Source of the DNA: Candidatus Shapirobacteria bacterium | GTDB taxonomy: Bacteria; Patescibacteriota; Microgenomatia; UBA12405 | DNA: 49,578 nucleotides | Direction: 5' to 3' | Assembly: GCA_041665485.1 (NCBI GenBank) | Contig: JBAYIT010000003.1 | Span: 133,146-182,723 of the forward strand | Part shown: positions 1 to 49,578 of the stretch, piece by piece | Layout: every line of letters begins with the position of its first letter | Numbering within the stretch: position 1 is the first letter of the stretch | Program-made: the position numbers and the translations under genes | The notes under the pieces: model-generated | Seen by the model: only the letters and a program-made list of their open reading frames with translations | What the model was told of the DNA's origin: nothing | Database searches by the model: none

Positions 1-405
1 AAAAAATAGTTGTCTGTCTGCTTCTATCGTTTGTTTTATTGCTTCAATACATAAGTCGGCAATTATTAAGTTGTGTTTTATAAATTTCTCCGATCTTTGT
101 TTATCTTTATATATTCGCTTTATTAAGGTCGGACTTAGTTGGTTTTGTTTGTTTAAATAACGGATACTTTTTTTATCCAAGCAGTAGATTGCCGGTTTAG
201 TATTGTCTGGATATGATTTGCTGTATTTTTTATAAATAATATTGTTGTCAGATAAGTTTTTTAACCATTTATTGGTTTGGCCAGGATGTTTGTGTTTAAG
301 AATGGTTTGTATTTGAATTCGAGTTAGATAACGGAAACGGAAAAGATGTAGGAGTATAGATAGTTGTTGATTGGTAATAGATAGAAGAAGTGTAGTGGTG
401 GTCAT
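1..405 (-). CDS. replication-relaxation (Replic_Relax-like) family protein, C-terminus cut by window edge
   Basis: Absent from the ORF track because it runs off the left edge. ATG at 405..403, open in frame to position 1. The translation MTTTTLLLSITNQQLSILLHLFRFRYLTRIQIQTILKHKHPGQTNKWLKNL...IYCLDKKSIRYL fits the N-terminal winged-helix pattern of plasmid/ICE replication-relaxation proteins. Confidence 0.5.
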   Translation of the reverse strand, partial: MTTTTLLLSITNQQLSILLHLFRFRYLTRIQIQTILKHKHPGQTNKWLKNLSDNNIIYKKYSKSYPDNTKPAIYCLDKKSIRYLNKQNQLSPTLIKRIYKDKQRSEKFIKHNLIIADLCIEAIKQTIEADRQLFF

Positions 406-438
406 GTTAGTGAGTAGTGCGTGGTGTAATGCGGCCTG

Positions 439-503
439 TTTCTCTCTTCTTTCTTTATAAAGAGAAAGGGAGAAAATAAAATTTTACTTATCCCAATATT
501 GGG
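439..503. repeat. imperfect inverted repeat (439..475) plus perfect 12-bp palindrome CCCAATATTGGG (492..503)
   Basis: Read directly. TTTCTCTCTTCTTTCTTTA / TAAAGAGAAAGGGAGAAA arms and the palindrome lie in the 140-nt gap between the ATPase gene and the replication-relaxation gene. Confidence 0.6.
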
Positions 504-546
504 TATTAATTGAATTTTGTTTAGCGCAAAGAGCTGTGTGTAATAA

Positions 547-3072
547 TTAATGGAGTTTAGTAACTACCTTTGTCGTCTTTTTGTTGGTAGGTTGTGTTAC
601 CAGTCCCTTTGGGCGAGCGTACGGCTTGGCATAATTCATTCTCGAGGCTTCAATCACTTGCCTTACCCTATCGTGGTCAGATGAGAGGCCAAGAGGTACG
701 GTTTCACCTGAAAATGGTTCCTCGGAAGTCAAGGCGTTGATTTTAATATAAAAATGAAAAGAGGGGAGACTGGCAATTTCACCCTGAGTTACGTAAGGGT
801 AAAGTTGCGGCAACAATAACCGCTCATCATCAGGACTAGCTGTTCGAAAACATATCACTGTTCCCGTGTTGGCTAACGTAACATTGACCAAAGACTTATC
901 TTCTAGTTGCGATGTTGTCTGATGAGCCAAAATGGCATTTAGTTTATATTTCCGAGCCTCAGATAAAATTTGGGCAAACGATGGTGTGGCAAAGTTTTGA
1001 AATTCATCTACGTAAAGATAAAAATCTTTTCTCTCCTCAACATTGACTCTGGCACGCTTTAGCGTCGCTAACTGAATTTTAGTTAGAAGCAATATACCAA
1101 ACAGTTCTGATGTGTCTTCACCCAGTTTTCCCTTCGATAGATTAGCTATAAGTATCTTGCTGGAGTCCATAATATCGTCAAAATTAATTAAAGATTTAGG
1201 CTGTTCTAAAATTCTTTTAGCCGTTGGGGAAAATAAAAACCGGCCAATTTTGTTGGTGATGGGAGAAATCATTTGGACTTTTTGAAAATCACCCGCCTTA
1301 CCAAATTCATATTTCCAAAAGTCATTTAGGTTCTCATCGTCTAAAAAGTTAGTCACACTTTTTTGATATTGAGTATTAGACAAAAGTTTATGAACCGTAA
1401 ATAGTGTTGAATTGGGGATTGTGAAGGCTGTATATATAGTATTCCGCAAAATATACTCCATTCGTGGCCCTGAGAACTTATCCGGGAACAATTTATGAAA
1501 CAGAGAGATGATACTTTCAGTAATAAATTCTTTCTCTCTTAAACTGTCATCCTCAGACAAATTAGGGGTCAGTTCAAGTAAATTTACAGCTATCGGATTG
1601 GCAATATCGTCAGGATTAAAATAAATTACATCATTAATTCTTTCTGGTGGAATAATTCCCAATATTGTTTCTGCTAAATCTCCGTGCGGATCTAGTATTG
1701 CCATTCCCTTACCATGATCTATATCCTGTTTAATCATCGACAATAACAAGGTCGATTTACCAGTTCCAGTTGCTCCGATAATATACATATGGCGTCGTCT
1801 CTCATCCAAACTCAATCCAATTTTAGTAGTCGTCCCACCATAACTATTTTTACCAAAATAAACATCCAAAACTTTTGTTTGTTTTAGAGACAAAGGCGCT
1901 GGTAGTTCCTTACTTTGTTGTTTGACTAAATCCTCAGTTTTAGTCGTGGCAGTATATGGTAAGTGATAAATATCAGCAATTTCAGTCACCGACAAATATG
2001 GATTATTCAATAATCCATGAAGACGATTTTTAAATAAAAACAGGTCAAGCCGTTTTATTATCGGCATATTTATCTGTCTCTTTTTTATTAATGCCTGGTA
2101 ACTTGAATTTGAAAAAGAAGCCATAGATGTAACCATTCCTTTTGTCCGTAAATTCCTTTTCGACCCATTCGGACTGGTTACTAACAGCCTAATTGTCGTC
2201 TTAAAAAGTTGCTGGTCTAGTTTTCTTTTGACTTGCGCCTGAAGTTCTTGTTCATATGCATTATCAACCTTCTTTTGCCTTCCTCCTATTAGAGAGGAAA
2301 TAAAAGGACCCTCTTTACCTTCAGTAAAAACAAAAACAAGCACCCCAACTGGAAACATCAAAATATTAACCAAGATAGTAAATATCTGTTTACCAATATT
2401 TGTAGTTTTTAAGTAATTTAAATTAAAATAAAGTTCTTTATTATTGTAAATATAATTTGTTACAGTTTTTATATCTTTAATAGAAGATTTTTCTAAGGGT
2501 GTGGTAATTACCTGAAATGAAACCAGCTCATTTAGCTCAAGTTTTGTCATCGCCCCGGTTATATAAGCAATCGGATCATTATCTTCCAGTGATATCTGGC
2601 TTTTTAAAGGCAAGGCAAAATGGTTAGTCAATGCAAACTCAACAATTGAAGTAGTTTTTGTATTTTGTTCAGGCTTAACATAATCATCAACTTCTTTAAT
2701 AGTCATTCCCGATAAATAAGCCAACAGTTCGTGTTTAACAATCGAGGCATCATCTTCGTTAACCCGAACATAATATCGAATTCCTTCAACTCTTGATGAC
2801 GCGATTTCAAAAGAATAGTTCTTTGTTTCACCAACAATTCTTTGAAAAAACGATCGTTGCTTCGACAATCCGTGAATCAAAGAAAATAGTTGTTGAGTGC
2901 TACACGGTATCTGTTCAGTTTTCCTCAATGGGACAATCTCCAATATTATCTGTTTCTCGTGTAATTTTCTCCAAATTAAAACTAATTTAACCGCAATTTT
3001 AGTCACTAAAACTAAGCCAAGCATAAAAGCCATCACCATTACTGTTTTATTGACACTATCTAATAGGTTCAT
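547..3072 (-). CDS. membrane-anchored VirD4/TraD/TraG-like (type IV coupling protein-like) P-loop ATPase
   Basis: 841-aa ORF. N-terminal TM helices (VMVMAFMLGLVLVTKIAVKLVLIW, IFTILVNILMFPVGVLVFVF). Walker A in YIIGATGTGKSTLL, Walker B-like YLYVDEFQNF. Overall layout matches T4SS DNA-binding/coupling ATPases. Confidence 0.7.
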   Translation of the reverse strand: MNLLDSVNKTVMVMAFMLGLVLVTKIAVKLVLIWRKLHEKQIILEIVPLRKTEQIPCSTQQLFSLIHGLSKQRSFFQRIVGETKNYSFEIASSRVEGIRYYVRVNEDDASIVKHELLAYLSGMTIKEVDDYVKPEQNTKTTSIVEFALTNHFALPLKSQISLEDNDPIAYITGAMTKLELNELVSFQVITTPLEKSSIKDIKTVTNYIYNNKELYFNLNYLKTTNIGKQIFTILVNILMFPVGVLVFVFTEGKEGPFISSLIGGRQKKVDNAYEQELQAQVKRKLDQQLFKTTIRLLVTSPNGSKRNLRTKGMVTSMASFSNSSYQALIKKRQINMPIIKRLDLFLFKNRLHGLLNNPYLSVTEIADIYHLPYTATTKTEDLVKQQSKELPAPLSLKQTKVLDVYFGKNSYGGTTTKIGLSLDERRRHMYIIGATGTGKSTLLLSMIKQDIDHGKGMAILDPHGDLAETILGIIPPERINDVIYFNPDDIANPIAVNLLELTPNLSEDDSLREKEFITESIISLFHKLFPDKFSGPRMEYILRNTIYTAFTIPNSTLFTVHKLLSNTQYQKSVTNFLDDENLNDFWKYEFGKAGDFQKVQMISPITNKIGRFLFSPTAKRILEQPKSLINFDDIMDSSKILIANLSKGKLGEDTSELFGILLLTKIQLATLKRARVNVEERKDFYLYVDEFQNFATPSFAQILSEARKYKLNAILAHQTTSQLEDKSLVNVTLANTGTVICFRTASPDDERLLLPQLYPYVTQGEIASLPSFHFYIKINALTSEEPFSGETVPLGLSSDHDRVRQVIEASRMNYAKPYARPKGLVTQPTNKKTTKVVTKLH

Positions 3073-3145
3073 TTTTTAAAATAAGGCGGAAAGTAAGAAG
3101 TAAGTTAGTATATTACAAATATTTTTTATTAATAGCACCAAACTA

Positions 3146-3173
3146 TTGACCAAATTCCTACATTTGCTATACT
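3146..3173 (+). promoter_or_regulatory. candidate sigma70-type promoter for the small ORF and recombinase
   Basis: TTGACC (3146..3151), 16-nt spacer, TGcTATACT (extended -10, TATACT 3168..3173). Overlaps the palindrome CTATCC-ATATAC-GGATAG (3172..3189), a possible operator. Confidence 0.35.
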
Positions 3174-3202
3174 ATCCATATACGGATAGCTAGCATAATA
3201 GT

Positions 3203-3358
3203 ATGAAAACAAAACGAAAATATAAAAGTAGAAATATGACGGAAGCAACCAACATAACAATGGAGGACAGGCTAAGAATATTAGCCAACGTTATTGTCGA
3301 CAGAATTATGGAAGATCAGCAAGGGAAATTAACAAACCAAGGAGGGGATAATGGCTGA
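3203..3358 (+). CDS. small basic hypothetical protein (51 aa), possible recombinase accessory factor
   Basis: Below the ORF-track size cut-off. ATG at 3203, translation MKTKRKYKSRNMTEATNITMEDRLRILANVIVDRIMEDQQGKLTNQGGDNG. Its stop overlaps the recombinase start (ATGGCTGA, 8-nt overlap), suggesting translational coupling. No homology recognised. Confidence 0.3.
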   Translation: MKTKRKYKSRNMTEATNITMEDRLRILANVIVDRIMEDQQGKLTNQGGDNG

Positions 3359-5036
3359 ATTCAACATTGTTAGTGAAAATGCTGTCGTAGCCATTCGAGT
3401 TTCCTCAATTAAACAAGGACTTCAAGGGGATTCTCCAGAGGCTCAAAAAGAACAAATCGAACAATTTGCTAAAACCAGAAATATCACTATCAAAAAGTTT
3501 TTTATATTTATGGAATCTGCCTCCAAAGAAGAACAACCCGTCCAAGAGGCGATTGATTATTGTAAAAATCCAAATAACGGCATTCAATTGTTTATCATTA
3601 AGTCAATTGACCGGTTCACTAGGGGAGGTTCCTATTTGTACGATCATCTAAAAATGCAATTGACTAAAGAAAATGTAAAGTTAGTTGATATTTATGGGAT
3701 TATTGGTAGTCAAAAAGTCAACACTTTAGAACATCTTGGCTTTGAATATAACTGGAGTGTCTATAGCCCAACAAATAAAGCTGAAATTCTCGAAGCAGAG
3801 AGAGCTAAGGATGAAATGAGAGATATTATGTCTCGCATGATTGGAGCCGAAATCAGATACGTAAAATTAGGTTTTAGAGTTCGACGACCACCCTTTGGAT
3901 ACATTAATGAGAAGGTTGAGACATCGCATGGCAAAAGAGTTGTCCTCAAACCTCACCCCGAAGAATCGCAATGGATTCTTAAAATGTACGACCTAAGATT
4001 AAGAGGCACCATGACCGACGCCCAAATTATTGATGAACTTAATAAACTCGGATATCAATCTCGCAAACAATACATTAGAAACCCCAAGGACAGAACAAAA
4101 ATAATTGGCGAAAGGGGAGGAGGGCAATTGAATTTGAAGCAGTTTTTAAGATATATGGAAAATCCTATCTATGCCGGAATAAACATTGAAAAATGGACAA
4201 ACGGCCTACCTGTTAAAGCAAAATTTAACGGTATTGTTACCGTAAAACTATTTAACAAAGCCAATAACGATAAAGTAAAGATAGTTGAACACAATGGTGA
4301 GTTAAAAATGATAAAAAGGTTACCTCCAGAATATTTACTAAGGAAACAATCAAAAAGCCCTAGATTTCCTTATAAACAATTTATCCTCTGCCCGCATTGT
4401 CGAAAACCGCTTTATGGCAGTGCCTCAAGAGGAAAACTGGGCAAGCATTATCCGGCTTATCACTGTTATCGAGATAAGCACTATTTTCGGGTTGTTTCTT
4501 CAGAATTAGAAAATACGGTCAAATCTTTTGTTAAAAATTTAGATATCAACAAAGAATACGTTGAAGAGCTTAAAAAATATGTAATCGATATCTGGAACAA
4601 AAGACAAACAGAAGTTGTGACTGATAATGCCAAAATTGAAGACAAGGTCGCAGAGCTTAGAATTCAAGCCAGAGCCACTGCCGATAAAATCAAGTTTTTG
4701 AATTCGGAAGTTGCCATAAAATATCTTGAAGAAGACCTCGTTGGAATTGAAAAGCAGATTATCAATCTCCAGCAAGGCAAAGACGTGGAACCTCAAATCA
4801 ACCAAAATATGGAAGTTATTATGGAAAACGTTGGATATTTTTTGGAACACCTCGAAGAACTAATGGTAGGTTCCAAGAATCCGTTAAAACAGGCAGCCTA
4901 TTTTGGCCTCATTTTTGAACAAACACCGACCTATCAAGAACTGCTCTTTGGAACCCCCAAGTTACAACCGTATCTTACGCTAAAAGATCATTTTCAAAAC
5001 CTACCATTACCAATAGGTGACCCCACGGGGAATTGA
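3351..5036 (+). CDS. large serine recombinase (resolvase/invertase N-domain + recombinase domain + zinc ribbon + coiled coil)
   Basis: N-terminus VAIRVSSIKQGLQGDSPEAQ carries the catalytic Ser motif (cf. RVSTxxQ). Central domain FGYINEK...RLRGTMTDAQIIDELNKLGY. Cys/His cluster CPHCRKPLYGS...YHCYRDKHY. Strong SD AAGGAGGGG before the ATG. Confidence 0.85.
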   Translation: MAEFNIVSENAVVAIRVSSIKQGLQGDSPEAQKEQIEQFAKTRNITIKKFFIFMESASKEEQPVQEAIDYCKNPNNGIQLFIIKSIDRFTRGGSYLYDHLKMQLTKENVKLVDIYGIIGSQKVNTLEHLGFEYNWSVYSPTNKAEILEAERAKDEMRDIMSRMIGAEIRYVKLGFRVRRPPFGYINEKVETSHGKRVVLKPHPEESQWILKMYDLRLRGTMTDAQIIDELNKLGYQSRKQYIRNPKDRTKIIGERGGGQLNLKQFLRYMENPIYAGINIEKWTNGLPVKAKFNGIVTVKLFNKANNDKVKIVEHNGELKMIKRLPPEYLLRKQSKSPRFPYKQFILCPHCRKPLYGSASRGKLGKHYPAYHCYRDKHYFRVVSSELENTVKSFVKNLDINKEYVEELKKYVIDIWNKRQTEVVTDNAKIEDKVAELRIQARATADKIKFLNSEVAIKYLEEDLVGIEKQIINLQQGKDVEPQINQNMEVIMENVGYFLEHLEELMVGSKNPLKQAAYFGLIFEQTPTYQELLFGTPKLQPYLTLKDHFQNLPLPIGDPTGN

Positions 5037-5089
5037 ACCCCGGTTACCAGGATGAGAACCTGATGTCCTAGCCACTAGACGATGGGGCC
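5018..5089 (-). tRNA. tRNA-Glu (anticodon CUC)
   Basis: Hand-folded cloverleaf of GGCCCCATCGTCTAGTGGCTAGGACATCAGGTTCTCATCCTGGTAACCGGGGTTCAATTCCCCGTGGGGTCA. Acceptor GGCCCCA/TGGGGTC, D arm GTCT/GGAC, anticodon stem TCAGG/CCTGG with loop TTCTCAT, T arm CGGGG-TTCAATT-CCCCG, discriminator A. CC follows, but no full CCA is encoded. Confidence 0.85.
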
Positions 5090-5105
5090 TGCTACAATAA
5101 ACCAG

Positions 5106-6221
5106 ATGAATTTTATCAAATCGAGGCCTCTTTTTCTGTTGCTTGCTTTAACCCTCCTAACAACTCTCCTCTTCTGGTCTGTTTTTTATTTCAATTTACC
5201 CCGCGTTTTAGGCTTTCCTAGCGTTTCCATGCAAACACTTTTTGCTAATTACGACGGTCAAAACTATCTTATTATTTCCAAATGTGGCTATAATCCGAGT
5301 TGCATTCGCAGTCGCTTTGCCCAACCTCTTCCCCTTGAATATTTCCCTGCCCATTTTCCGGGCTATCCACTCTTAATCTCCCTTTTATCACTTTTTTTCT
5401 CCGCTCCCTGGGCCATGCTTTTCGTCACTCTTATTGGTTCTCTCCTTCTTACTTATTATTTTTATCTTTTAATCAAAGACATTACTGATGATAAAACCGC
5501 CTTTTGGCTAAGCCTAATACTTCTCTTTTTTCCAGCCCGTCTCTTTGTCTTGCGCCTTATTGGTGCTCCCGAAAGTTTATTTATTTTTGCCTGTCTTGCC
5601 TCTATTTATTATTTCCAAAAAAAACGCTTTGTCGTTTCAGCTCTCCTCGCTCTTTTAGCCCAAACCCTCAAAAGCCCCGGCGTTCTACTTTTTGTCACTT
5701 ACGCTTTCTATTTTTTAATTAACAAAAAAATAAATAAAAGTTATTTCTGGTATTTACTTGCTCCCTTTTCTCTCTTATTTATCTTTGGTCTTTATTATTT
5801 TCAAACTGGCGATTTTTTCGCCTATTTTCATAGTGGCGACAATATCCATCTCTCTCTTTTTCCTTATGGTGTCTTTCTGAGTTTTCGCTCCTGGATTGGT
5901 ACTATTTGGCTCGAAGATATTATTTACCTTCTCGCTTTTGCCTTTTTTGGCCTTAATTTTCTTTACCAACGCTTTAAGCGTGACCCGCTCTTTCTTTTTC
6001 CCGCTATCTATCTTTTTTTTGTTATCTTTGTTTCCCATCGTGACATCAGCCGTTATCTATCGCCAATTTTCCCGTTTCTGTTGCTTGGATTTTCCGGCCT
6101 AACCAAGCTTCCTCGCTTTAAACTCATCTTTTTTCTTCTCATACCAGCTGTTGTCCTCTATGCCATCAATTTTATTATCGGCAACACTGCCCCAATTGAA
6201 AACTGGTTTCAATACTTATGA
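5106..6221 (+). CDS. polytopic membrane protein, PIG-V-like / GT-C mannosyltransferase family (tentative)
   Basis: The track start 5082 overlaps the tRNA, so the internal ATG at 5106 (MNFIKSRP...) is preferred. Many TM helices. NYDGQNYLIISKCGYNP...FPAHFPGYPLL resembles the PIG-V/mannosyltransferase-2 motif. Confidence 0.5.
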   Translation: MNFIKSRPLFLLLALTLLTTLLFWSVFYFNLPRVLGFPSVSMQTLFANYDGQNYLIISKCGYNPSCIRSRFAQPLPLEYFPAHFPGYPLLISLLSLFFSAPWAMLFVTLIGSLLLTYYFYLLIKDITDDKTAFWLSLILLFFPARLFVLRLIGAPESLFIFACLASIYYFQKKRFVVSALLALLAQTLKSPGVLLFVTYAFYFLINKKINKSYFWYLLAPFSLLFIFGLYYFQTGDFFAYFHSGDNIHLSLFPYGVFLSFRSWIGTIWLEDIIYLLAFAFFGLNFLYQRFKRDPLFLFPAIYLFFVIFVSHRDISRYLSPIFPFLLLGFSGLTKLPRFKLIFFLLIPAVVLYAINFIIGNTAPIENWFQYL

Positions 6222-7792
6222 ACAGCACTTTTAGATCCACTGAAGCATCGGTCAAAAATCATCTCGACCTTTGTTATCAGCTCCTCGACTCTGGTAATTT
6301 CTTTCCCCTCTCAAATCTTTTTCCTACCTATGTCGAAATTTCCCCCTCTCTTCACCGTCTCCTCTCCGGGTCAGAAGTTGACTTTGCCGCCCTCAATTAC
6401 GCCATTGATCGTCTTCCTCCCCAAATTTTTGAAACCGAAAAAGTAATTTTTGGCCAGGAGGATGCTGATTTTCTTAAAGCCAAAATTTATAATCTCGATC
6501 GTTGGGCTACAGTTTCCGCCAAATCCCGTCGTCGCCAATATCGTTTTCATCCCGGCGAAAAAACACTCTTGGTATATCTTGCCTCTGACTCTGATCTTGA
6601 GGATTTTATCAACACTCTCATTAGTTTAAGCCTCGAAGCTAAAAAAATTATTGACCACCGCCTTTCTTGCCCGCCTCCGCTTTTACCCTACCAGCCACAT
6701 CTCACTAAACTTTTAGAAATTCAACTTCAACTTCTTAATCGTACTCCGGAGAAATATGATCAAATTGCCAAAAATTGGGTCGATTCTGTCATCAGTCAAT
6801 CTTTAGTTTTTGGCCTTACTCAAGCGCCCATTTATCTTGTTTCCTCCAATCTCCATAGTCTGGTCAATATTATTGGCGGTTATGTTCGTCAGGTTCAAGA
6901 TCAAATATTTATCACCACTGTTGCCAATCACCCCGATCTTTCCAGTCTTTGGCAAGAAGTCAAATACGGTGCCAACCCCATTCGCACCAACGATTTTCTC
7001 TATTATGCCTCCAGCATTTATTTTTCCGAAAACCCACTGGAGACTAAAGCCAAAGATGACTATGAGTTTTCTTTAGGTATCAGAAACGTTTCTCCTAAAA
7101 GCGCTCTTCCCAGTCGTGTCCAAATTATTCCCGTTTCCGCCATCGCCAATACTCGCCAGCTTGATGCCCATCTTTCTCTTACTAATCCGGAAAAAATTCG
7201 CCAAAGTCAGGCTTACATCATTAACTACGACTATCCTCTAGGCCAGGCTGCCTTCTATTTATTATCCGAATTAATTGCTAGCCTGTCCAAAACTAAGGGT
7301 ATTTATGTCATTGGTAAAGCTGCCATTCTTTCCGGTGAAGTTGGTGATATTCAAATCCCATCCGTTGTTCTCGACGAAAAATCCGGCAACATTTTTCATT
7401 CCGGTAATATTTTTAATCAGGAATTTCAGTATCAGGGGATTCAATGTCAAATTCTTAGAGATCAGAAAGCTGTTTGTGTTTATGGAACCTATTTAGAAAA
7501 CCAAGAACAACTTAATAATTATATTTCTAATGGTTACAATATTGTTGAAATGGAATCTGGGCCATATTTAATGGCTCTTCTCAAGCAAATTGGTCTCGAT
7601 CATCAATCTGTTTTTGATCAAGCTGTCGATTATTCTTGCCTTCCACTTGATTTTGGCATCATTAATTATGCCTCCGATAACCCGCTAACTAAAAACCTTG
7701 GTGAAGGTTCAATGGCTATTCGTGGCATCGAGCCGGCTTACCTCGCTTCTTTGGCTGTTGTCCAGCGAATTATTGATCTTGAGTCAAAGTAG
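6218..7792 (+). CDS. hypothetical protein with C-terminal nucleoside-phosphorylase-like (PNP_UDP_1-type) region and an unrecognised ~330-aa N-terminal region
   Basis: C-terminal motifs VIGKAAILSGEVGDIQIPSVVLDEKSG and YNIVEMESGPYLMAL resemble the GxAGxL..GDxxI and EMES motifs of the phosphorylase/nucleosidase fold. 4-nt overlap with the upstream gene. Confidence 0.35.
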   Translation: MNSTFRSTEASVKNHLDLCYQLLDSGNFFPLSNLFPTYVEISPSLHRLLSGSEVDFAALNYAIDRLPPQIFETEKVIFGQEDADFLKAKIYNLDRWATVSAKSRRRQYRFHPGEKTLLVYLASDSDLEDFINTLISLSLEAKKIIDHRLSCPPPLLPYQPHLTKLLEIQLQLLNRTPEKYDQIAKNWVDSVISQSLVFGLTQAPIYLVSSNLHSLVNIIGGYVRQVQDQIFITTVANHPDLSSLWQEVKYGANPIRTNDFLYYASSIYFSENPLETKAKDDYEFSLGIRNVSPKSALPSRVQIIPVSAIANTRQLDAHLSLTNPEKIRQSQAYIINYDYPLGQAAFYLLSELIASLSKTKGIYVIGKAAILSGEVGDIQIPSVVLDEKSGNIFHSGNIFNQEFQYQGIQCQILRDQKAVCVYGTYLENQEQLNNYISNGYNIVEMESGPYLMALLKQIGLDHQSVFDQAVDYSCLPLDFGIINYASDNPLTKNLGEGSMAIRGIEPAYLASLAVVQRIIDLESK

Positions 7793-8657
7793 GGTAAATT
7801 TTTCCCATTTCCTCACTTACTAAGCCGGCAATCGCCATTTGGCTAATAACTACACTAATTTCCGTAATTTTTAGCCCTAGTCGCCGGCTAAGTTCGTCAA
7901 TTGTTAGTGGTTCCGTCTCAATTAGTTCCCATATCTGCTTTTGTGGAGGTAAAAGTTCGGTCACCAAACTAAGTTGTTCTATTCTAACCTTGCCTTCGAT
8001 AATATCGTTAGCTGTCAATGCCACTCTGGCATCCCCCCTGGCAATCAAATAGTTCGTCCCGTTTGATAATCTGGCTGTAATCATCCCCGGCACGGCCCAC
8101 AATTTCTTATTCTGTTCCAGCGCCATCCGAGCCGTTATCAAACTGCCTGATTTATAATCAGCCTCCACCACCAATACGCCAAAACTTGCTAATCCAGCCA
8201 CAATTCGGTTTCTTTGGGGAAAACTCCATAGTGTTGGTTTAAAATCCGCCTCGTACTCTGATATCACCAGTCCTCCGGTATTAATTATTTGGCTGTAAAG
8301 TTTGTCATTCTCAGTCGGTGTCAATTCATCAAGTCCGCCACCTAAAACCGCCACCGTTTTTCCTCCATTCTCAATTGTTAATTGGTGGGCCCAGCTGTCC
8401 ACTCCATACATAAATCCAGAAATTATCGTTATTTTTTTGGCCACTAAATCAGGCATAAATTTTTCCAGTACTTCCCGCCCATATCTTGTCATCCTCCGGC
8501 TTCCCACTATTGCCAAAGATTTATCAAATAATTCGCTATTCCACTCGCCTCGATAATAGAGTCGCTTTGGTTTATTTTTAATTGTTTTTAAACTTTCCGG
8601 AAAATTTTCATCCTCAAACTTGATAGTTTTGATTTCCCATTCTCTCCAGTCTTTCAT
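7770..8657 (-). CDS. dprA: DNA processing protein DprA/Smf
   Basis: LAIVGSRRMTRYGREVLEKF...ISGFMYGVDSWAHQ...GGLVISEY...RNRIVAGL match DprA Rossmann-like motifs, with a C-terminal winged helix. The track start 8759 overlaps yraN, so ATG 8657 (MKDWREW...) is preferred. Confidence 0.85.
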   Translation of the reverse strand: MKDWREWEIKTIKFEDENFPESLKTIKNKPKRLYYRGEWNSELFDKSLAIVGSRRMTRYGREVLEKFMPDLVAKKITIISGFMYGVDSWAHQLTIENGGKTVAVLGGGLDELTPTENDKLYSQIINTGGLVISEYEADFKPTLWSFPQRNRIVAGLASFGVLVVEADYKSGSLITARMALEQNKKLWAVPGMITARLSNGTNYLIARGDARVALTANDIIEGKVRIEQLSLVTELLPPQKQIWELIETEPLTIDELSRRLGLKITEISVVISQMAIAGLVSEEMGKIYPTLTQDQ

Positions 8658-8688
8658 ATTTGGAAATTGTCGATTTGTAATTTGGAAA

Positions 8689-9042
8689 TTAATATACGTT
8701 TCGGTAATATCTAATTTCATCACCCAAAATACAAACGGCATCAATTCGATATTTTTCAAATCGTTTTTTCACTTCTCGCTTTTCCATTAAAAACCAGGTC
8801 GCCACTCTCTTGACCTGTGCTAATTTCGATTTGCCAAACATTTCCTCTGGCGTACCAAACAAATCATCACTTTTAAATTTCACTTCCACAAACACCAGCC
8901 ACCCCTCATCCTCCATCACCAAATCAATCTGCCCAATTTTACAGACATAATTACTCATTATTAATCCAAACCCCTTCTTCTCTAAATACTCCCTCGCCAT
9001 CTCCTCCCCCTTCTGTCCTTTTCTATAATTCCACTGCTTCAT
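8689..9042 (-). CDS. yraN: YraN family (UPF0102) endonuclease-like protein
   Basis: GEEMAREYLEKKGFGLIMSNYVCKIGQIDLVMEDEGWLVFVEVKFK is the YraN/UPF0102 signature. Start moved to ATG 9042 (MKQWNY...). Confidence 0.8.
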   Translation of the reverse strand: MKQWNYRKGQKGEEMAREYLEKKGFGLIMSNYVCKIGQIDLVMEDEGWLVFVEVKFKSDDLFGTPEEMFGKSKLAQVKRVATWFLMEKREVKKRFEKYRIDAVCILGDEIRYYRNVY

Positions 9043-9050
9043 GTAAAAAA

Positions 9051-9097
9051 CAATTTCCAAATTAACCTGCCTCGCCGGCAGGCGGGCAATTTCCAAA
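9051..9097. repeat. 11-bp direct repeat CAATTTCCAAA (9051..9061, 9087..9097) flanking a 25-nt GC-rich hairpin
   Basis: Read directly. The hairpin is CCTGCC-tcgcc-GGCAGG, in the spacer between the four-helix-bundle gene and yraN. Confidence 0.6.
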
Positions 9098-9117
9098 CAA
9101 GTTCTAACCAACAAATT

Positions 9118-9477
9118 TCAATTTCCATTTTCCTCAACCTTTTTTATAATGGCCGACAATATATTTCTTATTTCAGTACATTCTTGAATTAAATACGAAA
9201 TTTCAGTATTAAAAGCAGAATTACCATCTTTTAATATCTCCAACCAAAAAATAGTCTCCTTTGATTCTTTCCTAGATATTCTCAATCTATGTAAAAAATC
9301 TTTTTTCCCCAAACAGTCATTGGCTTCCAAGTAGTTTGCTCCAACCGACGCCGATGACCGAACTAGTTGATCAATTAGTTTGTAATTAACTACTTCAGAT
9401 GGTAGTTTCCTGCACATTCTCACCACTCTCTTAGCAAATTCTAAAGTTCTATCTTTTAGATTACTTTTGTATTCCAC
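9118..9477 (-). CDS. four-helix-bundle protein (23S rRNA intervening-sequence protein / Avd-like family)
   Basis: LKDRTLEFAKRVVRMCRKLP...LIDQLVRSSASVGANYLEANDCLGKKDFLHRLRISRKESKETIFWLEIL is the family signature. Confidence 0.85.
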   Translation of the reverse strand: MEYKSNLKDRTLEFAKRVVRMCRKLPSEVVNYKLIDQLVRSSASVGANYLEANDCLGKKDFLHRLRISRKESKETIFWLEILKDGNSAFNTEISYLIQECTEIRNILSAIIKKVEENGN

Positions 9478-9483
9478 TTTCGT

Positions 9484-9546
9484 TTGTAATTTTGAATTTG
9501 TAATTTGTTATTTGTTTGGAACTTGTAAATTTGTTTTTTGGAACTT
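9484..9546. repeat. AT-rich degenerate tandem repeats (TTTGTAATTTG / TTGGAACTT units)
   Basis: tttgtaattttgaatttgtaatttgttatttgtttggaacttgtaaatttgttttttggaactt. TTGGAACTT occurs at 9516..9524 and 9538..9546. Confidence 0.6.
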
Positions 9547-9548
9547 AG

Positions 9549-11081
9549 TTATTCCCTGACTCTATATTGCAATGCTTCCGCCACATGGACATCTTTAATC
9601 TCCTCCGACCCTCCCAAATCAGCAATCGTTCTGGCCACCTTTATTAATCTAAAATAAGTTCTGGCCGACAAATTAAATTTATTTATTGCTTGTTTTAGGA
9701 GCAAATTAGCCGGATCAGTCAGTTTGGCCAAAAGTTTTAGATGTTTGTTTTTCATATCGGCATTGGCATAAACCCCCGCTATTCCCTCGAATCTCTTTTT
9801 CTGAATAACCCTGGCTACCACCACCCTTTGCCTAACTACTACCGATTTTTCTCCGGATAACTTTGCTGTATCGTTAAGCATCAATTTGTTCACATCCACC
9901 GACGGTACATTTAGATGAAGGTCGATCCGATCCATGATTGGGCCAGACATTTTCTTTTGATAATTTTTTATTTGATTAAAAGTGCACCGACATTCTTTTT
10001 TCTCGTCTCCTAAGTATCCACACGGGCAGGGGTTGGCCGCCGCAATCAACATAAATTGAGCCGGAAAGGTAATTGACCCCGCTGCTCTCGAGATAGACAC
10101 ATAGCCGTCTTCAAGTGGTTGTCTCAATGCTTCGATGCAACTCCGGCTAAACTCGGGAAACTCATCCAGAAACAATACTCCCCGATGGGCCATCGACACT
10201 TCGCCGGGGCGGGGGTTACTGCCACCACCGATTAACCCCACCTGCGAAGTCGTGTGGTGCGGGCTCCGAAACGGACGGCGTCGGACCAGCGACCCTCCTG
10301 GGGGGATATTGCCGGTAATTGAGTAAATTTTTGTTACTTCAAGACTTTCTTTTTCCGTTAATAGTGGCAACACCCCTGCCGCCGCCCGGGAAAGCATTGT
10401 TTTCCCACTTCCCGGGGAGCCCATCATTAGTAAATTGTGGCCTCCGGCCATAGCAATCTCTACCGCTCTTTTTGCCTGTTCCTGTCCCAATATTTCACCA
10501 AAGTCAAATTCCGGTTCCATTGTCTCCAGGATACTTTCTGCTTCAACAGGAATAAGTGGCTCGATTAGTTTCTGTCTATTCAAGTGGCTTATTAGTTGTT
10601 GTAAGTTGTCCACCGGAAAAGTCGCCACCCCTTCAACCACACTAGCTTCATTGGCGCATAGCCTTGGCACATAGATGTCTTTAATCCCCATTTCTTTGGC
10701 CGCAATTGCCAGTAAAAATACTCCTCTGCTATGCCGTAAACTGCCGTCAAGCGACAACTCACCAAAAAAATAACTTTTTGTTTTTGGTAATTCCACTTGT
10801 TCAGATGCTGCCAATATTCCCACCGCTATGGCTAAATCAAAACTTGATCCATCTTTAGGTAAATCCGCTGGCGCCAAATTAACCACCACCTTGCCTTCGG
10901 GAAATTCTAAATCGGAATTAATAATCGCCGTTTTTACCCTTTCTTTAGCTTCGTCGGCCGCCTTGCTGGCTAGCCCAACCACGTTAAACCCCGGAAACCC
11001 TTTTTCGGCGACGTTGACTTCAATTTCTATTTCCACCGGGCTTAACCCGAAACTGGCAACACTCTTCACTTTCGTCAACAT
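9549..11081 (-). CDS. comM: Mg-chelatase-like AAA+ protein ComM/YifB
   Basis: N-terminal Lon-protease-like domain, Walker A MMGSPGSGKTML, Walker B VLFLDEFPEF, C-terminal Mg_chelatase_C motif (ARTYFRLIKVARTIADL). Confidence 0.9.
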   Translation of the reverse strand: MLTKVKSVASFGLSPVEIEIEVNVAEKGFPGFNVVGLASKAADEAKERVKTAIINSDLEFPEGKVVVNLAPADLPKDGSSFDLAIAVGILAASEQVELPKTKSYFFGELSLDGSLRHSRGVFLLAIAAKEMGIKDIYVPRLCANEASVVEGVATFPVDNLQQLISHLNRQKLIEPLIPVEAESILETMEPEFDFGEILGQEQAKRAVEIAMAGGHNLLMMGSPGSGKTMLSRAAAGVLPLLTEKESLEVTKIYSITGNIPPGGSLVRRRPFRSPHHTTSQVGLIGGGSNPRPGEVSMAHRGVLFLDEFPEFSRSCIEALRQPLEDGYVSISRAAGSITFPAQFMLIAAANPCPCGYLGDEKKECRCTFNQIKNYQKKMSGPIMDRIDLHLNVPSVDVNKLMLNDTAKLSGEKSVVVRQRVVVARVIQKKRFEGIAGVYANADMKNKHLKLLAKLTDPANLLLKQAINKFNLSARTYFRLIKVARTIADLGGSEEIKDVHVAEALQYRVRE

Positions 11082-11124
11082 TTTCTTAATTAATCATAAA
11101 TCATAATTTTTCTTTTTGGACTTT

Positions 11125-11153
11125 TTGGACTTTCGAACTTTTTAGACTAAAAT
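11125..11153 (+). promoter_or_regulatory. candidate uvrB promoter, giving a leaderless or near-leaderless mRNA
   Basis: TTGGAC (11125..11130), 17-nt spacer, TAAAAT (11148..11153). ATG at 11159 lies only 5 nt after the -10 and no SD is present. Confidence 0.35.
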
Positions 11154-11158
11154 ACCTC

Positions 11159-13162
11159 ATGTCCTTTTCCTTGGTTTCCGATTACCAACCTGCCGGCGAT
11201 CAGCCGGAAGCCATCAAAAAGCTGGTTGCCAATATTAATGCCGGTATTAATCATCAAACTCTTCTTGGCGTCACCGGCTCCGGCAAGACCTTTACTATTG
11301 CCAATGTTATCCAACAGACTCAACTACCAACTCTGGTTATCTCCCACAATAAAACCCTAGCCGGCCAACTTTATCAAGAATTTAAAGAATTATTTCCCAA
11401 AAACAAAGTCTCCTACTTTGTTTCTTATTACGACTACTATCAGCCCGAAGCCTACATTCCCGCCTCTGACACCTATATTGCCAAAGAGGTTGAGATTAAC
11501 GACCTTATCGACAAACTACGTCTTGAAGCCACTAGTAATCTTTTCTCTGGTTCTGACAACATCATCATTGCTTCGGTTAGTTGTATTTATAACATCGGCG
11601 ACCCCCGCCAATTTGGTTCTAAAGTCTTAGATTTAAAAATTGCTGACACTTGGAACCGTCGTTCACTTTTTGAATCATTAATTTCTTTGTTTTATACCCG
11701 AAATGAGCTCGAATTCAAACGCTCCACTTTTCGGGTTCGGGGTGAATCAATTGAAATCTGGCCATCTTACGCCGATTGGATTATTGAGCTCGTTTTTGAC
11801 GACCAAAATAGAATCAAATCGATTTTAGAACGCAATCCCTTTTCCGGCCACCAATTTGAGCTCAAAGAGTTTCGTCTTTACCCCGCCAAGCAATTTGTCG
11901 GGGCCAGTGGCGAACTCAAGCCGATTATTGCCAAGATTCAGGCCGATGCTCAAGCCCAAGTTGATTCTTTTGAAAAAAGCGGTCGAATTCTTGAAGCCCA
12001 TCGCATTAAAGAACGGGTTAATTACGACATGGAAATGTTGCAGGAGATTGGCTATGTCAATGGCATTGAAAACTACTCGATTTATTTTGAAGACAGTCGA
12101 AAAACAGGCGATCCGCCTTATACCCTTATTGATTATTTCCGCCATCTTTGGGGTGACAAATTTTTAACCGTCATCGACGAATCGCATGTTTCTGTTCCTC
12201 AAATCGGTGGCATGTATTTTGGTGACTTGGCCCGTAAACAAAATCTCATCAATTTTGGCTTTCGCCTCGAGAGTGCTCTAGACAACCGGCCGTTAAAAAA
12301 GACTGAGTTTGATCAGAGAATGAGTAAAGTAATTTATGTTTCCGCCACCCCCGCCGATTTTGAAGTCAACGATTCTAACGGCCATGTTGTTGAGCAAATT
12401 ATCCGTCCCACCGGCCTTATCGACCCGCCCATTACGGTTCGGCCTTCAAAAAACCAAATCCCCGATTTAATTAACGAGGTCTCTGTCCGGGCCAAGAAGG
12501 GTGAGAGGTCCTTAGTTATCACCCTTACTAAAAAAATGTCAGAAGAGTTAAGTGCCTATCTTTCCGATCCGGCTAAAACCGGCCACCCCCTCAAAGTCGC
12601 CTATCTCCACTCTGATATTGAAACACTTGAGCGCACCGAAATTTTGGATAAATTAAGGGGAGGGGATTATGATGTCTTGGTTGGTATCAATCTTCTTCGA
12701 GAGGGCCTAGATTTGCCCGAAGTTACCCTGGTGGCCATTTTGGACGCCGCTTCTCAAGGATTCCTTCGCTCTCGTGCTTCTTTAATCCAGATCATGGGCC
12801 GGGCCTCCCGCAATATTGACGGCCAGGTCATCCTTTATGCTGACACTGTTTCTCCGGCGATGAAGCAAGCCACCGACGAAGTTAATCGTCGCCGTCTTAT
12901 TCAACTTAAATACAACCAAGACAATGGTATTACCCCCGAAACCATTAAAAAAGCCATCCGTCCCAAAATCATTGAAGCCCCGGCCAAAGATCCTGCCTCA
13001 CTTTTACCAATTATTGCTGTTGATCCGCTTTCTCTGACTCCGCCTCAGCGCAAAAAACACATTGCTGATCTTCGCAAACTTATGCGCTCCGCCGCCACCG
13101 ACCTCGATTTCGAGCAAGCCATCCTGTTACGCGACAAAATCAAGGAAATTGAAAAAGTCTAA
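11159..13162 (+). CDS. uvrB: excinuclease ABC subunit B
   Basis: YQPAGDQPEAI, GVTGSGKTF, helicase motifs and the C-terminal UVR domain (DLDFEQAILLRDKIKEIE). Confidence 0.97.
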   Translation: MSFSLVSDYQPAGDQPEAIKKLVANINAGINHQTLLGVTGSGKTFTIANVIQQTQLPTLVISHNKTLAGQLYQEFKELFPKNKVSYFVSYYDYYQPEAYIPASDTYIAKEVEINDLIDKLRLEATSNLFSGSDNIIIASVSCIYNIGDPRQFGSKVLDLKIADTWNRRSLFESLISLFYTRNELEFKRSTFRVRGESIEIWPSYADWIIELVFDDQNRIKSILERNPFSGHQFELKEFRLYPAKQFVGASGELKPIIAKIQADAQAQVDSFEKSGRILEAHRIKERVNYDMEMLQEIGYVNGIENYSIYFEDSRKTGDPPYTLIDYFRHLWGDKFLTVIDESHVSVPQIGGMYFGDLARKQNLINFGFRLESALDNRPLKKTEFDQRMSKVIYVSATPADFEVNDSNGHVVEQIIRPTGLIDPPITVRPSKNQIPDLINEVSVRAKKGERSLVITLTKKMSEELSAYLSDPAKTGHPLKVAYLHSDIETLERTEILDKLRGGDYDVLVGINLLREGLDLPEVTLVAILDAASQGFLRSRASLIQIMGRASRNIDGQVILYADTVSPAMKQATDEVNRRRLIQLKYNQDNGITPETIKKAIRPKIIEAPAKDPASLLPIIAVDPLSLTPPQRKKHIADLRKLMRSAATDLDFEQAILLRDKIKEIEKV

Positions 13163-13257
13163 ACCACCCAAACAAAACACGAACCAAATGGTTTATAATA
13201 AAGCTTAAGTTTTTTACTTGATAAACTTTATAACTTTTAACTTTTTGGACTTCTTTC

Positions 13258-15939
13258 ATGCTCAATCAAATCACCGTCAAAGGGGCCAGGGAAAACAACC
13301 TAAAAAATGTTTCCCTAACCATCCCTAAAAATAAATTCGTCGTATTTACAGGCGTTTCCGGCTCCGGTAAATCTAGCATGGCTTTCGATACCCTTTTTGC
13401 TGAAGGTCAGCGCCGTTATATTGAAAGCCTCTCTTCTTATGCCCGCCAATTTTTAGGCAATCTCAAACGGCCGGAAGTTGATCTGATTGAAGGTCTTTCT
13501 CCCTCCATTGCTATCAATCAAAAGGCCATTTCCCATAATCCTCGTTCCACTGTCGGCACCGTTACTGAAATTTATGACTATCTTCGTCTCCTTTTTGCCC
13601 GTATCGGCCATCCCCATTGTCATCAGTGTGGTCGGGAGGTTATCCCTCAAACCAGCAAGCAAATTGTTAATCAGATTTTAGCCACCGCCCAAAACGAAAT
13701 TACTGCCACTCAATTTAGTTATCGTTTTCTTATTCTAGCGCCAGTTGTTACCAATAAAGCTGGCGACTTTCGTGGCCTAAGTGAAAACCTCCGTAAACAG
13801 GGTTACAAACAAATTCGGGTTGACGGCAAAATCATTAGTCTTTACGCCGATATCGGTATTATCAAAACCAATAAACATAATATTGATGCTCAAGTTGATC
13901 GTCTCTCGCTTTCTCGCGAAAATCTCAAGCATCCCGAGTCAGTCCGGGATCGTCTCACCGACTCGGTTGAATCTGCCCTCAAGTTGAGTAATGGTTTGGT
14001 AGTTATTTCCAAGGTCAGTGATTCTGGTTTTGATTTTCCTGAAGTGCCCCAAAATCTTTCCGACACTCTCTATTCGGAAAACTACGCCTGTCCCACTTGT
14101 CTCATTTCCATGCCTCCTCTTGAACCCCGTCTTTTTTCTTTCAATTCGCCCCAAGGAGCCTGTTCTGAATGTCACGGACTTGGCTTTAAATATCAATTTG
14201 ATAAATCCGCCGTTCCTTCCTGGAAAGTAAAGTATTTCGAACGTAAAATCGCCGAAGGTGTCTCCGACACCTTTAAAGAAGAACTAGATAAATTTTTAAT
14301 TAAAGAGGATTGTCCCCGGTGTCAGGGTTCCCGTCTTTGCCCCGAAGCTTTATCGGTTAATATCAACGGTCAAAACATCTACCAAATCAGTCAACTGCCA
14401 ATTGAATCCCTCTATACTTGGGCCAAAAATCTGTCTTCACTTTTGCAAAGCGATCAGGAAATCGAAATTCTCAAACCGATTAATAATGAAATTTCATCTC
14501 GGCTTGAATTTCTCCTCGCCGTTGGTCTTGATTATCTCTCTCTTTCTCGCGAAGCCGGCACTCTTTCCTCTGGTGAATCCCAGCGGATTCGTTTGGCCTC
14601 CCAAATCGGCACTGGTCTAACTGGCGTTCTTTATATTCTTGATGAGCCCACTATTGGTCTTCATTCCCGCGACAACACTCGTCTTATTGGTACTCTCATG
14701 AAACTCAAAGATTTGGGTAACACTGTCGTTGTGGTTGAACATGACGAAGATGTTATTCGTAACGGGGATTATATTGTTGATTTTGGCCTGTATGCCGGGA
14801 AAAAGGGTGGCGAAGTCGTTGCCCAGGGCTCTCTTGATGATATTTTGAAAAGCAAAACCAGTCTCACTGGTCAATATCTATCTGGTAAAAAACAAATAGG
14901 CACCATCAACAAGGATCTAAGATCTAAGAACCAGGATCTCATAACTCTTGTCGGTTGTCGCCAATGGAATCTCAAAAATATTACTGTCTCTCTGCCCGTC
15001 AATCGCCTGGTTTGTGTCACCGGTGTTTCCGGCTCCGGCAAATCAACCCTGGTTCACGACACCCTTTTTGGTGGTCTCAGAAAAAAGCTTTTAGGTAGTT
15101 ATTATGGCACTATCGGCGACTATAAAGACATTATTGGTGCTGAATTTATTTCTGATGTTCTTTTGGTCGATCAGTCTCCCATCGGCCGCACTCCTCGAAG
15201 CAATCCGGCCACCTACACTAAAATTTTTGATGACATCCGTTCTCTTTTGGCCGACACGCCCGAAGCCAAGCTCCGCGGTTTTAAATCCGGTCGTTTTTCT
15301 TTTAATGTTAAGAGTGGTCGATGTGAAGCTTGTGAAGGACAGGGCCAAATCAAAATTGAAATGCAATTTCTTCCCGATATTTACGTTACCTGTGACGAGT
15401 GTCATGGTAGTCGTTTTAAAGACGAAACTCTCGAAGTTCAATACAAGGGCAAAAACATTGCCGAGATTTTGGCTCTAACCTTTGATGAAGCTGCCGGATT
15501 TTTCGCCAACATTCCCAAGCTTTCCCGCAAGATCAACACTATTCAGGAGGTCGGTCTTGGTTACCTAAGTCTTGGCCAGTCCAGCAACACCCTTTCCGGT
15601 GGCGAGTCCCAACGGCTCAAAATCAGTCGTGAGCTAGTTAAACGTTTTAATGGCCGTATTCTCTATATCATGGACGAGCCCACCACCGGTCTTCACTTTT
15701 ACGACATTGATCGCCTCATTAAAGTTCTCCGTCGTCTGGTTGATATGGGCAATACTGTTGTAGTTATCGAGCACAATCTCGATGTCATCAAAAACGCCGA
15801 CTGGATTGTTGATCTTGGCCCCGAAGGAGGCGATAAAGGTGGCTATTTAGTTGCCCAAGGTACCGTCGAAGACATCGTTAAAGCCAAAAACTCCTACACC
15901 GGCCAATACCTTAAAAAGCACTTGGGTGGAGTAAAATAG
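13258..15939 (+). CDS. uvrA: excinuclease ABC subunit A
   Basis: ARENNLKNVSL, two ABC cassettes (GVSGSGKSS / GVSGSGKST, LSGGESQR twice) and zinc-finger Cys clusters. Confidence 0.97.
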   Translation: MLNQITVKGARENNLKNVSLTIPKNKFVVFTGVSGSGKSSMAFDTLFAEGQRRYIESLSSYARQFLGNLKRPEVDLIEGLSPSIAINQKAISHNPRSTVGTVTEIYDYLRLLFARIGHPHCHQCGREVIPQTSKQIVNQILATAQNEITATQFSYRFLILAPVVTNKAGDFRGLSENLRKQGYKQIRVDGKIISLYADIGIIKTNKHNIDAQVDRLSLSRENLKHPESVRDRLTDSVESALKLSNGLVVISKVSDSGFDFPEVPQNLSDTLYSENYACPTCLISMPPLEPRLFSFNSPQGACSECHGLGFKYQFDKSAVPSWKVKYFERKIAEGVSDTFKEELDKFLIKEDCPRCQGSRLCPEALSVNINGQNIYQISQLPIESLYTWAKNLSSLLQSDQEIEILKPINNEISSRLEFLLAVGLDYLSLSREAGTLSSGESQRIRLASQIGTGLTGVLYILDEPTIGLHSRDNTRLIGTLMKLKDLGNTVVVVEHDEDVIRNGDYIVDFGLYAGKKGGEVVAQGSLDDILKSKTSLTGQYLSGKKQIGTINKDLRSKNQDLITLVGCRQWNLKNITVSLPVNRLVCVTGVSGSGKSTLVHDTLFGGLRKKLLGSYYGTIGDYKDIIGAEFISDVLLVDQSPIGRTPRSNPATYTKIFDDIRSLLADTPEAKLRGFKSGRFSFNVKSGRCEACEGQGQIKIEMQFLPDIYVTCDECHGSRFKDETLEVQYKGKNIAEILALTFDEAAGFFANIPKLSRKINTIQEVGLGYLSLGQSSNTLSGGESQRLKISRELVKRFNGRILYIMDEPTTGLHFYDIDRLIKVLRRLVDMGNTVVVIEHNLDVIKNADWIVDLGPEGGDKGGYLVAQGTVEDIVKAKNSYTGQYLKKHLGGVK

Positions 15940-15945
15940 TTAAGC

Positions 15946-17982
15946 ATGCTCGCCAGATTATCTTCAATCATCGTAGTTATCTTCTCAGTGGGTCTGATTG
16001 TTATAAGTTACTTAAATTTCGATTATTCCCAAACTTTTGGCTACATGGATCCTCAAAGTTTTTGGCAAAATACCAACGAATTAGTCAAAGGCAAAATTTT
16101 ATATCGTGATTTTTTTTCCGAATATGGCATATTTGGTCTGATTATTCGTGCCCCAATTCATCTAATTTTTAATGGAACATTTCAATCAAGCATCATCAAT
16201 AATTATCTGTTTTTACCGCTGTTTTCTCTGTTTATAAGTCTAATAATTGGCTTAATATTTTTTTCGGGATTTAGGCTTGCTCTATTTCTGCTGTTTCTGG
16301 CAATTTTTCAAACCAATATTACCTACGATTCCTTCCGTCATCTTCTCCCCGAGCTTGGGCTGGTTTTATCTTTATTGGGTCTATATCAAAATAGCTCCAA
16401 AAAAATAATATTGGGAAATTCGTTTTTAGCCATATCGCTCATCTCTAGCCCGGAATATGCTCTGATTTCCAATCTAGTTGTTTTTATTTATTTTTTAGTC
16501 AAATCAGTCAAGAAAATTACCTTTTTTCTGCCTCAATTTATTATCGGCTCACTCTGGCTCGTTTACCTTGTATTAACCAAAACTCTTGCTAACTATTTTT
16601 CTTTTTTTATCCAATATGTTCGTTCTTTCTATAATAATAGTCCGTCTCGCGACACCTTTCCTAGATTGGCCGAATATATAGGCAACAACCGCCTAGATAT
16701 CGATAGGCTTAATTATTACTTACTTCCTCTCGCTCTCTTACTTCTAGTCGTCATCATTTTCAAGCATCGTCAAATTAAATATAAAGAGTTGTTCGTTCTA
16801 GTCATAATATACTCATTACTTGCTTGTTTTAGAACAGTCAATACTCCCCAGTATTTATATTATGGAGTTACCCTGCCAATTCTTATTTTCATTCATTTTC
16901 TTTTTGATCCTCAAACAAAAGTTTTTCACCGCTTTATCTTGTCTTTTATTCTAATTTGGTTTTTTCTTACTCAATCAAATAAGGTCTATAGTCAATATTA
17001 CCTAAACGGTTTTCAAAAAATAATTTCCCAACCTAATACTCAAACAAAATTATTACCATTAATTGGCGCACCATTAGCAACAGACATTGCCACCGGCTAC
17101 ACTGAAGTGGTTGATTATATTAAGTCGAATACCGCCACAAACGACAAAATACTTGTTTATCCAAACGGACCTTATTGTCAGCTATCTGACAGGCAAAACG
17201 CTTTTCCCTATCATTCAAACTGGTTGTTTAGTCTAACTCCCGGGCTTCAATCATATGCCATGGAATATCTTCAATCTAATTCACCTAAATTGGTGGTTAT
17301 TAATACCTATAACGCCACCGATATTTTAACTCATCTTAACAACCGCCCATATGCCATTTATTCTCAATCTGGCCAAATTATCTTTAATAATCTACTAACG
17401 CCCCTCAAAATTTACATTCAGGACAATTACAAAATTGCCCAAAAATTTAAACTTGCTTGGGTTTTGGTCAAAAGAGACAAACCTATCGTTTCTCAAAATT
17501 ACTTTAAATCGCTGGGGATTATTGAAAATTTTATTTATATTGATGCTTATGGTCTTAAGAGATTCAATGCTAATAAATTTATGGTTACTAAAAATCGGCC
17601 AATCATTGGTCTTGATATCGACCGGAAGAAATATGGTGACGAGTCTCTCCTTATTAAAATTCCCATCAAAGTTGATCTCGGGCCAATTGCTTCCTTGTCT
17701 AAGTTTAAGTTAAAGGTCTATGGCCTGTGGCAAGGTGAAATTAATAATATCCAAACTCAGTTTGTTTCTTTAAGTCAACAAAACCTCTGGATAGCTGATA
17801 TTAAAGGCTACGAAAATTACTTGACTATTCAAGTAACCGACAACCTTGGATTTATTCCTTTTGGTCGACCGTTAAGTATTGAGCTTGGCAACCCCGAAAT
17901 ATTTATCAAAAATCCCAAACTAAAACTTGACTCGCAAGACATGAATCAGTATCCCTCGTTTACTAAAACAATCGATTTCTGA
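15946..17982 (+). CDS. large polytopic membrane protein with C-terminal soluble domain (GT-C-like, function unknown)
   Basis: About 12 hydrophobic helices in the first ~360 aa, followed by a hydrophilic C-terminal half. No motif recognised. Confidence 0.45.
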   Translation: MLARLSSIIVVIFSVGLIVISYLNFDYSQTFGYMDPQSFWQNTNELVKGKILYRDFFSEYGIFGLIIRAPIHLIFNGTFQSSIINNYLFLPLFSLFISLIIGLIFFSGFRLALFLLFLAIFQTNITYDSFRHLLPELGLVLSLLGLYQNSSKKIILGNSFLAISLISSPEYALISNLVVFIYFLVKSVKKITFFLPQFIIGSLWLVYLVLTKTLANYFSFFIQYVRSFYNNSPSRDTFPRLAEYIGNNRLDIDRLNYYLLPLALLLLVVIIFKHRQIKYKELFVLVIIYSLLACFRTVNTPQYLYYGVTLPILIFIHFLFDPQTKVFHRFILSFILIWFFLTQSNKVYSQYYLNGFQKIISQPNTQTKLLPLIGAPLATDIATGYTEVVDYIKSNTATNDKILVYPNGPYCQLSDRQNAFPYHSNWLFSLTPGLQSYAMEYLQSNSPKLVVINTYNATDILTHLNNRPYAIYSQSGQIIFNNLLTPLKIYIQDNYKIAQKFKLAWVLVKRDKPIVSQNYFKSLGIIENFIYIDAYGLKRFNANKFMVTKNRPIIGLDIDRKKYGDESLLIKIPIKVDLGPIASLSKFKLKVYGLWQGEINNIQTQFVSLSQQNLWIADIKGYENYLTIQVTDNLGFIPFGRPLSIELGNPEIFIKNPKLKLDSQDMNQYPSFTKTIDF

Positions 17983-18023
17983 CCGGCCAATATCTCAAAA
18001 AGCACTTGGGGTTATAATTAATC

Positions 18024-18515
18024 ATGGCTAGTAAAAATTACAAAGTAATTGTCTTTGCCCCAAAAAAAGACACCGATAATTTGATAGAAGCAATGGCTAA
18101 GGCTGGAGCGGGTAAAATCGGCAAATATTCACATAACGCTTTTATTACTTCTGGTTTTGGCAATTGGAAAAGTGAGAAAGGTCGTCATCCGACCATCGGT
18201 AAAGTTGGGAAAATGAGTCGCGAACCTGAAAATAAAATAGAAATGATTTGTCCGAAAAAAAAATTAAATGAAGTTCTTGATGCGATTTATCTTGTCCATC
18301 CTTACGAAACCCCGGCAATTGATATCATTAAATTAGAATTCCCAAGAAATTATTATAAACCTGAAAAATTATCGCCCAGAGCCATCGCCAGATACGATAA
18401 AATGACCAAAGATGTGGAGAGTGGCAAAGTAAAGGTTTACAGTGCTAAATCTGTTAAAGATTTGATGAGACAACTCAATAGGCCAGTTAGAAAGAAAAAA
18501 GTCAATAAGTTTTAG
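18024..18515 (+). CDS. stand-alone NIF3/YqfO insert-like (PII-like fold) domain protein with basic C-terminal tail
   Basis: KVIVFAPKKDTDNLIEAMAKAGAGKIGKYSHNAF...GFGNW...HPTIGKVG...EPENKIEMICP...VHPYETPAIDI resembles the inserted domain of YqfO/NIF3 (HPYEEPAYD). Confidence 0.45.
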   Translation: MASKNYKVIVFAPKKDTDNLIEAMAKAGAGKIGKYSHNAFITSGFGNWKSEKGRHPTIGKVGKMSREPENKIEMICPKKKLNEVLDAIYLVHPYETPAIDIIKLEFPRNYYKPEKLSPRAIARYDKMTKDVESGKVKVYSAKSVKDLMRQLNRPVRKKKVNKF

Positions 18516-18573
18516 AATTAGAATTTAGAAATTGATTAAAAATTAAAAATTTCAAATTAAAAATTTTTTCACC

Positions 18574-18768
18574 ATGTCCCTCAAATCCGACTTTCTCAAA
18601 ATCTACGCCGATTTGCCCCTTGGTGCTCGGCGGGAAATCATTGCTGTTGTTGGCAACGAGCCGGTTACCTGGAATAGTGCCATGGTAGAAATAGAAAACA
18701 ACACCAAAATCGGTCAAGAAATTTTAGAACAATTAATAAGTTTGGGAATTCTTAATGGCCAAAATTAA
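18574..18768 (+). CDS. small hypothetical protein (64 aa)
   Basis: ORF overlaps the next ORF by 14 nt. Shares the motif T-x6-E-[IV]-E-x2-T-x-I-G with the 72-aa neighbour. Confidence 0.5.
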   Translation: MSLKSDFLKIYADLPLGARREIIAVVGNEPVTWNSAMVEIENNTKIGQEILEQLISLGILNGQN

Positions 18769-18973
18769 TCCACTTCAAAAAAAGCTAACCTTGGCTCGCC
18801 TGGAAACCCAGTCAGAAAAGACCAAGGTCAATTTCGCCTCCGGTCAATCATTTACTAAAGATCAATTGATAAACGAGGTTGAATCAGAGACGGTTATTGG
18901 TCGCAAAGTAGTTGATATTCAAGTCAAATTTCTCCAAGACTTAGCTAAAGGAAAAATTTATCAGGATGGCTAA
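18755..18973 (+). CDS. small hypothetical protein (72 aa), weak paralogue of the preceding ORF
   Basis: FTKDQLINEVESETVIGRKVV compared with VTWNSAMVEIENNTKIGQEIL. 8-nt overlap (ATGGCTAA) with the next ORF. Confidence 0.5.
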   Translation: MAKINPLQKKLTLARLETQSEKTKVNFASGQSFTKDQLINEVESETVIGRKVVDIQVKFLQDLAKGKIYQDG

Positions 18974-19610
18974 GAGATTTTTACTCACCCGCCCCGACCA
19001 TGATTCTGCTGTTACTTATCTTTCTGTTTGGAGTCTTCCTCTTATAGCCGCCGCCATTAAGGCCAAATTTACCGTCGATGATCTCGCCGAAAGTCGTGTC
19101 ACCTTAACTAACTTTAACCGTAGCCTTGAGTTCTCCCCCAAACTAATTTTAATCAATGGTCATGGCTCGCCCGACTTAATTACTGGTTTTAGAAATCAAA
19201 CCTTAATCTCCACCAATAGCATCAATTCAAATCTTTTTGATTCCATTATTTATGGTCGCTCCTGCCAAACCGCCAAGTTCCTTGGCCCGGCCCTGATTAA
19301 GGCTGGAGTCAAAACTTATATTGGCTATACCGACGACTTGGTTATTGTCACTTCCGACAGCCCCAGTCCTCTCGACGACAAAATTGCCGGCCTCTTTTTA
19401 GAGCCATTAAATCTTATTATTTCTCAATTACTTTTAGGTCACAAAAGCCGTACCGGCTTTAAAAAATGTCAGAAGTCACTTCGCAAAAACATCCGTTTCC
19501 TCCTCAAAAGCAAACTCAAACAAACCCGCGACCTGGCCGCCTATCTTTGGCATGATTTAAATTGTGGGGTATTATTGGGTAATGATCAATCTAAAGTCTC
19601 TTCCCTCTAA
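18966..19610 (+). CDS. hypothetical protein with clan-CD cysteine-peptidase-like (caspase/gingipain-type) His-Gly ... Cys signature
   Basis: A hydrophobic strand followed by GHG (KLILINGHGSPD, His66) and a hydrophobic strand followed by SC (SIIYGRSCQTA, Cys100). The 34-residue spacing is similar to gingipain-type enzymes. Confidence 0.4.
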   Translation: MAKRFLLTRPDHDSAVTYLSVWSLPLIAAAIKAKFTVDDLAESRVTLTNFNRSLEFSPKLILINGHGSPDLITGFRNQTLISTNSINSNLFDSIIYGRSCQTAKFLGPALIKAGVKTYIGYTDDLVIVTSDSPSPLDDKIAGLFLEPLNLIISQLLLGHKSRTGFKKCQKSLRKNIRFLLKSKLKQTRDLAAYLWHDLNCGVLLGNDQSKVSSL

Positions 19611-20838
19611 TCCCGGCATTTATATTTATCGCAATCGTGCCGGAGATATTATTTATGTTGGTAAGGCCATTAATCTTAAAAAGCGTGTTTCTCAATATTT
19701 TAGCCGTGATGATGCCTTAGGTATTAAAACGTCCCAATTGGTTTCTCAAATCGCCTCGGTTGAAACCAAAGTCGTCGGTTCAGAAATCGAAGCTCTGATT
19801 CTTGAAGCTTCGTATATCAAAAAATATCATCCCAAATATAATTCCCAGCTTAAAGATGATCGTAGTTATTTATACATTTGTATCTCAACCGAATTAATTC
19901 CCCGAATTTTCACTTCCCATCAGTCAAATCTTCCTCCCAAAGCCGAAATTTATGGTCCCTTTCCTGATGGTGCATCGGTCAAATCCCTTCTTAAAATTAT
20001 CCGTCGTATTTTTCCTTTTCGCAGTCTTGAAAAGCACCCTACCGGAGATTGTCTTTATTGCCATCTTGGCCTTTGTCCTGGAGCCAAACCTGATCTCCAT
20101 ATTTATAAAAAATCAATTAGTCATATCAAACAAATTCTTTCCGGCCGATTCACTTATCTCCAAAAAAATCTTCGCCGGGAAATGGCCCTGGCTTCCAAAA
20201 GTCAAAATTACGAACTAGCAGTCAGTCTTCGCGATCAGCTCACGAATCTTGAATATGTTGTTTCCGGTTGGAGCAATCTTTCCCATCTTTATCAGCAAAT
20301 CGACCTTCCTGAAGACCAACAGTCATCAGCTATTAATGAATTATCGTCAACCCTCAAAATACCTCTGATTAATCGCATCGAATGTTTCGATATTTCTCAA
20401 CTCGGCACCAAATATTTTGTCGGTTCAATGACTGTTTGGCAAAATGGCCATCTCGATAATTCTCAATATCGTAAATTTAAGATTCTCTATAAAGCCAGTC
20501 CCGACGATCAATTAATGATTAAAGAAATCGTCTATCGTCGTCTCAAGCATCCGGAGTGGGGGACTCCTGATCTAATTGTTGTCGATGGTGGCAAGCCCCA
20601 AGTGACAGCAGCCGAGACGGTTGTTTCTAAGATCTACGATCTAAGATCTAAGATCTCTGTTCTCGGTCTAGCCAAAAAACTCGAAACTATCGTTATAAAA
20701 AATGGCGATTCTTGGCAAGAAATTAATCTTCCCCACCACTCCACCGCTCTTCGCCTGCTCCAGCAACTCCGTGACGAAGCCCACCGCTTCGCCAATCGTT
20801 ATCGAAAAGAGTTAATATCAAAGCAATGGATAAATTAG
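19585..20838 (+). CDS. uvrC: excinuclease ABC subunit C, short form lacking the C-terminal (HhH)2 domain
   Basis: GIY-YIG (PGIYIYRN...IIYVGKA), UVR domain (YELAVSLRDQL) and endonuclease domain (IECFDISQ...VVDGGKPQ...LRDEAHRFA). Start set at ATG 19585 (MINLKSLPS); the track start is 19564. Confidence 0.9.
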   Translation: MNLKSLPSNPGIYIYRNRAGDIIYVGKAINLKKRVSQYFSRDDALGIKTSQLVSQIASVETKVVGSEIEALILEASYIKKYHPKYNSQLKDDRSYLYICISTELIPRIFTSHQSNLPPKAEIYGPFPDGASVKSLLKIIRRIFPFRSLEKHPTGDCLYCHLGLCPGAKPDLHIYKKSISHIKQILSGRFTYLQKNLRREMALASKSQNYELAVSLRDQLTNLEYVVSGWSNLSHLYQQIDLPEDQQSSAINELSSTLKIPLINRIECFDISQLGTKYFVGSMTVWQNGHLDNSQYRKFKILYKASPDDQLMIKEIVYRRLKHPEWGTPDLIVVDGGKPQVTAAETVVSKIYDLRSKISVLGLAKKLETIVIKNGDSWQEINLPHHSTALRLLQQLRDEAHRFANRYRKELISKQWIN

Positions 20839-21512
20839 TCTCTGTCGTCATACCCTGTTTTAATGAAGAAGAACGGATATTACCGGTTTTGAATTCTCTT
20901 AAACAATCAAAATCGTGTGGTGAAATTATCGTCGTCGACGATGGCTCCAATAAGACTACCAAAGATATTTTAATCGCCGTCAAAGGCATTAAACTAATTA
21001 CTCATCCTAAAAATCTTGGCAAAGCCCAAGCCTTAAAAACCGGCATTCTTCAAGCTAAATACGATGTCATCGTTTTTATCGATGCTGATTTAGTCAATCT
21101 TACCCCAGATCATATCAATGCCCTGATAGAACCAGTTATAAATTCCGATTGTGATCTAACCTTAAGTGATCGGCCCGAAGAATCGTTTTACACTGTTTTC
21201 TCTGGCTTTAATATTGCCTATACTGGCGAGCGTTGTGTTAGACGCCAACTCTTGCTTCAACATTTAGACATTTTCGATAATCCTGGTTACTTAATCGAAT
21301 CCTCTATGAACCGGATATTTTTTAAAAATTATCGGGTTAAAAAAGTACCATTTCCCGAAGTCGGCCAAATATCAAAAAGCAAAAAATATGGCATTGTCAA
21401 AGGTCTTTACTTGGACGCTAAAATGTTTTTTCAAATCATCCAATTTTCAGGTCTTAAAGAGCTTATTTTTCAACTATCTTTTGCCAAAAGGCTACCCGGT
21501 TATCCCCAATAG
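20826..21512 (+). CDS. glycosyltransferase family 2
   Basis: VSVVIPCFNEEERI, IIVVDDGSNKTT and FIDADL (DxD) motifs. Confidence 0.85.
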   Translation: MDKLVSVVIPCFNEEERILPVLNSLKQSKSCGEIIVVDDGSNKTTKDILIAVKGIKLITHPKNLGKAQALKTGILQAKYDVIVFIDADLVNLTPDHINALIEPVINSDCDLTLSDRPEESFYTVFSGFNIAYTGERCVRRQLLLQHLDIFDNPGYLIESSMNRIFFKNYRVKKVPFPEVGQISKSKKYGIVKGLYLDAKMFFQIIQFSGLKELIFQLSFAKRLPGYPQ

Positions 21513-23048
21513 CCCCTTCATCTTCTTCAATGCTTCGGCGTTTTTTCCGATTTCAAAATGCTTCCGAGCCGGCTCTAGTTTTTCAATTAACCAGTCAGAT
21601 AAGGCGTTTTTTAAATCCAGTGGAAATAATTTTTCGCTCTGGTAATCAGCCGTTAAGTCGGCCATGGTGTTGTAAACCACCTTACCTCCAAATCTTTCCG
21701 GCCGGTCAACCACAAAATTGCCAGTCTTCTCGCCCCAAAATATCAATGTCTCCACCCAATTTAGTAGTGGGTTAAACTCAACTTCTTTCGGTGGGCCGTA
21801 AGCTTTTTTAATTTTGTTCCTAATTTCGTCTGGAGTGTCGTGAATAAACACCGCGCTGTTCGGCTTCGACTTACTCATCTTCAATGATTCAGCGTCATTG
21901 TCGCCTGCCTGCGGGCCAGAAAGACCAGCAATTAAATTCTGGTGAATCGCCACCGGTGTTTGGTGTTTCCCAGGAATCTTTTTAATTGCCTCTCTGGCAA
22001 TCACATGAGCCTTTCTTTGGTCCATGCCAGCATGTGCCAAATTAATATCTAGGGTCACTATATCCGCCACCTGTAGTGGTGGGTAGAAGAGGGTGGCCAT
22101 ATTGACATCCGTGCCCTGCTTTTTACCCATAATCGAAATCGATCTTAAGTCACGAGCTAAAGTTACTTGTTTGCCCACTTCCATAAATGTTTGCCAATGA
22201 TCCGGCCGGCTTTCATACAAATCTTTTCCCGAAATAAATTCGACCTGATCACCCTCAACTCCGAAGCACTTAAGTGAAGCAATTAGTCCTTCTTTAAAAT
22301 AACTCTCCGATGCCCAGCGAATATCCTCCCACTTTCCGCCTAATTTATTATTCAAAAAAGTATGGAAATCAGCCAAAAATATTCTGCATTTTGCCCCGGC
22401 CTGCAAAAAGTCGGCAATTTTTCCCATCGACAATAATCCCGTTCCCAAATGCACTAACCCCGAAATCTCAAAGCCAATGTAGTGCGACAGGGGGGTGCCA
22501 GACTCTATTAGCGCCCTCAAGTCCTCCTCCGTCAGCACCTCCTGGCAGTTTCTAGTTATCAATCTAATTTTTTCTTCTGTGTCCATGTTCTTTTCTTCTG
22601 CAATTGATACTACCTTGCATTTTAGATGATCTAAAACCACCTCCAGTTTAACATTAATCCCGTGTTTAGTGTCTCCTGCTCCCATACTCCAAATTTTTTG
22701 GCTCATCAGTTTCTTATCCACTAATGTTTTTATCTCCAAAACCAATGGGCAAACTCCGCCCGCTACCAACTCCAGTTTAACCAATTCATCGCCAGTCGCC
22801 ACTCTCCATTTACCAATTAAAGCCGACAACTTTTTATCATCAACTCTGTCGCTCCCACCAACAACTACAGCTGTAAAACCTGCATCGGTTTTCACTACTA
22901 ACGTTTTGATTGCATTTTTTGGATCATAATTTTTCCCCATTGACGTGTCGCTGGTTCTGGCCGAAATGGCCGTATCACCAAACTCCACCACTTCAAAATC
23001 AATCTTCTGCTTTTTTAACCGATCACATATTTCCATAAAATCTTTCAT
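21492..23048 (-). CDS. tyrS: YbaK/ProX-like aminoacyl-tRNA deacylase domain fused to archaeal/eukaryal-type tyrosyl-tRNA synthetase
   Basis: Residues ~1-150: LKKQKIDFEVV..., AIKTLVVK, VAGGVCPL (YbaK/tRNA_edit pattern). Residues ~160-518 align along their length with M. jannaschii-type TyrRS: HYIGFEISGLVHLG, LADFHTFLN, YPPLQVADI, AGMDQRKAHVIARE, KMSKSKP, EIRNKIKKAY, RPERFGG, LFPLDLKNA..LIEKLEPARKHF. Confidence 0.85.
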   Translation of the reverse strand: MKDFMEICDRLKKQKIDFEVVEFGDTAISARTSDTSMGKNYDPKNAIKTLVVKTDAGFTAVVVGGSDRVDDKKLSALIGKWRVATGDELVKLELVAGGVCPLVLEIKTLVDKKLMSQKIWSMGAGDTKHGINVKLEVVLDHLKCKVVSIAEEKNMDTEEKIRLITRNCQEVLTEEDLRALIESGTPLSHYIGFEISGLVHLGTGLLSMGKIADFLQAGAKCRIFLADFHTFLNNKLGGKWEDIRWASESYFKEGLIASLKCFGVEGDQVEFISGKDLYESRPDHWQTFMEVGKQVTLARDLRSISIMGKKQGTDVNMATLFYPPLQVADIVTLDINLAHAGMDQRKAHVIAREAIKKIPGKHQTPVAIHQNLIAGLSGPQAGDNDAESLKMSKSKPNSAVFIHDTPDEIRNKIKKAYGPPKEVEFNPLLNWVETLIFWGEKTGNFVVDRPERFGGKVVYNTMADLTADYQSEKLFPLDLKNALSDWLIEKLEPARKHFEIGKNAEALKKMKGLLGITG

Positions 23049-23051
23049 AGT

Positions 23052-23732
23052 TTAGTTTAATAAATTTTTAACTGCCGTGTTTGCCAAGATATCCATGGTG
23101 TCTAAAAATAAAATCTTACGATTGAATTCTTGCCATACCTCGCTCAATAACTGCAGTTCGCTGCACCCCAAAATGCAAGTTTCAATGCCACTATCAATAA
23201 AATTATTTAACACTTTTTCTAACATATTTTTGTCAGATTTGGTTGCCACCTTGCCCTTGGCTAACCTGTCAAGCATTTGGCTAATTTTTATTTGCTTATT
23301 TTTATCAGGAACAGTTAATTCAAATTTATTTGACACAAATAATTTATTCTTAACGGCAAAAGTTGTTGCTAGTAACCCAACCTTTTCTAATTTTATTTGC
23401 TTTTTTGTCTCTTCAATTGCGCTCATAACTGGAATATCAACATTTTTTTGAACCTCATCAATAAAAACATGCACCGAATTACAGGCAATAATTAAAAAAT
23501 CTGCTCCGGCTAATTCCAATCTCTTGGCGGCTTTAGCCATTAGAGTTGGGAAGTTGCCGGAATCATTATCGGTAATTAGTCTGGTTTCGGCCATTAAATT
23601 TATTGGTAAACTGGCCACTAAAATATCCGGCCTGGTTTTTTGGCCAGACGCTACAAATTTATTAATGATTTTGGTAACTAATTGGTTGGTGGCTTCCGGG
23701 CCCATCCCCCCAATTATTCCTAAGGTTTTCAT
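23052..23732 (-). CDS. aspartate/glutamate racemase family protein
   Basis: GIIGGMGPEAT, the two catalytic-Cys motifs IIACNSVH and ILGCSEL, and a size (~226 aa) typical of aspartate racemases. Confidence 0.8.
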   Translation of the reverse strand: MKTLGIIGGMGPEATNQLVTKIINKFVASGQKTRPDILVASLPINLMAETRLITDNDSGNFPTLMAKAAKRLELAGADFLIIACNSVHVFIDEVQKNVDIPVMSAIEETKKQIKLEKVGLLATTFAVKNKLFVSNKFELTVPDKNKQIKISQMLDRLAKGKVATKSDKNMLEKVLNNFIDSGIETCILGCSELQLLSEVWQEFNRKILFLDTMDILANTAVKNLLN

Positions 23733-23735
23733 AAG

Positions 23736-23807
23736 TCCAACGGGCAGGAGTTGAACCTGCTTTAAACGGTTTTACAGACCGTTGCCTAACCGTCCGGCTC
23801 CCGTTGG
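23736..23807 (-). tRNA. tRNA-Tyr (anticodon GUA), class I (short variable arm) with a C1:G72 first pair
   Basis: Hand fold of CCAACGGGAGCCGGACGGTTAGGCAACGGTCTGTAAAACCGTTTAAAGCAGGTTCAACTCCTGCCCGTTGGA. Acceptor CCAACGG/CCGTTGG, D stem GCC/GGC, anticodon stem ACGGT/ACCGT with loop CTGTAAA, 5-nt variable loop TTAAA, T arm GCAGG-TTCAACT-CCTGC, discriminator A. No CCA is encoded. Confidence 0.85.
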
Positions 23808-23811
23808 TTGC

Positions 23812-23835
23812 GGCACGGCGGTTCCCCGCCATGCC
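23812..23835 (-). other. stable 10-bp hairpin with GGAA tetraloop immediately 5' of tRNA-Tyr
   Basis: Minus strand GGCATGGCGG-GGAA-CCGCCGTGCC. No U-tract follows. It lies between the orf96 stop and the tRNA 5' end, so it may be a processing or stability element. Confidence 0.5.
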
Positions 23836-23847
23836 TAGATATAGTCT

Positions 23848-24138
23848 TTATCCGCCATTGTTTTGAAAATCTTTAACTCTGTTAAACGCGTCTCTAGCTA
23901 TCATCCCAAGATCACTTCTAAATCCGTGATCAAAGGTTCCAACTAGTCGGCCTACTGCAAGTTTAGCCATTGCCTCCACCGATCTTCCATCTGGGCAATC
24001 AAGCCATTCGAGTGCAACGCTTTGTCCCACAATAGTCGCAACTCGCATTGCTCTTTGTCGTCGAGTTAAGCCAGTTTGGATCTCCCAATTTGGTAGAGAC
24101 GGATTAATACCGTCAAAACTAATTTCTCTATTTTTCAT
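23848..24138 (-). CDS. hypothetical protein (96 aa), first ORF downstream of the T-box leader
   Basis: Strong SD (AAGGGAGGTGATAAAAAATG). No recognisable motif. Confidence 0.5.
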   Translation of the reverse strand: MKNREISFDGINPSLPNWEIQTGLTRRQRAMRVATIVGQSVALEWLDCPDGRSVEAMAKLAVGRLVGTFDHGFRSDLGMIARDAFNRVKDFQNNGG

Positions 24139-24204
24139 TTTTTATCACCTCCCTTGTCCGCCGTAGTTTTAACGAAGGCGGATTTTCGTATTAATAATTA
24201 ATAA

Positions 24205-24265
24205 ACACCAAAAAGCCCCCACACCAGTCCAAACCATTAATATGGTCGGGACTAGGGTGAGGGCT
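24205..24265 (-). terminator. intrinsic terminator of the T-box leader
   Basis: AGCCCUCACCCUAGUCC (24265..24249) pairs with GGACUGGUGUGGGGGCU (24230..24214): 16 of 17 positions paired, 2 of them G.U. It is followed by UUUUU (24214..24210). Confidence 0.8.
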
Positions 24266-24440
24266 TGACCAGTTTGACTGGTTTTCTCACGGTACCACCT
24301 AGTTTCCCCCGCAGGGGCGGGGCTTATTATCGAGTATTTGCTAAAAGCAGTGTTACCCTATCTCTATTCCGGGAGATCCCGCTCCGATTTTGTCGAAGTG
24401 CTCCGGGGGTGTATTACGTCCCCATCCGCGTTCCAAGTTA
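24205..24440 (-). promoter_or_regulatory. T-box riboswitch leader (transcription attenuation type), probable tyrosine (UAC) specifier
   Basis: T-box consensus AAACUAGGUGGUACCGUGAG at 24305..24286. Antiterminator: A1 ACUAGG/CCUAGU, bulge UGGUACC, A2 GUGAG/CUCAC. A mutually exclusive terminator is present. Stem III is CCCCGC-CCCU-GCGGGG (24322..24306). The first hairpin GGGG-ACGUAAUACA-CCCC presents UAC+A (UAC at 24413..24411). Confidence 0.85.
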
Positions 24441-24445
24441 AAAGT

Positions 24446-24475
24446 ATCATACCACCAAAAAATCTTACTTGTCAA
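24446..24475 (-). promoter_or_regulatory. strong sigma70-type promoter for the T-box operon
   Basis: -35 TTGACA (24475..24470), 18-nt spacer, extended -10 TGgTATGAT (TATGAT 24451..24446). Confidence 0.7.
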
Positions 24476-24476
24476 A

Positions 24477-24809
24477 TTATTCTTCGTTTGGAAAACCGAA
24501 AGTAATCTCTGGTATTCCATCAACATCCTCAATAGCAATAAGTTTCTCCACCTTAGGTTCTCCATTTTTTGTAATTGCACCATATAGTGCTACTCTAGCT
24601 CCTGCTCCGTCTCGAGGTAGCTCAGCACCAGCCACTCCGTCGATTCTAGTCCCTCTGATAAATGGAACATCTGCGCCGACAGCGGTATAAACAGAACCTT
24701 CACCAGCTTGAATATTAACACGAGGATTAGTTATTAATGCTTCAGCAACGACAAGAGCTACTGCCGATAAACTTAAGGCAATTCTTTCTCCTTGGGATAA
24801 TTTCTTCAT
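24477..24809 (-). CDS. hypothetical secreted/membrane-anchored protein (110 aa) downstream of sortase
   Basis: N-terminal hydrophobic segment IALSLSAVALVVAEALI. Gly/Ala-rich body. No LPXTG-type C-terminal signal. Confidence 0.5.
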   Translation of the reverse strand: MKKLSQGERIALSLSAVALVVAEALITNPRVNIQAGEGSVYTAVGADVPFIRGTRIDGVAGAELPRDGAGARVALYGAITKNGEPKVEKLIAIEDVDGIPEITFGFPNEE

Positions 24810-24858
24810 GATATATATTAAATAAGTATATAAAACACCTATAATATACCACAGTCTT

Positions 24859-25584
24859 CTACTTCTGTCTACTTGCCATCACCAATAGTCTTTTCCAATC
24901 AGTCCCAATCGGCCAGCAGGTTTGCAAAATCAACATTTCTTTATCCGGCTCGGTGTAACTTAGATATTGAACCTCGTTGGCCCGCACCACCCTCGTTTCA
25001 TTAACTTGATATATATAAATCTTGCCCTTAAATCCAACATAAACTACATCTCCTTGCCCCAGTTCTCCTAAAAGATAAAACACGGCGTTGTTTCTGGCCA
25101 TCCCCACCCCCTGATTAGTTGAATGGGCAAAAATAAAAGTTGTTTTCCCAGGCCCTTCCCCTGGTAAATTTGACACATCAGCTTGGGCCACTGCTCCGCT
25201 TTCCAGTACTTTTAGATACTCTTCTTTATCAAACGGCGAAACGTTTTTTATCACTCTTGAGTTTGCTAAGATTTTGGGTATCTGAATCCAAAAATCATCC
25301 GGCTCTGGTTGTGACACTCCGGTTGGCGTTGGCTCCGGCGTTGGTATTGCCACTGCCGTATTCGTTTCTTTTGGCCCAGCGACTTTCCTAACTTCGTATT
25401 TGATCACCGCGCCCAAAAGGGGAGTATATAAATAAACCAAGTAAAACAGGCAAAAAACAAACAGTCCATTGGCCAAATAAAAAGTAATTTTTCGCCAGCC
25501 GGTGGGATTGGTAATCAGCACCCCGCCACCTGGCCTAATTTTTACTGTTCTCCTTCTCGGTCTGGCTCTAAAAAAATCCAACAT
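24859..25584 (-). CDS. sortase family transpeptidase
   Basis: N-terminal TM anchor. Catalytic His (TFIFAHST), Cys (LILQTCWP, the TLxTC-like motif) and Arg (WKRLLV). Confidence 0.8.
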   Translation of the reverse strand: MLDFFRARPRRRTVKIRPGGGVLITNPTGWRKITFYLANGLFVFCLFYLVYLYTPLLGAVIKYEVRKVAGPKETNTAVAIPTPEPTPTGVSQPEPDDFWIQIPKILANSRVIKNVSPFDKEEYLKVLESGAVAQADVSNLPGEGPGKTTFIFAHSTNQGVGMARNNAVFYLLGELGQGDVVYVGFKGKIYIYQVNETRVVRANEVQYLSYTEPDKEMLILQTCWPIGTDWKRLLVMASRQK

Positions 25585-25683
25585 TACCTATTCTAACTTA
25601 AATATATTTTTAGAAATTGCGAAGCGAAGTCCGTCTCAGACGGATAATTTGGAACTTACGTATACATATTTAGTATATCTAAT

Positions 25684-25712
25684 TTGACAAACCAATTTTA
25701 TTAGCCTAAGAT
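25684..25712 (+). promoter_or_regulatory. candidate greA promoter
   Basis: TTGACA (25684..25689), 17-nt spacer, TAAGAT (25707..25712). Confidence 0.5.
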
Positions 25713-25718
25713 ACCTTC

Positions 25719-25867
25719 CTGTGACGCAAAAATTGAATCCAAAGACTAGCCGACTTTCGGCCAACCAATCCTTGGATAAAGGCGTCATTAAATTTATTCG
25801 CCTCTCCTGCTAATTCGGGGCCGGCTTCTCAAACCACCCCGAAAAACTCAACCGAGAGGTTTTTTTT
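25719..25867 (+). promoter_or_regulatory. structured ~150-nt leader or small RNA ending in a terminator-like hairpin with a T8 tract, upstream of greA
   Basis: Long hairpin GACGC...CCAAAG..GCCG-ACTTT-CGGC..CCTTGG...GCGTC. Alternative pairing AGGCG/CGCCT. Then CCTCTC...TTCGGGG-16nt-CCCCGAA...GAGAGG followed by TTTTTTTT (25860..25867). Confidence 0.45.
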
Positions 25868-25886
25868 GGTTAATAATAAACAAAAC

Positions 25887-26345
25887 ATGAACAAAACAAT
25901 GCTCACCCAGGCCGGATTCGTCCAGTTAGACAGTCAACTTTCTGACTTGAACGAAAAAAAAGAGCGTTTAATCACTCAAATTGAGGAAGTCGCCTTGCCA
26001 GACGAGTCAGGTGAGGATAGTCTTTGCTCCCAGCTTAAAGAGGAGCTTGAAGTTGTTAATGACAAAATCACCAAGCTCGAAGAGGCTCTTGAAAATGCTG
26101 AAATTGTCACCAATGGCGGTTCTAAAACCCTAATTCAAGTCGGTTCTAAAGTTAAGGTTAAACTTTCTGGTAATTCCACCAAGGAATTCGCCATTGTTTC
26201 TCATCTTGAATCCGACCCGTCCCTCAATAAGATTTCCGACCAGTCGCCTCTAGGCCAGGCTCTTTTGGGTAAAAAAATTAATGATGAGTTTGAAATTGTT
26301 GCCCCGGTTGGCAAAATCGCCTACAAAATCATAGCTATTTCCTGA
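25887..26345 (+). CDS. greA: transcription elongation factor GreA
   Basis: LTQAGFVQLDSQL..., a coiled-coil N-domain and a C-terminal FKBP-like domain (GSKVKVKL...SPLGQALLGKKINDEFEI). Start moved from the track's TTG at 25866 to ATG 25887, downstream of the T-tract. Confidence 0.85.
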   Translation: MNKTMLTQAGFVQLDSQLSDLNEKKERLITQIEEVALPDESGEDSLCSQLKEELEVVNDKITKLEEALENAEIVTNGGSKTLIQVGSKVKVKLSGNSTKEFAIVSHLESDPSLNKISDQSPLGQALLGKKINDEFEIVAPVGKIAYKIIAIS

Positions 26346-26365
26346 AAATTTGATTAAAATCAATC

Positions 26366-28207
26366 ATGTCTGATTTAGTCAAACAACGCCAGGATAAGTT
26401 GGTAGAGCTCAAACAACGTGGCTTCGATCCCTATCCCCAGCCTAATCTCGAAGTAAAACAAAGTTGTGCTCTGGCTTGTCAGTCCGAGGGTCAATCGGTT
26501 ACAGTTGCTGGTCGTCTCATGTCCCTTCGTGGTCACGGCAAAATCATGTTTGCCGATCTTCATGATCTTTCTGGCAAAATCCAGCTTTTTTTTGAAAAAA
26601 ACACTCTAGGCGAGTCGATGTCTGTTGCTAAACTATTTGATCTGGGTGACATTGTCTCGGCTACCGGCACCGTTTTCAAAACTAACGCCGGTGAAATAAC
26701 TATCCGTGTTAGTCAGTTCCAAATCCTGGCCAAAAATCTGCGTCCTTTACCAGAAAAATGGCATGGCCTTACCGACACTGAAGAACGCTATCGTCAACGC
26801 TATGTTGACTTAATTGTTAATCCCGAAAGTAGAGAAGTATTTTTAACTCGCACCAAAATTCTCTCGGCTATGCGTAAGTTCCTTGACGATCACGGTTTTA
26901 TTGAAGTTGAAACACCGATTCTCCAGCCGGTTTACGGTGGTGCTTCGGCCAAGCCCTTTATTACCCATCATAACGAGTTAGAGCAAGACATGTATTTACG
27001 CATCAGCGACGAACTCTATCTTAAACGTCTAATCGTCGGCGGTCTGGAGAAAGTTTACGAAGTCTCCCGCGATTTTCGCAATGAAAGTGTTTCCCGCTTT
27101 CACAATCCCGAGTTTACTCAAATCGAATTTTACTGGGCTTATGTTGACTATGATGTTTTAATGCGCTTTACCGAAGAACTAGTCACCAATATTGCCAAAA
27201 TGGTTAAGGGTAGCCTCAAATTTAGTTTTAATGGTCAGGAACTCGATTTTACCCCACCCTTTAAACGGCTTACTTTCCGCGACGCCATTCTCGAAAAAAC
27301 CGGCATTGATATCGATCAAATTCACTCTGAAGATGAATTTTTTAAAGCTTTGGAAATTGGTAATTTGAAATTGGAAATTGCCGACGCAGTCGGCTTAGGT
27401 GCATTATTTGATGCTCTATATAAGGAAACTGTCCGTCCCTTTTTAATCGGTCCTGTTTTTATTACCGATTATCCTGCCGAAATGATTGCTCTGGCCAAAA
27501 GAAAAGCCGACAATCCCAAAAAGATCGCCTCCTTTCAACTTCTTGCTTGCGGCACTGAACTGCTTAAAGCTTACAACGAGTTAAACGATCCCAAAGATCA
27601 ATCCGATCGCTGGCTTGAAGAGGCCAAATTGGAAGCCAGAGGCGCCCAAAACGCCATGCAAATGGACACCGACTACATTCGAGCTTTAGAGTATGGCATG
27701 CCTCCCACTGCCGGCTGGGGCATGGGTATTGACCGTTTTACCCAGTTCCTAACCGATACTCCCACCATCAAAGACGTTATTCTTTTTCCTTCTCTTCGGT
27801 CAGAAAAAGAAACCACTTCTGAAAATGATTTAATTGGTCTTAATAGTCAAAAAGTTGTCATTGGTCAGGTAATTGCAATCCGTCCCCACCCTAATGCCGA
27901 CAAATTAAAAATCTATGATGTCAAAATCTCTTCCGACCTAAACTTGGCCATTATTAGTGGTTGCCAAAATCTCAAAGACAACGACATTGTCGCTGTCGCC
28001 ATGCCCGGTGCCATTGTTTTTGCTCCTGAAAATAAAACCCAAAAAATCAAACCCACCAAAATGCGTGGGGTCGATTCTCCGGCCATGATGTGTTCGCCCT
28101 TAGAGCTGGGCGTCAATCCCAATCACGAAACCATCTTCGTCCTCCCGGCCGATTTATCCGCACACCTAGGCGAACCAGTATCTAAATACTATTCTGTCAC
28201 CAAGTAA
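26366..28207 (+). CDS. lysS: class II lysyl-tRNA synthetase with appended C-terminal Trbp111/EMAP-like tRNA-binding domain
   Basis: OB anticodon-binding domain. Class II motifs (YLRISDELYLKRL, RDFRNE, GMGIDRF). The extra ~120 aa VIGQVIAIRPHPNADKLKIYDV...KMRGVDSPAMMCS match the tRNA_bind (CsaA/Trbp111) pattern. Confidence 0.9.
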   Translation: MSDLVKQRQDKLVELKQRGFDPYPQPNLEVKQSCALACQSEGQSVTVAGRLMSLRGHGKIMFADLHDLSGKIQLFFEKNTLGESMSVAKLFDLGDIVSATGTVFKTNAGEITIRVSQFQILAKNLRPLPEKWHGLTDTEERYRQRYVDLIVNPESREVFLTRTKILSAMRKFLDDHGFIEVETPILQPVYGGASAKPFITHHNELEQDMYLRISDELYLKRLIVGGLEKVYEVSRDFRNESVSRFHNPEFTQIEFYWAYVDYDVLMRFTEELVTNIAKMVKGSLKFSFNGQELDFTPPFKRLTFRDAILEKTGIDIDQIHSEDEFFKALEIGNLKLEIADAVGLGALFDALYKETVRPFLIGPVFITDYPAEMIALAKRKADNPKKIASFQLLACGTELLKAYNELNDPKDQSDRWLEEAKLEARGAQNAMQMDTDYIRALEYGMPPTAGWGMGIDRFTQFLTDTPTIKDVILFPSLRSEKETTSENDLIGLNSQKVVIGQVIAIRPHPNADKLKIYDVKISSDLNLAIISGCQNLKDNDIVAVAMPGAIVFAPENKTQKIKPTKMRGVDSPAMMCSPLELGVNPNHETIFVLPADLSAHLGEPVSKYYSVTK

Positions 28208-28446
28208 ACAGCGTCGCCCTCGTGAGTTTTTTGAGCCACTTTCAAACCAGCTTCCTGGCCTGCCATTACTTCAGCCACTGTCTGATGATCAATTTGCATT
28301 GAATCAGCTTTTTGCTCGAAACCATCGGCCTCTTCGCCAATTCTAATCGTCTCTCCAGCCTTCACTGATCCTTCAGTTACTTTCAGCACCGCCACTTGGA
28401 TATGATCAAAATAGTGGGTAATTTCTCCAACTTTTTTATAGTTCAC
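28189..28446 (-). CDS. small EF-Tu domain-2-like beta-barrel protein (translation-factor-like, function unknown)
   Basis: GTG start preceded by GGAGGTGA. VGEITHYFDHIQVAVLKVTEGSVKAGETIRI...MQIDHQTVAEVMAGQEAGLKV...GDAVY fits the translation-factor beta-barrel pattern. Confidence 0.5.
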   Translation of the reverse strand: MNYKKVGEITHYFDHIQVAVLKVTEGSVKAGETIRIGEEADGFEQKADSMQIDHQTVAEVMAGQEAGLKVAQKTHEGDAVYLVTE

Positions 28447-28500
28447 GTTTTATCACCTCCATTCTTCATAAATCACTAATTATGTTAATATTACCAAACC

Positions 28501-28914
28501 ATGTCGCTGGCAATCAACCGAGTTTCCGTCATTATTACTCACGGTCAGGAGATAGCTTTAATTTTTCGTCACAAGAACAACCAAGATTATTACGCCATTC
28601 CCGGTGGCCACATCGAAGTCGGTGAAACTCCTAAAGACGCCGCCATTCGGGAAATTCAGGAAGAACTTGGATTAAAACTTGATCATCTCAACTTTGAATT
28701 TGAAACCGAATCGGCCGGTCGTCGCGATTATTATTTTTCCGCCACCACCAAAGACACTGACTTTGTCACCACCGGCCCCGAAGTTGTTGGGCTTACCAAC
28801 CCAGATAATCTTTTTCGTCCCCTTTGGGTTGGCAAATCCGACCTCTCCCAATATCCCATTTTCCCCGACTCCGGCAGGCCTCTTATTGAAAATATTATTA
28901 ACCAATTGTGTTAA
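28501..28914 (+). CDS. NUDIX hydrolase
   Basis: Nudix box GGHIEVGETPKDAAIREIQEELGL. Confidence 0.85.
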   Translation: MSLAINRVSVIITHGQEIALIFRHKNNQDYYAIPGGHIEVGETPKDAAIREIQEELGLKLDHLNFEFETESAGRRDYYFSATTKDTDFVTTGPEVVGLTNPDNLFRPLWVGKSDLSQYPIFPDSGRPLIENIINQLC

Positions 28915-28923
28915 ATCAAGACA

Positions 28924-29565
28924 ATGATAGATAGTATTAGAGAAAGATTATTTAATAGTGCTTTTACTTCCTATATGGACGGTGTTTTATCTCCACCGCC
29001 AGAATTCGAAAAAACCACAAGAAAACTTGAACAACTTTATGGTTTGGCGACTGGTTATTTAAGTCAACATCCTGTAAATCCAGACAGAAAATGGGCAACG
29101 TTAGACGAAATTCAGGAAAAATTTCGCTACGATTTTCCCGATAATTATCATGGTCATCGTAAAGGTTCTCCAACTCCAGCCAGTGCCATTGAAATTTGGC
29201 AATTTGAACAATCAGATCGGGAAGGTCACCAACCAGTGGCCATCTCTATTTTTCAGGGCATTCAGAGTGGTACGAGTAATTACTATATTTATACTCTGGT
29301 AATATTTCCCTCTGTGCGTGGTAATACTGGTGTTGCGATATGGCAAAATGACAGAGGATACAAAATCAGTGGACTAACCGAGCTCCAACCGGACGAATCG
29401 ATGGCAATAGCTAAAGGTGTTTATCGAAATGTTTCTGGGGCTATTAAAGGTGAAAATACTAATACCCTCGATATTAATGGAGGTGTTGTGCGTTTTAGAC
29501 AAACAATGGAAACAATCGTTTACAACTTTTGTTATCCCTCGAGCATTGCTTCCGATGGCAAATAA
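28924..29565 (+). CDS. hypothetical protein (213 aa), no recognised domain
   Basis: Long ORF. Its 3' end overlaps the convergent 351-aa ORF by 34 nt. Confidence 0.5.
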   Translation: MIDSIRERLFNSAFTSYMDGVLSPPPEFEKTTRKLEQLYGLATGYLSQHPVNPDRKWATLDEIQEKFRYDFPDNYHGHRKGSPTPASAIEIWQFEQSDREGHQPVAISIFQGIQSGTSNYYIYTLVIFPSVRGNTGVAIWQNDRGYKISGLTELQPDESMAIAKGVYRNVSGAIKGENTNTLDINGGVVRFRQTMETIVYNFCYPSSIASDGK

Positions 29566-30587
29566 CCTTGTGCCATTCTCGCCAAAAACAAATACGGATC
29601 TAGTGATTTAATGGTAGCTAAGATTGCCAACTTTCTTCCTTGTTCATAAGTTTCATCAGGTTCACTTTCAACTCCGCTAAATTCTTGGCCTTGCCTCTCC
29701 CTAATAGTCTTAATGGGATCGTCCGCTTCTACCCCAATCACATATCGGCAATATGCCTCGTCCATATCTGTGATTCCGGTCAAGCAGCTCCTCGCTTGCT
29801 CAATATCGCCATCAGATAGTCCCCATCCAATTTTTGACTCTCTCGGTGGCATCAATTCAAGTTGAATTATGGCTGAAGCTACTGGGATGTTTATATCGTG
29901 TTTAACTAATCCATGCAACTTTAGAAAATGAACAAATTCATGTTTTATAATTGCTATATCGTCTAACAGAAAATCAGCCGACAATAAACAGTCTGGAGAC
30001 AGGTGGTCTGGGGTTGCTCCACTTATTCTTTGAGATTCATGATGAAAAATTACTTCTGGATATTTAGGATCAAATTCCAAACCACCAACAAATTCAGCCA
30101 CCAAATTTAAATCAGCCGCTACCTCTAATTGGCTCAAAGTTTCACCACAGATTAACTCCAAAACATATTTTCTATCTACGTTCGGACTAACTTCGTCGGC
30201 AATAATAGTTAACACTTCTCTGTCTCCCTTAAGTTGGTTATTTTTACCACTAAGTAGATCATATACTTTATTCCACTGGCCATCATCATCGTCCATTCCT
30301 TCCCACAATGTCTTATTTTCATCAAATCCACTTGAACCATTTTGTAACACACCAAATCTACCAGAACTTTCCAAAAACTGACGCAAACGACCAAGTGTCC
30401 AAGATTCAATTGCTCCTAAATAGGCAACTTGCCAAACGCATCCTTCGAGAACTTTTTGTCTTTGACCAGACAAGGCAGTCATTTTGTCTTTAATTGGTTG
30501 TGGTTGCAAGTCAAAGATACGACGGATGTCCACATAAGCACCACTCGCTACTGGCTGAACTGGTTCTTTGCTATCTCGTGGTGCCAT
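29532..30587 (-). CDS. hypothetical protein with HExxH (putative zinc metallopeptidase) motif
   Basis: IIKHEFVHFLKLHG, about two-thirds into the protein. Acidic, with no signal peptide seen. Confidence 0.45.
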   Translation of the reverse strand: MAPRDSKEPVQPVASGAYVDIRRIFDLQPQPIKDKMTALSGQRQKVLEGCVWQVAYLGAIESWTLGRLRQFLESSGRFGVLQNGSSGFDENKTLWEGMDDDDGQWNKVYDLLSGKNNQLKGDREVLTIIADEVSPNVDRKYVLELICGETLSQLEVAADLNLVAEFVGGLEFDPKYPEVIFHHESQRISGATPDHLSPDCLLSADFLLDDIAIIKHEFVHFLKLHGLVKHDINIPVASAIIQLELMPPRESKIGWGLSDGDIEQARSCLTGITDMDEAYCRYVIGVEADDPIKTIRERQGQEFSGVESEPDETYEQGRKLAILATIKSLDPYLFLARMAQGYLPSEAMLEG

Positions 30588-30616
30588 TTTGTTTTAAAAC
30601 AATAACACAAATAGAT

Positions 30617-30622
30617 TATAAT
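30617..30622 (+). promoter_or_regulatory. consensus -10 box TATAAT 7 nt upstream of the HD-gene ATG (leaderless candidate)
   Basis: TATAAT cccatca ATG. No SD, and no convincing -35. Confidence 0.3.
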
Positions 30623-30629
30623 CCCATCA

Positions 30630-31223
30630 ATGTCCTACGACCGGCAAAAATATTTAGAGGCTGTTAAAGCCAACCTCGAAACCAATATTTTTTATCACTC
30701 ACTTGCCCTCGAGGCCTGCATGAATGGGCTTTATGATTATTTTCAAACTAATAATTTATTAACCGAAGCCGATCCTCCCAAAGAAGATTGGGCCCTGGCT
30801 GGCCTAATCCACGACATTGATTACGGTGGTGATACCAAAGACCAACACCCCCTAAAAACTAAAGAGGTTTTGGCCAAATTTAATTTAGAAATTAGCCACA
30901 CGGTTCAGAAAATAATTCTGGCTCACGACTCAAGACAAAATATAATCAAATCCAATAAAGCCGAGTGGTCTATTTTTTGCGCCGACTCGCTTACCGGTCT
31001 TATCGTTGCCGTCGCTCTGGTTTACCCTAGTAAAAAATTAGCCGACGTCAAAACTTCATCCGTTCTCAAAAGATTTTTAAAGGAGCCAAAATTTGCCGCT
31101 GGCACCAGGCGATCAGAGGTGGCCCAATGTTCAAATCCTAGTGGTCTAAACCTACCCCTAGAAACTTTTATAGACATATGTCTCGGATCCATACGGTTAA
31201 TTTCAAATGACATCGGTCTCTAG
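30630..31223 (+). CDS. HD-domain phosphohydrolase
   Basis: H...HD signature (LAGLIHDIDYG) and a downstream His (ILAHDSR). Confidence 0.7.
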   Translation: MSYDRQKYLEAVKANLETNIFYHSLALEACMNGLYDYFQTNNLLTEADPPKEDWALAGLIHDIDYGGDTKDQHPLKTKEVLAKFNLEISHTVQKIILAHDSRQNIIKSNKAEWSIFCADSLTGLIVAVALVYPSKKLADVKTSSVLKRFLKEPKFAAGTRRSEVAQCSNPSGLNLPLETFIDICLGSIRLISNDIGL

Positions 31224-31275
31224 TTCATTTGATGTACTTTGATATATTTATCATGTGCTAGAATATCGAAGTTTC

Positions 31276-32541
31276 ATGCTCGATATTAATCTTCTCCGTA
31301 CCAGTCCTGATTTAGTTAAACAATCGCTTGTAAATAGGCAGAAGGACCCCGGTATTTTAGACAAGGTTTTAGAATCAGACAAAACTTATCGAGAGCTTTT
31401 AAGCCAAGTTGAAAAACTTCGCGCCGACCAAAATGCTATCTCTCGAGACATCAAAGGTAAGCCCACTGACGATCAGCGAAAATCCGCTTTGGAGATAAAG
31501 AATCAACTAAAAAATTTCGAACAAAAACTAACCGAAGCAGAAATTATCCGTGATAATCTCTTTGAAGAGATTCCTAACATACCATCAGAAGACACGCCTA
31601 TTGGTAAAGATGACTCCGAAAATGTTGTTATAAAAACCGTTGGAGTTAAACCTGGTTTTGATTTTAAGCCACTAGACCATCAAGACCTTGGCCAAAAATT
31701 AGACATTATTGACAAAGAAAAAGCCGGGCAACTCTCTGGTTCAAGATTTGGTTACTACAAAAACGAAGGTGCCATTTTGGAAATGGCTATTATGTTTTAC
31801 ACCATGAAAAAACTCTCAACTCTTGGTTTTCATCCTATGCTCCCGCCACTCATGGTCAAGTCAAAAACCGAATGGGGTTGTGGCTACGCCAGCAATAAAA
31901 ACTTGTTCAACGCCTATTATTCTATCCCAGACGACGATCTTGTCTTTATTAGTAGTTCCGAGCACTCTGTTGTTCCTTATCATTCAAACGAAATCCTCGA
32001 CTCGTCCGTGTTGCCTCTTAAGTATGTTAATTTTACTCCCTGTTTTCGTCGAGAATCCGGTACTTATGGTAAAGATATGAAGGGCATGTTGCGGGTTCAT
32101 CACTTTAATAAAGTTGAAATGAATGTTTTTACATTACCAGACTTCCAAGTTTCTGATGCTATGTGTTTAGAGATGTTGGCAATCGAAGAGGGGATACTTC
32201 AGGATTTTGGTCTCCATTACCAAATCGTTAAGGCTTGTACCGGCGATTTACCCCAGCCCAATCGAAGAATGTACGACATTAACACCTGGTTTCCAGGCCT
32301 TGGCGAATACAAAGAAACCGGTTCTTGTAGTAATTGTGGCGACTATCAATCCCGTCGTTTAAATACCAAAGTCAAAATAAATGGCAAAAGCGAATTTATT
32401 CATATTCTCAACTCTACTGCTGTTTCTGACCGGCCATTTTTAGCTATCTTAGAAAATTTCCAGCAAAAAGACGGTTCCATTCTCATCCCCAAATGCCTCC
32501 AACCATATACCAATTTTTCGGTGATTTCACCGAAAACCTGA
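31276..32541 (+). CDS. serS: seryl-tRNA synthetase
   Basis: MLDINLLRTSPDLVKQSL start, N-terminal coiled coil and class II motifs (FRRESGTYGKD, RVHHFNKVE, NSTAVS.RPFLAILEN). The track start 31255 lies 21 nt upstream. Confidence 0.92.
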   Translation: MLDINLLRTSPDLVKQSLVNRQKDPGILDKVLESDKTYRELLSQVEKLRADQNAISRDIKGKPTDDQRKSALEIKNQLKNFEQKLTEAEIIRDNLFEEIPNIPSEDTPIGKDDSENVVIKTVGVKPGFDFKPLDHQDLGQKLDIIDKEKAGQLSGSRFGYYKNEGAILEMAIMFYTMKKLSTLGFHPMLPPLMVKSKTEWGCGYASNKNLFNAYYSIPDDDLVFISSSEHSVVPYHSNEILDSSVLPLKYVNFTPCFRRESGTYGKDMKGMLRVHHFNKVEMNVFTLPDFQVSDAMCLEMLAIEEGILQDFGLHYQIVKACTGDLPQPNRRMYDINTWFPGLGEYKETGSCSNCGDYQSRRLNTKVKINGKSEFIHILNSTAVSDRPFLAILENFQQKDGSILIPKCLQPYTNFSVISPKT

Positions 32542-32554
32542 TTTGTAGAGGAGC

Positions 32555-32601
32555 CACCCACTCCGGTCTCTCCGAATAAAATCGGAGAGCACCGGAGGGT
32601 G
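32555..32601 (+). terminator. long near-perfect hairpin after serS (probable terminator)
   Basis: CACCC-aCTCCGGtCTCTCCGA-ATAAAA-TCGGAGAGcaCCGGAG-GGGTG followed by TTTAAT (a weak U-tract). Confidence 0.5.
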
Positions 32602-32636
32602 TTTAATAGCTGACGGATTAGTTTATAATTACCACC

Positions 32637-35288
32637 ATGTTCGATTTCATTAAAAATATTGTTGACGATAACTATCGTTTGCTTTCTAGCTCTCTCCCTC
32701 TAGTCAAAAAAATCAACGATCTCGAGGAGGAAACTAAAAAACTTTCCGACAGCCAATTAAAATCTAAAACCGAAGAATTTAAAAAACGTCTCACTGATGG
32801 CGCTAGTATCGACAGTCTTTTGGCCGAGAGTTACGCTGTTGTTCGCGAAGCCATCCGTCGAACTATCGGCGAGCGGGCTTACGATGTTCAGCTTCAGGCC
32901 GCCATAATTCTTAATCGTGGTGCTATTGCCGAACAGCGCACCGGTGAAGGCAAAACCCACTCTGTTATCTTTCCCGCCTACCTTAACGCCCTGACCGGTA
33001 ACGGTGTTCACATTATTACCCCCAACGACTATCTTACTCGGGTTGGCGCCGGCTGGTACCCCCAAGCTCTTCATCTTTTGGGAATTTCCACTGCCTGTAT
33101 TGTCCACGAACAATCTTTTATTCTTGATCCGGAATTTACTGATCCAAGTGAGCAATATGACGATCGCCTTACTCATCTTCGCCCGGTTTCTCGCCAGGAA
33201 GCTTATCAGGCTGATGTTACCTATGGCACCAACAATGAATTCGGTTTTGACTATCTTCGCGATCACATGGTCGCCGATTTTAAGGAAAAAGTTCAACGAT
33301 CGCTTCACTATTTTGCTATTGTCGACGAAGTTGATTTTGTTTTGATTGACGAAGCCAGAACCCCCCTTATTATTTCTTCTCCCAATAGTCAGCCAACCGA
33401 TAAATATTACAAATTTGCCCAAATTGCCGCCGGACTTCAACCTTCAGACTATGTTATTGATGAGAAATCCAAAAGCGCCACTCTTTCCGAGTTTGGTATT
33501 AGAAAAGTTGAAAATGTTTTAGGAGTAAAAAATCTTTACGAGGAATCGTTTGAAACCATCCACTACATCGAAAACGCCATCAAAGCTCTGGCTATTTTTC
33601 ATAAAGATAAGGATTATGTTGTTAAAGATGGTCAAATTATTATTGTCGACGAGTTTACTGGCCGTCTGATGAATGGCCGTCGCTGGTCTGATGGTCTTCA
33701 CCAGGCGGTTGAGGCCAAAGAATCGGTCACCGTCCAGCAGGAGTCTCAAACTTGGGCCACTATTACTTTCCAAAATTATTTTCGTCTTTACCAAAAGCTT
33801 TCCGGCATGACTGGTACGGCTGCCACTGAGCGCGAAGAATTCAAAAAAATTTACAATCTCGATGTTGTCACCATTCCTACCCACCGTCCACTTCAACGTC
33901 AGGATGAGCAAGATCTTATTTTCAAATCTCAGGGAAGCAAATATGCCGCTATCGCTGCCAAAATTGAGGAACTTCACTCCCTTGGTCAGCCGGTTCTAAT
34001 TGGCACCACTAGTATTGAAAAGAATCAGATCATTTCCTCTCTTTTAACCAAAAAGAAAATTCCTCACCAGCTTTTAAATGCCAAAAATCATCGCTCTGAG
34101 GCTGAAATTATTGCCAAGGCTGGTATTAAAGGCGGAGTTACTGTCGCCACCAACATGGCCGGTCGGGGTGTTGACATCATTTTAGGTGGCCCCAAGGATG
34201 ATAAAAATATCGAAAGTTGGAAACAATTACATCAGGAAGTCGTTGATCTTGGTGGTCTTTATGTTATCGGCACCGAGCGCCACGAATCCCGTCGTATTGA
34301 TAACCAGCTTCGCGGTCGGGCAGGCAGGCAAGGAGACCCCGGTTTTTCTCAATTTTACGTTGCTCTTGATGATGACTTAATGCGGATATTTGGTGGTGAA
34401 AAAATAAGCGACCTAATGACCCGCTTTAATATGCCAGACGATGCTCCCTTAACTCATCCATTAGTCTCAAAAGTCATTGAACAAATTCAAGTCAAAGTTG
34501 AAGGTTTCAATTTTGATATTCGCAAAAATTTAGTTGAATATGACGATGTTATTAACAAGCAACGCCAAATCATCTATCGTCTTCGTGACGAAACTCTTGA
34601 AAACACCTCTCTCAAGCCGGAGGCCAATTGGCAATCGGCTCAAAAGTTTTTTGAATCAGAAATATCCTCTCTTGTTGGTCAAAATCTTGACCCGGTTACC
34701 AGTCAGTATGATCATCAAAAGATTGCTCTTGAATTCGCCGAAATACTTCCCATGCCCGAGAGTGATCGTCATCAATTAACCTCCAAACTTTCGGAGAATC
34801 AAAATATTTCTCAAGCTTTATTAACCATAATTAATAGTCAGTGGCAACAACGCCAATCATATTTTGGTCAGGATTTATCTAATTCCATCCTTTCCTACGC
34901 TATTATTAGAACTCTGGATCCACTTTGGGTTAGCCATTTAACTGCTCTTGATGATCTTCGTGATGGCGTTCGTCTTCGTGGTTATGCTCAAAAAGATCCG
35001 CTTATTGAATATCGCAAAGAAGGTTATGAAATGTTTCAAAGCTTGATGCGCCAGTTTGAAACTAACTTTACTAAAACCATTTTCCGTCTCGAGCCGGTTT
35101 CCGCCCCACCTCAACCGGCCCCGACTAATGTCATCGAAGGTAGGGGAGAGTTGGATACTCAAACAACCCCCAAGGGTGTTAGTGTTCCCAAGAGTCCTCT
35201 CTCAACCAATTCCATTAATCGTAACGACCCCTGCTGGTGTGGCAGCGGTAAAAAATGGAAAAAATGTCACTACCCTCAAACCGTCTAA
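32637..35288 (+). CDS. secA: preprotein translocase ATPase SecA
   Basis: EQRTGEGKT, DEVDFVLIDEARTPLII, GMTGTA, TNMAGRGVDI and the C-terminal zinc motif CWCGSGKKWKKCH. Confidence 0.97.
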   Translation: MFDFIKNIVDDNYRLLSSSLPLVKKINDLEEETKKLSDSQLKSKTEEFKKRLTDGASIDSLLAESYAVVREAIRRTIGERAYDVQLQAAIILNRGAIAEQRTGEGKTHSVIFPAYLNALTGNGVHIITPNDYLTRVGAGWYPQALHLLGISTACIVHEQSFILDPEFTDPSEQYDDRLTHLRPVSRQEAYQADVTYGTNNEFGFDYLRDHMVADFKEKVQRSLHYFAIVDEVDFVLIDEARTPLIISSPNSQPTDKYYKFAQIAAGLQPSDYVIDEKSKSATLSEFGIRKVENVLGVKNLYEESFETIHYIENAIKALAIFHKDKDYVVKDGQIIIVDEFTGRLMNGRRWSDGLHQAVEAKESVTVQQESQTWATITFQNYFRLYQKLSGMTGTAATEREEFKKIYNLDVVTIPTHRPLQRQDEQDLIFKSQGSKYAAIAAKIEELHSLGQPVLIGTTSIEKNQIISSLLTKKKIPHQLLNAKNHRSEAEIIAKAGIKGGVTVATNMAGRGVDIILGGPKDDKNIESWKQLHQEVVDLGGLYVIGTERHESRRIDNQLRGRAGRQGDPGFSQFYVALDDDLMRIFGGEKISDLMTRFNMPDDAPLTHPLVSKVIEQIQVKVEGFNFDIRKNLVEYDDVINKQRQIIYRLRDETLENTSLKPEANWQSAQKFFESEISSLVGQNLDPVTSQYDHQKIALEFAEILPMPESDRHQLTSKLSENQNISQALLTIINSQWQQRQSYFGQDLSNSILSYAIIRTLDPLWVSHLTALDDLRDGVRLRGYAQKDPLIEYRKEGYEMFQSLMRQFETNFTKTIFRLEPVSAPPQPAPTNVIEGRGELDTQTTPKGVSVPKSPLSTNSINRNDPCWCGSGKKWKKCHYPQTV

Positions 35289-35860
35289 TTTTTTCCGGCA
35301 TTCTTTTAATAGTCTCAATCTTATTTTGCCATTGGTTTGATAGTAAACCGATTTGGCTAATTGCTTTGGTTGTTTTCTCAACTTTTTCCCTCTTTATTTT
35401 TTCTCATTTTCCCAAATTCAATAAAATTTTTTTATTAGTTTTGTTTATTTTTCTTGGCATTGTTCAAATTAAATCTACCCGTTTTCAAACTATGTTTGAA
35501 TATTCCGGCTATGAAAATTGGTATCACCAACAACTTCAAAATTCCTACCCTTCAAAACTTTATCGCCTTGGTAATATTATCGAAAACAAACTCGAATCCC
35601 CCGTCTTTTATCGCCTCAAGCAAAATTTATTTTTAAGTCTCGATTTTGCCGACTACTTTAAAAATTTCTTCCCCGCCATTTTGTTTATCCCCTTTATTTT
35701 AGGCCTAATTAATTATTTGCGTCGGCCCAATCGATTTTTAAATTATTTATTAATGGGCTTTTTATTTCTATTTTTCTTAGTCGGCCCTCGGGGAGTTTAT
35801 GGGCCAATTTGCCTTATTCCCTGGATTATCTTTTTTATTTCCCATCCTCTTGAAACCTAA
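35255..35860 (+). CDS. hypothetical polytopic membrane protein
   Basis: Several TM helices. Overlaps the secA end by 34 nt, so the start is uncertain. Confidence 0.45.
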   Translation: MEKMSLPSNRLIFSGILLIVSILFCHWFDSKPIWLIALVVFSTFSLFIFSHFPKFNKIFLLVLFIFLGIVQIKSTRFQTMFEYSGYENWYHQQLQNSYPSKLYRLGNIIENKLESPVFYRLKQNLFLSLDFADYFKNFFPAILFIPFILGLINYLRRPNRFLNYLLMGFLFLFFLVGPRGVYGPICLIPWIIFFISHPLET

Positions 35861-37346
35861 AATAGCCCTAACCTTACTTTTATTGTTTTCTTTTTTTCTT
35901 TACACTTTCCGCCTAGATCAAATCCCTCCATCAGTTTATGTTGACGAAGCCACTGTTGGCTATAATGCTTTCTCGATTTTAGAAACTGGCCAAGATGAAT
36001 ATGGCCAGAAACTACCTATTTATTTTCGCTTTTTTGGCGCCTACACTCCCGGTCTCCATGTTTATTTTCTTTTGCCTTTTATTAAATTTTTTGGTCTTAA
36101 TCCTTTTTCTATCAGAATTTTATCGGCCATTTCCGGTGTTATTTCCGTTTGTATTTTCTATTTATTAATTAACGTTTTCACAAAAAATTCAAAAAAATCA
36201 ATTCTGCTTTCAGCCTTTTATGCCATTATTCCTTGGCAAGTTTTCAACAGCCGTCTTGGTTATGAAGTTATGTTTGCTGCCACTATTTTTAATGCCGGCC
36301 TCTATTTTCTCATTAAAAACCAACCCAAACTATCTCTTCTGGGGCTGGTTTTCATCAGTCTTTCTACTTATGCTGCCCACACTCAGCGCTTCTTGGTCCC
36401 CCTCTTTCTTTTTGTCTACTTTATTTTTATTACTCGACCCAATTTAAAATCAATTTTAGTTTTGTTTTTAACCCAAATCCCCAATCTTTTAATGCTCTTT
36501 ACTCCGGCTTTTTGGATTAAAAGTAGTGGCTTTTCTCCTCACTTTTTCTTAGGTCAAATTATTGGTTTCCTCTCCCCTCTAAATCTTTTCTTTCTCCCAA
36601 ACGACATTGACCAACAGCACCTCGTTCCCCAAATTTCCCTATTTTATTGGTGGATGATTTTGCCCTTTATTTTTGGTTTAAAACACCTTATAACTAAACC
36701 CACCCCGGCCTCCAAAACTATTATTATTTTAATTTTAACCGCCCTTGTCCCCGCCTGTCTTTCCGGCGAATTTATCTCTGTCCAGCGCTTCCTCCCTCTC
36801 CTTCTCCCTTTTAGTTTAATTATTTGTCTTGGTCTTTCTAAATTTAATAATCTTATTTCTGGATTCTTATTTCTTATCTCTATATTATTGTTACTCCGTT
36901 CTTATTTCCTCTTTTTCCCCAAACTTATGGCCACTGCCTGGAACTATGGCTATCAGGAACTAAGTCTTTATGTCTCGTCTCATCCCAACACCAGGTTTGT
37001 TATCGACAACACCCGTAACCCCCGAAACTATATTTTGCTCCTTTTTCATTTAAACTATTCTCCGACTCTCTATCACCAAGAAACCGGTAAATTAGCCAAT
37101 TATTATCAGAACCCTCTTTACACTGGTAACCTTAAATTCGCCAATATCGAAGTTCGTCCGCTCGATTTTTCTACCGATCCTTGTATCGATCAAATACTTG
37201 TTGGCGACCCTCTTTCTGTCTCTCCTGATCAAGCCATCGACCACCACCTCACCCCGGTTTTTGCTATCCACACTCCTCAAAACGAGCTTGTTCTCCAAGC
37301 CCTCCAAACCAATCCTGCTACCGCCTGTCCGGGTAAGGTAAAATAA
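35799..37346 (+). CDS. GT-C glycosyltransferase, family 39 / ArnT-PMT-like
   Basis: YVDEATVGYNAFSILETGQDEYG (the acidic DE loop after TM1 that is typical of GT39) and 10 or more TM helices. The start is uncertain (overlaps the previous ORF). Confidence 0.65.
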   Translation: MGQFALFPGLSFLFPILLKPKIALTLLLLFSFFLYTFRLDQIPPSVYVDEATVGYNAFSILETGQDEYGQKLPIYFRFFGAYTPGLHVYFLLPFIKFFGLNPFSIRILSAISGVISVCIFYLLINVFTKNSKKSILLSAFYAIIPWQVFNSRLGYEVMFAATIFNAGLYFLIKNQPKLSLLGLVFISLSTYAAHTQRFLVPLFLFVYFIFITRPNLKSILVLFLTQIPNLLMLFTPAFWIKSSGFSPHFFLGQIIGFLSPLNLFFLPNDIDQQHLVPQISLFYWWMILPFIFGLKHLITKPTPASKTIIILILTALVPACLSGEFISVQRFLPLLLPFSLIICLGLSKFNNLISGFLFLISILLLLRSYFLFFPKLMATAWNYGYQELSLYVSSHPNTRFVIDNTRNPRNYILLLFHLNYSPTLYHQETGKLANYYQNPLYTGNLKFANIEVRPLDFSTDPCIDQILVGDPLSVSPDQAIDHHLTPVFAIHTPQNELVLQALQTNPATACPGKVK

Positions 37347-37349
37347 ACC

Positions 37350-38369
37350 ATGTCTATTTACACCAAATTAGCCCCCCAGATTTGGTCCGAAATTCAAAAA
37401 GCTAATAATATTCTTCTCCATCTTCACCCGGGCCCAGATGGAGACAGTGTTGGTTCAGCCCTAGCTCTTGGTTTGGCTCTAAAAAATCTTGGTAAAAAAG
37501 TTACCATCATTTCCGGCGATTCGTCTACGCCAACTAGTTTTTTCACCCTACCTGGGTCAAATTTAATTCTTCAAGCTAATTATTTTGATATCAACCCAAA
37601 AGATTTTGACCTGTTTATTATTCCCGACACCTCTGCTCTCAATCAGATATCAAAAAAAGGTGAAGTCACCTTTCCAAAAAATCTAAAGACAATTAATATC
37701 GATCATCACGCTAGTAATTCCGGATTTGCCGATATTAGCCTCATCGATCTGAAATCCCCCGCAACTTGCCAAATAGTCTATTTTCTTCTTAAACAATTTA
37801 AAGTAAAAATTACTCCAGAAATTGCCGGTTGTTTATTACTCGGTCTTCACACCGACACTGGCGGTTATAAGTATTCGCCAACTAGTCCTACAACTTTCAA
37901 AATAGCTAGCAAACTTTCAGTAATTTGTCCAAACTTTTCGGAAATTATTTTTAATTTTGAAAATAACGATAAACCTTCAAGACTAAAACTCGTTGGCTTA
38001 TTGTTATCTAACATTAAGTTATATTTTGGTGGTCATCTGGCCATTGCCTCTGTTTCTCAAAAGCAATTGCAAAAAAATAATATCGAAAATGAAGTTGTTT
38101 CCAGTCTCGACGTTGCCAACATGCTTAAAGCTGTTATTGGTTGGGATATTGCCGGCACTCTTATTGGAGGCGTTGATGGCCGAACTAAAATTAGTTTAAG
38201 AACTCGTGATCCAAACAAATACGACTTAAGCAAAATTGCCCTGGCCACTGGATTTGGCGGTGGCCATAAAGCCGCCGCTGGTGCCAACATTCCCGGTAGT
38301 CTAAATAAAGCCCAAAAAATATTAATCGAATCAATCGCCAAGCTCCATCCAGAGTTAGGCAAACCTTAA
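37350..38369 (+). CDS. DHH/DHHA1 phosphoesterase (NrnA-like oligoribonuclease/pAp phosphatase)
   Basis: HLHPGPDGDSVGSALAL, IIPDTS, NIDHHASN and GGGHKAAAG. Confidence 0.85.
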   Translation: MSIYTKLAPQIWSEIQKANNILLHLHPGPDGDSVGSALALGLALKNLGKKVTIISGDSSTPTSFFTLPGSNLILQANYFDINPKDFDLFIIPDTSALNQISKKGEVTFPKNLKTINIDHHASNSGFADISLIDLKSPATCQIVYFLLKQFKVKITPEIAGCLLLGLHTDTGGYKYSPTSPTTFKIASKLSVICPNFSEIIFNFENNDKPSRLKLVGLLLSNIKLYFGGHLAIASVSQKQLQKNNIENEVVSSLDVANMLKAVIGWDIAGTLIGGVDGRTKISLRTRDPNKYDLSKIALATGFGGGHKAAAGANIPGSLNKAQKILIESIAKLHPELGKP

Positions 38370-38385
38370 TCTGTTAGAATCAATT

Positions 38386-38703
38386 ATGATTCCCGATGAA
38401 GAGCTTTTAGAACAAATCAAGAAACTAAACCAAAGGTTAGATTACATAACCAATCCTTTTAAAAATGCCGGGCTAAACTTTGTCACCGGTATTTTCCGTT
38501 CTCTGGGCGGTCTTTTTGGCACCATTGTTATTGCCGGCGCCTTTTTTTATTTTTTCTCCAAAATCGACCTTGTTAAACCCATGACCAACTGGATTGAAAC
38601 CATTCTCTCCCAAATCCAATGGCAAAAAGTTATTCCCACCCCTCAAACTTCACCCCAACCATTCCAAGATATATTTAAGAATATTCCCGATTCGAATTTC
38701 TAG
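38386..38703 (+). CDS. small hypothetical membrane protein
   Basis: One or two TM helices (GLFGTIVIAGAFFYFF). No motif recognised. Confidence 0.5.
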   Translation: MIPDEELLEQIKKLNQRLDYITNPFKNAGLNFVTGIFRSLGGLFGTIVIAGAFFYFFSKIDLVKPMTNWIETILSQIQWQKVIPTPQTSPQPFQDIFKNIPDSNF

Positions 38704-38723
38704 ATTCGTAAATTCGTAGATTC

Positions 38724-40562
38724 TTAATTCTTGTTTCTCGCGCTTCTCACCCGGTCCACTTTTGACAAATACTTTTTCCGTAGTCTAACTGATTTTGGTG
38801 TTACATCAAGCAATTCATCGGCCTCAATAAATCCCAGTGCTTCCTCAATTGAATACTTCACTGCCGGCGCCAAAATAATAGCATCATCGTTACCCGCCGA
38901 TCTCATATTAGTTAGCTGTTTGCCTTTACAGATATTTATTTCCAAATCTCCAGTCACCGGTCTTACTCCCACAATCTGCCCTTCGTATATTCCCTCAGTT
39001 GGCTCCACAAAAGTTATTCCTCTTTTTTGGGCCAAATCGATTCCATACGACAACGCCTTTCCGCTTTCTGAAGCAATTAAAACCCCATTTCTGGTTCTGG
39101 GCACTGATTCTTCTTTCTTTTCATACCCTATCGATAAAAAGCTTATTGCCACTTGGCCTCTGGTTGTTGTCATTAAATTTCCTCTCAATCCCAAAGCATT
39201 TTTTTCGCTGATTCTAAAAACCATCCGGCAGCCATTGGCGTCAGTTGACATATCTTCCATTTTTCCTCTTCTTTGCCCCATTTCTGCTGTTATTGTTCCC
39301 ACAAATTCTTCTCCCGTTAAAATCGTTACTTCCGCCATTGGTTCAAACCACTGGCCCTCAATTTGTTTCAAAATCACTTCCGGTTTGCCCACTTCCATGG
39401 CGTAGCCTTCTCTTCGCAACTTCTCCATTAATATCGCCAAATGAAGTTCGCCTCGGCCGGAAACTATCATTCTGATTCCGTCATTTGGGTCATCCTCAAG
39501 TTTCAGCCCCAAATTTGTCTCCACTTCCGTCGTTAACCTTTCTCTCAATTCTCTTGATGTTAGAAATCTTGACTCATCCCTAGCCAGTGGGCTGGTATTT
39601 GGTCCGAAACTCGCCTTTAGTGTTGGTGGTGAAACAATTATTGGCGGTAGGGCCACTTGAAATTGAGGGCTGGTTAAAGTTTGTCCGATTTCTATCTCCG
39701 GAATTCCTGAAAGATAAACCACCTCTCCGCTTTCACTCACTTCAGCCTCAACTTTACTTATCCCTTCGTTAACATACATTTTCTCTACCTTAAAATTTCC
39801 CAACAGTTTTTGCTCTGGGTTAACCAAAGAGACGTATTCTCCTTTTTTAATTCTTCCCTGGTTTATTCTTCCTAGCGCTAATCTACCCAAATACTCATTT
39901 TTTTCAAATGCCGAAACTAACATCTGAAAAGGTTTATCAACCATTTTCCGGCTACTGGGAACAGTTTTTAAAATTGCTTCAAATAGGGGAGTTGTGTCTC
40001 CGGCCACACTTAGATCATCCGGCATTTTGTCAAAGCACTTTCCTTCCCGGCCAATAGCGTAAATAATGGGGAAATCCAACCCCGATGAATCGCTTACTGA
40101 TTGTAAAAATAGGTTTTCTGTTTGGCGTGTCACTTCGGCTATTTGGCTATCTTTTCTATCGATTTTATTAATCACCACAATTATTTTTAAGCCAAATTCT
40201 AACGCTTTTTTCAACACAAATTTTGTTTGCGACAGTGGCCCTTCGGCTGCATCAATGATTAAGAGTGCTCCGTCGGCCATATTTAGCACCCGTTCCACCT
40301 CGCCTCCAAAATCAGCGTGCCCCGGGGTATCAATAATATTAATTTTGGTATCTTTATAAAAAACGGAAGTATTTTTCGACAAAATAGTAATTCCTTTCTC
40401 TTTTTCCAGGTCGTTACTATCCATAATTCTATCCATCTCCATTTCCACCTGATTGTTTCGGAAAGTGTGCGTCTGTTTAAGCAATGCGTCCACCAAAGTT
40501 GTCTTGCCATGGTCAACATGGGCGATTACTGCCACATTTCTAATATCACTATACTTTTGCAT
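38724..40562 (-). CDS. typA: translational GTPase TypA/BipA
   Basis: IRNVAVIAHVDHGKTTL, DTPGHADFGGEV, NKIDR, and a C-terminal domain organisation and length typical of BipA. Confidence 0.95.
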   Translation of the reverse strand: MQKYSDIRNVAVIAHVDHGKTTLVDALLKQTHTFRNNQVEMEMDRIMDSNDLEKEKGITILSKNTSVFYKDTKINIIDTPGHADFGGEVERVLNMADGALLIIDAAEGPLSQTKFVLKKALEFGLKIIVVINKIDRKDSQIAEVTRQTENLFLQSVSDSSGLDFPIIYAIGREGKCFDKMPDDLSVAGDTTPLFEAILKTVPSSRKMVDKPFQMLVSAFEKNEYLGRLALGRINQGRIKKGEYVSLVNPEQKLLGNFKVEKMYVNEGISKVEAEVSESGEVVYLSGIPEIEIGQTLTSPQFQVALPPIIVSPPTLKASFGPNTSPLARDESRFLTSRELRERLTTEVETNLGLKLEDDPNDGIRMIVSGRGELHLAILMEKLRREGYAMEVGKPEVILKQIEGQWFEPMAEVTILTGEEFVGTITAEMGQRRGKMEDMSTDANGCRMVFRISEKNALGLRGNLMTTTRGQVAISFLSIGYEKKEESVPRTRNGVLIASESGKALSYGIDLAQKRGITFVEPTEGIYEGQIVGVRPVTGDLEINICKGKQLTNMRSAGNDDAIILAPAVKYSIEEALGFIEADELLDVTPKSVRLRKKYLSKVDRVRSARNKN

Positions 40563-40590
40563 CCGAGGATTGTACCATTAAAACAGTCTT

Positions 40591-41331
40591 ATGACCATAA
40601 AAAAAGCGGTATTTTTTGGCATACTTACCCCAATTATCATTTATTCCCTATTTTTAGGCTTTGATTTTTTGTCAAAGCCTGGAGTTGAAAAACCGGAGGC
40701 GATTGTTGCCAGTTTTCAACTAACTCCAACGCAAATAATTAACTCACTTCCCGATCGCCACTTAATCAAAACTTTCTTTATTCCCCAATCTCCCGAAAAA
40801 GACTGGTCCCAACCTTGGCAGGACGCTTGTGAAGAAGCCTCTCTTTTAACCGTTAACTACTATTATTCATCTGTTAACCCGGATCCCAAACAACTTCTTG
40901 ATGATTATCAGGAAATTTTCAATTTTGAGTCAAAAAACCAATGGGGCCATGATGTTAACCTATCTCAAATGGCCCAAGTTGGTTTGGATCTTTTTGGTTT
41001 AAAGTCAAAAATTATCGAAAATCCCGATCTTAAAACCATAAAAGAGTATCTTGTTAAGGATATTCCCATAATTATCACCGCTAATGGCAAAACACTTTTT
41101 TCCGAGAACAAACATTTCAAAGCGGGTGGCCCCTGGTACCACAGTTTAGTTATTCTCGGTTTTGACGATCAAAAAAGTCAGTTTATTGTTCACGACGTCG
41201 GCACTCAATTTGGTGCCTATTTTCGCTATTCATATCAACTTCTTCTCAACAGTATTCATGACTGGCCGGCAACCGGCCAGAAAGAAAATATTAATACCGG
41301 TCGCCAAGCTGTTCTGATTTTGTTAAAATAA
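40591..41331 (+). CDS. C39-like (papain-fold) peptidase family protein, secreted/membrane-anchored
   Basis: N-terminal TM helix. Candidate catalytic Cys (PWQDACEEASLL), His (WYHSLVILGFDD) and Asp (VHD). Confidence 0.5.
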   Translation: MTIKKAVFFGILTPIIIYSLFLGFDFLSKPGVEKPEAIVASFQLTPTQIINSLPDRHLIKTFFIPQSPEKDWSQPWQDACEEASLLTVNYYYSSVNPDPKQLLDDYQEIFNFESKNQWGHDVNLSQMAQVGLDLFGLKSKIIENPDLKTIKEYLVKDIPIIITANGKTLFSENKHFKAGGPWYHSLVILGFDDQKSQFIVHDVGTQFGAYFRYSYQLLLNSIHDWPATGQKENINTGRQAVLILLK

Positions 41332-41335
41332 GATC

Positions 41336-41920
41336 ATGAACATTAAATACTTTGTTCCCGTTATCTTTTCATTAATATTTTCATCCTGTTCACTTATGCC
41401 TCAAAACAATCAAATATCCTCTACTCCTTCTCCTATTAATCTCAATTCTGCTACAACCATCCCTTCTCCGACAGAGACTAGCCAATCCGAGCCCATGGTT
41501 AGTCTAAAAACTAAATATGGCGAAGTTATCATCAAACTTTATCAAAAAGACGCTCCCAACACTGTTGCTAATTTTATTATCAAGTCTAAATCCGGATTTT
41601 ATCGTTCACTAACTTTTCACCGGGTTGAGCCAATGTTTGTCGTTCAGGGTGGTGACCCCCTTGGTAATGGCACTGGTGGCGGTCAAATTGCTTCCGAAAT
41701 TAACACCATTCCCTTTCGTCGTGGTTCGGTTGGTCTAGCCCGTGGTGGCAATAAAGCCGTCAGCAATGATTCACAGTTTTTTATCTGCCTAGCCACCGAA
41801 AGTTGCTCCTCTCTGACCAATGAATATGTCAATTTTGGTGAGGTTGTTTCTGGAATGGAGTTTATTGACCAAACTCAGATTGGCGATCAAATTATCGATA
41901 TTACTGACTCCACCAAATGA
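41336..41920 (+). CDS. cyclophilin-type peptidyl-prolyl isomerase, lipoprotein
   Basis: Lipobox-like FSSCS. FHRVEPMFVVQGGDPLGNGTGG and SNDSQFFI. Confidence 0.9.
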   Translation: MNIKYFVPVIFSLIFSSCSLMPQNNQISSTPSPINLNSATTIPSPTETSQSEPMVSLKTKYGEVIIKLYQKDAPNTVANFIIKSKSGFYRSLTFHRVEPMFVVQGGDPLGNGTGGGQIASEINTIPFRRGSVGLARGGNKAVSNDSQFFICLATESCSSLTNEYVNFGEVVSGMEFIDQTQIGDQIIDITDSTK

Positions 41921-42300
41921 GTAAGATTTTTCCGCTTATCATTGCTGTTATTGTCGCCTTTATTGGTTACCGTTTAGTTGTTGCCCAGATCTCTCCTCCT
42001 GTCGTCGATAATCGCCCCTCTGATTTGGTTCTTTATTGGGGTGAAGGTTGTCCTCATTGTGAAAACGTTAAAAAATATGTTCAGGACAATCAAATTGATA
42101 AACGCCTAAAAATAGATCAAAAGGAAGTCTATTACAATAAAAGCAATCAAAATGAATTAACCGAAATTGTTAAAAAATGTCCTGAAATCGATCAAACAAA
42201 TGGTGTCGGCGTTCCACTTGCTTGGGTTATCTCCGAATCTAGGTGTTTAGTAGGGGATGAGCCTATCATTTCTTGGATTGATCAGAAGTTGCTAAAATAA
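41917..42300 (+). CDS. membrane-anchored thioredoxin-fold protein (CPHC active site)
   Basis: N-terminal TM helix. LYWGEGCPHCENVKKY. Confidence 0.7.
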   Translation: MSKIFPLIIAVIVAFIGYRLVVAQISPPVVDNRPSDLVLYWGEGCPHCENVKKYVQDNQIDKRLKIDQKEVYYNKSNQNELTEIVKKCPEIDQTNGVGVPLAWVISESRCLVGDEPIISWIDQKLLK

Positions 42301-42303
42301 ACC

Positions 42304-42639
42304 GTGACTCATCGTGTCCATCATGATGACTTCCGTTTAACCTCGGCTGTCATTGTCCGCCTATCAATCTTTGTTGTTGTTGTTTTTGGTTTAATTTATT
42401 ATTTTTCCCAAGTTCCGTCTTCTCTTCCTAGTTTCGATCCAACTCTTTCGATAGATGAAACAACTAAGTCATATTTTATCCCTAAAATAAGCCAGATAAT
42501 TCCCAAGTCTGATATAATTATCATTACTCAAAAGTTTGATTGGTTAAAAAACGAAATTGCTGGTTTTCCTCAAAAGCAAATCGAAGAAATCAAGAAATCC
42601 GTTATTCAGTCAATTTATGATGATTTGATGAAAAAATAG
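42304..42639 (+). CDS. hypothetical membrane protein (GTG start)
   Basis: A single TM helix (IVRLSIFVVVVFGLIYYF). No motif recognised. Confidence 0.4.
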   Translation: MTHRVHHDDFRLTSAVIVRLSIFVVVVFGLIYYFSQVPSSLPSFDPTLSIDETTKSYFIPKISQIIPKSDIIIITQKFDWLKNEIAGFPQKQIEEIKKSVIQSIYDDLMKK

Positions 42640-42642
42640 CTT

Positions 42643-43716
42643 ATGAACCTTTCTGATTTAAATACTCGCCTTCTTCAAATCAAATCTAAGATAGGTTTTG
42701 ACTCTATTAGTGCCAATCTCGCTAAGCTAAAACTACAATCGGAAGACCCCAACCTTTGGCAAGATCAGACCAATGCCGGAAAAATTCTTCAGGAAGTTTC
42801 CTCTCTCGAACAAACCATGGCCGACTTTGGCCAAATTGCCAAAGAAATTGATTCATTAAAGGACTTTGAAACCTATCTTGTCACCGACTCTTCTTCTGAT
42901 CTCAAAGTCGAATTTGAAAACAACATTAATCGTCTAAACGATGACATCAATAAACTCGAGCTTACCACCTATCTTTCAGGTAAATACGACAAACTAGATT
43001 GTCTATTTTCTATCCACTCCGGTCAAGGTGGCACCGAAGCTATGGATTGGGCTTCAATGTTGCAAAGAATGTATCTTCGTTACTTTGAACGCCAGAATTG
43101 GCCACACCAGGTTCTTGATATTACTCCCGGCGAAGAAGCCGGTATCAAATCAGTTTATTTTAAAGTTAGTGGTAATTATTGCTACGGTTATCTCAAGCAC
43201 GAGAATGGTGTTCATCGTCTGGTTCGGCTTTCTCCGTTTAATGCCGATCAACTTCGTCAAACATCTTTTGCCAAAGTTGAAGTTACTCCGATTATCAAAG
43301 AAGCCAGTGATATTGTTTTAAGGCCTGAAGATATCGAGTTTAGTGCTTTCCGTGCCGGTGGTCATGGTGGTCAAAATGTCAACAAAGTTTCTACCGCCGT
43401 CAGGCTTACTCACCGGCCAACCGGTATTGCCGTTAACTGCCAAAGCCAGCGTTCCCAGGAGCAAAATCGGCTTTTAGCCAGTGAAATGTTGTTGTCCAAA
43501 CTCTGGGCCATCGAGCAGGATCGTTTAAGTAAGGAAAAGAAGGAGATCAAGGGCGAAAATATCATTGCCGGCTGGGGTCATCAAATCCGTTCTTATGTTC
43601 TTCATCCCTATCGAATGGTCAAAGACCTGCGCACCCGCTTTGAGACATCCGATACTCAAGCTGTTCTTGATGGTGACCTCGATGGTTTTATTAAATCCTC
43701 TCTGGTTAAACTATGA
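42643..43716 (+). CDS. prfB: peptide chain release factor 2 (single ORF, no programmed frameshift)
   Basis: The SPF tripeptide (RLSPFNA), GGQ ([19 protein letters not shown]) and [15 protein letters not shown]. Confidence 0.92.
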
Positions 43717-44636
43717 TCAAAAAAGTTTTTTTAGTTTTTAGTCTGATTTTCATCACTACTATTTTTTTGACTTATTCCTTTGTTGTTAAGTTGCCGAATC
43801 ATTATAATCTTCTCCTTCTTGGTCTTGACCCCAGAGACGACTCTATTGAAAAAACCATGACCACCGACACTATTATCTTTGCTTCTTTTAATTTTGAAAA
43901 ACGACATTTATCGATAATTTCTCTTCCTCGCGATCTCTGGAGTTATTCCACTACTACCAAAATCAATCAAATATATCCTGACTCTCTAAAACCAACTCCG
44001 AATTGGGACCAAGTAAAACAGGAGTTTACCTATATTACCGGGCAAAAGATTAACGATATCGTTGTTATCACCACTGAAAATTTAACAAATCTTATCACAG
44101 TTTTGGGGGGTGTTACTGTCAATCTAAAAAATGGCTTTATTGATAAAAGCTACCCCAATCCCGAATATATCAAAAATCCTAGTCCTAGAATACCTATTTA
44201 TATCACCATTGAATTCCCCCCCGGAGATAACTTAATCAATAGCTCCAACATTGTTCCATTTACACGCTCTCGCAAGAGCTCAGACAACCCTCTTCTAGGT
44301 GGAACTGACCTTGGTCGAATTGAACGACAACAATTGCTCATCGAAGCTATTTCTAAACAATCTTTATCGCCCTCAAATCTTAAGTTCAATCGACTTAATC
44401 AACTTTATCGTTTTTGGAAGTCTCTTCTAATAACTATCGAGGATCGTACTATTTTTGCCTTGAGTTTAAAGTTTGTTTTTTCTTCCCCAGTTTCAACCCC
44501 AATTACTCTCCATCGTTATGTTTTAAACGATCTTATTTATCATCCCGATAAATTTACTACTCCCGCCTGGGTTTTCCTTCCCAAAGGGGAAGACTACCAA
44601 GAAATACATCAATTTATTCAAAAGCAAATTAATTAG
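43713..44636 (+). CDS. LytR-CpsA-Psr (LCP) family protein
   Basis: N-terminal TM helix. [10 protein letters not shown]...[10 protein letters not shown]...ISLPRDLW. Confidence 0.8.
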
Positions 44637-44637
44637 C

Positions 44638-45303
44638 ATGTCTTCAAACTATCTTGCTATTCATGGTTATCGGCTATCTCTCATAGAAAACCAGATTGAT
44701 AGCTTGGGGCTAACTTCTAACGCCAAAATTTTAGATATTGGTTGTTATCCGCCTTATTTACTCAAGTCTCTTTCCAAAAGGTTCCAACTTTGGGGCATTT
44801 CCTCTGGCCACGAGCCGGTATCTTTCCGCAACGTTTCCACTATTAATATCGACAATGAAACTTTTCCTTACTCTGATAACTTTTTTGACTTAGTTATCTT
44901 TAGTGAAGTTTTGGAACATATGTATCGTGGTGTTGATCACATATTTTCTGAAATCAATCGAATTTTGAAGCCCGGTGGTCGGCTAATCATCACTACTCCA
45001 AATGCTGTCCGTAGCCATAATCTTTTAAAAATTATCGTCGGAGTTAATCCTTTTGATGGCCTAAACAATGACTCAATTTACCATCGTCATAATCGGGAAT
45101 ATACTCAAAGTGAACTTTTGGCGCTTTCAAGAAGCAGTGATTTTTCTCCTGTTTTATCGCAATATATTATAGCTTACCCTCCGTTCCGTAATAAAGTTAT
45201 TCAAGAACCTCTCTGGCTTCAACTAATTAAATGGCTCAATTATTTTTTTACTCTTCTTTTTAAAAGTCGTCGCGACACTCTTTTACTCATTTCTCAAAAG
45301 TAA
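44638..45303 (+). CDS. class I SAM-dependent methyltransferase
   Basis: ILDIGCYPP (motif I), FDLVIFSEVLEHM and LKPGGRLIITTPN. Confidence 0.8.
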   Translation: MSSNYLAIHGYRLSLIENQIDSLGLTSNAKILDIGCYPPYLLKSLSKRFQLWGISSGHEPVSFRNVSTINIDNETFPYSDNFFDLVIFSEVLEHMYRGVDHIFSEINRILKPGGRLIITTPNAVRSHNLLKIIVGVNPFDGLNNDSIYHRHNREYTQSELLALSRSSDFSPVLSQYIIAYPPFRNKVIQEPLWLQLIKWLNYFFTLLFKSRRDTLLLISQK

Positions 45304-45321
45304 CTTTTGCTATACTTAACT

Positions 45322-45807
45322 ATGGAAATCCAAAATCTATCCCAAACCACTTCTCCAGTTCTCGGTCAACCATTGCCTAGTAAAAATCAAACTTTACTGA
45401 TATTTATCATTGTTATTATTGGTTTGACCACCGGTTTTTGGATTTCCCGTTTCAGCTCTTCCGAAGGTGATGCCACCAAGACCTCGATTATTGATTCCGG
45501 TCAAAAAGCCGTTTCCATTGACGATCTTAAGTCGCCTCAAGATATCAAGGCTGGTGTGCTTTATGGCGATGAGGCCAAGAACTTTAAAGATCATGCCACT
45601 GGTACTATTGAAAAAGGTGGTATTAACGGTGTAGGCACTCATATTCTTGTTCGTGAAGGCGGTCTCTCCCAACGGGCATCGCTCACTTCATCTGTTGTTG
45701 ACTTGGATTTGTTCATTGGAAAAAATGTTGAAGTATACGGTGAAACAAATTCTTCCAATAAAACCAGCTGGCTAATGGACGTTGGCACTATTAAAATTAT
45801 CGAGTAG
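45322..45807 (+). CDS. hypothetical membrane-anchored protein
   Basis: ATG at 45322 (MEIQNLSQ); the track start 45307 is a TTG. One TM helix followed by a soluble domain. Confidence 0.5.
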   Translation: MEIQNLSQTTSPVLGQPLPSKNQTLLIFIIVIIGLTTGFWISRFSSSEGDATKTSIIDSGQKAVSIDDLKSPQDIKAGVLYGDEAKNFKDHATGTIEKGGINGVGTHILVREGGLSQRASLTSSVVDLDLFIGKNVEVYGETNSSNKTSWLMDVGTIKIIE

Positions 45808-45808
45808 G

Positions 45809-46468
45809 ATGGAGGTCATTTTTGATTCTGTTACCAAAAGCTATGGATTAGTTAATGCCCTTAAAGATGTTTCGTTTAGTGTTAGTCCCGGCGAATTCGT
45901 TTTTATTACCGGGCCCTCCGGTGCCGGTAAATCAACCATTATTAAGCTAATCCTTCGTCAAATCCGTCCTTCGTCGGGTAAGTTGCTTATTAATTCTGTC
46001 AATATTAATTCTGTCAAACAGCCGGAAGTTGAGTCTATTCGGCGCCAAATTGGGGTTATCTTTCAGGATTATCAGCTTATCTCCGACAAATCTATTGAAG
46101 AAAATATCACCCTGGCCATGGATATTGCCGGTTGCCCTCGTAATCTTGCCGCTAAAAAGCTCGATCAAGTCTTGTCTCAAGTTAATTTGTTAAACCGTCG
46201 TTTCCTTTTCCCTTCCCAGCTTTCCGGCGGAGAGCTCCAAAGAGCCTCTCTGGCTCGAGCCTTAGCCGTCAGCCCCAAGCTTATTCTTGCCGACGAACCA
46301 ACCGGTAATCTTGATCTGGCCAATTCTTGGAAACTGATTAAACTCCTTCAGGAAATTAATCGTCGTTATTCGACGACTATTATTATGACTACCCACCACC
46401 TCGATTTTATTGAATCGCTCAAACACAGAGTTATTAGTCTAAAAAACGGCAAAATAGTCAACCCATGA
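45809..46468 (+). CDS. ftsE: cell division ABC ATPase FtsE
   Basis: ATG 45809 (MEVIFDSVTKSYG), GPSGAGKST, LSGGELQR and LADEPTGNLD. Confidence 0.92.
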   Translation: MEVIFDSVTKSYGLVNALKDVSFSVSPGEFVFITGPSGAGKSTIIKLILRQIRPSSGKLLINSVNINSVKQPEVESIRRQIGVIFQDYQLISDKSIEENITLAMDIAGCPRNLAAKKLDQVLSQVNLLNRRFLFPSQLSGGELQRASLARALAVSPKLILADEPTGNLDLANSWKLIKLLQEINRRYSTTIIMTTHHLDFIESLKHRVISLKNGKIVNP

Positions 46469-47337
46469 GTCCACTAAAAACTGCCTGGCTCCATCTCCGT
46501 CGTTCTCCCTTTCAGGGTTTAACCGCCCTTCTTATGATGACTATCTTTTTCTTCCTTTCCTCTTCCTTTGTTTTTATTAGCTATGGTTTTTCTTCTCTCC
46601 TTAACTATTATGAAACTAAGCCGGAGATTACCATCTTTCTTAAAGATGGAATTGATTCATCGACTATTGACAGTATCCAAAAAGAAATTAGTAATTTTGA
46701 AAAAATAAGAGAAATAAGGTTTATTTCCAAAGAAAAAGCCCTCTCTATTTATCAGGAACAAAACCGTCAAGACCCCCTTCTCACCGAGCTGGTTACTTCA
46801 AGTATCCTCCCGGCCTCTTTTGAGGTCTCCGTTTCCGATCCAAAAGTATTAGAACAAATTTCTTCGGCTTTTTCCGGTCGCACTAACATTGTTGACGAAA
46901 TAATTTACCAAAAGGACACTATTGACTCTCTTTTGAATTGGACTAATATCATCCGTCATCTTGGACTTGTGGCTATTTCTATTTTTGGTTTTACCTCATT
47001 TTTAGTCATTTTTGTTATTATTGGTATGAAAATTACCAGTCGTAAAGAAGAGATAAAAATTTGTCGGCTCTTGGGCGCTTCAAGCTTTTATGTTGTCAGA
47101 CCTTTTTTACTTGAAGGTGTTATTTATGGCTTTATCGGTGCTCTCGTTGGCTCTGGTATCTCCTTCGCTTTCTCAGAAATTTATCGTCAATCGATCAACC
47201 AGTTTTTTCAACCCATAGTCTTTATCCCAGTTCTTTCGTATTTTCAGCCAATTATAACCTTGTCTTGCCTGTTTTTTGGAATTTTTTTGGGTTCAGTTGC
47301 TGGTTGGTTTGGCTCAAAGCGTTATATTCGTTTTTAA
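46465..47337 (+). CDS. ftsX: cell division permease-like protein FtsX
   Basis: 4-TM topology with an extracytoplasmic domain between TM1 and TM2. 4-nt overlap with ftsE. Confidence 0.88.
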   Translation: MSPLKTAWLHLRRSPFQGLTALLMMTIFFFLSSSFVFISYGFSSLLNYYETKPEITIFLKDGIDSSTIDSIQKEISNFEKIREIRFISKEKALSIYQEQNRQDPLLTELVTSSILPASFEVSVSDPKVLEQISSAFSGRTNIVDEIIYQKDTIDSLLNWTNIIRHLGLVAISIFGFTSFLVIFVIIGMKITSRKEEIKICRLLGASSFYVVRPFLLEGVIYGFIGALVGSGISFAFSEIYRQSINQFFQPIVFIPVLSYFQPIITLSCLFFGIFLGSVAGWFGSKRYIRF

Positions 47338-47340
47338 CTA

Positions 47341-48492
47341 ATGTGGTTTATATTGTTACTCTTTTTATTTTTCAGTCAGATTTTTTCTAACCCCGCAATT
47401 TGCCAGACCAACACCGATGAGTTAACAAAAAAAATAAACGAATACACTCAAAAAATAGAACAACTTCGTACTACTAAGGATAGTTTGGGCAAACAACTTA
47501 AGCTTCTTGATTCAGAGATTGCCCTCAATGGTCTGCGTATCAACCAGACAGAAATGCTGGTTACCAACCTTAAAAATGAAATTGGCAGTTTGGGTCAAAA
47601 GATTGAAGAGCTTGATAGCTTTCTCAATCAACTGTCCCAAGCTTATCTCAAACAAGTTGTTGAAAATTATAAGCGCCCAAAACTTGCTCCTTTTCTTCTT
47701 CTTAATCAGTCTTCAGTTTTTAACAATTTTTTTCGCCAGCTAAAATATATCGCCAGAACCCAAAAAGCCAGTCACGACTCACTGCTTCAGCTTGAGGGAA
47801 CACTAACCGTTTTTGATCAGGAAAAAGACAAAAAAGTCGTTAAACAAGCCGAACTTGAGACACTTGAAAAAAAGTTATCTGATCAAAGAAAGGCACTGGA
47901 AAATGATAAAAAGGCCAAAGACAGGCTACTTGCCGAAACCAAGAACGACGAAACAAAATATCAAACTCTTCTTAGTCAAACCCGCTCCGAACTTGATGCT
48001 ATTGAGGCGGTTATTGCTGGTAATGGCGAGGAATCAAAAGTTGGTGAGGTTAAAGCCGGCAGTAAAATCGCTTCAGTTATTGAAGGTCAGTCCTGCAACT
48101 CCAGTGGAACCCATCTCCATTTTATGGTCAAAATCAATAATCTTGTCCAAAACCCATTTTCTTATCTAAAGTCTATTGCTCACGTTGATTATTCCAATGG
48201 CGATAACTTTAATCCCACCGGGTCCTGGAATTGGCCGATTAATGAAAGCATTGAATTCAACCAAGGATATGGCAGTACCTGGTCAATTCGCAACACTTGG
48301 GTCAAAAAAATATACAGCTTTCATTCCGGTATAGATATTTCCTCAACCGGTTCAAATGATGTTTTTGCTACTCACGAAGGTACTCTTTATCGGGGTAAAT
48401 TCGGTTCCGGTTGTACTTTGAAATATGTCCGTGTTCAGGATAAAGACAAACCAGAATTAAGCACTCTTTACCTCCATGTAAATTATTTTTAG
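47341..48492 (+). CDS. coiled-coil M23 peptidase (EnvC/PcsB-like partner of FtsEX)
   Basis: A long N-terminal coiled coil. C-terminal M23 motifs (GTHLHFMV, HSGIDI) and the position immediately after ftsEX. Confidence 0.8.
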   Translation: MWFILLLFLFFSQIFSNPAICQTNTDELTKKINEYTQKIEQLRTTKDSLGKQLKLLDSEIALNGLRINQTEMLVTNLKNEIGSLGQKIEELDSFLNQLSQAYLKQVVENYKRPKLAPFLLLNQSSVFNNFFRQLKYIARTQKASHDSLLQLEGTLTVFDQEKDKKVVKQAELETLEKKLSDQRKALENDKKAKDRLLAETKNDETKYQTLLSQTRSELDAIEAVIAGNGEESKVGEVKAGSKIASVIEGQSCNSSGTHLHFMVKINNLVQNPFSYLKSIAHVDYSNGDNFNPTGSWNWPINESIEFNQGYGSTWSIRNTWVKKIYSFHSGIDISSTGSNDVFATHEGTLYRGKFGSGCTLKYVRVQDKDKPELSTLYLHVNYF

Positions 48493-49578
48493 TAGCCTCT
48501 GGTTAGTTTTCTTAAAACTATCATCGCTCCGCCGATTGTCGCCACCGTTATACTTTGCCACAAAAATCCTTCTGGGCCTGTCACTGGCATTTTTTCTTTA
48601 CCAACATAGTAATAAGTAGAATCAGACAAATTTATCTTTTCGTTCCGAGCATTCACCCGGTTTATCCTTTTAACAATCTTGTCTTCCCAAAGAACTCTTG
48701 CCGCCAAATCGAATACTTGGCTTTTTCCCACCTCTAGATCTCGGATTTGCCAGGAAATTACTCTGGTGCCGGAATTGTAGCTTCCCGGGTTATAAAGCAA
48801 TCCTAAATCAATCGGCAAATTATCGACAACCTCTAAATTACTAATTCTTTCTGGTCCAACATTGGTCACCTCAATCTTGAAATAAACCGTTTCGCCTTTT
48901 CGGAAAACTTTTTGGTTAAAGTCAATGTTATCTATAAAAGTCTTATTGTCAGAACTTATTTTTTTGTCGATTCTAATTCTACTTAGAACAATCGTCGGTG
49001 TCGCTGTTGGCCAAACCACAGTCTGGCAACACTGATCCCAGTTGGGAGTAACCCGGCACCTATTTTCATTTTCTGGTCTAGAACAATAAGAAGAACCATT
49101 GTTGGCCCTCACGCAGGTAAAACCCCATTCACATCTCCTCCAAAAACTACATTCCTCACTGCAACTTCTGGTTATTCTTCTCCATGTTGGAGTCGGTGTC
49201 GGTGTTGGCGTATTGGTTGGTGTTGGAGTTGGAGTTGGGGTCAGAGTTCCGGTTGGCGTCGGTGTTGGAGTATTAGTAACAACAGGAGCCTGACAGCAGG
49301 TAGTAACTGTGGGGGAATCAATACAGGCAGTCTGGTATTCCGGTTTAGAACAGAAGTTTCGACCACCGGTAGCGGTGACACAAATTAAACCACTACTACA
49401 GGGTTGAGAAGTACCACAGGGTGTTGAACCACACTGGGAGGGAATAGGAGTATTGGTAGGAGTGGGAGTGTTGGTGGGAGTTGGAGTATTGGTTGGGGTA
49501 TTAGTGGGGGTATTGGTTGGAGTATTGCTAGGAATTGGAGTTGAAGTGTTTGATGGTGGAGGAGTGGTGGTTGATTGA
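48489..49578 (-). CDS. sortase-anchored cell-surface protein (N-terminus beyond the window): PT-rich linkers, two 8-Cys modules, DUF11-like beta-sandwich, xPxTG sorting signal
   Basis: The track starts it at a GTG (49112), but the frame is open to the window edge (codons from 49577). C-terminus: MPVTG + hydrophobic FLWQSITVATIGGAMIVL + RKLTRGY. The segment TVYFKIEVTNVGPERISNLEVVDNLP is DUF11-like. Confidence 0.75.
   Translation of the reverse strand, partial: QSTTTPPPSNTSTPIPSNTPTNTPTNTPTNTPTPTNTPTPTNTPIPSQCGSTPCGTSQPCSSGLICVTATGGRNFCSKPEYQTACIDSPTVTTCCQAPVVTNTPTPTPTGTLTPTPTPTPTNTPTPTPTPTWRRITRSCSEECSFWRRCEWGFTCVRANNGSSYCSRPENENRCRVTPNWDQCCQTVVWPTATPTIVLSRIRIDKKISSDNKTFIDNIDFNQKVFRKGETVYFKIEVTNVGPERISNLEVVDNLPIDLGLLYNPGSYNSGTRVISWQIRDLEVGKSQVFDLAARVLWEDKIVKRINRVNARNEKINLSDSTYYYVGKEKMPVTGPEGFLWQSITVATIGGAMIVLRKLTRGY
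49186..49278 (-). repeat. Pro/Thr-rich linker-coding low-complexity repeat (TPTPTPT...)
   Basis: Minus-strand translation TNTPTPTPTGTLTPTPTPTPTNTPTPTPTPT. The plus-strand GVGVGV ORF is its antisense artefact. Confidence 0.8.
49441..49578 (-). repeat. second Pro/Thr/Asn-rich linker-coding repeat (NTPT units)
   Basis: Minus-strand translation ...SNTPTNTPTNTPTNTPTPTNTPTPTNTPIPS. Confidence 0.8.

Follow-up and report, generated by a model that had tools for sequence, protein, structure and literature searches.

The window analysed here is a stretch of 49,578 nucleotides from a Candidatus Shapirobacteria contig, and its first 5,089 positions hold a compact group of mobile-DNA genes that meets a tRNA-Glu gene. 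The features at this end of the window are as follows.

1..405, minus strand: first 135 of the 248 codons of a putative MOBC-type relaxase (Replic_Relax, PD-(D/E)XK-like; PF13814)
547..3072, minus strand: VirD4/TraD-like type IV coupling protein of 841 aa with an N-terminal membrane anchor (Pfam)
3203..3358, plus strand: conserved ORF of 51 codons; its stop and the start of the recombinase gene overlap by 8 nt
3351..5036, plus strand: divergent large serine recombinase (LSR) of 561 aa, integrated-state form (Resolvase)
5017..5020, no strand: GTGA core of attR, the putative crossover and right element boundary
5016..5089, minus strand: intact tRNA-Glu(CTC), the host half (B') of attR (ARAGORN)

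A sequence-only reading of this DNA had proposed an integrated mobile element built around a replication-relaxation gene, an 841-aa VirD4/TraD-like ATPase and a 561-aa serine recombinase, and profile searches upheld all three family assignments. At 1..405 an open frame runs off the edge of the stretch and scores above the PF13814 cut-off, the ATPase exceeds the cut-offs of TrwB_AAD_bind, TraG-D_C and T4SS-DNA_transf, and the recombinase matches the Resolvase domain (PF00239) at 36.8 bits. The ordinary genes expected beyond the tRNA were also found (PMT_2, DUF6909, dprA, UPF0102 and comM), and the context tRNA-Glu-PMT_2-DUF6909-dprA is orthologous in four other genomes (G001, G101, G110, G113). 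The cluster had further been taken to end exactly at the tRNA. The junction does lie at tRNA-Glu, but the integrase gene crosses it and is split by integration, the LSR frame running 21 nt into the tRNA gene's 3' end. Only two of the genome's 50 tRNA genes have a 3' end entered by a convergent ORF of 100 aa or longer, a serine recombinase in either case; the overlap is therefore not a chance one.

Profile searching also matched the LSR to the catalytic domain of TP901-1 integrase. Across 22 homologues, R16 and S18 are invariant, as are the zinc-ribbon residues C347, C350 and C372, with H371 invariant or nearly so. The Pfam Recombinase and Zn_ribbon_recom profiles were undetected in the 561-aa protein at E < 0.01; hhalign aligned it with the canonical LSR of a sister element over 478 columns (probability 98.9%), and an AlphaFold2 (AF2) model of a relative contains a helix of ~80 residues forming a coiled coil and matches the cryo-EM LSR-attL complexes 9y66, 9dxf and 9dxd with probability 1.0. 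The 561-aa form consists of 556 element-encoded residues followed by DPTGN and a stop, both supplied by the antisense strand of the tRNA. Across Patescibacteria, 51 of the 62 homologous loci with enough flanking sequence likewise have the ORF ending at the 3' end of a tRNA on the opposite strand. The 51-codon ORF precedes the recombinase in four of six related elements and carries the motif E(E/D)R(L/I)xI(F/L)AN(L/V)I(I/V)DRI. Family searches with it gave no match, and it may be a small regulator or a directionality factor; no recombination directionality factor was otherwise identified for the element.

Leftward extension along the contig gave the other junction together with further transfer genes, which establishes the three genes as the right end of a bounded element, as the sequence-only reading had supposed. 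The element measures 32,605 bp (C3:105557-138165), the window holding its right-hand ~5 kb, and its GC content is 35.7% against 40.8% for the genome. Both junctions and the flanking core genes lie on one 183-kb contig of a metagenome-assembled genome with 3.6% contamination. The attL core (C3:105557-105560; L005:7412-7415) overlaps the stop codon of a phosphoglucomutase gene 32,605 bp left of the attR core. Phosphoglucomutase itself was considered as a core left flank and rejected, being present in two of 26 relatives: it lies outside the element yet is itself accessory. GTGA is the sole exact identity between the two junctions, with host-specific sequence to the left of the attL core and, to its right, a conserved frame of 45 codons that occupies the whole gap up to the start codon of a phospholipase D-like (PLD) nuclease gene.

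This 45-residue frame behaves as the missing tail of the integrase. A further 20 genomes of the order contain orphan matches at E <= 1e-4; host-specific sequence precedes every one of them, frequently together with an in-frame stop. Tail and recombinase co-occur (12/16 versus 8/115; Fisher p = 5.6e-9). The tail is 76% identical to one from another genus, its divergence by codon position (0.41/0.26/0.54) is as expected if it is coding, and PLD follows it in 26 of 38 loci. All nine attR/attL pairs taken from single genomes are in phase (chance about 5e-5), and their first codons change together with the tRNA that is targeted (Glu, Lys, Ser or Asp). At metagenome locus L198, the C-terminal part of a recombinase, the tail and PLD follow one another in an attP-like arrangement and one uninterrupted frame; the copy lacks the catalytic N-terminus, so that this joint is a relic rather than an active circle. 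In the AF2 model, the att-encoded residues form a disordered linker followed by a helix and a hairpin. A mixed MAFFT alignment of recombinases and tails misplaced the tail on the FLEHLEELL helix and was left out of the folding. Since the tail is encoded at the far left end and keeps the recombinase's phase, attP falls inside the integrase gene, and the enzyme is truncated upon integration.

Alternatively, the 45-codon frame could be an independent small gene or leader peptide coupled to PLD, the recombinase simply ending inside the tRNA. In keeping with this, a possible start codon (TTG, GTG or CTG) usually stands immediately ahead of the conserved LEP/VEP motif, the tail stop overlaps the PLD start as in translational coupling, and a word-based protein database search with the L198 tail region returned no full-length joined protein; a tail HMM run over 80 genome loci likewise gave no match within 4 kb of any recombinase, leaving L198 as the sole joint. 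We nevertheless regard this alternative as very improbable, given the nine in-phase pairs and the single frame at L198. Moreover, none of the tRNA-abutting recombinase ORFs examined (about 17 in one set, 51 such loci in another) has its own stop before the tRNA, while EPTVP, which lies upstream of the putative internal start, is conserved as protein and co-varies with the tRNA.

The split integrase gene also bears on where the crossover lies. At the left boundary, neither blastn-short nor a repeat search recovered the tRNA-Glu 3' end as a direct repeat, and a Smith-Waterman comparison against shuffled sequence was not significant for it, which a core of only 4 bp explains. An 8-nt match (ATTACCAA) near both element ends was dismissed as chance. 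A crossover in the T-loop had been suggested by tRNA 3' fragments of ~20 nt duplicated in L111 and L124 and was set aside, as phase and co-variation in the nine pairs place the core at the tip of the tRNA. Similarity between att sites would reach past the true core because the P' arm appears to mimic the tRNA.

From left to right, the element is organized as follows.

Left end: attL, the 45-codon orphan integrase tail, a Nuc-like PLD nuclease, small-molecule and nucleotide enzymes, and an HTH protein
Next: a DUF2130 protein with a PDC-S06-type SMC-like candidate defence protein, and a C5-methylase/NgoFVII/Vsr restriction-modification system
Next: an M23 wall hydrolase, a split VirB4, a PrgI/VirB3-like protein, a pilin-VirB6-like polytopic protein and a VirB2-like pilin
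Next: a 7.5-kb cargo block (APH-like kinases, GFO oxidoreductase, HIT protein), a 276-aa membrane protein and DUF2958
Right end: MOBC relaxase, VirD4 coupling protein, 51-aa ORF, large serine recombinase and attR/tRNA-Glu

A sister element of the same architecture lies in the same genome between tRNA-Gln and tRNA-Leu (C2:192938-221080). Its site is unoccupied in four genomes from four genera (G004, G013, G002, G005), in which the two tRNA genes stand 9-725 nt apart. The two LSRs and two MOBC proteins of the genome all fall within these two elements. A prophage was considered and rejected, phage structural genes being absent from every Pfam scan, and an Rfam search with a repeated 41-nt hairpin motif matched no family.

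Assignment of the transfer genes drew on Pfam, NCBIfam and PADLOC. The complete relaxase gene (C3:132804-133550; L004:14659-15405) encodes 248 aa and extends 342 nt beyond the left edge of the window. Its score against PF13814, the profile corresponding to the MobC relaxase class in CONJscan (PMC5357655), is 25.8-27 bits and thus just above the cut-off of 25.3, and five orthologues from related elements score 33-53 bits over profile positions 3-186 of 191. An alignment of six orthologues comprises an N-terminal wHTH and a conserved PD...(D/E) core: the D of a PD motif never varies and an acidic position follows ~20 residues later, with no evident canonical (D/E)XK lysine. The VirD4-like protein also weakly matches NCBIfam TraD/CD1115 and has transmembrane-like segments at residues 6-34 and 230-248. 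The VirB4 ATPase carries a TraG P-loop (89 bits) and is accompanied by a separate TrsD/TraD-like N-terminal piece; of two T4SS_pilin (VirB2-like) proteins, one is fused to a polytopic VirB6-like domain with 7-8 transmembrane segments, and a PrgI-like (PrgI/VirB3-like) protein and an M23 hydrolase complete the block. The sequence-only reading had seen no type IV secretion system (T4SS) channel genes. This is true within the window, but the channel genes are found 10-15 kb further left, still on this contig and within the element. Judged by its gene content, the element thus carries a T4SS of its own, of predicted monoderm type, and is not a coupling-protein element devoid of a channel.

A mobilizable element that is not self-transmissible (an IME), borrowing its channel from a chromosomal T4SS or the sister element, would share much of this gene content. 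No VirB8-like component was recognized among the genes of the element, the VirB6 call rests on the pilin domain and the 7-8 transmembrane segments only, and streptococcal IME_Class_8 is characterized by a module of relaxase, VirD4 and serine integrase (PMC5357655); elsewhere, the genome encodes a separate VirB4 with pilins (a non-ICE T4SS locus) as well as further VirB4 and VirD4 paralogues. Set against this, the element has its own VirB4, two pilins, PrgI-like protein and wall hydrolase in one operon-like block, and in G101, G096 and G004 that block accompanies the integrase module. Dependence on a borrowed channel consequently appears improbable, and we favour a self-transmissible element.

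Comparison across the order documents horizontal spread. Core synteny, the pattern that the sequence-only reading had named as contrary to a mobile element, does not describe this region: the recombinase is present in 22 of 132 genomes and at identities far above those of core genes, reaching 81% in another genus where core proteins are 45-58% identical. In G101 and G096, VirB4 reaches 84-92% identity; the corresponding figures are 75-81% for its N-terminal piece, 63-84% for the pilins and 47-77% for VirD4, which is 70-77% identical in elements from other genera. T4SS genes that are 75-92% identical across genera whose core is ~50% identical indicate recent transfer. The proposed comparison with relatives showed the interval itself to be variable, but no empty tRNA-Glu site was found at the nucleotide level. 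ArgRS abuts DUF6909 in G031 and G033, members of the same order, and in G001, the sole genome of the same genus, the interval from FeS to tRNA-Glu holds 7 kb of different genes. The DUF6909 loci of G008, G010 and G019 are paralogues that lack the tRNA or PMT_2, the site in G061 is a decayed relic rather than empty, and the nearest genome shares only ~54% identity in its core proteins.

An ICE remnant, fixed and no longer mobile, with its T4SS co-opted for an epibiotic lifestyle (host contact, DNA or protein uptake), would resemble this locus in several respects. Patescibacteria T4SS were found in a survey to be chromosomal, mostly without relaxases and probably repurposed (PMC12102498), the protein database search gave no joined, excised-form integrase, and relics do exist, namely C-terminal recombinase fragments in G061, G113 and G014 and the N-terminally truncated copy in L198. 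In this element, however, every transfer-module and recombination gene examined forms an intact long ORF, and the two GTGA cores and the tail frame are undamaged, with the cross-genus tail identity given above. Relaxase, coupling protein and integrase have been kept together as a module; the T4SS identities given above point to recent transfer, and the separate VirB4 and pilins elsewhere in the genome could serve as the 'core' T4SS. A fixed remnant is accordingly the less likely, though not negligible, reading.

Collectively, positions 1-5020 very probably form the right-hand end of an integrative and conjugative element (ICE) of 32.6 kb, carried by the Shapirobacteria-like genome of an uncultured member of the Patescibacteria, with an integrase gene that integration has split. 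In the mechanism we propose, the recombinase would use the 4-bp GTGA core to link attP, inside the 3' end of the integrase gene, with attB, at the discriminator/CCA end of tRNA-Glu, so that tRNA-Glu is left whole and the integrase gene is split. The circular form would encode 601 aa, that is, 556 residues followed by an att-encoded flexible linker and a helix/beta-hairpin tail, and the chromosomal form 561 aa ending in tRNA-antisense codons; the P' arm would mimic the acceptor and T-arm of the target tRNA. The predicted attP joint reads ...CTACCATTACCAATAG-GTGA-GCCCACTGTCCCGATTTTGGAACCC... (also as ...CCATTACCAATAGGTGAGCCCACTGTCCCG...) and the predicted repaired attB reads ...CTTATTGCCAGTTGGCT-GTGA-CCCCACGGGGAATTGAACC... 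(also as ...GCCAGTTGGCTGTGACCCCACGGGG...). After excision, the relaxase would nick a putative oriT and VirD4 would deliver the DNA into the monoderm-type T4SS that the element encodes. Gene content, family assignments, the boundaries of the element, its horizontal spread and the tail's conservation and phase are established by the sequences; we infer the chemistry of recombination, excision in the present day, transfer by conjugation and any part that the truncation plays in regulation.

Among known systems, Tn5397/TndX and Tn4451/TnpX-type elements are Firmicutes elements driven by large serine recombinases. The element resembles the LSR-driven ICEs of Firmicutes and streptococcal IME_Class_8 described by Coluzzi et al. 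2017 (PMC5357655) in having a compact module of VirD4, MobC/PF13814 relaxase and serine integrase at one end and monoderm (MPF-FATA-like) transfer genes. It differs in several ways: the host belongs to the Patescibacteria and the module comes with a full T4SS, the LSR is so divergent that Pfam recognizes nothing but its Resolvase domain, insertion is directed at a tRNA gene's 3' tip rather than at a protein-coding gene or GA dinucleotide, and attP lies inside the integrase gene. With the phage and ICE LSRs (A118/LI, TP901-1, phiC31, Bxb1) the enzyme shares the Ser/Arg motif, recombinase domain, zinc ribbon, long coiled coil and a short exact core compatible with a 2-bp staggered crossover. Unlike these, it has an extra C-terminal helical subdomain, linker and tail, only one attB half-site (B', the tRNA) is conserved, the P' arm appears to mimic the tRNA, and tRNA-gene targeting is family-wide.

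The gene-splitting logic has its closest likeness in the SSV-type ('suicidal') tyrosine integrases of archaeal viruses and plasmids, in which attP lies in the integrase gene, the target is a tRNA and integration splits the ORF. The arrangement described here likewise combines attP in the integrase gene, a tRNA target and ORF parts at both element ends, but only this logic is common to both, the present enzyme being a serine recombinase and its hosts not archaeal. Whereas much of the enzyme is cut off in the SSV type, the loss here is confined to the 45-residue tail beyond a flexible linker, and the integrated copy retains all its catalytic and DNA-binding domains.

Within Patescibacteria, the latest T4SS survey (Quinonero-Coronel et al. 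2025, PMC12102498) reported relaxases from just 103 genomes, read these systems as repurposed and mostly not conjugative, and left recombinases, integrases and tRNA genes unmentioned. The clusters it describes share with this element a monoderm-type VirB4, VirB2-like pilins, PrgI-like and VirB6-like proteins, a T4CP and a chromosomal location in ultra-small genomes; here, in contrast, they lie inside a bounded, horizontally spreading element with a MOBC relaxase beside the T4CP. The conclusion that such systems are probably not conjugative was drawn because relaxases seemed to be missing (PMC12102498).

No published description of this element was found in the literature. In its components it is an ICE with an LSR of known kinds, distinguished by an integrase gene split at a tRNA. 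To our knowledge, the only other integrase genes cut by integration belong to archaeal tyrosine integrases, which are unrelated. Patescibacteria account for a sizeable part of bacterial diversity, and we know of almost nothing on gene exchange among them. With integrase, relaxase, coupling protein and T4SS in one bounded element, conjugation in the CPR becomes a testable question.

More tentatively, two linked readings extend beyond this locus. Patescibacteria may harbour a phylum-wide conjugative mobilome driven by one dedicated LSR clade, which in this search numbers at least 249 clusters (50% identity) and would combine recognition of the acceptor and T-arm of tRNA genes with an attP inside the integrase's own gene. 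Because attP lies inside the coding sequence, the topology of the element would rewrite the enzyme, and the contrast between a 601-aa circle form and a 561-aa tail-less form could set the direction of integration or excision, without or alongside a directionality factor. If so, many 'orphan' Patescibacteria T4SS and VirD4 genes would be conjugation machinery whose MOBC relaxases are too divergent for standard screens. The integrase would be of interest as a member of a family specialized on tRNA ends, with an attP that mimics the target tRNA and a gene cut by integration, and such enzymes could become programmable, tRNA-directed integration tools for organisms with almost no genetics. The cargo, including the restriction-modification system, the PDC-S06 candidate defence protein and the kinase and oxidoreductase genes, would represent what such elements move between ultra-small cells.

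A mobile element with relaxase, coupling ATPase and serine recombinase genes had been proposed by the sequence-only reading for the left end of the window, which covers contig C3, positions 133146-182723 (C3:133146-182723), in a 1.14-Mb genome of 10 contigs. Pfam matches to Replic_Relax, to T4SS-DNA_transf with TraG-D_C and to Resolvase bear out the three assignments, and the ORF listing and ARAGORN agree with the layout claimed at tRNA-Glu. The finding is real and its mobile-element interpretation is supported. The same reading saw no T4SS channel genes; this is true of the window only, because leftward extension, a check it had suggested, revealed further transfer genes on the same contig, where the 32.6-kb candidate ICE (C3:105557-138165) has its own predicted monoderm-type T4SS.

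Features of the window, then of contig C3 to its left (L004 and L005 denote stretches of the contig read leftwards; subtracting 15000 from an L004 position gives the window position)
1-405, minus: putative relaxase start, open-ended frame (ORF listing; Pfam Replic_Relax)
547-3072, minus: VirD4-like coupling protein, 841 aa (Pfam TrwB_AAD_bind, TraG-D_C, T4SS-DNA_transf)
3203-3358: 51-aa ORF (ORF listing)
3351-5036, plus: recombinase, 561 aa (Pfam Resolvase)
5016-5089, minus: tRNA-Glu(CTC) (ARAGORN)
Right of tRNA-Glu: PMT_2, DUF6909, dprA, UPF0102, comM (Pfam)
Left of window: DUF2958
Left of window: 276-aa membrane protein
Cargo block: two APH-like kinases, GFO/IDH/MocA oxidoreductase, HIT protein, two unknowns
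Left of window: VirB2-type pilin, 112 aa
VirB6-like protein, 435 aa: pilin domain, then 7-8 membrane segments
Left of window: PrgI/VirB3-like protein
VirB4 in two parts: 206-aa N-terminal piece and 599-aa ATPase
Left of window: M23 peptidase
L005:17808-19920 to L004:3-350: Vsr, NgoFVII-type endonuclease and C5-methylase, a defence cargo trio
L005:13414-17222: SMC-like ATPase, 847 aa, beside DUF2130 protein (PADLOC candidate PDC-S06, 412 bits)
Left part of element: HTH protein
Left part of element: NUDIX, HD, AAA_33 and GNAT enzymes
Left end of element: PLD-family nuclease, 158 aa
Past left end: phosphoglucomutase, FeS-assembly protein, ArgRS, Lon

The frame at 1-405 is the start of a putative relaxase gene of 248 aa, whose own PF13814 score, 25.8 bits, barely exceeds the cut-off (25.3); five orthologues reach 33-53 bits and cover nearly the whole profile. 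PF13814 is the MobC relaxase class in CONJscan, with a PD-(D/E)XK fold (PMC5357655, PMC3424549), and in the orthologue alignment the catalytic motif is recognisable in part. The 51-aa ORF upstream of the integrase is conserved in 4 of 6 related elements. Profile searches, also suggested earlier, found exactly two large serine recombinases (LSRs) and two MOBC proteins genome-wide, all inside this element and a paralogous sister element on contig C2; other VirB4, VirD4 and pilin paralogues elsewhere in the genome are accompanied by neither.

Genomic comparison supports insertion and spread. The element has 35.7% GC, the genome 40.8%. ArgRS abuts DUF6909 in two genomes of the same order (G031 and G033), and the sole same-genus genome (G001) keeps both Lon-ArgRS-FeS and tRNA-Glu-PMT_2-DUF6909-dprA, with 7 kb of unrelated genes in between, one of them for a 1359-aa HTH-STAND NTPase. 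Of 132 genomes in the order, 22 have the recombinase, with 81% identity in another genus and 64% in another family. The same backbone recurs in G101, G096, G110 and G004, with identities of 80-92% for VirB4, 75-81% for its N-terminal piece, 63-84% for pilins and 47-77% for VirD4; the host flank proteins PMT_2 and DprA are only ~53% identical. For want of a close relative, these genomes offer no nucleotide-level empty tRNA-Glu site. From sequence comparison, we infer that the element may excise and transfer.

Three further observations concern these loci. The phosphoglucomutase gene beside attL (L005:5968-7416; C3:104113-105561) is itself accessory, occurring in 2 of 26 relatives. A decayed relic in G061 (L060:10380-10660, contig C3 of that genome) joins the recombinase's last 50 codons to a 24-nt tRNA-Glu 3' fragment, 1 kb from an intact tRNA-Glu(CTC)-PMT_2-dprA locus. 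At the orthologous site of G001 (L018:14671-14855), a tRNA-Glu matching the source's tRNA-Glu(CTC) is broken in the anticodon loop by ~110 nt holding another complete tRNA-Glu(CTC), whose acceptor stem differs and which is flanked on both sides by a 13-bp inverted repeat; the arrangement may have arisen by nesting or replacement of a tRNA gene, or as a mini-insertion.

A PDB search with a 22-homologue recombinase profile matched catalytic domains only (TP901-1 integrase), and profile-profile comparison with the sister element's canonical LSR (Resolvase, Recombinase and Zn_ribbon_recom) gave a probability of 98.9% over 478 columns. R16, S18 and the zinc-ribbon residues show little or no variation among homologues. 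A relative modelled with AF2 (mean pLDDT 77) has a recombinase domain, zinc ribbon, ~80-residue coiled coil and extra helical subdomain, and in structure searches the model fits serine integrase-attL complexes best (probability 1.0). The family is large, with 249 clusters (50% identity, E <= 1e-30). Public records label homologous contigs as Candidatus Shapirobacteria, Levybacteria, Roizmanbacteria, WWE3, Saccharibacteria or 'Patescibacteria group', which places the source organism among CPR/Patescibacteria of the Microgenomates/Shapirobacteria type.

Convergent reading into a tRNA 3' end affects 2 of the genome's 50 tRNAs, both by recombinases. Among 80 public loci, 51 of the 62 with enough flank have an opposite-strand tRNA at the recombinase ORF end (Glu 23, Gln 11, Lys 8, Arg 3, Val 2, Ser 2, Asn 1, Asp 1). 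Where the tRNA is present, none of the homologues examined has its own stop before it; the frame continues until the antisense strand of the tRNA supplies its first stop, overlapping by 21-74 nt.

The sole exact identity of the element's two ends is GTGA (window 5017-5020 and L005:7412-7415). This core at the tRNA tip replaced a T-loop crossover first drawn from ~20-nt duplicated tRNA 3' fragments in the public Patescibacteria contigs L111 and L124. When the ends are joined at GTGA, the recombinase frame stays open for 45 further codons (...PLPIG-EPTVPILEPLISSILQLYEKLKQLGFTYYQGKIVVIDFEIDNQHV*; chance ~0.04 by a base-composition estimate) and overlaps the PLD start by 8 nt. In the sister element, likewise, joining at core CTTTGGTG adds 35 codons. 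The phosphoglucomutase TGA stop falls within the core, so a reconstructed empty site would end that gene directly against the tRNA-Glu 3' end. Between recombinase end and tRNA-Glu, L124:2086-2345 and L111:5655-5870 hold two or three tandem att-region copies (core plus tRNA-mimic, duplicated terminator-like units), which resemble tandem arrays or the scars of repeated integration.

The order has 20 other genomes with matches to the 45-aa tail (E <= 1e-4). Each match is a short orphan frame behind host sequence that is not shared, in many cases with a stop 1-12 codons upstream. The tail tends to occur in the same genomes as the recombinase (Fisher p = 5.6e-9). Divergence of the tail by codon position (0.41/0.26/0.54) is greatest at the third, as in coding sequence, and recombinase and tail frames are in phase in all nine genomes with both junctions available. 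Codons immediately beyond the core agree with the tRNA targeted (GAG/GAC-CCx for Glu, GCG-CCT for Lys, GGG-CTC for Ser, GGG-CAC for Asp), and TGGAACCC, which encodes the tail's conserved (L/V)-E-P, mimics the T-loop sequence TCGAACCC. Of 38 loci, 26 have PLD after the tail. On metagenome contig L198 the recombinase (residue 194 onward), the tail and a PLD gene of 49% identity run on without a break, apparently as in attP, but the recombinase there has no catalytic domain. In the AF2 model the att-encoded residues form a disordered linker (pLDDT < 50) and the tail a helix plus beta-hairpin. These findings argue that the tail belongs to the recombinase; integration would therefore replace its 45 residues with five tRNA-encoded ones (601 aa to 561 aa), keeping the tRNA whole and the phosphoglucomutase stop codon intact. 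Joined recombinase-tail proteins did not appear in a database search. The tail motif (N/I)LE(H/P)L(F/I)xS(I/L) (tail residues 6-16) resembles, and was aligned by MAFFT with, the recombinase helix YFLEHLEELLL (residues ~495-505), which could reflect an internal repeat or a competing helix.

The sister element (28.1 kb; PLD ... M23-VirB4 ... 276-aa protein, DUF2958, relaxase, VirD4, LSR) sits between tRNA-Gln(TTG) and tRNA-Leu(GAG); G004, G013, G002 and G005, where these lie 9-725 nt apart, are clear empty sites. The two elements' proteins are otherwise 21-43% identical; between C3:131358-132739 and C2:213822-215439, 1 kb of DNA over the 276-aa membrane protein gene is 84% identical, with 75-81% around DUF2958, which suggests recent recombination between the co-resident elements. 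A 41-nt double-hairpin motif (TTTTCACTCTTCGAGTGGCGCCTGGGGCGCC...) without an Rfam match flanks the 7.5-kb cargo block (L004:5669-5709 and L004:13227-13267; C3:123814 and C3:131372) and recurs downstream of the sister's 276-aa gene (C2:213837); it could be a terminator or module-exchange site.

Firmicutes are known to carry ICEs with LSRs. The present element belongs among known kinds, as an ICE with an LSR, and departs from them by tRNA-tip targeting and an attP inside the integrase gene. Its relaxase-VirD4-serine integrase module is shared with streptococcal IME_Class_8 (PMC5357655). Gene-splitting by integration is known for archaeal SSV-type integrases (PMC8371274), but those are tyrosine integrases, whereas a serine integrase is split here. 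A 2025 survey of Patescibacteria T4SSs leaves recombinases, integrases and tRNA unmentioned (PMC12102498), and our literature search found no published account of serine-integrase ICEs at tRNA genes in Patescibacteria. The element would represent an ICE in a phylum where conjugation had been doubted.

Follow-up and report, generated by a model that had tools for sequence, protein, structure and literature searches.

The 49,578-nt stretch of DNA analysed here (hereafter the window) probably carries a T-box-controlled tyrosine-charging operon of a CPR bacterium (Ca. Shapirobacteria, Microgenomates), in which a tyrosyl-tRNA synthetase (TyrRS) of archaeal type was laterally acquired and its tRNA partner fitted within a bacterial frame. 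All features of the operon lie on the minus strand and form a co-directional string which reads, from 5′ to 3′, promoter, T-box, ORF96, tRNA-Tyr, racemase, and YbaK-like domain plus TyrRS. The central observation, an archaeal-type TyrRS/tRNA-Tyr pair in CPR bacteria, is not new, and Shapirobacteria were named in the earlier report on archaeal tRNATyr identity in CPR bacteria by Mukai, Reynolds, Crnkovic and Soll (Life 7:8; Mukai et al., 2017, PMC5370408). What is apparently undescribed is the fusion of a YbaK/ProX-type proofreading domain to TyrRS: no description of such a domain on TyrRS was found in the searchable literature, nor of an Asp/Glu-type racemase between tRNA-Tyr and TyrRS, nor of a racemase ATG placed 3 nt after tRNA position 73 with this spacing kept in relatives. 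The original prediction had physically linked tRNA and synthetase in one operon; they are indeed 0.7 kb apart on one strand, but that strand had to be corrected to minus, and the gene between them is the Asp/Glu-type racemase.

The operon opens with a predicted sigma-70-like promoter (24446..24475, TTGACA-18-TATGAT with an extended -10 TG) that agrees with the consensus at 11 of 12 positions. A TTGACA…TATAAT-like arrangement also precedes the homologous leaders of L002, L003, L015, L017 and L020, and promoter activity would be expected here by sequence likeness. Downstream lies a tRNA-Tyr-specific T-box leader (24205..24436), recognized by RF00230, a profile of relatives, covariation and folding. 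Its specifier codon UAC (24413..24411) is followed by A, its T-box sequence AGGUGGUACCGUGAG contains the UGGU bulge (24297..24294), and its terminator hairpin and U-run occupy about 24210..24267. RF00230 aligns to this leader over its full model, with a score of just 20.3 bits (E 0.05); neither this leader nor the homologous leaders of relatives (34-48 bits, E down to 1.4e-7) reach the gathering score of 93, whereas an nhmmer profile built from the relatives' leaders matches the window at 1.5e-53. Compensatory changes affect 21 of the 60 predicted pairs, the terminator has a folding energy of -39.2 kcal/mol (z -6.6), and the folded antiterminator shows the canonical 7-nt bulge, UGGUACC. Judged from sequence and predicted folding, this is a divergent but canonical Tyr T-box whose anatomy is complete and conserved. 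No paper reporting T-boxes in CPR was found in the literature search.

Transcription would thus be expected to run from the promoter into a transcriptional leader whose UAC specifier pairs with the tRNA-Tyr anticodon, while its UGGU bulge binds A73-C-C-A, the 3′ end of the uncharged tRNA. A build-up of uncharged tRNA-Tyr would favor the antiterminator and let RNA polymerase read through into ORF96, tRNA-Tyr, the racemase and TyrRS, in that order. The earlier claim of a single riboswitch above both tRNA and TyrRS agrees with the position of this leader upstream of the co-directional string. The cognate tRNA gene of several relatives starts less than 10 nt past the terminator U-run, and the T-box would therefore control the very tRNA that it senses. 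In the window, ORF96 and a strong hairpin sit between terminator and tRNA, and the tRNA or the racemase may have a separate internal promoter.

The tRNA-Tyr(GUA) gene (23736..23807) was called by both ARAGORN and Rfam RF00005 (54.7 bits, gathering score 29), and its minimum-free-energy structure is a cloverleaf. The Rfam alignment gives the acceptor stem CCAACGG/CCGUUGG, hence C1:G72, the discriminator A73, the anticodon loop CUGUAAA and a variable loop of 5 nt (UUAAA); CCA is not encoded. The gene is thus a class I tRNA, as originally described, and the only tRNA-Tyr that ARAGORN finds in the window. It bears the archaeal/eukaryal identity set, i.e., C1:G72, A73 and G34-U35-A36, without a long variable arm.

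Between the terminator and this gene lies ORF96 (23848..24138), a small open reading frame with a strong Shine-Dalgarno sequence (GGGAGGUG), no match in Pfam or NCBIfam and no homologue in any related locus fetched; in L033 the equivalent position is taken by another ORF (about 55 aa), unrelated to ORF96 but likewise with a Shine-Dalgarno sequence. A stable GC-rich hairpin without a U-run (23812..23835; -22.3 kcal/mol, z -4.7) ends 4 nt before the tRNA begins. L033 shares a similar hairpin 5′ of its tRNA and the same junction, in which GCCGCAA is followed directly by CCAACGG, and the hairpin could serve in processing or stability. On the other side of the tRNA, the gene at 23052..23732 codes for a PLP-independent amino-acid racemase of the Asp/Glu family, as indicated by PF01177 (1.7e-28), TIGR00035 (140.7 bits, cut-off 93.1), a best PDB match to the P. 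horikoshii Asp racemase 1jfl (2.9e-30) and both catalytic cysteine motifs, ACNS and GCSE. Its ATG lies 3 nt past tRNA position 73; an ATG stands 2-3 nt past A73 in nine loci, in which three different genes follow. After cleavage at the 3′ end of the tRNA, the racemase mRNA would have practically no leader.

The TyrRS reading frame (21492..23048, 518 aa) contains every motif cited in the original prediction, namely HYIGFEISGLVHLG, FLADFHTFLNNK, GMDQRKAHVIARE, KMSKSK, RPERFGG and FPLDLKNA, and matches Pfam PF00579 at 1.3e-36. What had been taken as one catalytic body holds for residues 155-518 (21492..22586), which carry the HIGH-type motif HLGT and KMSKS and have no S4-like C-terminal domain; residues 1-154 form a separate YbaK-like domain. 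The assignment to the archaeal rather than the bacterial TyrS/TyrZ type stands: the archaeal-type model NF006330 scores 376 bits (cut-off 220), while the bacterial tyrS model TIGR00234 scores 101 in the NCBIfam search, below its cut-off of 113.8. The best PDB match is P. horikoshii TyrRS (2cyc, 3.7e-105, 356 bits over the full body, vs. 31 bits to a bacterial TyrRS), and a neighbor-joining tree places the TyrRS clade as sister to P. horikoshii and WWE3-type enzymes. On its sequence the enzyme is therefore archaeal-type, but the Methanocaldococcus-type model proposed for it gives way to a Pyrococcus-type one, M. jannaschii 1j1u matching only at 1.8e-44 and bacterial 1h3e at 1e-6.

The N-terminal domain (22587..23048) has the YbaK/ProX fold of the INS superfamily, an aminoacyl-tRNA editing type, with a match to PF04073 of 55.8 bits (cut-off 25.5; 6e-15). 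Its AlphaFold model (pLDDT 92.6) was matched by Foldseek to YbaK (1dbx), APE2540 (1wdv) and ProX (2cx5/2z0k) with TM scores of 0.78-0.85, and K48 of its KTL motif aligns with the KTL lysine of YbaK, ProRS INS and APE2540. K48 and G97-x-V-C-P101 are invariant, and the fusions keep the lysine and the GxVCP loop despite only 44-79% identity among them. With a dN of 0.12 and a dS of 0.63 against L020, the domain is under purifying selection; the database gene call for the window leaves it out (P0003, 364 aa). Across the loci the domain occurs in fusion with either of two TyrRS bodies that are unrelated to each other, a Pyrococcus-like and a eukaryote-like one, or stands as a separate gene that overlaps the TyrRS start (L027) or lies directly upstream of TyrRS (L037).

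A module of T-box, tRNA-Tyr, one amino-acid enzyme and YbaK-like domain plus TyrRS recurs in related loci. The enzyme is the racemase in the window and, at the equivalent position, in L020/L021, L028 and L033, and a racemase lies immediately upstream of the YbaK-like ORF on the 1-kb truncated contig L036. The racemase association is limited to some loci; others have an aminotransferase (L027, L038, L043, L046, and L047, where it lies upstream of a YbaK-like ORF within which the contig ends) or an M20 peptidase (L002, L003, L015, L016, L017, L029; in L002, L003 and L015 TyrRS is unfused and there is no YbaK-like gene). These enzymes might contribute to L-tyrosine supply under scarcity.

The original prediction explained the pair by co-inheritance or co-transfer. 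On this reading, tRNA-Tyr and TyrRS would have been imported jointly from an archaeon, a eukaryote or a virus as a linked, matched cassette and co-inherited since. Both partners are of archaeal type and lie close together, class I C1:G72 tRNAs stand 5′ of TyrRS in many related loci, and an archaeal origin has been allowed for some CPR tRNA-Tyr genes, a bacterial one being argued for many (Mukai et al., 2017, PMC5370408). Yet TyrRS lacks a tRNA-Tyr neighbor within 4 kb in 13 of the 15 species-representative Shapirobacteria loci, and where the two are linked, the genes between them vary by locus. Moreover, with the same kind of TyrRS the slot after the T-box holds a class II tRNA with C1:G72 in L027, a class II tRNA with G1:C72 in L022/L044, and class I and class II copies in tandem in L039, while the TyrRS body behind the N-terminal domain has been swapped between two clades in an unchanged frame of tRNA and T-box. 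The anticodon loop CUGUAAA, with its A37, looks bacterial, and the linkage itself runs through the T-box operon, the T-box being a bacterial device. Because most relatives are unlinked, some sister loci carry class II tRNAs and the regulator is bacterial, matched co-transfer is unsupported, and we consider it unlikely; most likely, tRNA and TyrRS were not imported jointly as a cassette. Lateral acquisition of TyrRS, followed by fitting of the tRNA partner to it inside the bacterial regulatory frame, would account for the locus. An origin in archaeal (DPANN) DNA, chimeric or mis-binned with a bacterial contig, is hardly credible. CPR and DPANN do co-occur and their bins are often cross-contaminated (Mukai et al., 2017, PMC5370408), and among the relatives one bears the label Methanoperedens, and others that of Gammaproteobacteria. 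However, the host contig is bacterial: it codes for UvrA/B/C, SecA, BipA and sortase, and bacterial genes flank TyrRS on both sides (sortase, a GreA-like ORF at 25866..26345 that matches GreA of L016, LysRS, GT2, UvrC/A/B and SecA). The arrangement is repeated in numerous assemblies obtained independently in separate studies; the operon, again, is under T-box control. The lineage itself is Shapirobacteria, to judge by the names of homologues with 73-80% identity and by the synteny of sortase, GT2, UvrC and UvrA.

It is very doubtful that the operon represents a second, auxiliary system induced by stress, comparable to Bacillus tyrZ or the Beckwithbacteria TrpRS-A, with a canonical bacterial TyrRS and a class II G1:C72 tRNA-Tyr elsewhere doing the housekeeping. 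The remainder of the genome may hold a second tRNA-Tyr, a bacterial tyrS or a dtd gene. T-box control and variable accessory genes do resemble auxiliary aminoacyl-tRNA synthetase operons, class II G1:C72 tRNA(GUA) genes exist in the clade (L022/L044, L039), and dual TrpRS systems occur in one CPR genome (Mukai et al., 2017, PMC5370408). Against this, all Shapirobacteria representatives found have an archaeal-type TyrRS, for the most part with no T-box and with a conserved synteny of housekeeping kind, the named close homologues are all annotated plainly as the tyrosine--tRNA ligase of their own genome, and the class II tRNA of L022 belongs to an operon with archaeal-type TyrRS rather than accompanying a bacterial tyrS. 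As for the N-terminal domain, it could conceivably be a non-hydrolytic appendage that binds tRNA or stabilizes the dimer, as in B2/OB-fold fusions, with the racemase an unrelated passenger, although we regard this as rather improbable. Aminoacyl-tRNA synthetases frequently acquire RNA-binding appendages, B2-TyrRS fusions are known in CPR (Mukai et al., 2017, PMC5370408), and several PDB structural neighbors are annotated as oligonucleotide-binding proteins; in addition, many Shapirobacteria TyrRS, close relatives included, function without the YbaK-like domain, which is therefore dispensable. The lysine and loop that remain invariant across the fusions are, on the contrary, those of catalysis and substrate binding in YbaK/INS proteins, a racemase gene and, after it, a YbaK-like gene recur as an overlapping pair without TyrRS (L024-26, L030, L032), and in some relatives a further domain of editing type, B3/4, has been added. 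The substrates of known YbaK/ProX enzymes are small L-aminoacyl groups (Cys, Ala, Ser, Thr, Abu); activity on Tyr or D-aminoacyl-tRNA is not known for any of these enzymes. Most likely, the domain is catalytically active as a deacylase and serves to proofread tRNA-Tyr, for which D-Tyr or a tyrosine analogue would be candidate substrates.

TyrRS mischarges D-Tyr, which DTD removes. The YbaK-like domain would resemble DTD in function only, a likeness drawn purely from gene neighborhood, i.e., a racemase gene immediately 5′ of a TyrRS with a deacylase-type domain; its fold is unrelated and no homology was detected. With YbaK, ProX, ProXp-ala and the ProRS INS domains (PF04073), it shares the fold, the KTL lysine, a glycine-rich substrate loop and an occurrence either free-standing or fused. 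Unlike these, it has an invariant loop cysteine (GxVCP) and is partnered with TyrRS/tRNA-Tyr instead of ProRS; it scores 36.5 bits against the YbaK_EbsC equivalog cut-off of 153 and is 18-25% identical to solved members. The leader is comparable to the Bacillus subtilis tyrS-type T-box (RF00230, transcriptional class I) in its UAC specifier, after which a purine stands in a Stem I loop, its 7-nt bulge with UGGU pairing to ACCA, its mutually exclusive antiterminator and terminator and its control of a TyrRS gene; it differs, together with its relatives, in being very divergent (20-48 bits) and in its CPR host, and the tRNA sensed here is class I with C1:G72. Like the archaeal TyrRS (2cyc; NF006330), the synthetase has the HIGH-type, KMSKS, GMDQRK and anticodon-binding D-L-K-N-A motifs and no S4-like domain; unlike 2cyc, it has a 154-residue N-terminal YbaK-like domain, a bacterial host and T-box control. 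Also closely comparable are the systems of CPR phyla, Microgenomates among them, that combine an archaea/eukarya-type TyrRS with a tRNA-Tyr bearing C1:G72, for which lateral acquisition of TyrRS, N-terminal fusion and swapping of TyrRS bodies have already been noted (Mukai et al., 2017, PMC5370408). A term search of that paper returned no T-box, no racemase, aminotransferase or peptidase partner and no tRNA-abutting ORF start at TyrRS loci. Many of the CPR tRNA-Tyr genes it describes retain a V-arm, whereas that of the window has none, and its N-terminal fusions are of B2 (OB-fold) type, in contrast with the YbaK/ProX-type editing domain found here.

Within the window, ARAGORN and Rfam agree on a single tRNA-Tyr(GUA), a class I tRNA located at 23736..23807 on the minus strand. 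In the Rfam alignment, its acceptor stem reads CCAACGG/CCGUUGG, which gives C1:G72 as the first pair, the discriminator is A73 in a gene without an encoded CCA, the anticodon loop is CUGUAAA and the variable loop is 5 nt long; the cloverleaf is the fold of the tRNA sequence alone. The original prediction had read C1:G72, A73 and the short variable loop from the DNA, and all three are borne out by both programs. Bacterial tRNA-Tyr carries G1:C72 and a long arm, that of Archaea and Eukarya carries C1:G72, and A73 is universal (PMC9976931, a 2023 review), in agreement with the rules on which the original prediction was based. Compared with the identity table of that review, the tRNA as called by ARAGORN and Rfam has the archaeal/eukaryal set, i.e., C1:G72, A73, G34-U35-A36 and no long variable arm (PMC9976931).

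The TyrRS ORF (518 aa; 21492..23048, minus strand), with which this tRNA would form a matching pair, contains PF04073 and PF00579 as its only Pfam domains, and residues 155-518 constitute the synthetase body. The ORF scores 376 bits against the archaeal-type TyrRS equivalog NF006330 of NCBIfam (cut-off 220), falls short of the bacterial tyrS model TIGR00234 (101.1 vs. a cut-off of 113.8) and scores far under the cut-offs of the trpS models. Its translation includes the class I motifs HLGT (HIGH-type) and KMSKS, together with every motif quoted in the original prediction, whose view of an archaeal-type enzyme unlike bacterial TyrS is upheld by these models. In PDB searches, the body matched the TyrRS of Pyrococcus horikoshii (2cyc) at 3.7e-105, that of Methanocaldococcus jannaschii at about 1e-44 and the bacterial enzyme of Thermus thermophilus at only 1e-6, and its GMDQRK and RS segments align with archaeal enzymes. 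By these alignments, the nearest type for the body is that of Pyrococcus and not that of Methanocaldococcus; the archaeal part of the earlier assignment holds, its nearest type does not. According to Pfam and the PDB alignment, the protein ends past the anticodon-binding helices and has no C-terminal S4-like domain of the kind that binds the V-arm.

The claim that both genes lie under one riboswitch is upheld by a tyrosine T-box leader at 24205..24436 (minus strand), which lies below the Rfam gathering score and was recognized from its anatomy and from a profile of its relatives. Upstream of it stands a promoter-like sequence, TTGACA-18-TATGAT with an extended -10 TG (24475..24446, minus strand; consensus match). 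In the specifier loop (...AAUAC-A..., with UAC-A at 24413..24410), a purine follows the Tyr codon UAC; the segment AGGUGGUACCGUGAG folds into an antiterminator whose 7-nt bulge, UGGUACC, is canonical and complements A73-C-C-A through its UGGU; and the 3′ half of the antiterminator alternatively pairs in a terminator hairpin (-39 kcal/mol, z -6.6) that precedes a U-run. The features that define the T-box class, i.e., a specifier with its purine, a 7-nt UGGN bulge and a competing terminator with a U-run, are present in the window leader, and at least 12 related leaders have kept them. Rfam RF00230 covers the window leader from end to end at 20.3 bits and detects the homologous leaders of relatives at 34–48 bits (E-values down to 1.4e-7), all short of its gathering score of 93. 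At gathering thresholds, Rfam returned no riboswitch and just two tRNAs in the window, the second being a tRNA-Glu (5018..5089, minus strand). Matches to mir-2329 and other miRNA families, obtained at permissive Rfam thresholds, were rejected as artefacts of the terminator hairpin. An nhmmer profile derived from the relatives' leaders matched the window once (1.5e-53), and compensatory changes were found in 21 of the 60 predicted pairs of a six-leader alignment. The leaders of the window and its relatives are treated here as a divergent T-box lineage. No report of T-boxes in CPR/Patescibacteria was found in the literature searched, the coverage of which is incomplete and includes few subscription journals. 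If confirmed, CPR T-boxes that sense a class I C1:G72 tRNA from a position directly upstream of its own gene would represent an unusual feedback design.

Past the terminator follow a small ORF (ORF96), a hairpin, tRNA-Tyr, a racemase gene and, 3 nt beyond the racemase stop, the TyrRS ORF. ORF96 (23848..24138, minus strand) is lineage-specific, encodes 96 aa behind a strong Shine-Dalgarno sequence, matches no Pfam or NCBIfam model and has no homologue in any fetched locus; ORF110 likewise lacks a homologue in these loci and gave no match in a scan confined to Pfam. An unrelated ORF of ~55 aa occupies the equivalent position in locus L033, where the segment 66..315 corresponds to the ORF-and-hairpin segment of the window (23812..24138, minus strand). 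The hairpin, GC-rich and without a U-run (-22 kcal/mol), ends 4 nt before the tRNA. The racemase (226 aa) scores 140.7 bits against TIGR00035 (cut-off 93.1), finds its best PDB match in the Asp racemase of P. horikoshii (1jfl, 2.9e-30) and contains both catalytic Cys motifs, ACNS and GCSE; its translation thus corresponds to a predicted PLP-independent racemase of the Asp/Glu type with an intact two-Cys site. The nearest relatives, P0001 (a database homologue that is 83% identical, encoded in L020/L021) and L028, have the gene order of the window minus ORF96, i.e., T-box terminator, tRNA, the dinucleotide CU and the racemase ATG. In the window, this ATG stands 3 nt past A73 of the tRNA. Such ‘GGA-CU(U)-AUG’ junctions, in which the next ORF starts 2–3 nt past position 73 of tRNA-Tyr without a Shine-Dalgarno sequence, were found in nine loci (the window at 23729..23736 on the minus strand, L002, L003, L020, L028, L033, L038, L043, and L046) and precede three different genes, namely the racemase, an aminotransferase and a protein of ~364–389 aa without assignment. 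This recurrence suggests that 3′ processing of the tRNA may create a leaderless mRNA.

The catalytic body of the original prediction corresponds to residues 155-518; overlooked were residues 1-154, which form a distinct N-terminal domain. The public gene call for the window, P0003 (364 aa), begins at M155 and leaves out this domain (22587..23048, minus strand), which is translated and constrained, given a dN of 0.12 and a dS of 0.63 relative to L020. The domain reaches 55.8 bits against PF04073 (cut-off 25.5), and its AlphaFold model (pLDDT 92.6) superimposes in Foldseek with TM scores of 0.78–0.85 on Haemophilus influenzae YbaK (1dbx), Aeropyrum pernix APE2540 (1wdv) and T. thermophilus ProX (2cx5, 2z0k). 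Residue K48 of a KTL motif and the loop G97-x-V-C-P101 are invariant in 11 fusions (the window and ten other fused proteins), and K48 aligns with the KTL-motif Lys of YbaK, APE2540 and the INS domain of ProRS. By score, modelled fold, conserved Lys and glycine-rich loop, the N-domain is assigned to the YbaK/ProX/INS editing superfamily. YbaK proper, the Cys-tRNAPro deacylase, was ruled out by TIGR00011 (36.5 bits vs. 153.25), and the domain is accordingly placed, on these sequence comparisons, as a separate branch of the superfamily. A profile search with the N-domain against 1.84 billion representative proteins revealed a small family, in which 9 representatives match better than 1e-30 and 65 better than 1e-10, including free-standing proteins of ~155 aa and further fusions of tRNA_edit with class Ic synthetases (PF00579, Trp/Tyr). 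Another member, P0122 (825 aa), combines tRNA_edit, B3/4 (the PheRS-beta editing fold) and TyrRS, and the same triple fusion is encoded in L033 (1005..2333) downstream of tRNA-Tyr and the racemase. In a crude neighbor-joining tree that included two reference sequences (M. jannaschii, and P. horikoshii as taken from the PDB-search alignment), fused TyrRS branch among unfused ones and fusions make up the deepest branches of Shapirobacteria, which tentatively suggests an old fusion of the N-domain that was repeatedly lost.

Across the fetched loci, a recurrent module can be recognized that consists, in this order, of a tyrosine T-box, tRNA-Tyr, one amino-acid enzyme, the YbaK-like domain (as part of a fusion or encoded separately) and TyrRS. 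Exact-protein look-ups and a scan of metagenomes supplied the fused loci; the scan of GTDB-representative contigs yielded unfused TyrRS loci only and carries no information on fusion. The enzyme slot is occupied by the racemase in the window, L020/21, L028, and L033, by a class I/II aminotransferase in L027, L038, L043, and L046, and by an M20 peptidase, in some cases accompanied by a 350-aa protein lacking assignment, in L002, L003, L015, L016, L017, and L029; in L002, L003, and L015, TyrRS is unfused and the YbaK-like gene is absent. On two incomplete contigs, the YbaK-like ORF lies immediately downstream of the racemase (L036, truncated to 1 kb) or downstream of an aminotransferase (L047, which ends within the YbaK-like ORF). 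The N-domain (~48% identity) also precedes, within one protein, a quite different TyrRS body of eukaryote-like type in L034, L035, L038, L042, L043, L045, and L046; this body is 33–35% identical to that of the window and has Leishmania and Plasmodium TyrRS among its best PDB matches. The fusion follows tRNA-Tyr and an aminotransferase in L038, L043, and L046, of which L038 and L046 gave T-box leader matches, and no tRNA is shown upstream of it on the contigs L034, L035, L042, and L045. These observations indicate that the TyrRS body has been swapped behind a conserved N-domain appendage. Elsewhere (L024-L026, L030, L032), with no TyrRS nearby, a free-standing YbaK-like gene overlaps the racemase stop among genes for a relaxase, a TraG/TrwB-like coupling protein and T4SS pilins, to which L024/L032 add a Trp-repressor gene, an EamA-type transporter and a second racemase. 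The racemase/YbaK-like pair may thus travel on conjugative-looking mobile elements.

What can be read from the DNA is a set of components: the parts of a tyrosine-responsive transcriptional T-box, a tRNA of archaeal identity, a TyrRS of archaeal type whose class I motifs are intact, a constrained domain of editing fold and a two-Cys racemase. In a working model, uncharged tRNA-Tyr would stabilize the antiterminator, and read-through would yield more tRNA-Tyr, more of the tyrosine-supplying enzyme and more TyrRS. RNase P and a 3′ endonuclease would excise the tRNA, leaving an mRNA that starts with ‘CU(U)AUG’ and could be translated in near-leaderless fashion, and the N-domain would remove a mis-acyl group from tRNA-Tyr. 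TyrRS is classically an aminoacyl-tRNA synthetase without an editing domain and discriminates poorly against D-Tyr. The putative function of the N-domain is the hydrolysis of mis-acylated tRNA-Tyr; owing to this poor discrimination and to the repeated coupling of N-domain and racemase, D-Tyr is its most attractive candidate substrate. Confidence in this choice is low because other versions are linked to aminotransferases or peptidases and because we know of no YbaK-family enzyme that acts on Tyr or D-aminoacyl groups. Taken as a whole, it is a tentative and rather doubtful proposition that TyrRS recruited, in some CPR lineages, a dedicated YbaK/ProX-fold deacylase, sometimes with a PheRS-type B3/4 domain, for the proofreading of tRNA-Tyr either in cis or in trans, with D-Tyr or a tyrosine analogue as likely substrates in view of the genetic coupling to a racemase, under a T-box that controls the very tRNA it senses and with leaderless mRNAs produced by tRNA 3′ processing. 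Nothing relevant to YbaK-TyrRS fusions, to editing domains in CPR aminoacyl-tRNA synthetases or to DTD in Patescibacteria was found in the literature searched (few subscription journals). If confirmed, this would be a seemingly undescribed YbaK/ProX-like editing family that is linked to tRNA-Tyr and borne by a synthetase believed to require no such domain, with a bearing on how D-tyrosine and tyrosine analogues are excluded from proteins.

The window DNA is bacterial and does not come from an archaeal contaminant, as established by the genes it encodes (UvrA, UvrB, UvrC, SecA, BipA, a sortase, a class II LysRS and a GreA-like ORF), by the bacterial T-box control and by recurrent synteny, since the order sortase ... 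TyrRS, GT2, UvrC, UvrA is found in independent assemblies. The closest named homologues of the TyrRS body (73–80% identity) belong to Candidatus Shapirobacteria (Microgenomates, CPR). Clear Shapirobacteria in loci L003, L006-L009, L011, and L013 are deposited under names such as ‘Candidatus Methanoperedens sp.’ or ‘uncultured Gammaproteobacteria bacterium,’ probably through mistakes in the binning or labelling of public MAGs. The GreA-like ORF (25866..26345) matches the GreA of L016, and the class II LysRS (26366..28207, plus strand) has an extra C-terminal tRNA_bind domain (PF01588) that is also found in L016; a few Microgenomates LysRS with C-terminal appendages were mentioned earlier (Mukai et al., 2017; PMC5370408). 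At 547..5089, a TraG/TrwB-like coupling ATPase (547..3072, minus strand) and a large serine-recombinase-type protein (3351..5036, plus strand) abut the tRNA-Glu gene, and this segment is probably a mobile element integrated at a tRNA gene.

Several tRNA variants occupy the operon slot of tRNA-Tyr in relatives that encode the same YbaK-like/archaeal-type TyrRS as the window. In L022/L044 (2982..3065), the slot holds a class II tRNA(GUA) with G1:C72 and A73, a call made for L022 by ARAGORN alone and unreported by Rfam at E<1e-3; in L039 (57..221), it holds two tandem copies, one of class I with C1:G72 and one of class II with G1:C72 and a C in the discriminator position; and in L027 (WWE3; 2817..2902), it holds a class II tRNA(GUA) with C1:G72 whose gene encodes the CCA. 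These class II genes may be intermediates of an identity switch, and, if confirmed, the occurrence of class II G1:C72, class II C1:G72 and class I C1:G72 forms in one slot makes the path of that switch directly testable. The tRNAs also fall into two subtypes. Those of the window, L002 (found by Rfam and missed by ARAGORN), L017, L037, and L038 have the usual GG in the D-loop and UUC.. in the T-loop, with G8 and G14 in the window, L002 and L017 in place of U8 and A14, which are near-universal in tRNAs. Those of L003, L020, L022, L028, L029, L033, and L039, on the other hand, have U8/A14, a D-loop that lacks GG (such as AAUAGCU) and, within the T-loop UGCAAGU, a G as residue 55. The pattern looks like covariation of the tertiary pairs in elbow and core; the Stem I platform of T-boxes docks on the tRNA elbow.

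The evidence speaks against the proposal that synthetase and tRNA were transferred together as a matched pair, which is unsupported if not wrong: among 15 species-representative loci, 13 lack a tRNA-Tyr in the 4 kb around TyrRS; where the two are linked, the frame is the T-box operon and the intervening genes vary; tRNAs that are not class I or that carry G1:C72 occur in the slot; and the CUGUAAA anticodon loop with A37 has a bacterial look. The more economical reading of these sequences is that the enzyme was acquired and that its partner tRNA was remodelled or chosen within the bacterial lineage.

The original prediction is accurate in what it observed and for the most part right in how it classified the pair. 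The core of this finding has already been published, as follows from the work of Mukai et al. (2017; PMC5370408) and the identity rules compiled in PMC9976931. That a bacterium follows the archaeal identity rule for tyrosine was an important discovery of 2017 and has been known since then, and the present locus is a further example from a lineage named there, Shapirobacteria being one of the main bacterial groups in the TyrRS tree of that study (PMC5370408). Three features were not found described: the YbaK-like domain of TyrRS with its gene partners, a T-box of CPR bacteria immediately ahead of the tRNA that it senses, and start codons that abut a tRNA. If confirmed, bacteria that naturally host archaeal-type TyrRS/tRNA pairs are also of relevance to the engineering of orthogonal pairs for genetic-code expansion. 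Mukai et al. inferred several independent lateral transfers of TyrRS and noted that many such tRNAs retain the V-arm, which points to their probable derivation from bacterial tRNA-Tyr (PMC5370408). The swap of TyrRS bodies behind the N-domain resembles that seen by these authors for B2-TyrRS, and an acquired enzyme served by a tRNA remodelled or chosen within the bacterial lineage is the very arrangement that they proposed (Mukai et al., 2017; PMC5370408).

What the first reader, a model, noticed from the sequence alone, without database searches (positions are those of the whole stretch)
21492..23732. YbaK-like trans-editing domain fused to TyrRS, next to an amino-acid racemase: possible chiral/mischarging proofreading module
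The first ~150 residues of the 518-aa synthetase have the YbaK/ProX/EbsC pattern: LKKQKI.F, the conserved Lys in IKTLVV, and GGVCPL. This free-standing deacylase fold is normally associated with ProRS editing, not with TyrRS.

The gene immediately upstream (3-nt spacer) is an Asp/Glu-type two-Cys racemase, which produces D-amino acids. TyrRS is the classic enzyme that mischarges D-Tyr, which is normally cleared by a separate D-Tyr-tRNA deacylase.

Hypothesis (inference only): the fused domain clears D-aminoacyl- or otherwise mischarged tRNA-Tyr in an organism that makes D-amino acids and may lack dtd.
Basis: inference. Interest (0 to 1): 0.65.

Follow-up and report, generated by a model that had tools for sequence, protein, structure and literature searches.

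The report
TyrRS fused to YbaK-type deacylase
An ultra-small (CPR, Shapirobacteria) bacterium makes its only tyrosine-charging enzyme, usually described as having no proofreading module, as one protein with a YbaK-fold tRNA-deacylase domain, in a single gene string with the tyrosine tRNA and a dedicated amino-acid racemase; this points to an undescribed, probably D-tyrosine-directed, proofreading step that has not been tested.

Summary
Window 21492-23048(-) is one 518-aa ORF. Residues 1-154 are an INS/YbaK-fold domain: Pfam tRNA_edit E 6e-15, model pLDDT 95, TM 0.8-0.86 to YbaK/ProX, Lys48 and the G97xxxP101 loop conserved. Residues 155-518 are the genome's only TyrRS, of archaeal type. The gene 3 nt upstream is a two-Cys Asp/Glu-family racemase.

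A tRNA-Tyr gene ends 3 nt before the racemase start codon. A sub-threshold T-box-like leader lies further upstream.

The N-domain belongs to a tight clade (100/100 support). Its members are fused or adjacent to three different kinds of TyrRS. They often follow a tRNA-Tyr gene. In at least four separate architectures they follow one specific racemase clade, sometimes with no TyrRS nearby. A B3/4 editing-type domain is sometimes inserted.

The racemase and N-domain have recombined as a unit onto different TyrRS bodies, with the breakpoint at the linker.

DTD1 and DTD2 are absent, but DTD1 is absent from almost the whole family, so this is not specific.

Best reading: a tRNA-Tyr-directed cis-editing domain, most probably clearing D-Tyr-tRNA-Tyr. 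No activity or chirality was tested. I found no published description. I class it as a new variant of a known kind.

The parts
24446..24475 (-). Sigma-70-like promoter (TTGACA, 18 nt, TG-TATGAT; 11 of 12 matches)
   Evidence: This is a consensus match only.
24207..24435 (-). T-box-like leader. The T-box motif AGGUGGUACCGUG lies at 24300-24288. A terminator hairpin with a U-run lies at 24273-24207.
   Evidence: Rfam RF00230 gives 20.3 bits, E 0.044, far below the gathering score of 93. The motif and hairpin were read directly in the sequence. The specifier codon was not established.
23848..24138 (-). 96-aa ORF of unknown function with a strong Shine-Dalgarno sequence, between the leader and the tRNA
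   Evidence: (no Pfam match). L017, the nearest relative's locus, has no called gene between its sortase gene and its tRNA-Tyr.
23735..23807 (-). tRNA-Tyr (GUA): 73 nt, short variable arm, C1-G72 and A73 (the archaeal/eukaryal identity set), no encoded CCA. Its discriminator base is 3 nt from the racemase ATG.
   Evidence: Rfam tRNA 54.7 bits; ARAGORN; sequence. Identity rule from PMC7373986.
23052..23732 (-). PLP-independent two-Cys amino-acid racemase (Asp/Glu racemase family), a member of the racemase clade that partners the YbaK-like domain
22587..23048 (-). N-terminal INS/YbaK-fold domain of the fusion (residues 1-154). The Lys48 codon is at 22905-22907. The G97-P101 loop is present.
21492..22586 (-). 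Archaeal-type TyrRS body (residues 155-518). It carries HLGT in place of HIGH, and KMSKS. It is the only TyrRS in the genome.
   Evidence: best structural match P. horikoshii TyrRS 2cyc, 48% identity, TM 0.86.

Best explanation
The locus is one co-directional unit: promoter, T-box-like leader, orf96, tRNA-Tyr, racemase, YbaK-like-TyrRS.

The N-terminal domain is a member of a distinct, TyrRS-dedicated clade of the INS (YbaK/ProX) superfamily. I propose it acts as a cis post-transfer editing domain. After TyrRS charges tRNA-Tyr, the 3' end samples the appended domain. A wrong aminoacyl ester is hydrolysed there, using the conserved Lys48 and GxxxP-loop pocket.

The most likely substrate is D-Tyr-tRNA-Tyr. 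My reasoning is as follows:
- TyrRS is known to charge D-Tyr efficiently.
- The cell has no DTD.
- The partner racemase, which I read as a tyrosine racemase salvaging D-Tyr into L-Tyr for charging, keeps both enantiomers present at the synthetase.

Shown here: the domain architecture, the fold, conservation of the catalytic-type residues, the repeated linkage of this clade to TyrRS, to tRNA-Tyr and to one racemase clade, co-recombination of the racemase with the domain, and absence of DTD1/DTD2.

Inferred: deacylase activity, tRNA-Tyr specificity, D-chirality of the substrate, the racemase substrate, and co-transcription.
For: Link to TyrRS:
- Membership of the INS fold, with Lys and GxxxP retained.
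- The clade is separated from the nearest free-standing relatives with 100/100 support. 26 of its 34 sampled members are fused or adjacent to a TyrRS.
- Three TyrRS kinds are involved: Shapirobacteria archaeal-type, a second archaeal/eukaryal-type, and bacterial-type with S4 domain.
- Domain orders vary: YbaKL-TyrRS; YbaKL-B3/4-TyrRS; B3/4-YbaKL-TyrRS; and YbaKL and TyrRS as separate adjacent genes. This points to repeated independent coupling.
- tRNA-Tyr lies upstream on the same strand in the window and in 17 of the 30 scanned loci (about 12 after obvious duplicates are removed). One of these is an 86-nt, presumably long-variable-arm, tRNA-Tyr next to a bacterial-type TyrRS (L045).

Link to the racemase:
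- Racemases next to YbaKL form one clade (98/95 support). They occur in four architectures, including translationally coupled stand-alone pairs.
- Window versus P0002: TyrRS body 94% identical, N-domain 44%, with a sharp DNA breakpoint at the linker.
- Window versus L017: dS is 0.70 for the racemase and 0.63 for the N-domain, against 2.6 for the TyrRS body.
- The racemase and the domain therefore move together.

Other support:
- Purifying selection on the N-domain (dN/dS 0.19).
- No DTD1 or DTD2 in the genome.
- In vitro, E. coli TyrRS esterifies tRNA-Tyr almost fully with D-Tyr. D-Tyr-, D-Asp- and D-Trp-tRNAs are the documented DTD substrates (PMC1807948).
- In this genome AspRS also carries a YbaK-like domain. 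A second racemase clade sits immediately upstream of TrpRS in 8 of 8 members.
Against: - No biochemical data exist. Nothing in the sequence reveals enantioselectivity. Characterised INS-superfamily members act on L-aminoacyl-tRNAs (Cys, Ala, Abu, Ser/Thr).
- Only about a third of loci with known context have the racemase.
- The same slot holds aminotransferases or an M20 peptidase plus kinase in other lineages. The domain is therefore needed without a racemase.
- DTD1 is absent from about 91% of sampled Patescibacteria, whereas this clade is rare (own genome only among 401 sampled, at clade-level scores). It is not the general substitute for DTD.
- The racemase's closest solved relative is an aspartate racemase, and its substrate is unknown.
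- The source's gene caller preferred an internal start (Met155). A free TyrRS could be made as well.
- The relative position of the two active sites could not be examined, because model coordinates and PAE were not available.
Confidence: 0.5

Rival explanations
1. The domain edits tRNA-Tyr mischarged with an L-configured near-cognate or non-protein amino acid (for example L-DOPA, meta-tyrosine, a halogenated or nitrated tyrosine, or Phe). The racemase, aminotransferase and peptidase in the slot are only alternative tyrosine-supply enzymes.
For: All characterised INS-family enzymes act on L-aminoacyl-tRNA (PMC11295145). The domain persists in lineages where the slot holds an aminotransferase or M20 peptidase instead of a racemase. 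Some relatives add a second editing-type domain (B3/4), which suggests more than one unwanted substrate.
Against: This does not explain the free-standing, translationally coupled racemase/YbaK-like pairs with no TyrRS nearby. It also does not explain the dedicated racemase clade. From general knowledge, not tested here: TyrRS discriminates Phe very well without editing.
Confidence: 0.22
2. The domain is non-catalytic. It is an appended tRNA-binding or 3'-end-holding module that raises the affinity of TyrRS for tRNA-Tyr or protects or hands off Tyr-tRNA-Tyr.
For: CPR synthetases carry many appended domains. In the INS superfamily the conserved Lys is thought to position the tRNA 3' end (general knowledge), so it could equally serve binding alone.
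Against: The whole active-site signature is invariant across the clade (K48, T49, G97, P101, G123, G125, G130, N132) and under purifying selection. Free-standing members exist without any TyrRS attached. A pure affinity module would not be expected to travel with a racemase.
Confidence: 0.12
3. The domain is an ordinary ProRS trans-editing factor (Cys- or Ala-tRNA-Pro deacylase) that happens to be fused to TyrRS.
For: Weak matches to TIGR00011 YbaK_EbsC and to the ProRS INS region. Only three PF04073 hits occur in the genome, so its ProRS has no detectable INS domain and needs a trans factor.
Against: TIGR00011 scores 32 bits against a cut-off of 153. The genome has a separate canonical free-standing 152-aa YbaK/ProX-type protein that scores much higher on PF04073 (91.5 bits against 58.8) and can serve ProRS. 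The clade is tied to three TyrRS types and to tRNA-Tyr genes, never to ProRS, in the loci examined.
Confidence: 0.05
4. The fusion is an annotation or assembly artefact, or a decaying remnant. The real product is the 364-aa TyrRS from Met155.
For: The source's gene call starts at Met155 (P0003). No obvious Shine-Dalgarno sequence precedes the first ATG.
Against: There is no stop codon between the domains. dN/dS is 0.19. At least ten fused homologues from independent assemblies share the architecture. The upstream racemase is also leaderless-like, so weak Shine-Dalgarno sequences are normal here.
Confidence: 0.03

Closest known systems
INS superfamily of aminoacyl-tRNA deacylases: YbaK (H. influenzae 1dbu/1dbx, E. 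coli 2dxa), ProXp-x / T. thermophilus ProX TTHA1699 (2cx5, 2z0k), A. pernix APE2540 (1wdv), and the ProRS INS domain
   Same: Same fold (TM 0.79-0.86). Pfam PF04073. The conserved Lys on the central strand. The GxxxP substrate loop.
   Different: About 20% sequence identity. Fails the YbaK equivalog model. Forms its own clade with extra invariant residues (R31, S36, N40-Y41, W81, N132). Attached to TyrRS and tRNA-Tyr rather than to ProRS. The 2024 review (PMC11295145) describes the non-INS members as single-domain proteins and does not mention TyrRS.
ProXp-ala-ProRS N-terminal fusions (Plasmodium, trypanosomatids) and the bacterial ProRS INS insertion
   Same: An INS-fold editing domain built into a synthetase so that it works in cis.
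   Different: There the host enzyme is ProRS, whose mischarging with Ala or Cys is well known. Here the host is TyrRS, a class Ic enzyme for which I know of no described editing domain.
D-aminoacyl-tRNA deacylases (DTD1 PF02580, DTD2 PF04414, DTD3), and the DTD-like N-terminal editing domain of archaeal ThrRS
   Same: The same proposed job (removal of D-Tyr from tRNA-Tyr). Archaeal ThrRS shows that a free-standing deacylase fold can be recruited as a cis-editing domain.
   Different: Unrelated fold. No sequence match. The D-specificity of the present domain is only inferred.
PheRS beta-subunit B3/4 editing domain and free-standing B3/4 deacylases such as CtdA (PMC10018355, PMC12449066)
   Same: In relatives (P0122, L048, L064, L046) a B3/4 domain is fused or adjacent to this YbaK-like domain and TyrRS. 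A second known deacylase fold is therefore recruited to the same enzyme.
   Different: The window's protein has no B3/4 domain. tblastn with the B3/4 domain of P0122 and the free-standing B3/4 protein of L046 found nothing in this genome.
Aspartate racemase of Pyrococcus horikoshii (1jfl/2dx7) and the broad-specificity YgeA/RacX-type racemases
   Same: Full-length alignment, two catalytic Cys, and a score above the TIGR00035 cut-off.
   Different: About 35-40% identity. Forms a separate clade that always sits before the YbaK-like gene. Substrate unknown. By my own count on the pairwise alignment, a Glu stands where I recall the Asp-binding Arg48 of the P. horikoshii enzyme. The role of Arg48 is from memory and was not verified.

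Membership tests
INS (YbaK/ProX) superfamily, Pfam PF04073 tRNA_edit | Profile match above the curated cut-off | tested here: met
   55.8 bits against 25.5, E 6e-15, residues 37-136.
INS (YbaK/ProX) superfamily | YbaK alpha/beta fold | tested here: met
   Model pLDDT 95.5. Foldseek: 1dbx E 5e-11 TM 0.79; 2cx5 TM 0.86; 1wdv TM 0.79; ProRS INS TM about 0.7.
INS (YbaK/ProX) superfamily | Conserved Lys (YbaK K46 / ProRS K279 position) and GxxxP loop | tested here: met
   K48 and G97-P101 align with the Lys and the GGISPL loop of YbaK and ProRS INS. Both are invariant in 28 clade members. The residue numbers K46 and K279 are from memory.
INS (YbaK/ProX) superfamily | Hydrolysis of a mischarged aminoacyl-tRNA | not testable with these tools
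   Needs a deacylation assay.
YbaK proper (Cys-tRNA(Pro) deacylase, TIGR00011 / NF007951) | Equivalog model above cut-off | tested here: not met
   TIGR00011 gives 32.2 bits against 153.25. NF007951 is not reported.
Archaeal/eukaryal-type tyrosyl-tRNA synthetase (NF006330) | Equivalog model above cut-off, class I signature motifs, and structural match | tested here: met
   374.4 bits against 220. HLGT and KMSKS present. 2cyc 48% identity, TM 0.86. It is the only TyrRS in the genome. The cognate tRNA has C1-G72/A73.
PLP-independent amino-acid racemase (TIGR00035, PF01177) | Model above cut-off and two catalytic Cys | tested here: met
   140.7 bits against 93.1. C84 and C190 align with Cys82 and Cys194 of 1jfl.
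PLP-independent amino-acid racemase | Substrate (tyrosine?) | not testable with these tools
   The CuyB equivalog gives 127 bits against a cut-off of 190, so it is not met. No model for an aromatic amino-acid racemase is available.
D-aminoacyl-tRNA deacylase (DTD1 PF02580 / DTD2 PF04414) | Sequence membership | tested here: not met
   Neither family matches anywhere in the genome. The similarity is in proposed function only.
T-box leader (RF00230) | Covariance-model score at gathering threshold | tested here: not met
   20.3 bits against 93, E 0.044. The T-box 13-mer and a terminator are visible by eye. I treat it as probable, not established.

The most novel reading that the evidence does not exclude
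The racemase plus YbaK-like pair is a mobile two-gene 'D-tyrosine salvage plus chiral proofreading' cassette. It plugs in between tRNA-Tyr and tyrS and has repeatedly fused to TyrRS.

On this reading the YbaK-like clade would be a fourth, convergent class of D-aminoacyl-tRNA deacylase, built on the INS fold. It would also be the first cis-editing domain of a class Ic synthetase. The parallel racemase-TrpRS pairs and the AspRS-YbaK-like fusions would extend the same logic to D-Trp and D-Asp, the other two documented DTD substrates.
Probability: 0.35. Interest if true: 0.85.

Novelty: new variant of a known kind. Interest (0 to 1): 0.72.

Why it matters
TyrRS is a standard example of a synthetase that achieves accuracy without an editing site. 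It is also the classic source of D-aminoacyl-tRNA, which cells are thought to clear with DTD.

Most Patescibacteria sampled here lack DTD (366 of 401 genomes). How they enforce homochirality in translation is an open question.

This locus offers a concrete candidate that can be expressed and assayed: an INS-fold domain tied genetically to TyrRS, to tRNA-Tyr and to a dedicated racemase.

If the domain is D-specific, it would be a new structural solution to chiral proofreading. It would also widen the substrate range of the INS superfamily. If instead it edits an L-analogue, that would show TyrRS needs proofreading in some niches.

The racemase-synthetase operons (Tyr and Trp) further suggest that these auxotrophic symbionts salvage D-aromatic amino acids released by other bacteria.

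Tried and rejected
- **Narrow pattern scan.** The scan of genome contigs with the fused-domain alignment found only 3 loci, because the derived peptide patterns were very narrow. A broader alignment on metagenome contigs gave 28 loci.
- **Family-level co-occurrence.** All 3 fusion genomes are among the 16 of 104 with a racemase homologue. I do not use this as support. The racemase tree shows that the G061 homologue lies outside the YbaKL-partner clade, and the G016 homologue (27% identity) was not placed.
- **DTD absence as an argument.** It is family-wide and nearly phylum-wide, so it is permissive rather than discriminating.
- **B3/4 domain.** tblastn found none in the own genome.
- **Literature.** I searched for YbaK/TyrRS fusions, for DTD in the candidate phyla radiation, for editing domains in Patescibacteria, and for ProXp-ala acting on D-Ala-tRNA. 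None returned a description of this architecture.
- **ProXp-7/8/9.** I could not test whether the clade equals one of the uncharacterised ProXp-7/8/9 families, because no reference sequences were available.
Full report
**1. What is there**

On the minus strand, window 21492-23048 is a single 518-aa ORF.
- Residues 37-136 match Pfam tRNA_edit PF04073 (55.8 bits, cut-off 25.5).
- Residues 155-507 match the archaeal-type TyrRS equivalog NF006330 (374 bits, cut-off 220).
- The YbaK equivalog TIGR00011 is far below its cut-off (32 against 153). The domain is therefore of the YbaK/ProX fold but is not YbaK itself.
- A profile of the N-domain aligns Lys48 (AIKTLV) with the Lys of H. influenzae YbaK and of the ProRS INS domain. 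It aligns G97-G-V-C-P101 with their GGISPL loop.
- An AlphaFold model of residues 1-154 has pLDDT 95.5. It superposes on YbaK 1dbx, T. thermophilus ProX 2cx5/2z0k, APE2540 1wdv, E. coli YbaK 2dxa and ProRS INS domains with TM 0.7-0.86.
- The full-length model has pLDDT 87 and pTM 0.71. Its best structural match is P. horikoshii TyrRS (48% identity, TM 0.86).
- The genome is about 99% complete, 1.14 Mb, and by the names of homologues a Candidatus Shapirobacteria (Patescibacteria/CPR). It has only one other PF00579 gene, a TrpRS. The fusion is therefore the housekeeping TyrRS.

The gene 3 nt upstream (23052-23732) is a 226-aa Asp/Glu-family racemase. It scores 140.7 bits on TIGR00035 (cut-off 93.1). 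It aligns over its full length with P. horikoshii aspartate racemase 1jfl, with both catalytic Cys present.

**2.

- A tRNA-Tyr (GUA) gene lies at 23735-23807 on the same strand. Its discriminator base is 3 nt from the racemase ATG, and no CCA is encoded.
- The tRNA is 73 nt with a short variable arm, C1-G72 and A73. That is the archaeal/eukaryal identity set, which fits the archaeal-type TyrRS (rule in PMC7373986).
- Further upstream are a 96-aa ORF of unknown function and a leader. The leader has a strong sigma-70-like promoter, the T-box motif AGGUGGUACCGUG, and a terminator hairpin with a U-run.
- Rfam's T-box model scores the leader only 20 bits (E 0.044, gathering score 93). I treat the T-box as probable, not established.
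- The unit therefore reads: promoter, T-box-like leader, orf96, tRNA-Tyr, racemase, YbaK-like-TyrRS.

**3. The N-domain belongs to a TyrRS-dedicated clade**

A profile search of 1.84 billion representative proteins found 619 relatives, of which only 8 had E below 1e-30.

Those top hits, together with 28 metagenome loci and 3 genome loci, give the following architectures:
- fused to the Shapirobacteria archaeal-type TyrRS;
- fused to a second archaeal/eukaryal-type TyrRS (L028, L049, L056, L059, L062);
- fused to bacterial-type TyrRS (L045, P0124, P0125);
- with a B3/4 editing-type domain in either order (P0122 YbaKL-B3/4-TyrRS; L064 B3/4-YbaKL-TyrRS; L048 YbaKL-B3/4-archaeal TyrRS);
- as a separate gene directly before tyrS (L052/53, L065/66);
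- as a separate gene before a free-standing B3/4 gene (L046);
- free-standing directly after a racemase gene (L023, L027, L060, L061).

In a maximum-likelihood tree the clade is separated from the nearest free-standing YbaK-like proteins with 100/100 support. 26 of its 34 rows are physically linked to a TyrRS.

A tRNA-Tyr gene lies upstream on the same strand in 17 of the 30 scanned loci, about 12 after removing obvious duplicates. In L045 an 86-nt, presumably long-variable-arm, tRNA-Tyr precedes the racemase and a bacterial-type TyrRS.

Independent coupling to non-orthologous TyrRS types and to both tRNA-Tyr types is strong Rosetta-stone evidence that the domain works on tRNA-Tyr.

**4. The racemase link**

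Immediately upstream racemases occur in four different architectures: free-standing YbaKL, YbaKL-archaeal TyrRS, YbaKL-bacterial TyrRS, and YbaKL-B3/4-TyrRS. The free-standing pairs overlap by 4 nt (ATGA) and have no TyrRS nearby. One such pair sits in a conjugative-element-like context.

All eight of these racemases form one clade (98/95 support). It is distinct from the other racemase paralogues of the family.

In the window the racemase and the N-domain share a history that differs from that of the TyrRS body:
- Against P0002 (L070), the TyrRS body is 94% identical and the N-domain 44%. DNA identity jumps from about 55% to about 93% exactly at the linker. L070 has no racemase.
- Against L017 (the P0001 lineage, which has the racemase), dS is 0.70 for the racemase and 0.63 for the N-domain, but 2.6 for the body.

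The racemase and the domain have therefore recombined as a cassette onto different tyrS bodies. All three parts are under purifying selection (dN/dS 0.15, 0.19 and 0.04).

The racemase is not universal, however. In other fused lineages the slot between tRNA-Tyr and the fusion holds one of the following:
- a class I/II aminotransferase (L028, L062, L065, L068);
- an unknown gene plus M20 peptidase plus AAA_33 kinase (L019, L043), or the M20 peptidase alone (L016);
- other unknown genes (L015, L057).

Apart from the kinase and the unknown genes, these are amino-acid-transforming enzymes. I read the slot as holding tyrosine-supply genes, with the racemase acting as a D-Tyr to L-Tyr salvage enzyme. 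This is inference.

**5. DTD and distribution**

Neither DTD1 (PF02580) nor DTD2 (PF04414) is found in the genome.

DTD1 is also missing from 103 of 104 family genomes and from 366 of 401 evenly sampled genomes of the phylum. The fusion is present in only 3 of 104 family genomes, in three genera, and not in the other genome of the same genus. At clade-level scores, none of the other 400 sampled genomes of the phylum has it.

The absence of DTD is thus permissive but not specific. The module is a sporadic accessory rather than the general CPR answer to D-aminoacyl-tRNA.

**6. Mechanism proposed**

The documented DTD substrates are D-Tyr-, D-Asp- and D-Trp-tRNA. In vitro, E. coli TyrRS charges tRNA-Tyr almost fully with D-Tyr (PMC1807948).

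Three observations in this genome fit that list:
- TyrRS carries the YbaK-like domain.
- AspRS carries a different, C-terminal YbaK-like domain. That domain lies in a roughly 600-820-aa reading frame, consistent with fusion, in about 17 of 104 family genomes.
- TrpRS is preceded by a racemase of a second clade. All 8 members of that clade examined sit directly before a TrpRS.

The most economical reading is that racemases feeding aromatic L-amino acids to their synthetases expose those synthetases to the D-enantiomer. The YbaK-like domain would then remove D-Tyr from tRNA-Tyr in cis, using the conserved Lys48 and GxxxP pocket.

I put about 0.65-0.7 on 'tRNA-Tyr-directed deacylase'. Within that, I put about 0.35-0.4 overall on D-Tyr as the physiological substrate.

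Rival explanations and my estimates:
- editing of an L-analogue (0.22);
- a non-catalytic tRNA-handling domain (0.12);
- a stray ProRS trans-editing factor (0.05). This is disfavoured because a canonical free-standing YbaK/ProX protein is also encoded;
- an artefact (0.03).

**7. Comparison with what is known**

[quoted passage not shown] It describes the non-INS members as single-domain proteins and does not mention TyrRS (PMC11295145).

Full-text searches found no paper describing a YbaK-TyrRS fusion, or DTD substitutes in CPR bacteria.

Precedents for the logic exist: ProXp-ala-ProRS fusions, the DTD-like editing domain of archaeal ThrRS (PMC7373986), and free-standing B3/4 deacylases such as CtdA (PMC10018355, PMC12449066).

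The feature is a member of the INS superfamily by every test available here. It is a new clade with a new partner enzyme. I classify it as a new variant of a known kind.

**8. Earlier notes of this scan**

Earlier AI notes report the same theme in other CPR genomes, and the T-box and tRNA features in this window. I used them only as leads.
- The repeated TyrRS coupling, the racemase pairs, the tRNA-Tyr gene 3 nt before the racemase ATG, and the frameshifted second racemase were all found or re-derived here from primary searches.
- The T-box was only partly verified.

**9. Limits**

- No activity, chirality or racemase substrate has been tested.
- Co-transcription is inferred from spacing.

Noticed in passing
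Own genome contig C4:70525-72365 (locus L004 1348-3188, minus strand), outside the window: There is a parallel unit for tryptophan: a tRNA-like gene, then a second Asp/Glu-family racemase paralogue, then TrpRS (335 aa, no YbaK-like domain). The tRNA-like gene (Rfam tRNA 45 bits) has a roughly 19-21-nt perfect palindrome inserted in the anticodon loop, and ARAGORN cannot name its anticodon. The N-terminal ~25 codons of the racemase (MTNKKVIGILGGMGPQAS...) are in a different frame from the rest, which indicates a frameshift, pseudogene or sequencing error.
   Followed up: partly
Loci L034-L040 and L004 (family genomes G022, G043, G047, G051, G091, G092, G100 and the own genome): A second racemase clade (95/93 support) lies immediately upstream of TrpRS, on the same strand, in 8 of 8 members examined. 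This is a conserved racemase-TrpRS gene pair in Shapirobacteria. In L038 the TrpRS reading frame is 494 aa, so it may carry an extra domain.
   Followed up: partly
Own genome C3:~59.7-61.6 kb (locus L001), about 71 kb before the window: The AspRS has a C-terminal YbaK/ProX-like domain (PF04073 100.8 bits), a subfamily different from the TyrRS one. The domain lies in a roughly 600-820-aa reading frame, consistent with fusion, in about 17 of 104 family genomes. Several of those hits have one internal stop codon between the AspRS body and the domain.
   Followed up: partly
L054:57-3643 (metagenome contig Ga0100401_1024296): Two tRNA-Tyr genes of different kinds (73 nt short-arm and 84 nt long-arm) are followed by a bacterial-type TyrRS and then a YbaK-like-archaeal-type TyrRS. 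One CPR genome appears to carry both TyrRS/tRNA-Tyr pairs side by side.
   Followed up: no
P0122; L064:117-2654; L048:993-2333; L046:70-1267: B3/4 domains (PF03483, the fold of the PheRS editing site and of CtdA) are fused or adjacent to the YbaK-like domain and TyrRS, in both domain orders and with both TyrRS types. These are TyrRS enzymes with two tandem editing-type domains.
   Followed up: partly
window 23848-24138 (-): A 96-aa ORF with a strong Shine-Dalgarno sequence and no Pfam match lies between the T-box-like leader and tRNA-Tyr. L017, the nearest relative's locus, has no called gene at that position.
   Followed up: no
window 23808-23835 (-): A G+C-rich 10-bp hairpin with a GGAA loop (GGCAUGGCGG-GGAA-CCGCCGUGCC) lies directly 5' of the tRNA-Tyr gene and has no U-run. 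It could be a processing or stability element.
   Followed up: no
L023/L024/L047 (NCBI GCA_037133595.1 and metagenome contigs): The free-standing racemase/YbaK-like pair sits among T4SS pilin, TraG/TrwB-like and Replic_Relax relaxase genes. It appears to be carried on a conjugative-element-like region. A second racemase of another clade, an EamA transporter and a Trp-repressor-like gene are nearby.
   Followed up: no
window 20826-21512 (+) against 21492-23048 (-): The convergent GT2 glycosyltransferase gene overlaps the 3' end of tyrS by 21 nt. The order uvrC, GT2, tyrS, then sortase, greA and lysS is conserved across Shapirobacteria.
   Followed up: no
Own genome C1:2293-2365: A second tRNA-Tyr (GUA) gene shares only 60 of 73 positions with the window copy. 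Both have C1-G72/A73.
   Followed up: no

Follow-up and report, generated by a model that had tools for sequence, protein, structure and literature searches.

T-box riboswitches are a model for RNA–RNA recognition in gene control, and the prototype of the canonical transcriptional form is that of Bacillus subtilis tyrS, with the specifier UAC. In the current view, transcriptional T-boxes need a long Stem I for the fast capture of tRNA and a short Stem I goes with translational control (PMC7583486); likewise, the double T-loop platform that binds the tRNA elbow has been described as generally required for transcriptional T-boxes (PMC7583486). Ultrashort Stem I elements are known from the actinobacterial ileS T-boxes (Sherwood, Grundy & Henkin 2015), for which structures from Mycobacterium tuberculosis and Nocardia farcinica exist (reviewed in PMC7583486). 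Catalogued T-boxes are distributed over Firmicutes, Actinobacteria, Chloroflexi, Deinococcus-Thermus and a few Proteobacteria (PMC2494555). Our literature search found no report of T-boxes in CPR/Patescibacteria, Microgenomates and Saccharibacteria included, and no description of a T-box upstream of a tRNA gene. Microgenomates, Shapirobacteria among them, use an archaeal/eukaryal-type TyrRS and a tRNA-Tyr with C1–G72, with or without a V-arm (Mukai et al. 2017, PMC5370408); a T-box is not mentioned in that paper.

Here we describe a leader from a 49,578-nt stretch of a Candidatus Shapirobacteria contig, referred to below as the window. An earlier note made from the sequence had claimed a tyrosine T-box heading a tRNA-Tyr/TyrRS operon in a CPR genome, a claim that is supported by the comparative evidence presented here. 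The element is very probably a T-box riboswitch specific for tyrosine, with transcription attenuation as its mode of action.

Architecture of the leader

Positions 24475..24210 of the minus strand hold a promoter and a non-coding leader of ~230 nt that includes a T-box sequence, an antiterminator with a bulge and, competing with the latter, a terminator with U5. The elements are the following:

24446..24475, minus strand: sigma-70-type promoter, TTGACA (24475..24470), 18-nt spacer and TG-n-TATGAT ending at 24446
24400..24429, minus strand: ultrashort Stem I, identified by covariation and by the RF00230 alignment
24410..24413, minus strand: specifier UAC (Tyr codon, 24413..24411) and conserved 3' purine A24410
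24382..24398, minus strand: Stem II, a 6-bp hairpin with a CAAAA loop
24360..24381, minus strand: Stem IIA hairpin CGGG-AUCU-CCCG and IIB pseudoknot, in which the loop AUCU pairs with AGAU at 24363..24360
24332..24358, minus strand: extra hairpin with a GGGUA...UACUC base, an internal loop and a UGC/GCA tip, holding a UAC at 24336..24334
24323..24331, minus strand: purine-rich linker GAUAAUAAG, 5' of Stem III, aligning with the A-rich linker of RF00230
24306..24322, minus strand: Stem III, a simple GC hairpin CCCCGC-CCCU-GCGGGG, −12.2 kcal/mol
24251..24305, minus strand: T-box sequence and antiterminator (A1, bulge, A2)
24210..24265, minus strand: intrinsic terminator hairpin (24265..24215) and U5 (24214..24210)

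The promoter, described as near-consensus in the earlier note, lies where it was placed and matches 11 of 12 consensus positions, with the TG of an extended −10 element; the ~230-nt non-coding leader that it was said to drive is likewise present on the minus strand. Resemblance to a T-box is far beyond chance, as seen from the fold of the window's leader (z = −3.7 relative to shuffles), the recurrence of the leader in 14 distinct contigs and the covariation described below. In the minimum-energy fold of the window's leader, the 5' ACUUGG may pair with CUAGGU in the T-box; as relatives do not keep this pairing, it was dropped.

The first hairpin, GGGG-ACGUAAUACA(C)-CCCC, is part of an ultrashort Stem I. 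The base of this stem consists of 2 bp (G24429:C24400 and C24428:G24401), above which lie a GA/GA K-turn-like internal loop, an upper helix of 5 bp and an 11-nt apical loop, A-CG-UAAUACA-C. The UAC and its 3' A had been proposed as the specifier in the loop of this hairpin; they are indeed found there, within a UAAUACA that is invariant in 14/14 leaders, and UAC is complementary to the anticodon GUA of every linked tRNA. At the K-turn site, tandem GA/GA pairs are possible at 24426-24425 and 24403-24402, but the bulge is only 1 nt, so that the motif is degenerate in the window. Relatives have a 3-nt bulge with GA (L021, L026 and L028) or with AA (L002, L019 and L020), and further relatives a 1-nt bulge with AA; the motif is thus also degenerate in several relatives, with AA in place of GA. 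The distal part of Stem I, with its AG bulge and the elbow-docking double T-loop platform, is absent from all leaders.

Downstream of Stem I lie Stem II, the IIA/B pseudoknot and the extra hairpin, all of which were missed in the first reading of the sequence. Neither the RF00230 alignment nor comparison of Stem II among leaders revealed a recognisable S-turn (AGUA/GAA) in Stem II. The extra hairpin contains an AGUA/AAUA element. The GC hairpin of Stem III is present, as claimed, directly upstream of the T-box sequence. In relatives, its place is taken by a branched Stem III of 43–62 nt, within which most have a conserved terminator-like hairpin with a U-run, such as that at 1414..1440 of L003; this may be a programmed pause that buys time for slow tRNA binding.

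The T-box sequence, AAACUAGGUGGUACCGUGAG, is AAnnnGGGUGGUACCGCG-like, was found exactly at the reported 24305..24286 and is near-invariant across all leaders. It forms the 5' strand of the antiterminator, in which helix A1 (ACUAGG/CCUAGU, 24303..24298 and 24256..24251) and helix A2 (GUGAG/CUCAC, 24290..24286 and 24261..24257) flank a 7-nt bulge, UGGUACC (24297..24291), as the earlier note had drawn it. The A2 loop carries an inserted, lineage-specific hairpin (24282..24268). In 13/13 leaders tested, the antiterminator is the fold of minimum energy. The note's terminator, which takes up the 3' strand of the antiterminator ahead of U5, is also present: in the window it has 9+7+6 pairs, two 1x1 mismatches and an energy of −35.8 kcal/mol. 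Terminator and antiterminator share CCCUCACCCUAGU, a strand that reads CCCUC(A/G)CCCU(A/U)GU across leaders, and the two folds are therefore mutually exclusive, with −25 to −36 kcal/mol for the terminator versus −8 to −16 kcal/mol for the antiterminator in 13 leaders.

Canonical RF00230 T-boxes have the same order of promoter, Stem I (its K-turn-type base being degenerate here), Stem II, IIA/B, purine linker and Stem III, followed by a T-box sequence, a 7-nt UGGNACC bulge between A1 and A2 and a mutually exclusive intrinsic terminator. They also share a Tyr codon with C in third position and a following purine, and an N of UGGN that matches the discriminator. Unlike them, the present leader lacks the distal two-thirds of Stem I (the S-turn specifier loop, AG bulge and double T-loop platform), displays its codon in an apical loop, has a Stem II of only 6 bp with CAAAA and no S-turn, and carries an extra hairpin between pseudoknot and linker. 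T-boxes of the glyQS type also work with a reduced middle domain, but theirs is the opposite solution, without Stem II and pseudoknot and with the long Stem I platform kept.

The actinobacterial ileS T-boxes share the short Stem I (above a K-turn there, a K-turn-like loop here), the apical-loop specifier, the lack of contact with the tRNA elbow and a decoding module made of Stem I, Stem II and the IIA/B pseudoknot, and in both types the discriminator often carries insertions (Stem III, top of A2). However, they control translation by a Shine–Dalgarno sequestrator and have a Stem II of ~70 nt whose S-turn clamps the codon–anticodon helix, whereas the leader described here has a terminator and U-tract, no recognisable S-turn and specificity for Tyr rather than Ile, and occurs outside Actinobacteria. 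The likeness to short-Stem-I T-boxes of Actinobacteria drawn in the earlier note thus holds for Stem I but not for the regulation, with an intrinsic terminator here and translation there.

Conservation and covariation

Homologous leaders were found in Candidatus Shapirobacteria (Patescibacteria/CPR) contigs, 14 of them distinct. Ten were retrieved by a 21-nt pattern taken from the leader itself, which inflates the apparent conservation of that stretch. Since Stem III varies in length, and a whole-leader MAFFT alignment misaligned the T-box, separate 5' and 3' alignments were used. Every complete homologous leader is preceded by TTGACA-16/18-TAnAnT at a distance equal to that in the window.

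In the 5' domain, 100% of the tested pair cells are paired, compared with 27–49% in register-shifted controls, and 11 pairs show double changes. The covariation score of 0.339, versus 0.142 for shuffles, was reached in 0/500 shuffles; the 5'-domain covariation was repeated with 13 sequences. Stem I helices 1 and 2 are 100% paired, with double changes in 4/7 pairs, as is Stem II, with double changes in 5/6 pairs and a conserved loop. All cells of IIA and the pseudoknot are paired; for instance, pair 61:72 of IIA occurs as CG or AU and pseudoknot pair 66:81 as AU, GC or UA (4 sequences each). The extra hairpin can always be paired across leaders, without covariation, and its invariance in L016–L025 stems in part from how those loci were retrieved; its tip in L028 is replaced by a different, longer hairpin. 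The linker is conserved in all leaders, with GAUAAUGAG as the version in L028.

In the antiterminator, where the earlier note had suggested looking for covariation in homologues, pairing holds in 97.7% of cells, with covariation at two pairs (AU/UA and UA/CG). The terminators of 12 relatives range from −25.5 to −34.3 kcal/mol and end in U5–U8; the base helix is 93.5% paired and the distal stems differ in sequence. Compensatory changes therefore support Stem I, Stem II, Stem IIA, the IIA/B pseudoknot and the antiterminator, and the support for the terminator is conserved pairing despite divergent sequences.

The RF00230 search proposed in the earlier note stayed below curated stringency. At the gathering score (93 bits) there was no match in the window or in 9 related loci, and a permissive local search of 291 nt gave 25.9 bits (E = 4e-4), with a weak but full-length alignment that spans the K-turn base, Stem II, IIA, linker, Stem III and T-box. 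In this alignment the K-turn base is placed on Stem I and 75 distal Stem I positions of the model correspond to 10 nt. Matches of mir-2329 and other miRNA families to the terminator hairpin, which outscore RF00230, are generic matches to a long hairpin. Given the Rfam score far below threshold, the missing distal Stem I platform, the minimal Stem II and the extra hairpin, the label "textbook" that the note had attached to this T-box does not apply.

A covariance model of the 5' domain scores the homologous leaders at 111–146 bits and has no other match at E ≤ 0.01. With this model (R1) at the same threshold, no diverged copy of the leader was detected in L001, L004–L014 and L030–L035. Most other Shapirobacteria TyrRS loci examined have no leader in the retrieved sequence, and in the majority of these leaderless loci what precedes TyrRS is a bare promoter or a short intergenic region. 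The lineage can thus do without the element. In 348 kb of Shapirobacteria sequence, the T-box core GGUGGNA(C/U)C is restricted to the Tyr leaders, aside from two chance matches, one of which (window 43026) was confirmed to lie inside the coding sequence of a release-factor gene. No T-box was seen ahead of LysRS or the sampled class I aaRS genes in the Shapirobacteria sequence.

The lack of a Stem I platform and Stem II S-turn, the absence of the leader from most relatives and the low Rfam score could all be expected of a decayed T-box that no longer senses tRNA and persists as a constitutive leaky attenuator or as a pre-tRNA-Tyr 5' leader removed by RNase P. We consider such a relic unlikely, as decay would not keep the specifier loop and the UGGUACC bulge invariant, nor produce compensatory changes in Stem I, Stem II, IIA, the pseudoknot and the antiterminator over 14 leaders, and the codon/anticodon and UGGU/A73 matches are perfect.

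The downstream operon

The genes downstream of the leader in the window are the following:

23848..24138, minus strand: 96-aa ORF with a strong RBS, GGGAGGUGA; first gene after the leader
23735..23807, minus strand: tRNA-Tyr(GUA), 73 nt, class I, C1–G72, A73, no encoded CCA
23052..23732, minus strand: Asp/Glu-type racemase gene (PF01177, 1.7e-28), within the operon
21492..23048, minus strand: YbaK-like editing domain fused to an archaeal/eukaryal-type TyrRS (PF04073 and PF00579)

The 96-aa ORF has no Pfam match and belongs to no known family; L025 has a small ORF of comparable kind ahead of the tRNA, and L016 and L024 have one behind it. The class I tRNA-Tyr lies ~400 nt downstream of the leader at 23807..23735, in the same unit as the earlier note had stated, and a scan found no promoter-like site between the leader promoter and the tRNA, nor was any conserved site seen by eye in the terminator region. 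This tRNA is the presumed ligand and also a regulated product. The bulge UGGU had been taken to predict a discriminator A73, which is what the downstream tRNA-Tyr has; all linked tRNAs are Tyr(GUA) with A73, and UGGU pairs with A73 in 10/10 linked tRNA-Tyr genes. ARAGORN missed three class I tRNA-Tyr genes (L002, L017 and L018), of which those of L002 and L018 were recovered by the Rfam tRNA model and that of L017, near-identical to L002, by eye.

An archaeal-type TyrRS follows in 11/11 loci that extend far enough, and some of the related Shapirobacteria tyrosine--tRNA ligases have the same editing-domain fusion. The target is thus an aaRS operon with amino-acid-supply genes, as in canonical T-boxes, but here it belongs to a CPR bacterium, with a class I tRNA-Tyr of archaeal identity as the presumed ligand, and in most relatives a tRNA gene is the first one regulated. 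The regulated genes match the pairs of Mukai et al. 2017, to which the leader and the leader–tRNA–TyrRS operon are additional. In 9 relatives, only 3–11 nt separate the U-tract from the 5' end of tRNA-Tyr, so the switch apparently gates the gene of its own ligand. Near-identical leaders stand ahead of both class I (C1–G72) and class II (G1–C72) tRNA-Tyr genes.

This arrangement also bears on the mode of control. Specifiers in the apical loop of a short Stem I are so far known from translational T-boxes (PMC7583486, PMC11297988), which could suggest an element of the actinobacterial ileS type whose 3' hairpin sequesters a ribosome-binding site and is not a terminator. This is very unlikely: a GC-rich hairpin followed by U5–U8 is found in every leader, the RBS in the window lies ~60 nt beyond the hairpin and, in 9 relatives, a tRNA gene follows at a distance of 3–11 nt, which leaves nothing to translate.

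Proposed mechanism

Transcription attenuation by tRNA-Tyr could proceed as follows. RNA polymerase would start ~7 nt past the −10 element and transcribe the ~230-nt leader. The 5' decoding module, made up of the ultrashort Stem I with UAC-A in its apical loop, the minimal Stem II and the IIA/B pseudoknot, would bind the anticodon GUA of tRNA-Tyr. If this tRNA is uncharged, its 3' ACCA could pair with the bulge UGGU and stabilise the weak antiterminator, which would allow read-through into the small ORF, tRNA-Tyr, the racemase and the editing-domain TyrRS. With charged tRNA, or with none, the terminator, which is much the stronger of the two, would form and transcription would stop at the U-tract 24214..24210. 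We infer tRNA binding, charge sensing and termination in vivo from the leader's sequence and its conservation.

With no distal Stem I, the tRNA elbow would not be read, which fits a single leader type serving class I and class II tRNA-Tyr in relatives. The earlier note had worried that a platform evolved for docking bacterial tRNA elbows would have to read an archaeal-like tRNA; this is moot because the leader has no platform. In most relatives tRNA-Tyr is the first read-through product, so that induction by the switch would cover both its ligand and the synthetase charging that ligand.

The codon to be read could instead be the second UAC, in GCAAAUACUCG, which is also invariant and which the earlier note had placed at 24343..24341; its actual position is 24336..24334. 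That this triplet is the specifier is highly improbable, as its bases are engaged in the 3' side of the extra hairpin (GAGUA/UACUC, 100% paired) and it lies beyond the pseudoknot, a place not known to house the specifier of any T-box, and its invariance in L016–L025 comes from the search pattern. The Stem I triplet and its 3' purine, on the other hand, are displayed as in short-Stem-I T-boxes (PMC7583486). Finally, a chance assembly of unrelated hairpins and promoter with the terminator of an upstream 110-aa ORF, to which the lack of a significant RF00230 match at curated thresholds could be pointed, can be dismissed almost entirely, since 14 contigs preserve the whole 230-nt architecture, with covariation, the T-box core occurs in 348 kb of related sequence only in these leaders, two chance matches aside, and the promoter lies upstream of the hairpins and therefore cannot serve the terminator of an upstream ORF.

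A tyrosine T-box that works by attenuation is thus the reading we retain. It may also represent an uncatalogued class, which would combine a terminator decision made without elbow or S-turn, gating of its own ligand and the first T-box in CPR; we put this forward tentatively, as a possibility slightly short of even. In such a class, the minimal hairpin, the pseudoknot and the extra hairpin would stand in for the S-turn and elbow contact, and tRNA-Tyr, Tyr-supply enzymes and archaeal-type TyrRS would form one self-sensing cassette.

Implications

A conserved short-Stem-I leader with an intrinsic terminator challenges the rule that transcriptional T-boxes need a long Stem I, and offers a minimal decoding module of ~120 nt for structural and engineering work. 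Little regulatory RNA is known from CPR genomes, and T-boxes in these bacteria are missed at curated Rfam thresholds. If the class proposed above holds, the CPR T-box appears to be confined to a laterally acquired Tyr decoding pair. Orthogonal-type tRNA/aaRS pairs are the workhorses of genetic-code expansion, and the leader is relevant to how a horizontally acquired pair of this type is kept in balance: with a T-box right before the tRNA gene, the ligand would control its own synthesis along with that of its synthetase.

Leader elements and their conservation

Every leader element claimed by the earlier note (promoter, T-box sequence, antiterminator, terminator, Stem III and first hairpin) was recovered when the minus strand was read directly from 24700 to 23300. 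Listed below are these elements, together with the genes that follow them.

Features of the leader and operon in the window
24475..24470, minus: promoter TTGACA, then an 18-nt spacer and TG-n-TATGAT ending at 24446 (sequence and promoter scan)
24413..24410, minus: UAC-A at the 3' end of the loop of the first hairpin, GGGG/CCCC
24322..24306 (about), minus: Stem III, a GC hairpin directly upstream of the T-box
24305..24286 (exactly), minus: T-box sequence AAACUAGGUGGUACCGUGAG
24303..24251, minus: antiterminator, with helix A1 ACUAGG/CCUAGU, bulge UGGUACC and helix A2 GUGAG/CUCAC
24265..24215, minus: terminator hairpin, then U5 at 24214..24210
23848..24138, minus: 96-aa ORF with a strong RBS and no Pfam family
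23807..23735, minus: tRNA-Tyr(GUA), class I, C1-G72, A73
downstream of the leader, minus: Asp/Glu-type racemase
21492..23048, minus: YbaK-like editing domain fused to a class I TyrRS in one 518-aa ORF

The promoter, an 11/12 match with an extended -10 TG, is the top site in 3 kb in a promoter scan. The antiterminator and terminator have CCCUCACCCUAGU in common, and the leader fold beats 200/200 shuffles (z = -3.7).

Relatives were collected in three ways. A TyrRS-based genome scan gave 15 loci, most of them labelled Candidatus Shapirobacteria or Patescibacteria (lineage Patescibacteria group / Microgenomates group); three of the 15 (L002, L003 and L015) have a clearly homologous leader. Scanning metagenomes for a 21-nt leader pattern added ten further leaders (L016-L025), and look-ups of TyrRS homologues, independent of leader sequence, gave L026/L027 and L028. 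Distinct homologous leaders number 14. A covariance model of the 5' domain matches the known leaders at 111-146 bits, and at E<=0.01 it found nothing besides them in the retrieved sequence.

Covariation across these leaders is extensive. Twelve full-length leaders were aligned over 29 pairs of the 5' domain, and all 342 pair cells are standard pairs, with both-side changes in 11/29 pairs; register-shifted controls reach only 27-49% pairing. Covariation scores 0.339, against 0.142 for shuffled alignments (0/500), and adding L026 and L028 leaves the picture unchanged. The base of Stem I varies between CG and UA, three of the five pairs at the top of Stem I covary, as do 5/6 in Stem II, and the closing pair of Stem IIA is CG or AU. 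A IIA/B pseudoknot joins loop AUCU to AGAU, its middle pair occurring as AU, GC and UA. In the 3'-domain alignment 97.7% of the antiterminator cells are paired and two of its pairs covary; the antiterminator folds at -8 to -16 kcal/mol. In 13/13 leaders tested the terminator folds at -25 to -36 kcal/mol and is followed by U5-U8, its distal stems differing in sequence between leaders while pairing is kept.

An extra hairpin (window 24358..24332, minus) is pairable in all leaders and shows no covariation among those aligned, an invariance that stems partly from the 21-nt search pattern; in L028, found via its protein, the hairpin base is kept and the tip is swapped for a different, longer hairpin. 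Single-stranded UUGGAA 5' of Stem I (window 24431..24436, minus) is conserved in all leaders, as CCGGAA in L026, and no conserved pairing partner for it was found in the leaders.

Stem III in almost all relatives is a long branched stem whose inner hairpin, followed by U6-U9, was flagged as terminator-like by the scan (L003 1414..1440; L016 178..202; L021 11837..11812, minus; also L002, L015, L018-L020, L022-L026 and L028). Two unrelated Stem III sequences, GCACC-GUGA-GGUGC and AUCCCG-CAGUGA-CGGGAU, keep the hairpin and U-run, which may act as a programmed pause site or as an initial attenuator before the T-box. This hairpin is absent from the window, which instead has the plain GC Stem III (24322..24306) and a hairpin inserted in the A2 loop (24282..24268).

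Specifier and presumed ligand

The apical loop of Stem I reads A-N-N-UAAUACA-C/A, with UAC-A invariant. All linked tRNAs are Tyr; their anticodon GUA complements UAC and their discriminator A73 complements the U of UGGU, in agreement with the specifier first proposed for the window. A second UAC, which the earlier note placed at about 24343..24341, actually lies at 24336..24334; it was rejected as specifier, as it falls beyond the pseudoknot and is base-paired within the 3' strand of the extra hairpin.

The tRNA-Tyr behind these leaders is class I with C1-G72 in eight loci and class II with G1-C72 in L021 and L023. The leaders themselves are near-identical, which fits a sensor of the anticodon and 3' end only. 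The class II tRNAs (L021 11629..11712, minus; L023 8743..8826, minus) have a long variable arm and G1-C72 plus U2-G71, a bacterial-type identity, and they are followed by a TyrRS of the same archaeal type that the C1-G72 loci have, a pairing that raises a question about TyrRS recognition. The T-loop is UGCAA (G at 55) in the tRNA-Tyr of L003, L019 and L021-L023, and the near-universal UUCAA/UUCGA in that of the window, L002, L016, L024 and L025.

Relation to known T-boxes

The RF00230 search proposed for the leader stayed below the Rfam T-box gathering score of 93 bits, at which the whole window gives no match; permissive searches gave 20.3 bits (E = 0.048, 1.2 kb) and 25.9 bits (E = 4e-4, 291 nt). 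None of the related leaders reaches the threshold. The alignment is nevertheless full-length: the model's Stem I K-turn base, its Stems II, IIA and III, the A-rich linker and the T-box/antiterminator all find a counterpart. In distal Stem I a 10-nt loop takes the place of 75 model positions, and Stem II lacks the AGUA half of its S-turn. Judged by the curated threshold the window leader lies outside RF00230; its anatomy is that of a T-box with large parts deleted, minimal and atypical rather than "textbook" as originally described.

Transcriptional T-boxes generally need a long Stem I with an elbow-docking double T-loop motif (PMC7583486). Intermediate or "ultrashort" Stem I with the codon in its apical loop has been described for translational T-boxes, identified mostly in Actinobacteria, where an S-turn in Stem II holds the codon-anticodon helix in a clamp (PMC7583486; also PMC11297988). 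The suggested likeness to these holds for the ultrashort Stem I and its apical-loop codon, but the leader here has an intrinsic terminator, and its Stem II amounts to no more than a 6-bp hairpin, whose CAAAA loop is conserved. The loop adenines and/or the AGUA/AAUA-containing extra hairpin may replace the purine string of the S-turn.

The downstream operon

As had been claimed, tRNA-Tyr and TyrRS lie behind the leader on the same strand of the window, and an archaeal-type TyrRS is downstream in 11/11 loci extending far enough. In nine distinct leaders the tRNA-Tyr gene starts 3-11 nt past the U-tract, and the sole promoter-like site on that strand in a scan of leader-tRNA loci is the leader's own; read-through would thus be the tRNA's only source. 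The operons of L015 and L028 yielded no tRNA. Cargo between tRNA-Tyr and TyrRS varies (racemase, M20 peptidase, MBL-fold protein, unknown proteins).

A small ORF (72-109 aa, strong RBS, no Pfam family) precedes the tRNA in the window (23848..24138, minus) and L025 (3372..3590) and follows it in L016 (416..745) and L024 (269..559); similarity between window and L024 is marginal (E = 0.003). Between T-box-linked tRNA-Tyr and TyrRS lie two protein families of 330-390 aa that match nothing in Pfam (L003 1726..2895; L002 3871..4965; L021 and L023, 334-336 aa, directly after the tRNA); they are candidates for Tyr-supply or tRNA-related roles. The window TyrRS carries an N-terminal YbaK/ProX-like aminoacyl-tRNA editing domain (PF04073); database protein P0001 is its identical C-terminal 364 aa called separately, and P0002, P0004, P0011 and P0056 are fused relatives of 518-523 aa. 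An editing domain on TyrRS beside a racemase hints at proofreading or salvage of D-Tyr or Tyr analogues.

Distribution

Catalogued T-boxes come from Firmicutes, Actinobacteria, Chloroflexi, Deinococcus-Thermus and a few Proteobacteria (PMC2494555), and the short-Stem-I set of TBDB combines an Actinobacteria search with truncated-Stem-I sequences already found by the class I (Rfam) model (PMC7778990). The paper on TyrRS/tRNA-Tyr of archaeal identity in CPR, Shapirobacteria among them, makes no mention of a T-box (PMC5370408), and our full-text literature search found no T-box report for CPR.

The leader is missing from most Shapirobacteria TyrRS loci: none was found in L001, L004-L014 or L030-L035, where TyrRS mostly lies 6-90 nt behind a promoter or divergent gene. 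Wherever TyrRS carries the editing-domain fusion and the sequence reaches far enough upstream (window, L022, L026, L028), the leader is present. A search of 348 kb of related sequence found the T-box core in these Tyr leaders and otherwise only in two chance matches, one confirmed coding; the core is absent upstream of sampled LysRS and class I aaRS genes. Given this patchy, Tyr-only occurrence in a small sample, the element appears to be an add-on to the Tyr cassette, not a strategy that CPR bacteria use in general.

A promoter embedded in a divergent upstream gene start (…GATAAATTGTTGACAT…TAGTATAAT…) drives TyrRS almost leaderlessly in the T-box-less L005, L007, L010 and L011, and the same promoter drives the T-box leader in L003 (compare 1230..1270). 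This arrangement suggests that a leader-tRNA-cargo block was inserted or lost between promoter and TyrRS gene.

Proposed mechanism

The conserved elements, the covariation and the Tyr(GUA)/A73 matches support the original reading of a Tyr T-box attenuator, and the leader very probably acts by classical antitermination, in which binding, charge sensing and termination would proceed as follows. The anticodon of uncharged tRNA-Tyr would bind UAC and its ACCA end UGGU, stabilising the antiterminator against a terminator 15-24 kcal/mol stronger; with the antiterminator kept, polymerase would enter the operon. In most relatives it follows from gene order that the ligand tRNA-Tyr would induce its own gene along with TyrRS, a predicted positive loop on the tRNA, contingent on whether there is another tRNA-Tyr gene elsewhere, that would be offset by co-induced charging capacity. 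Such a minimal Tyr T-box is of clear interest for riboswitch and CPR specialists.
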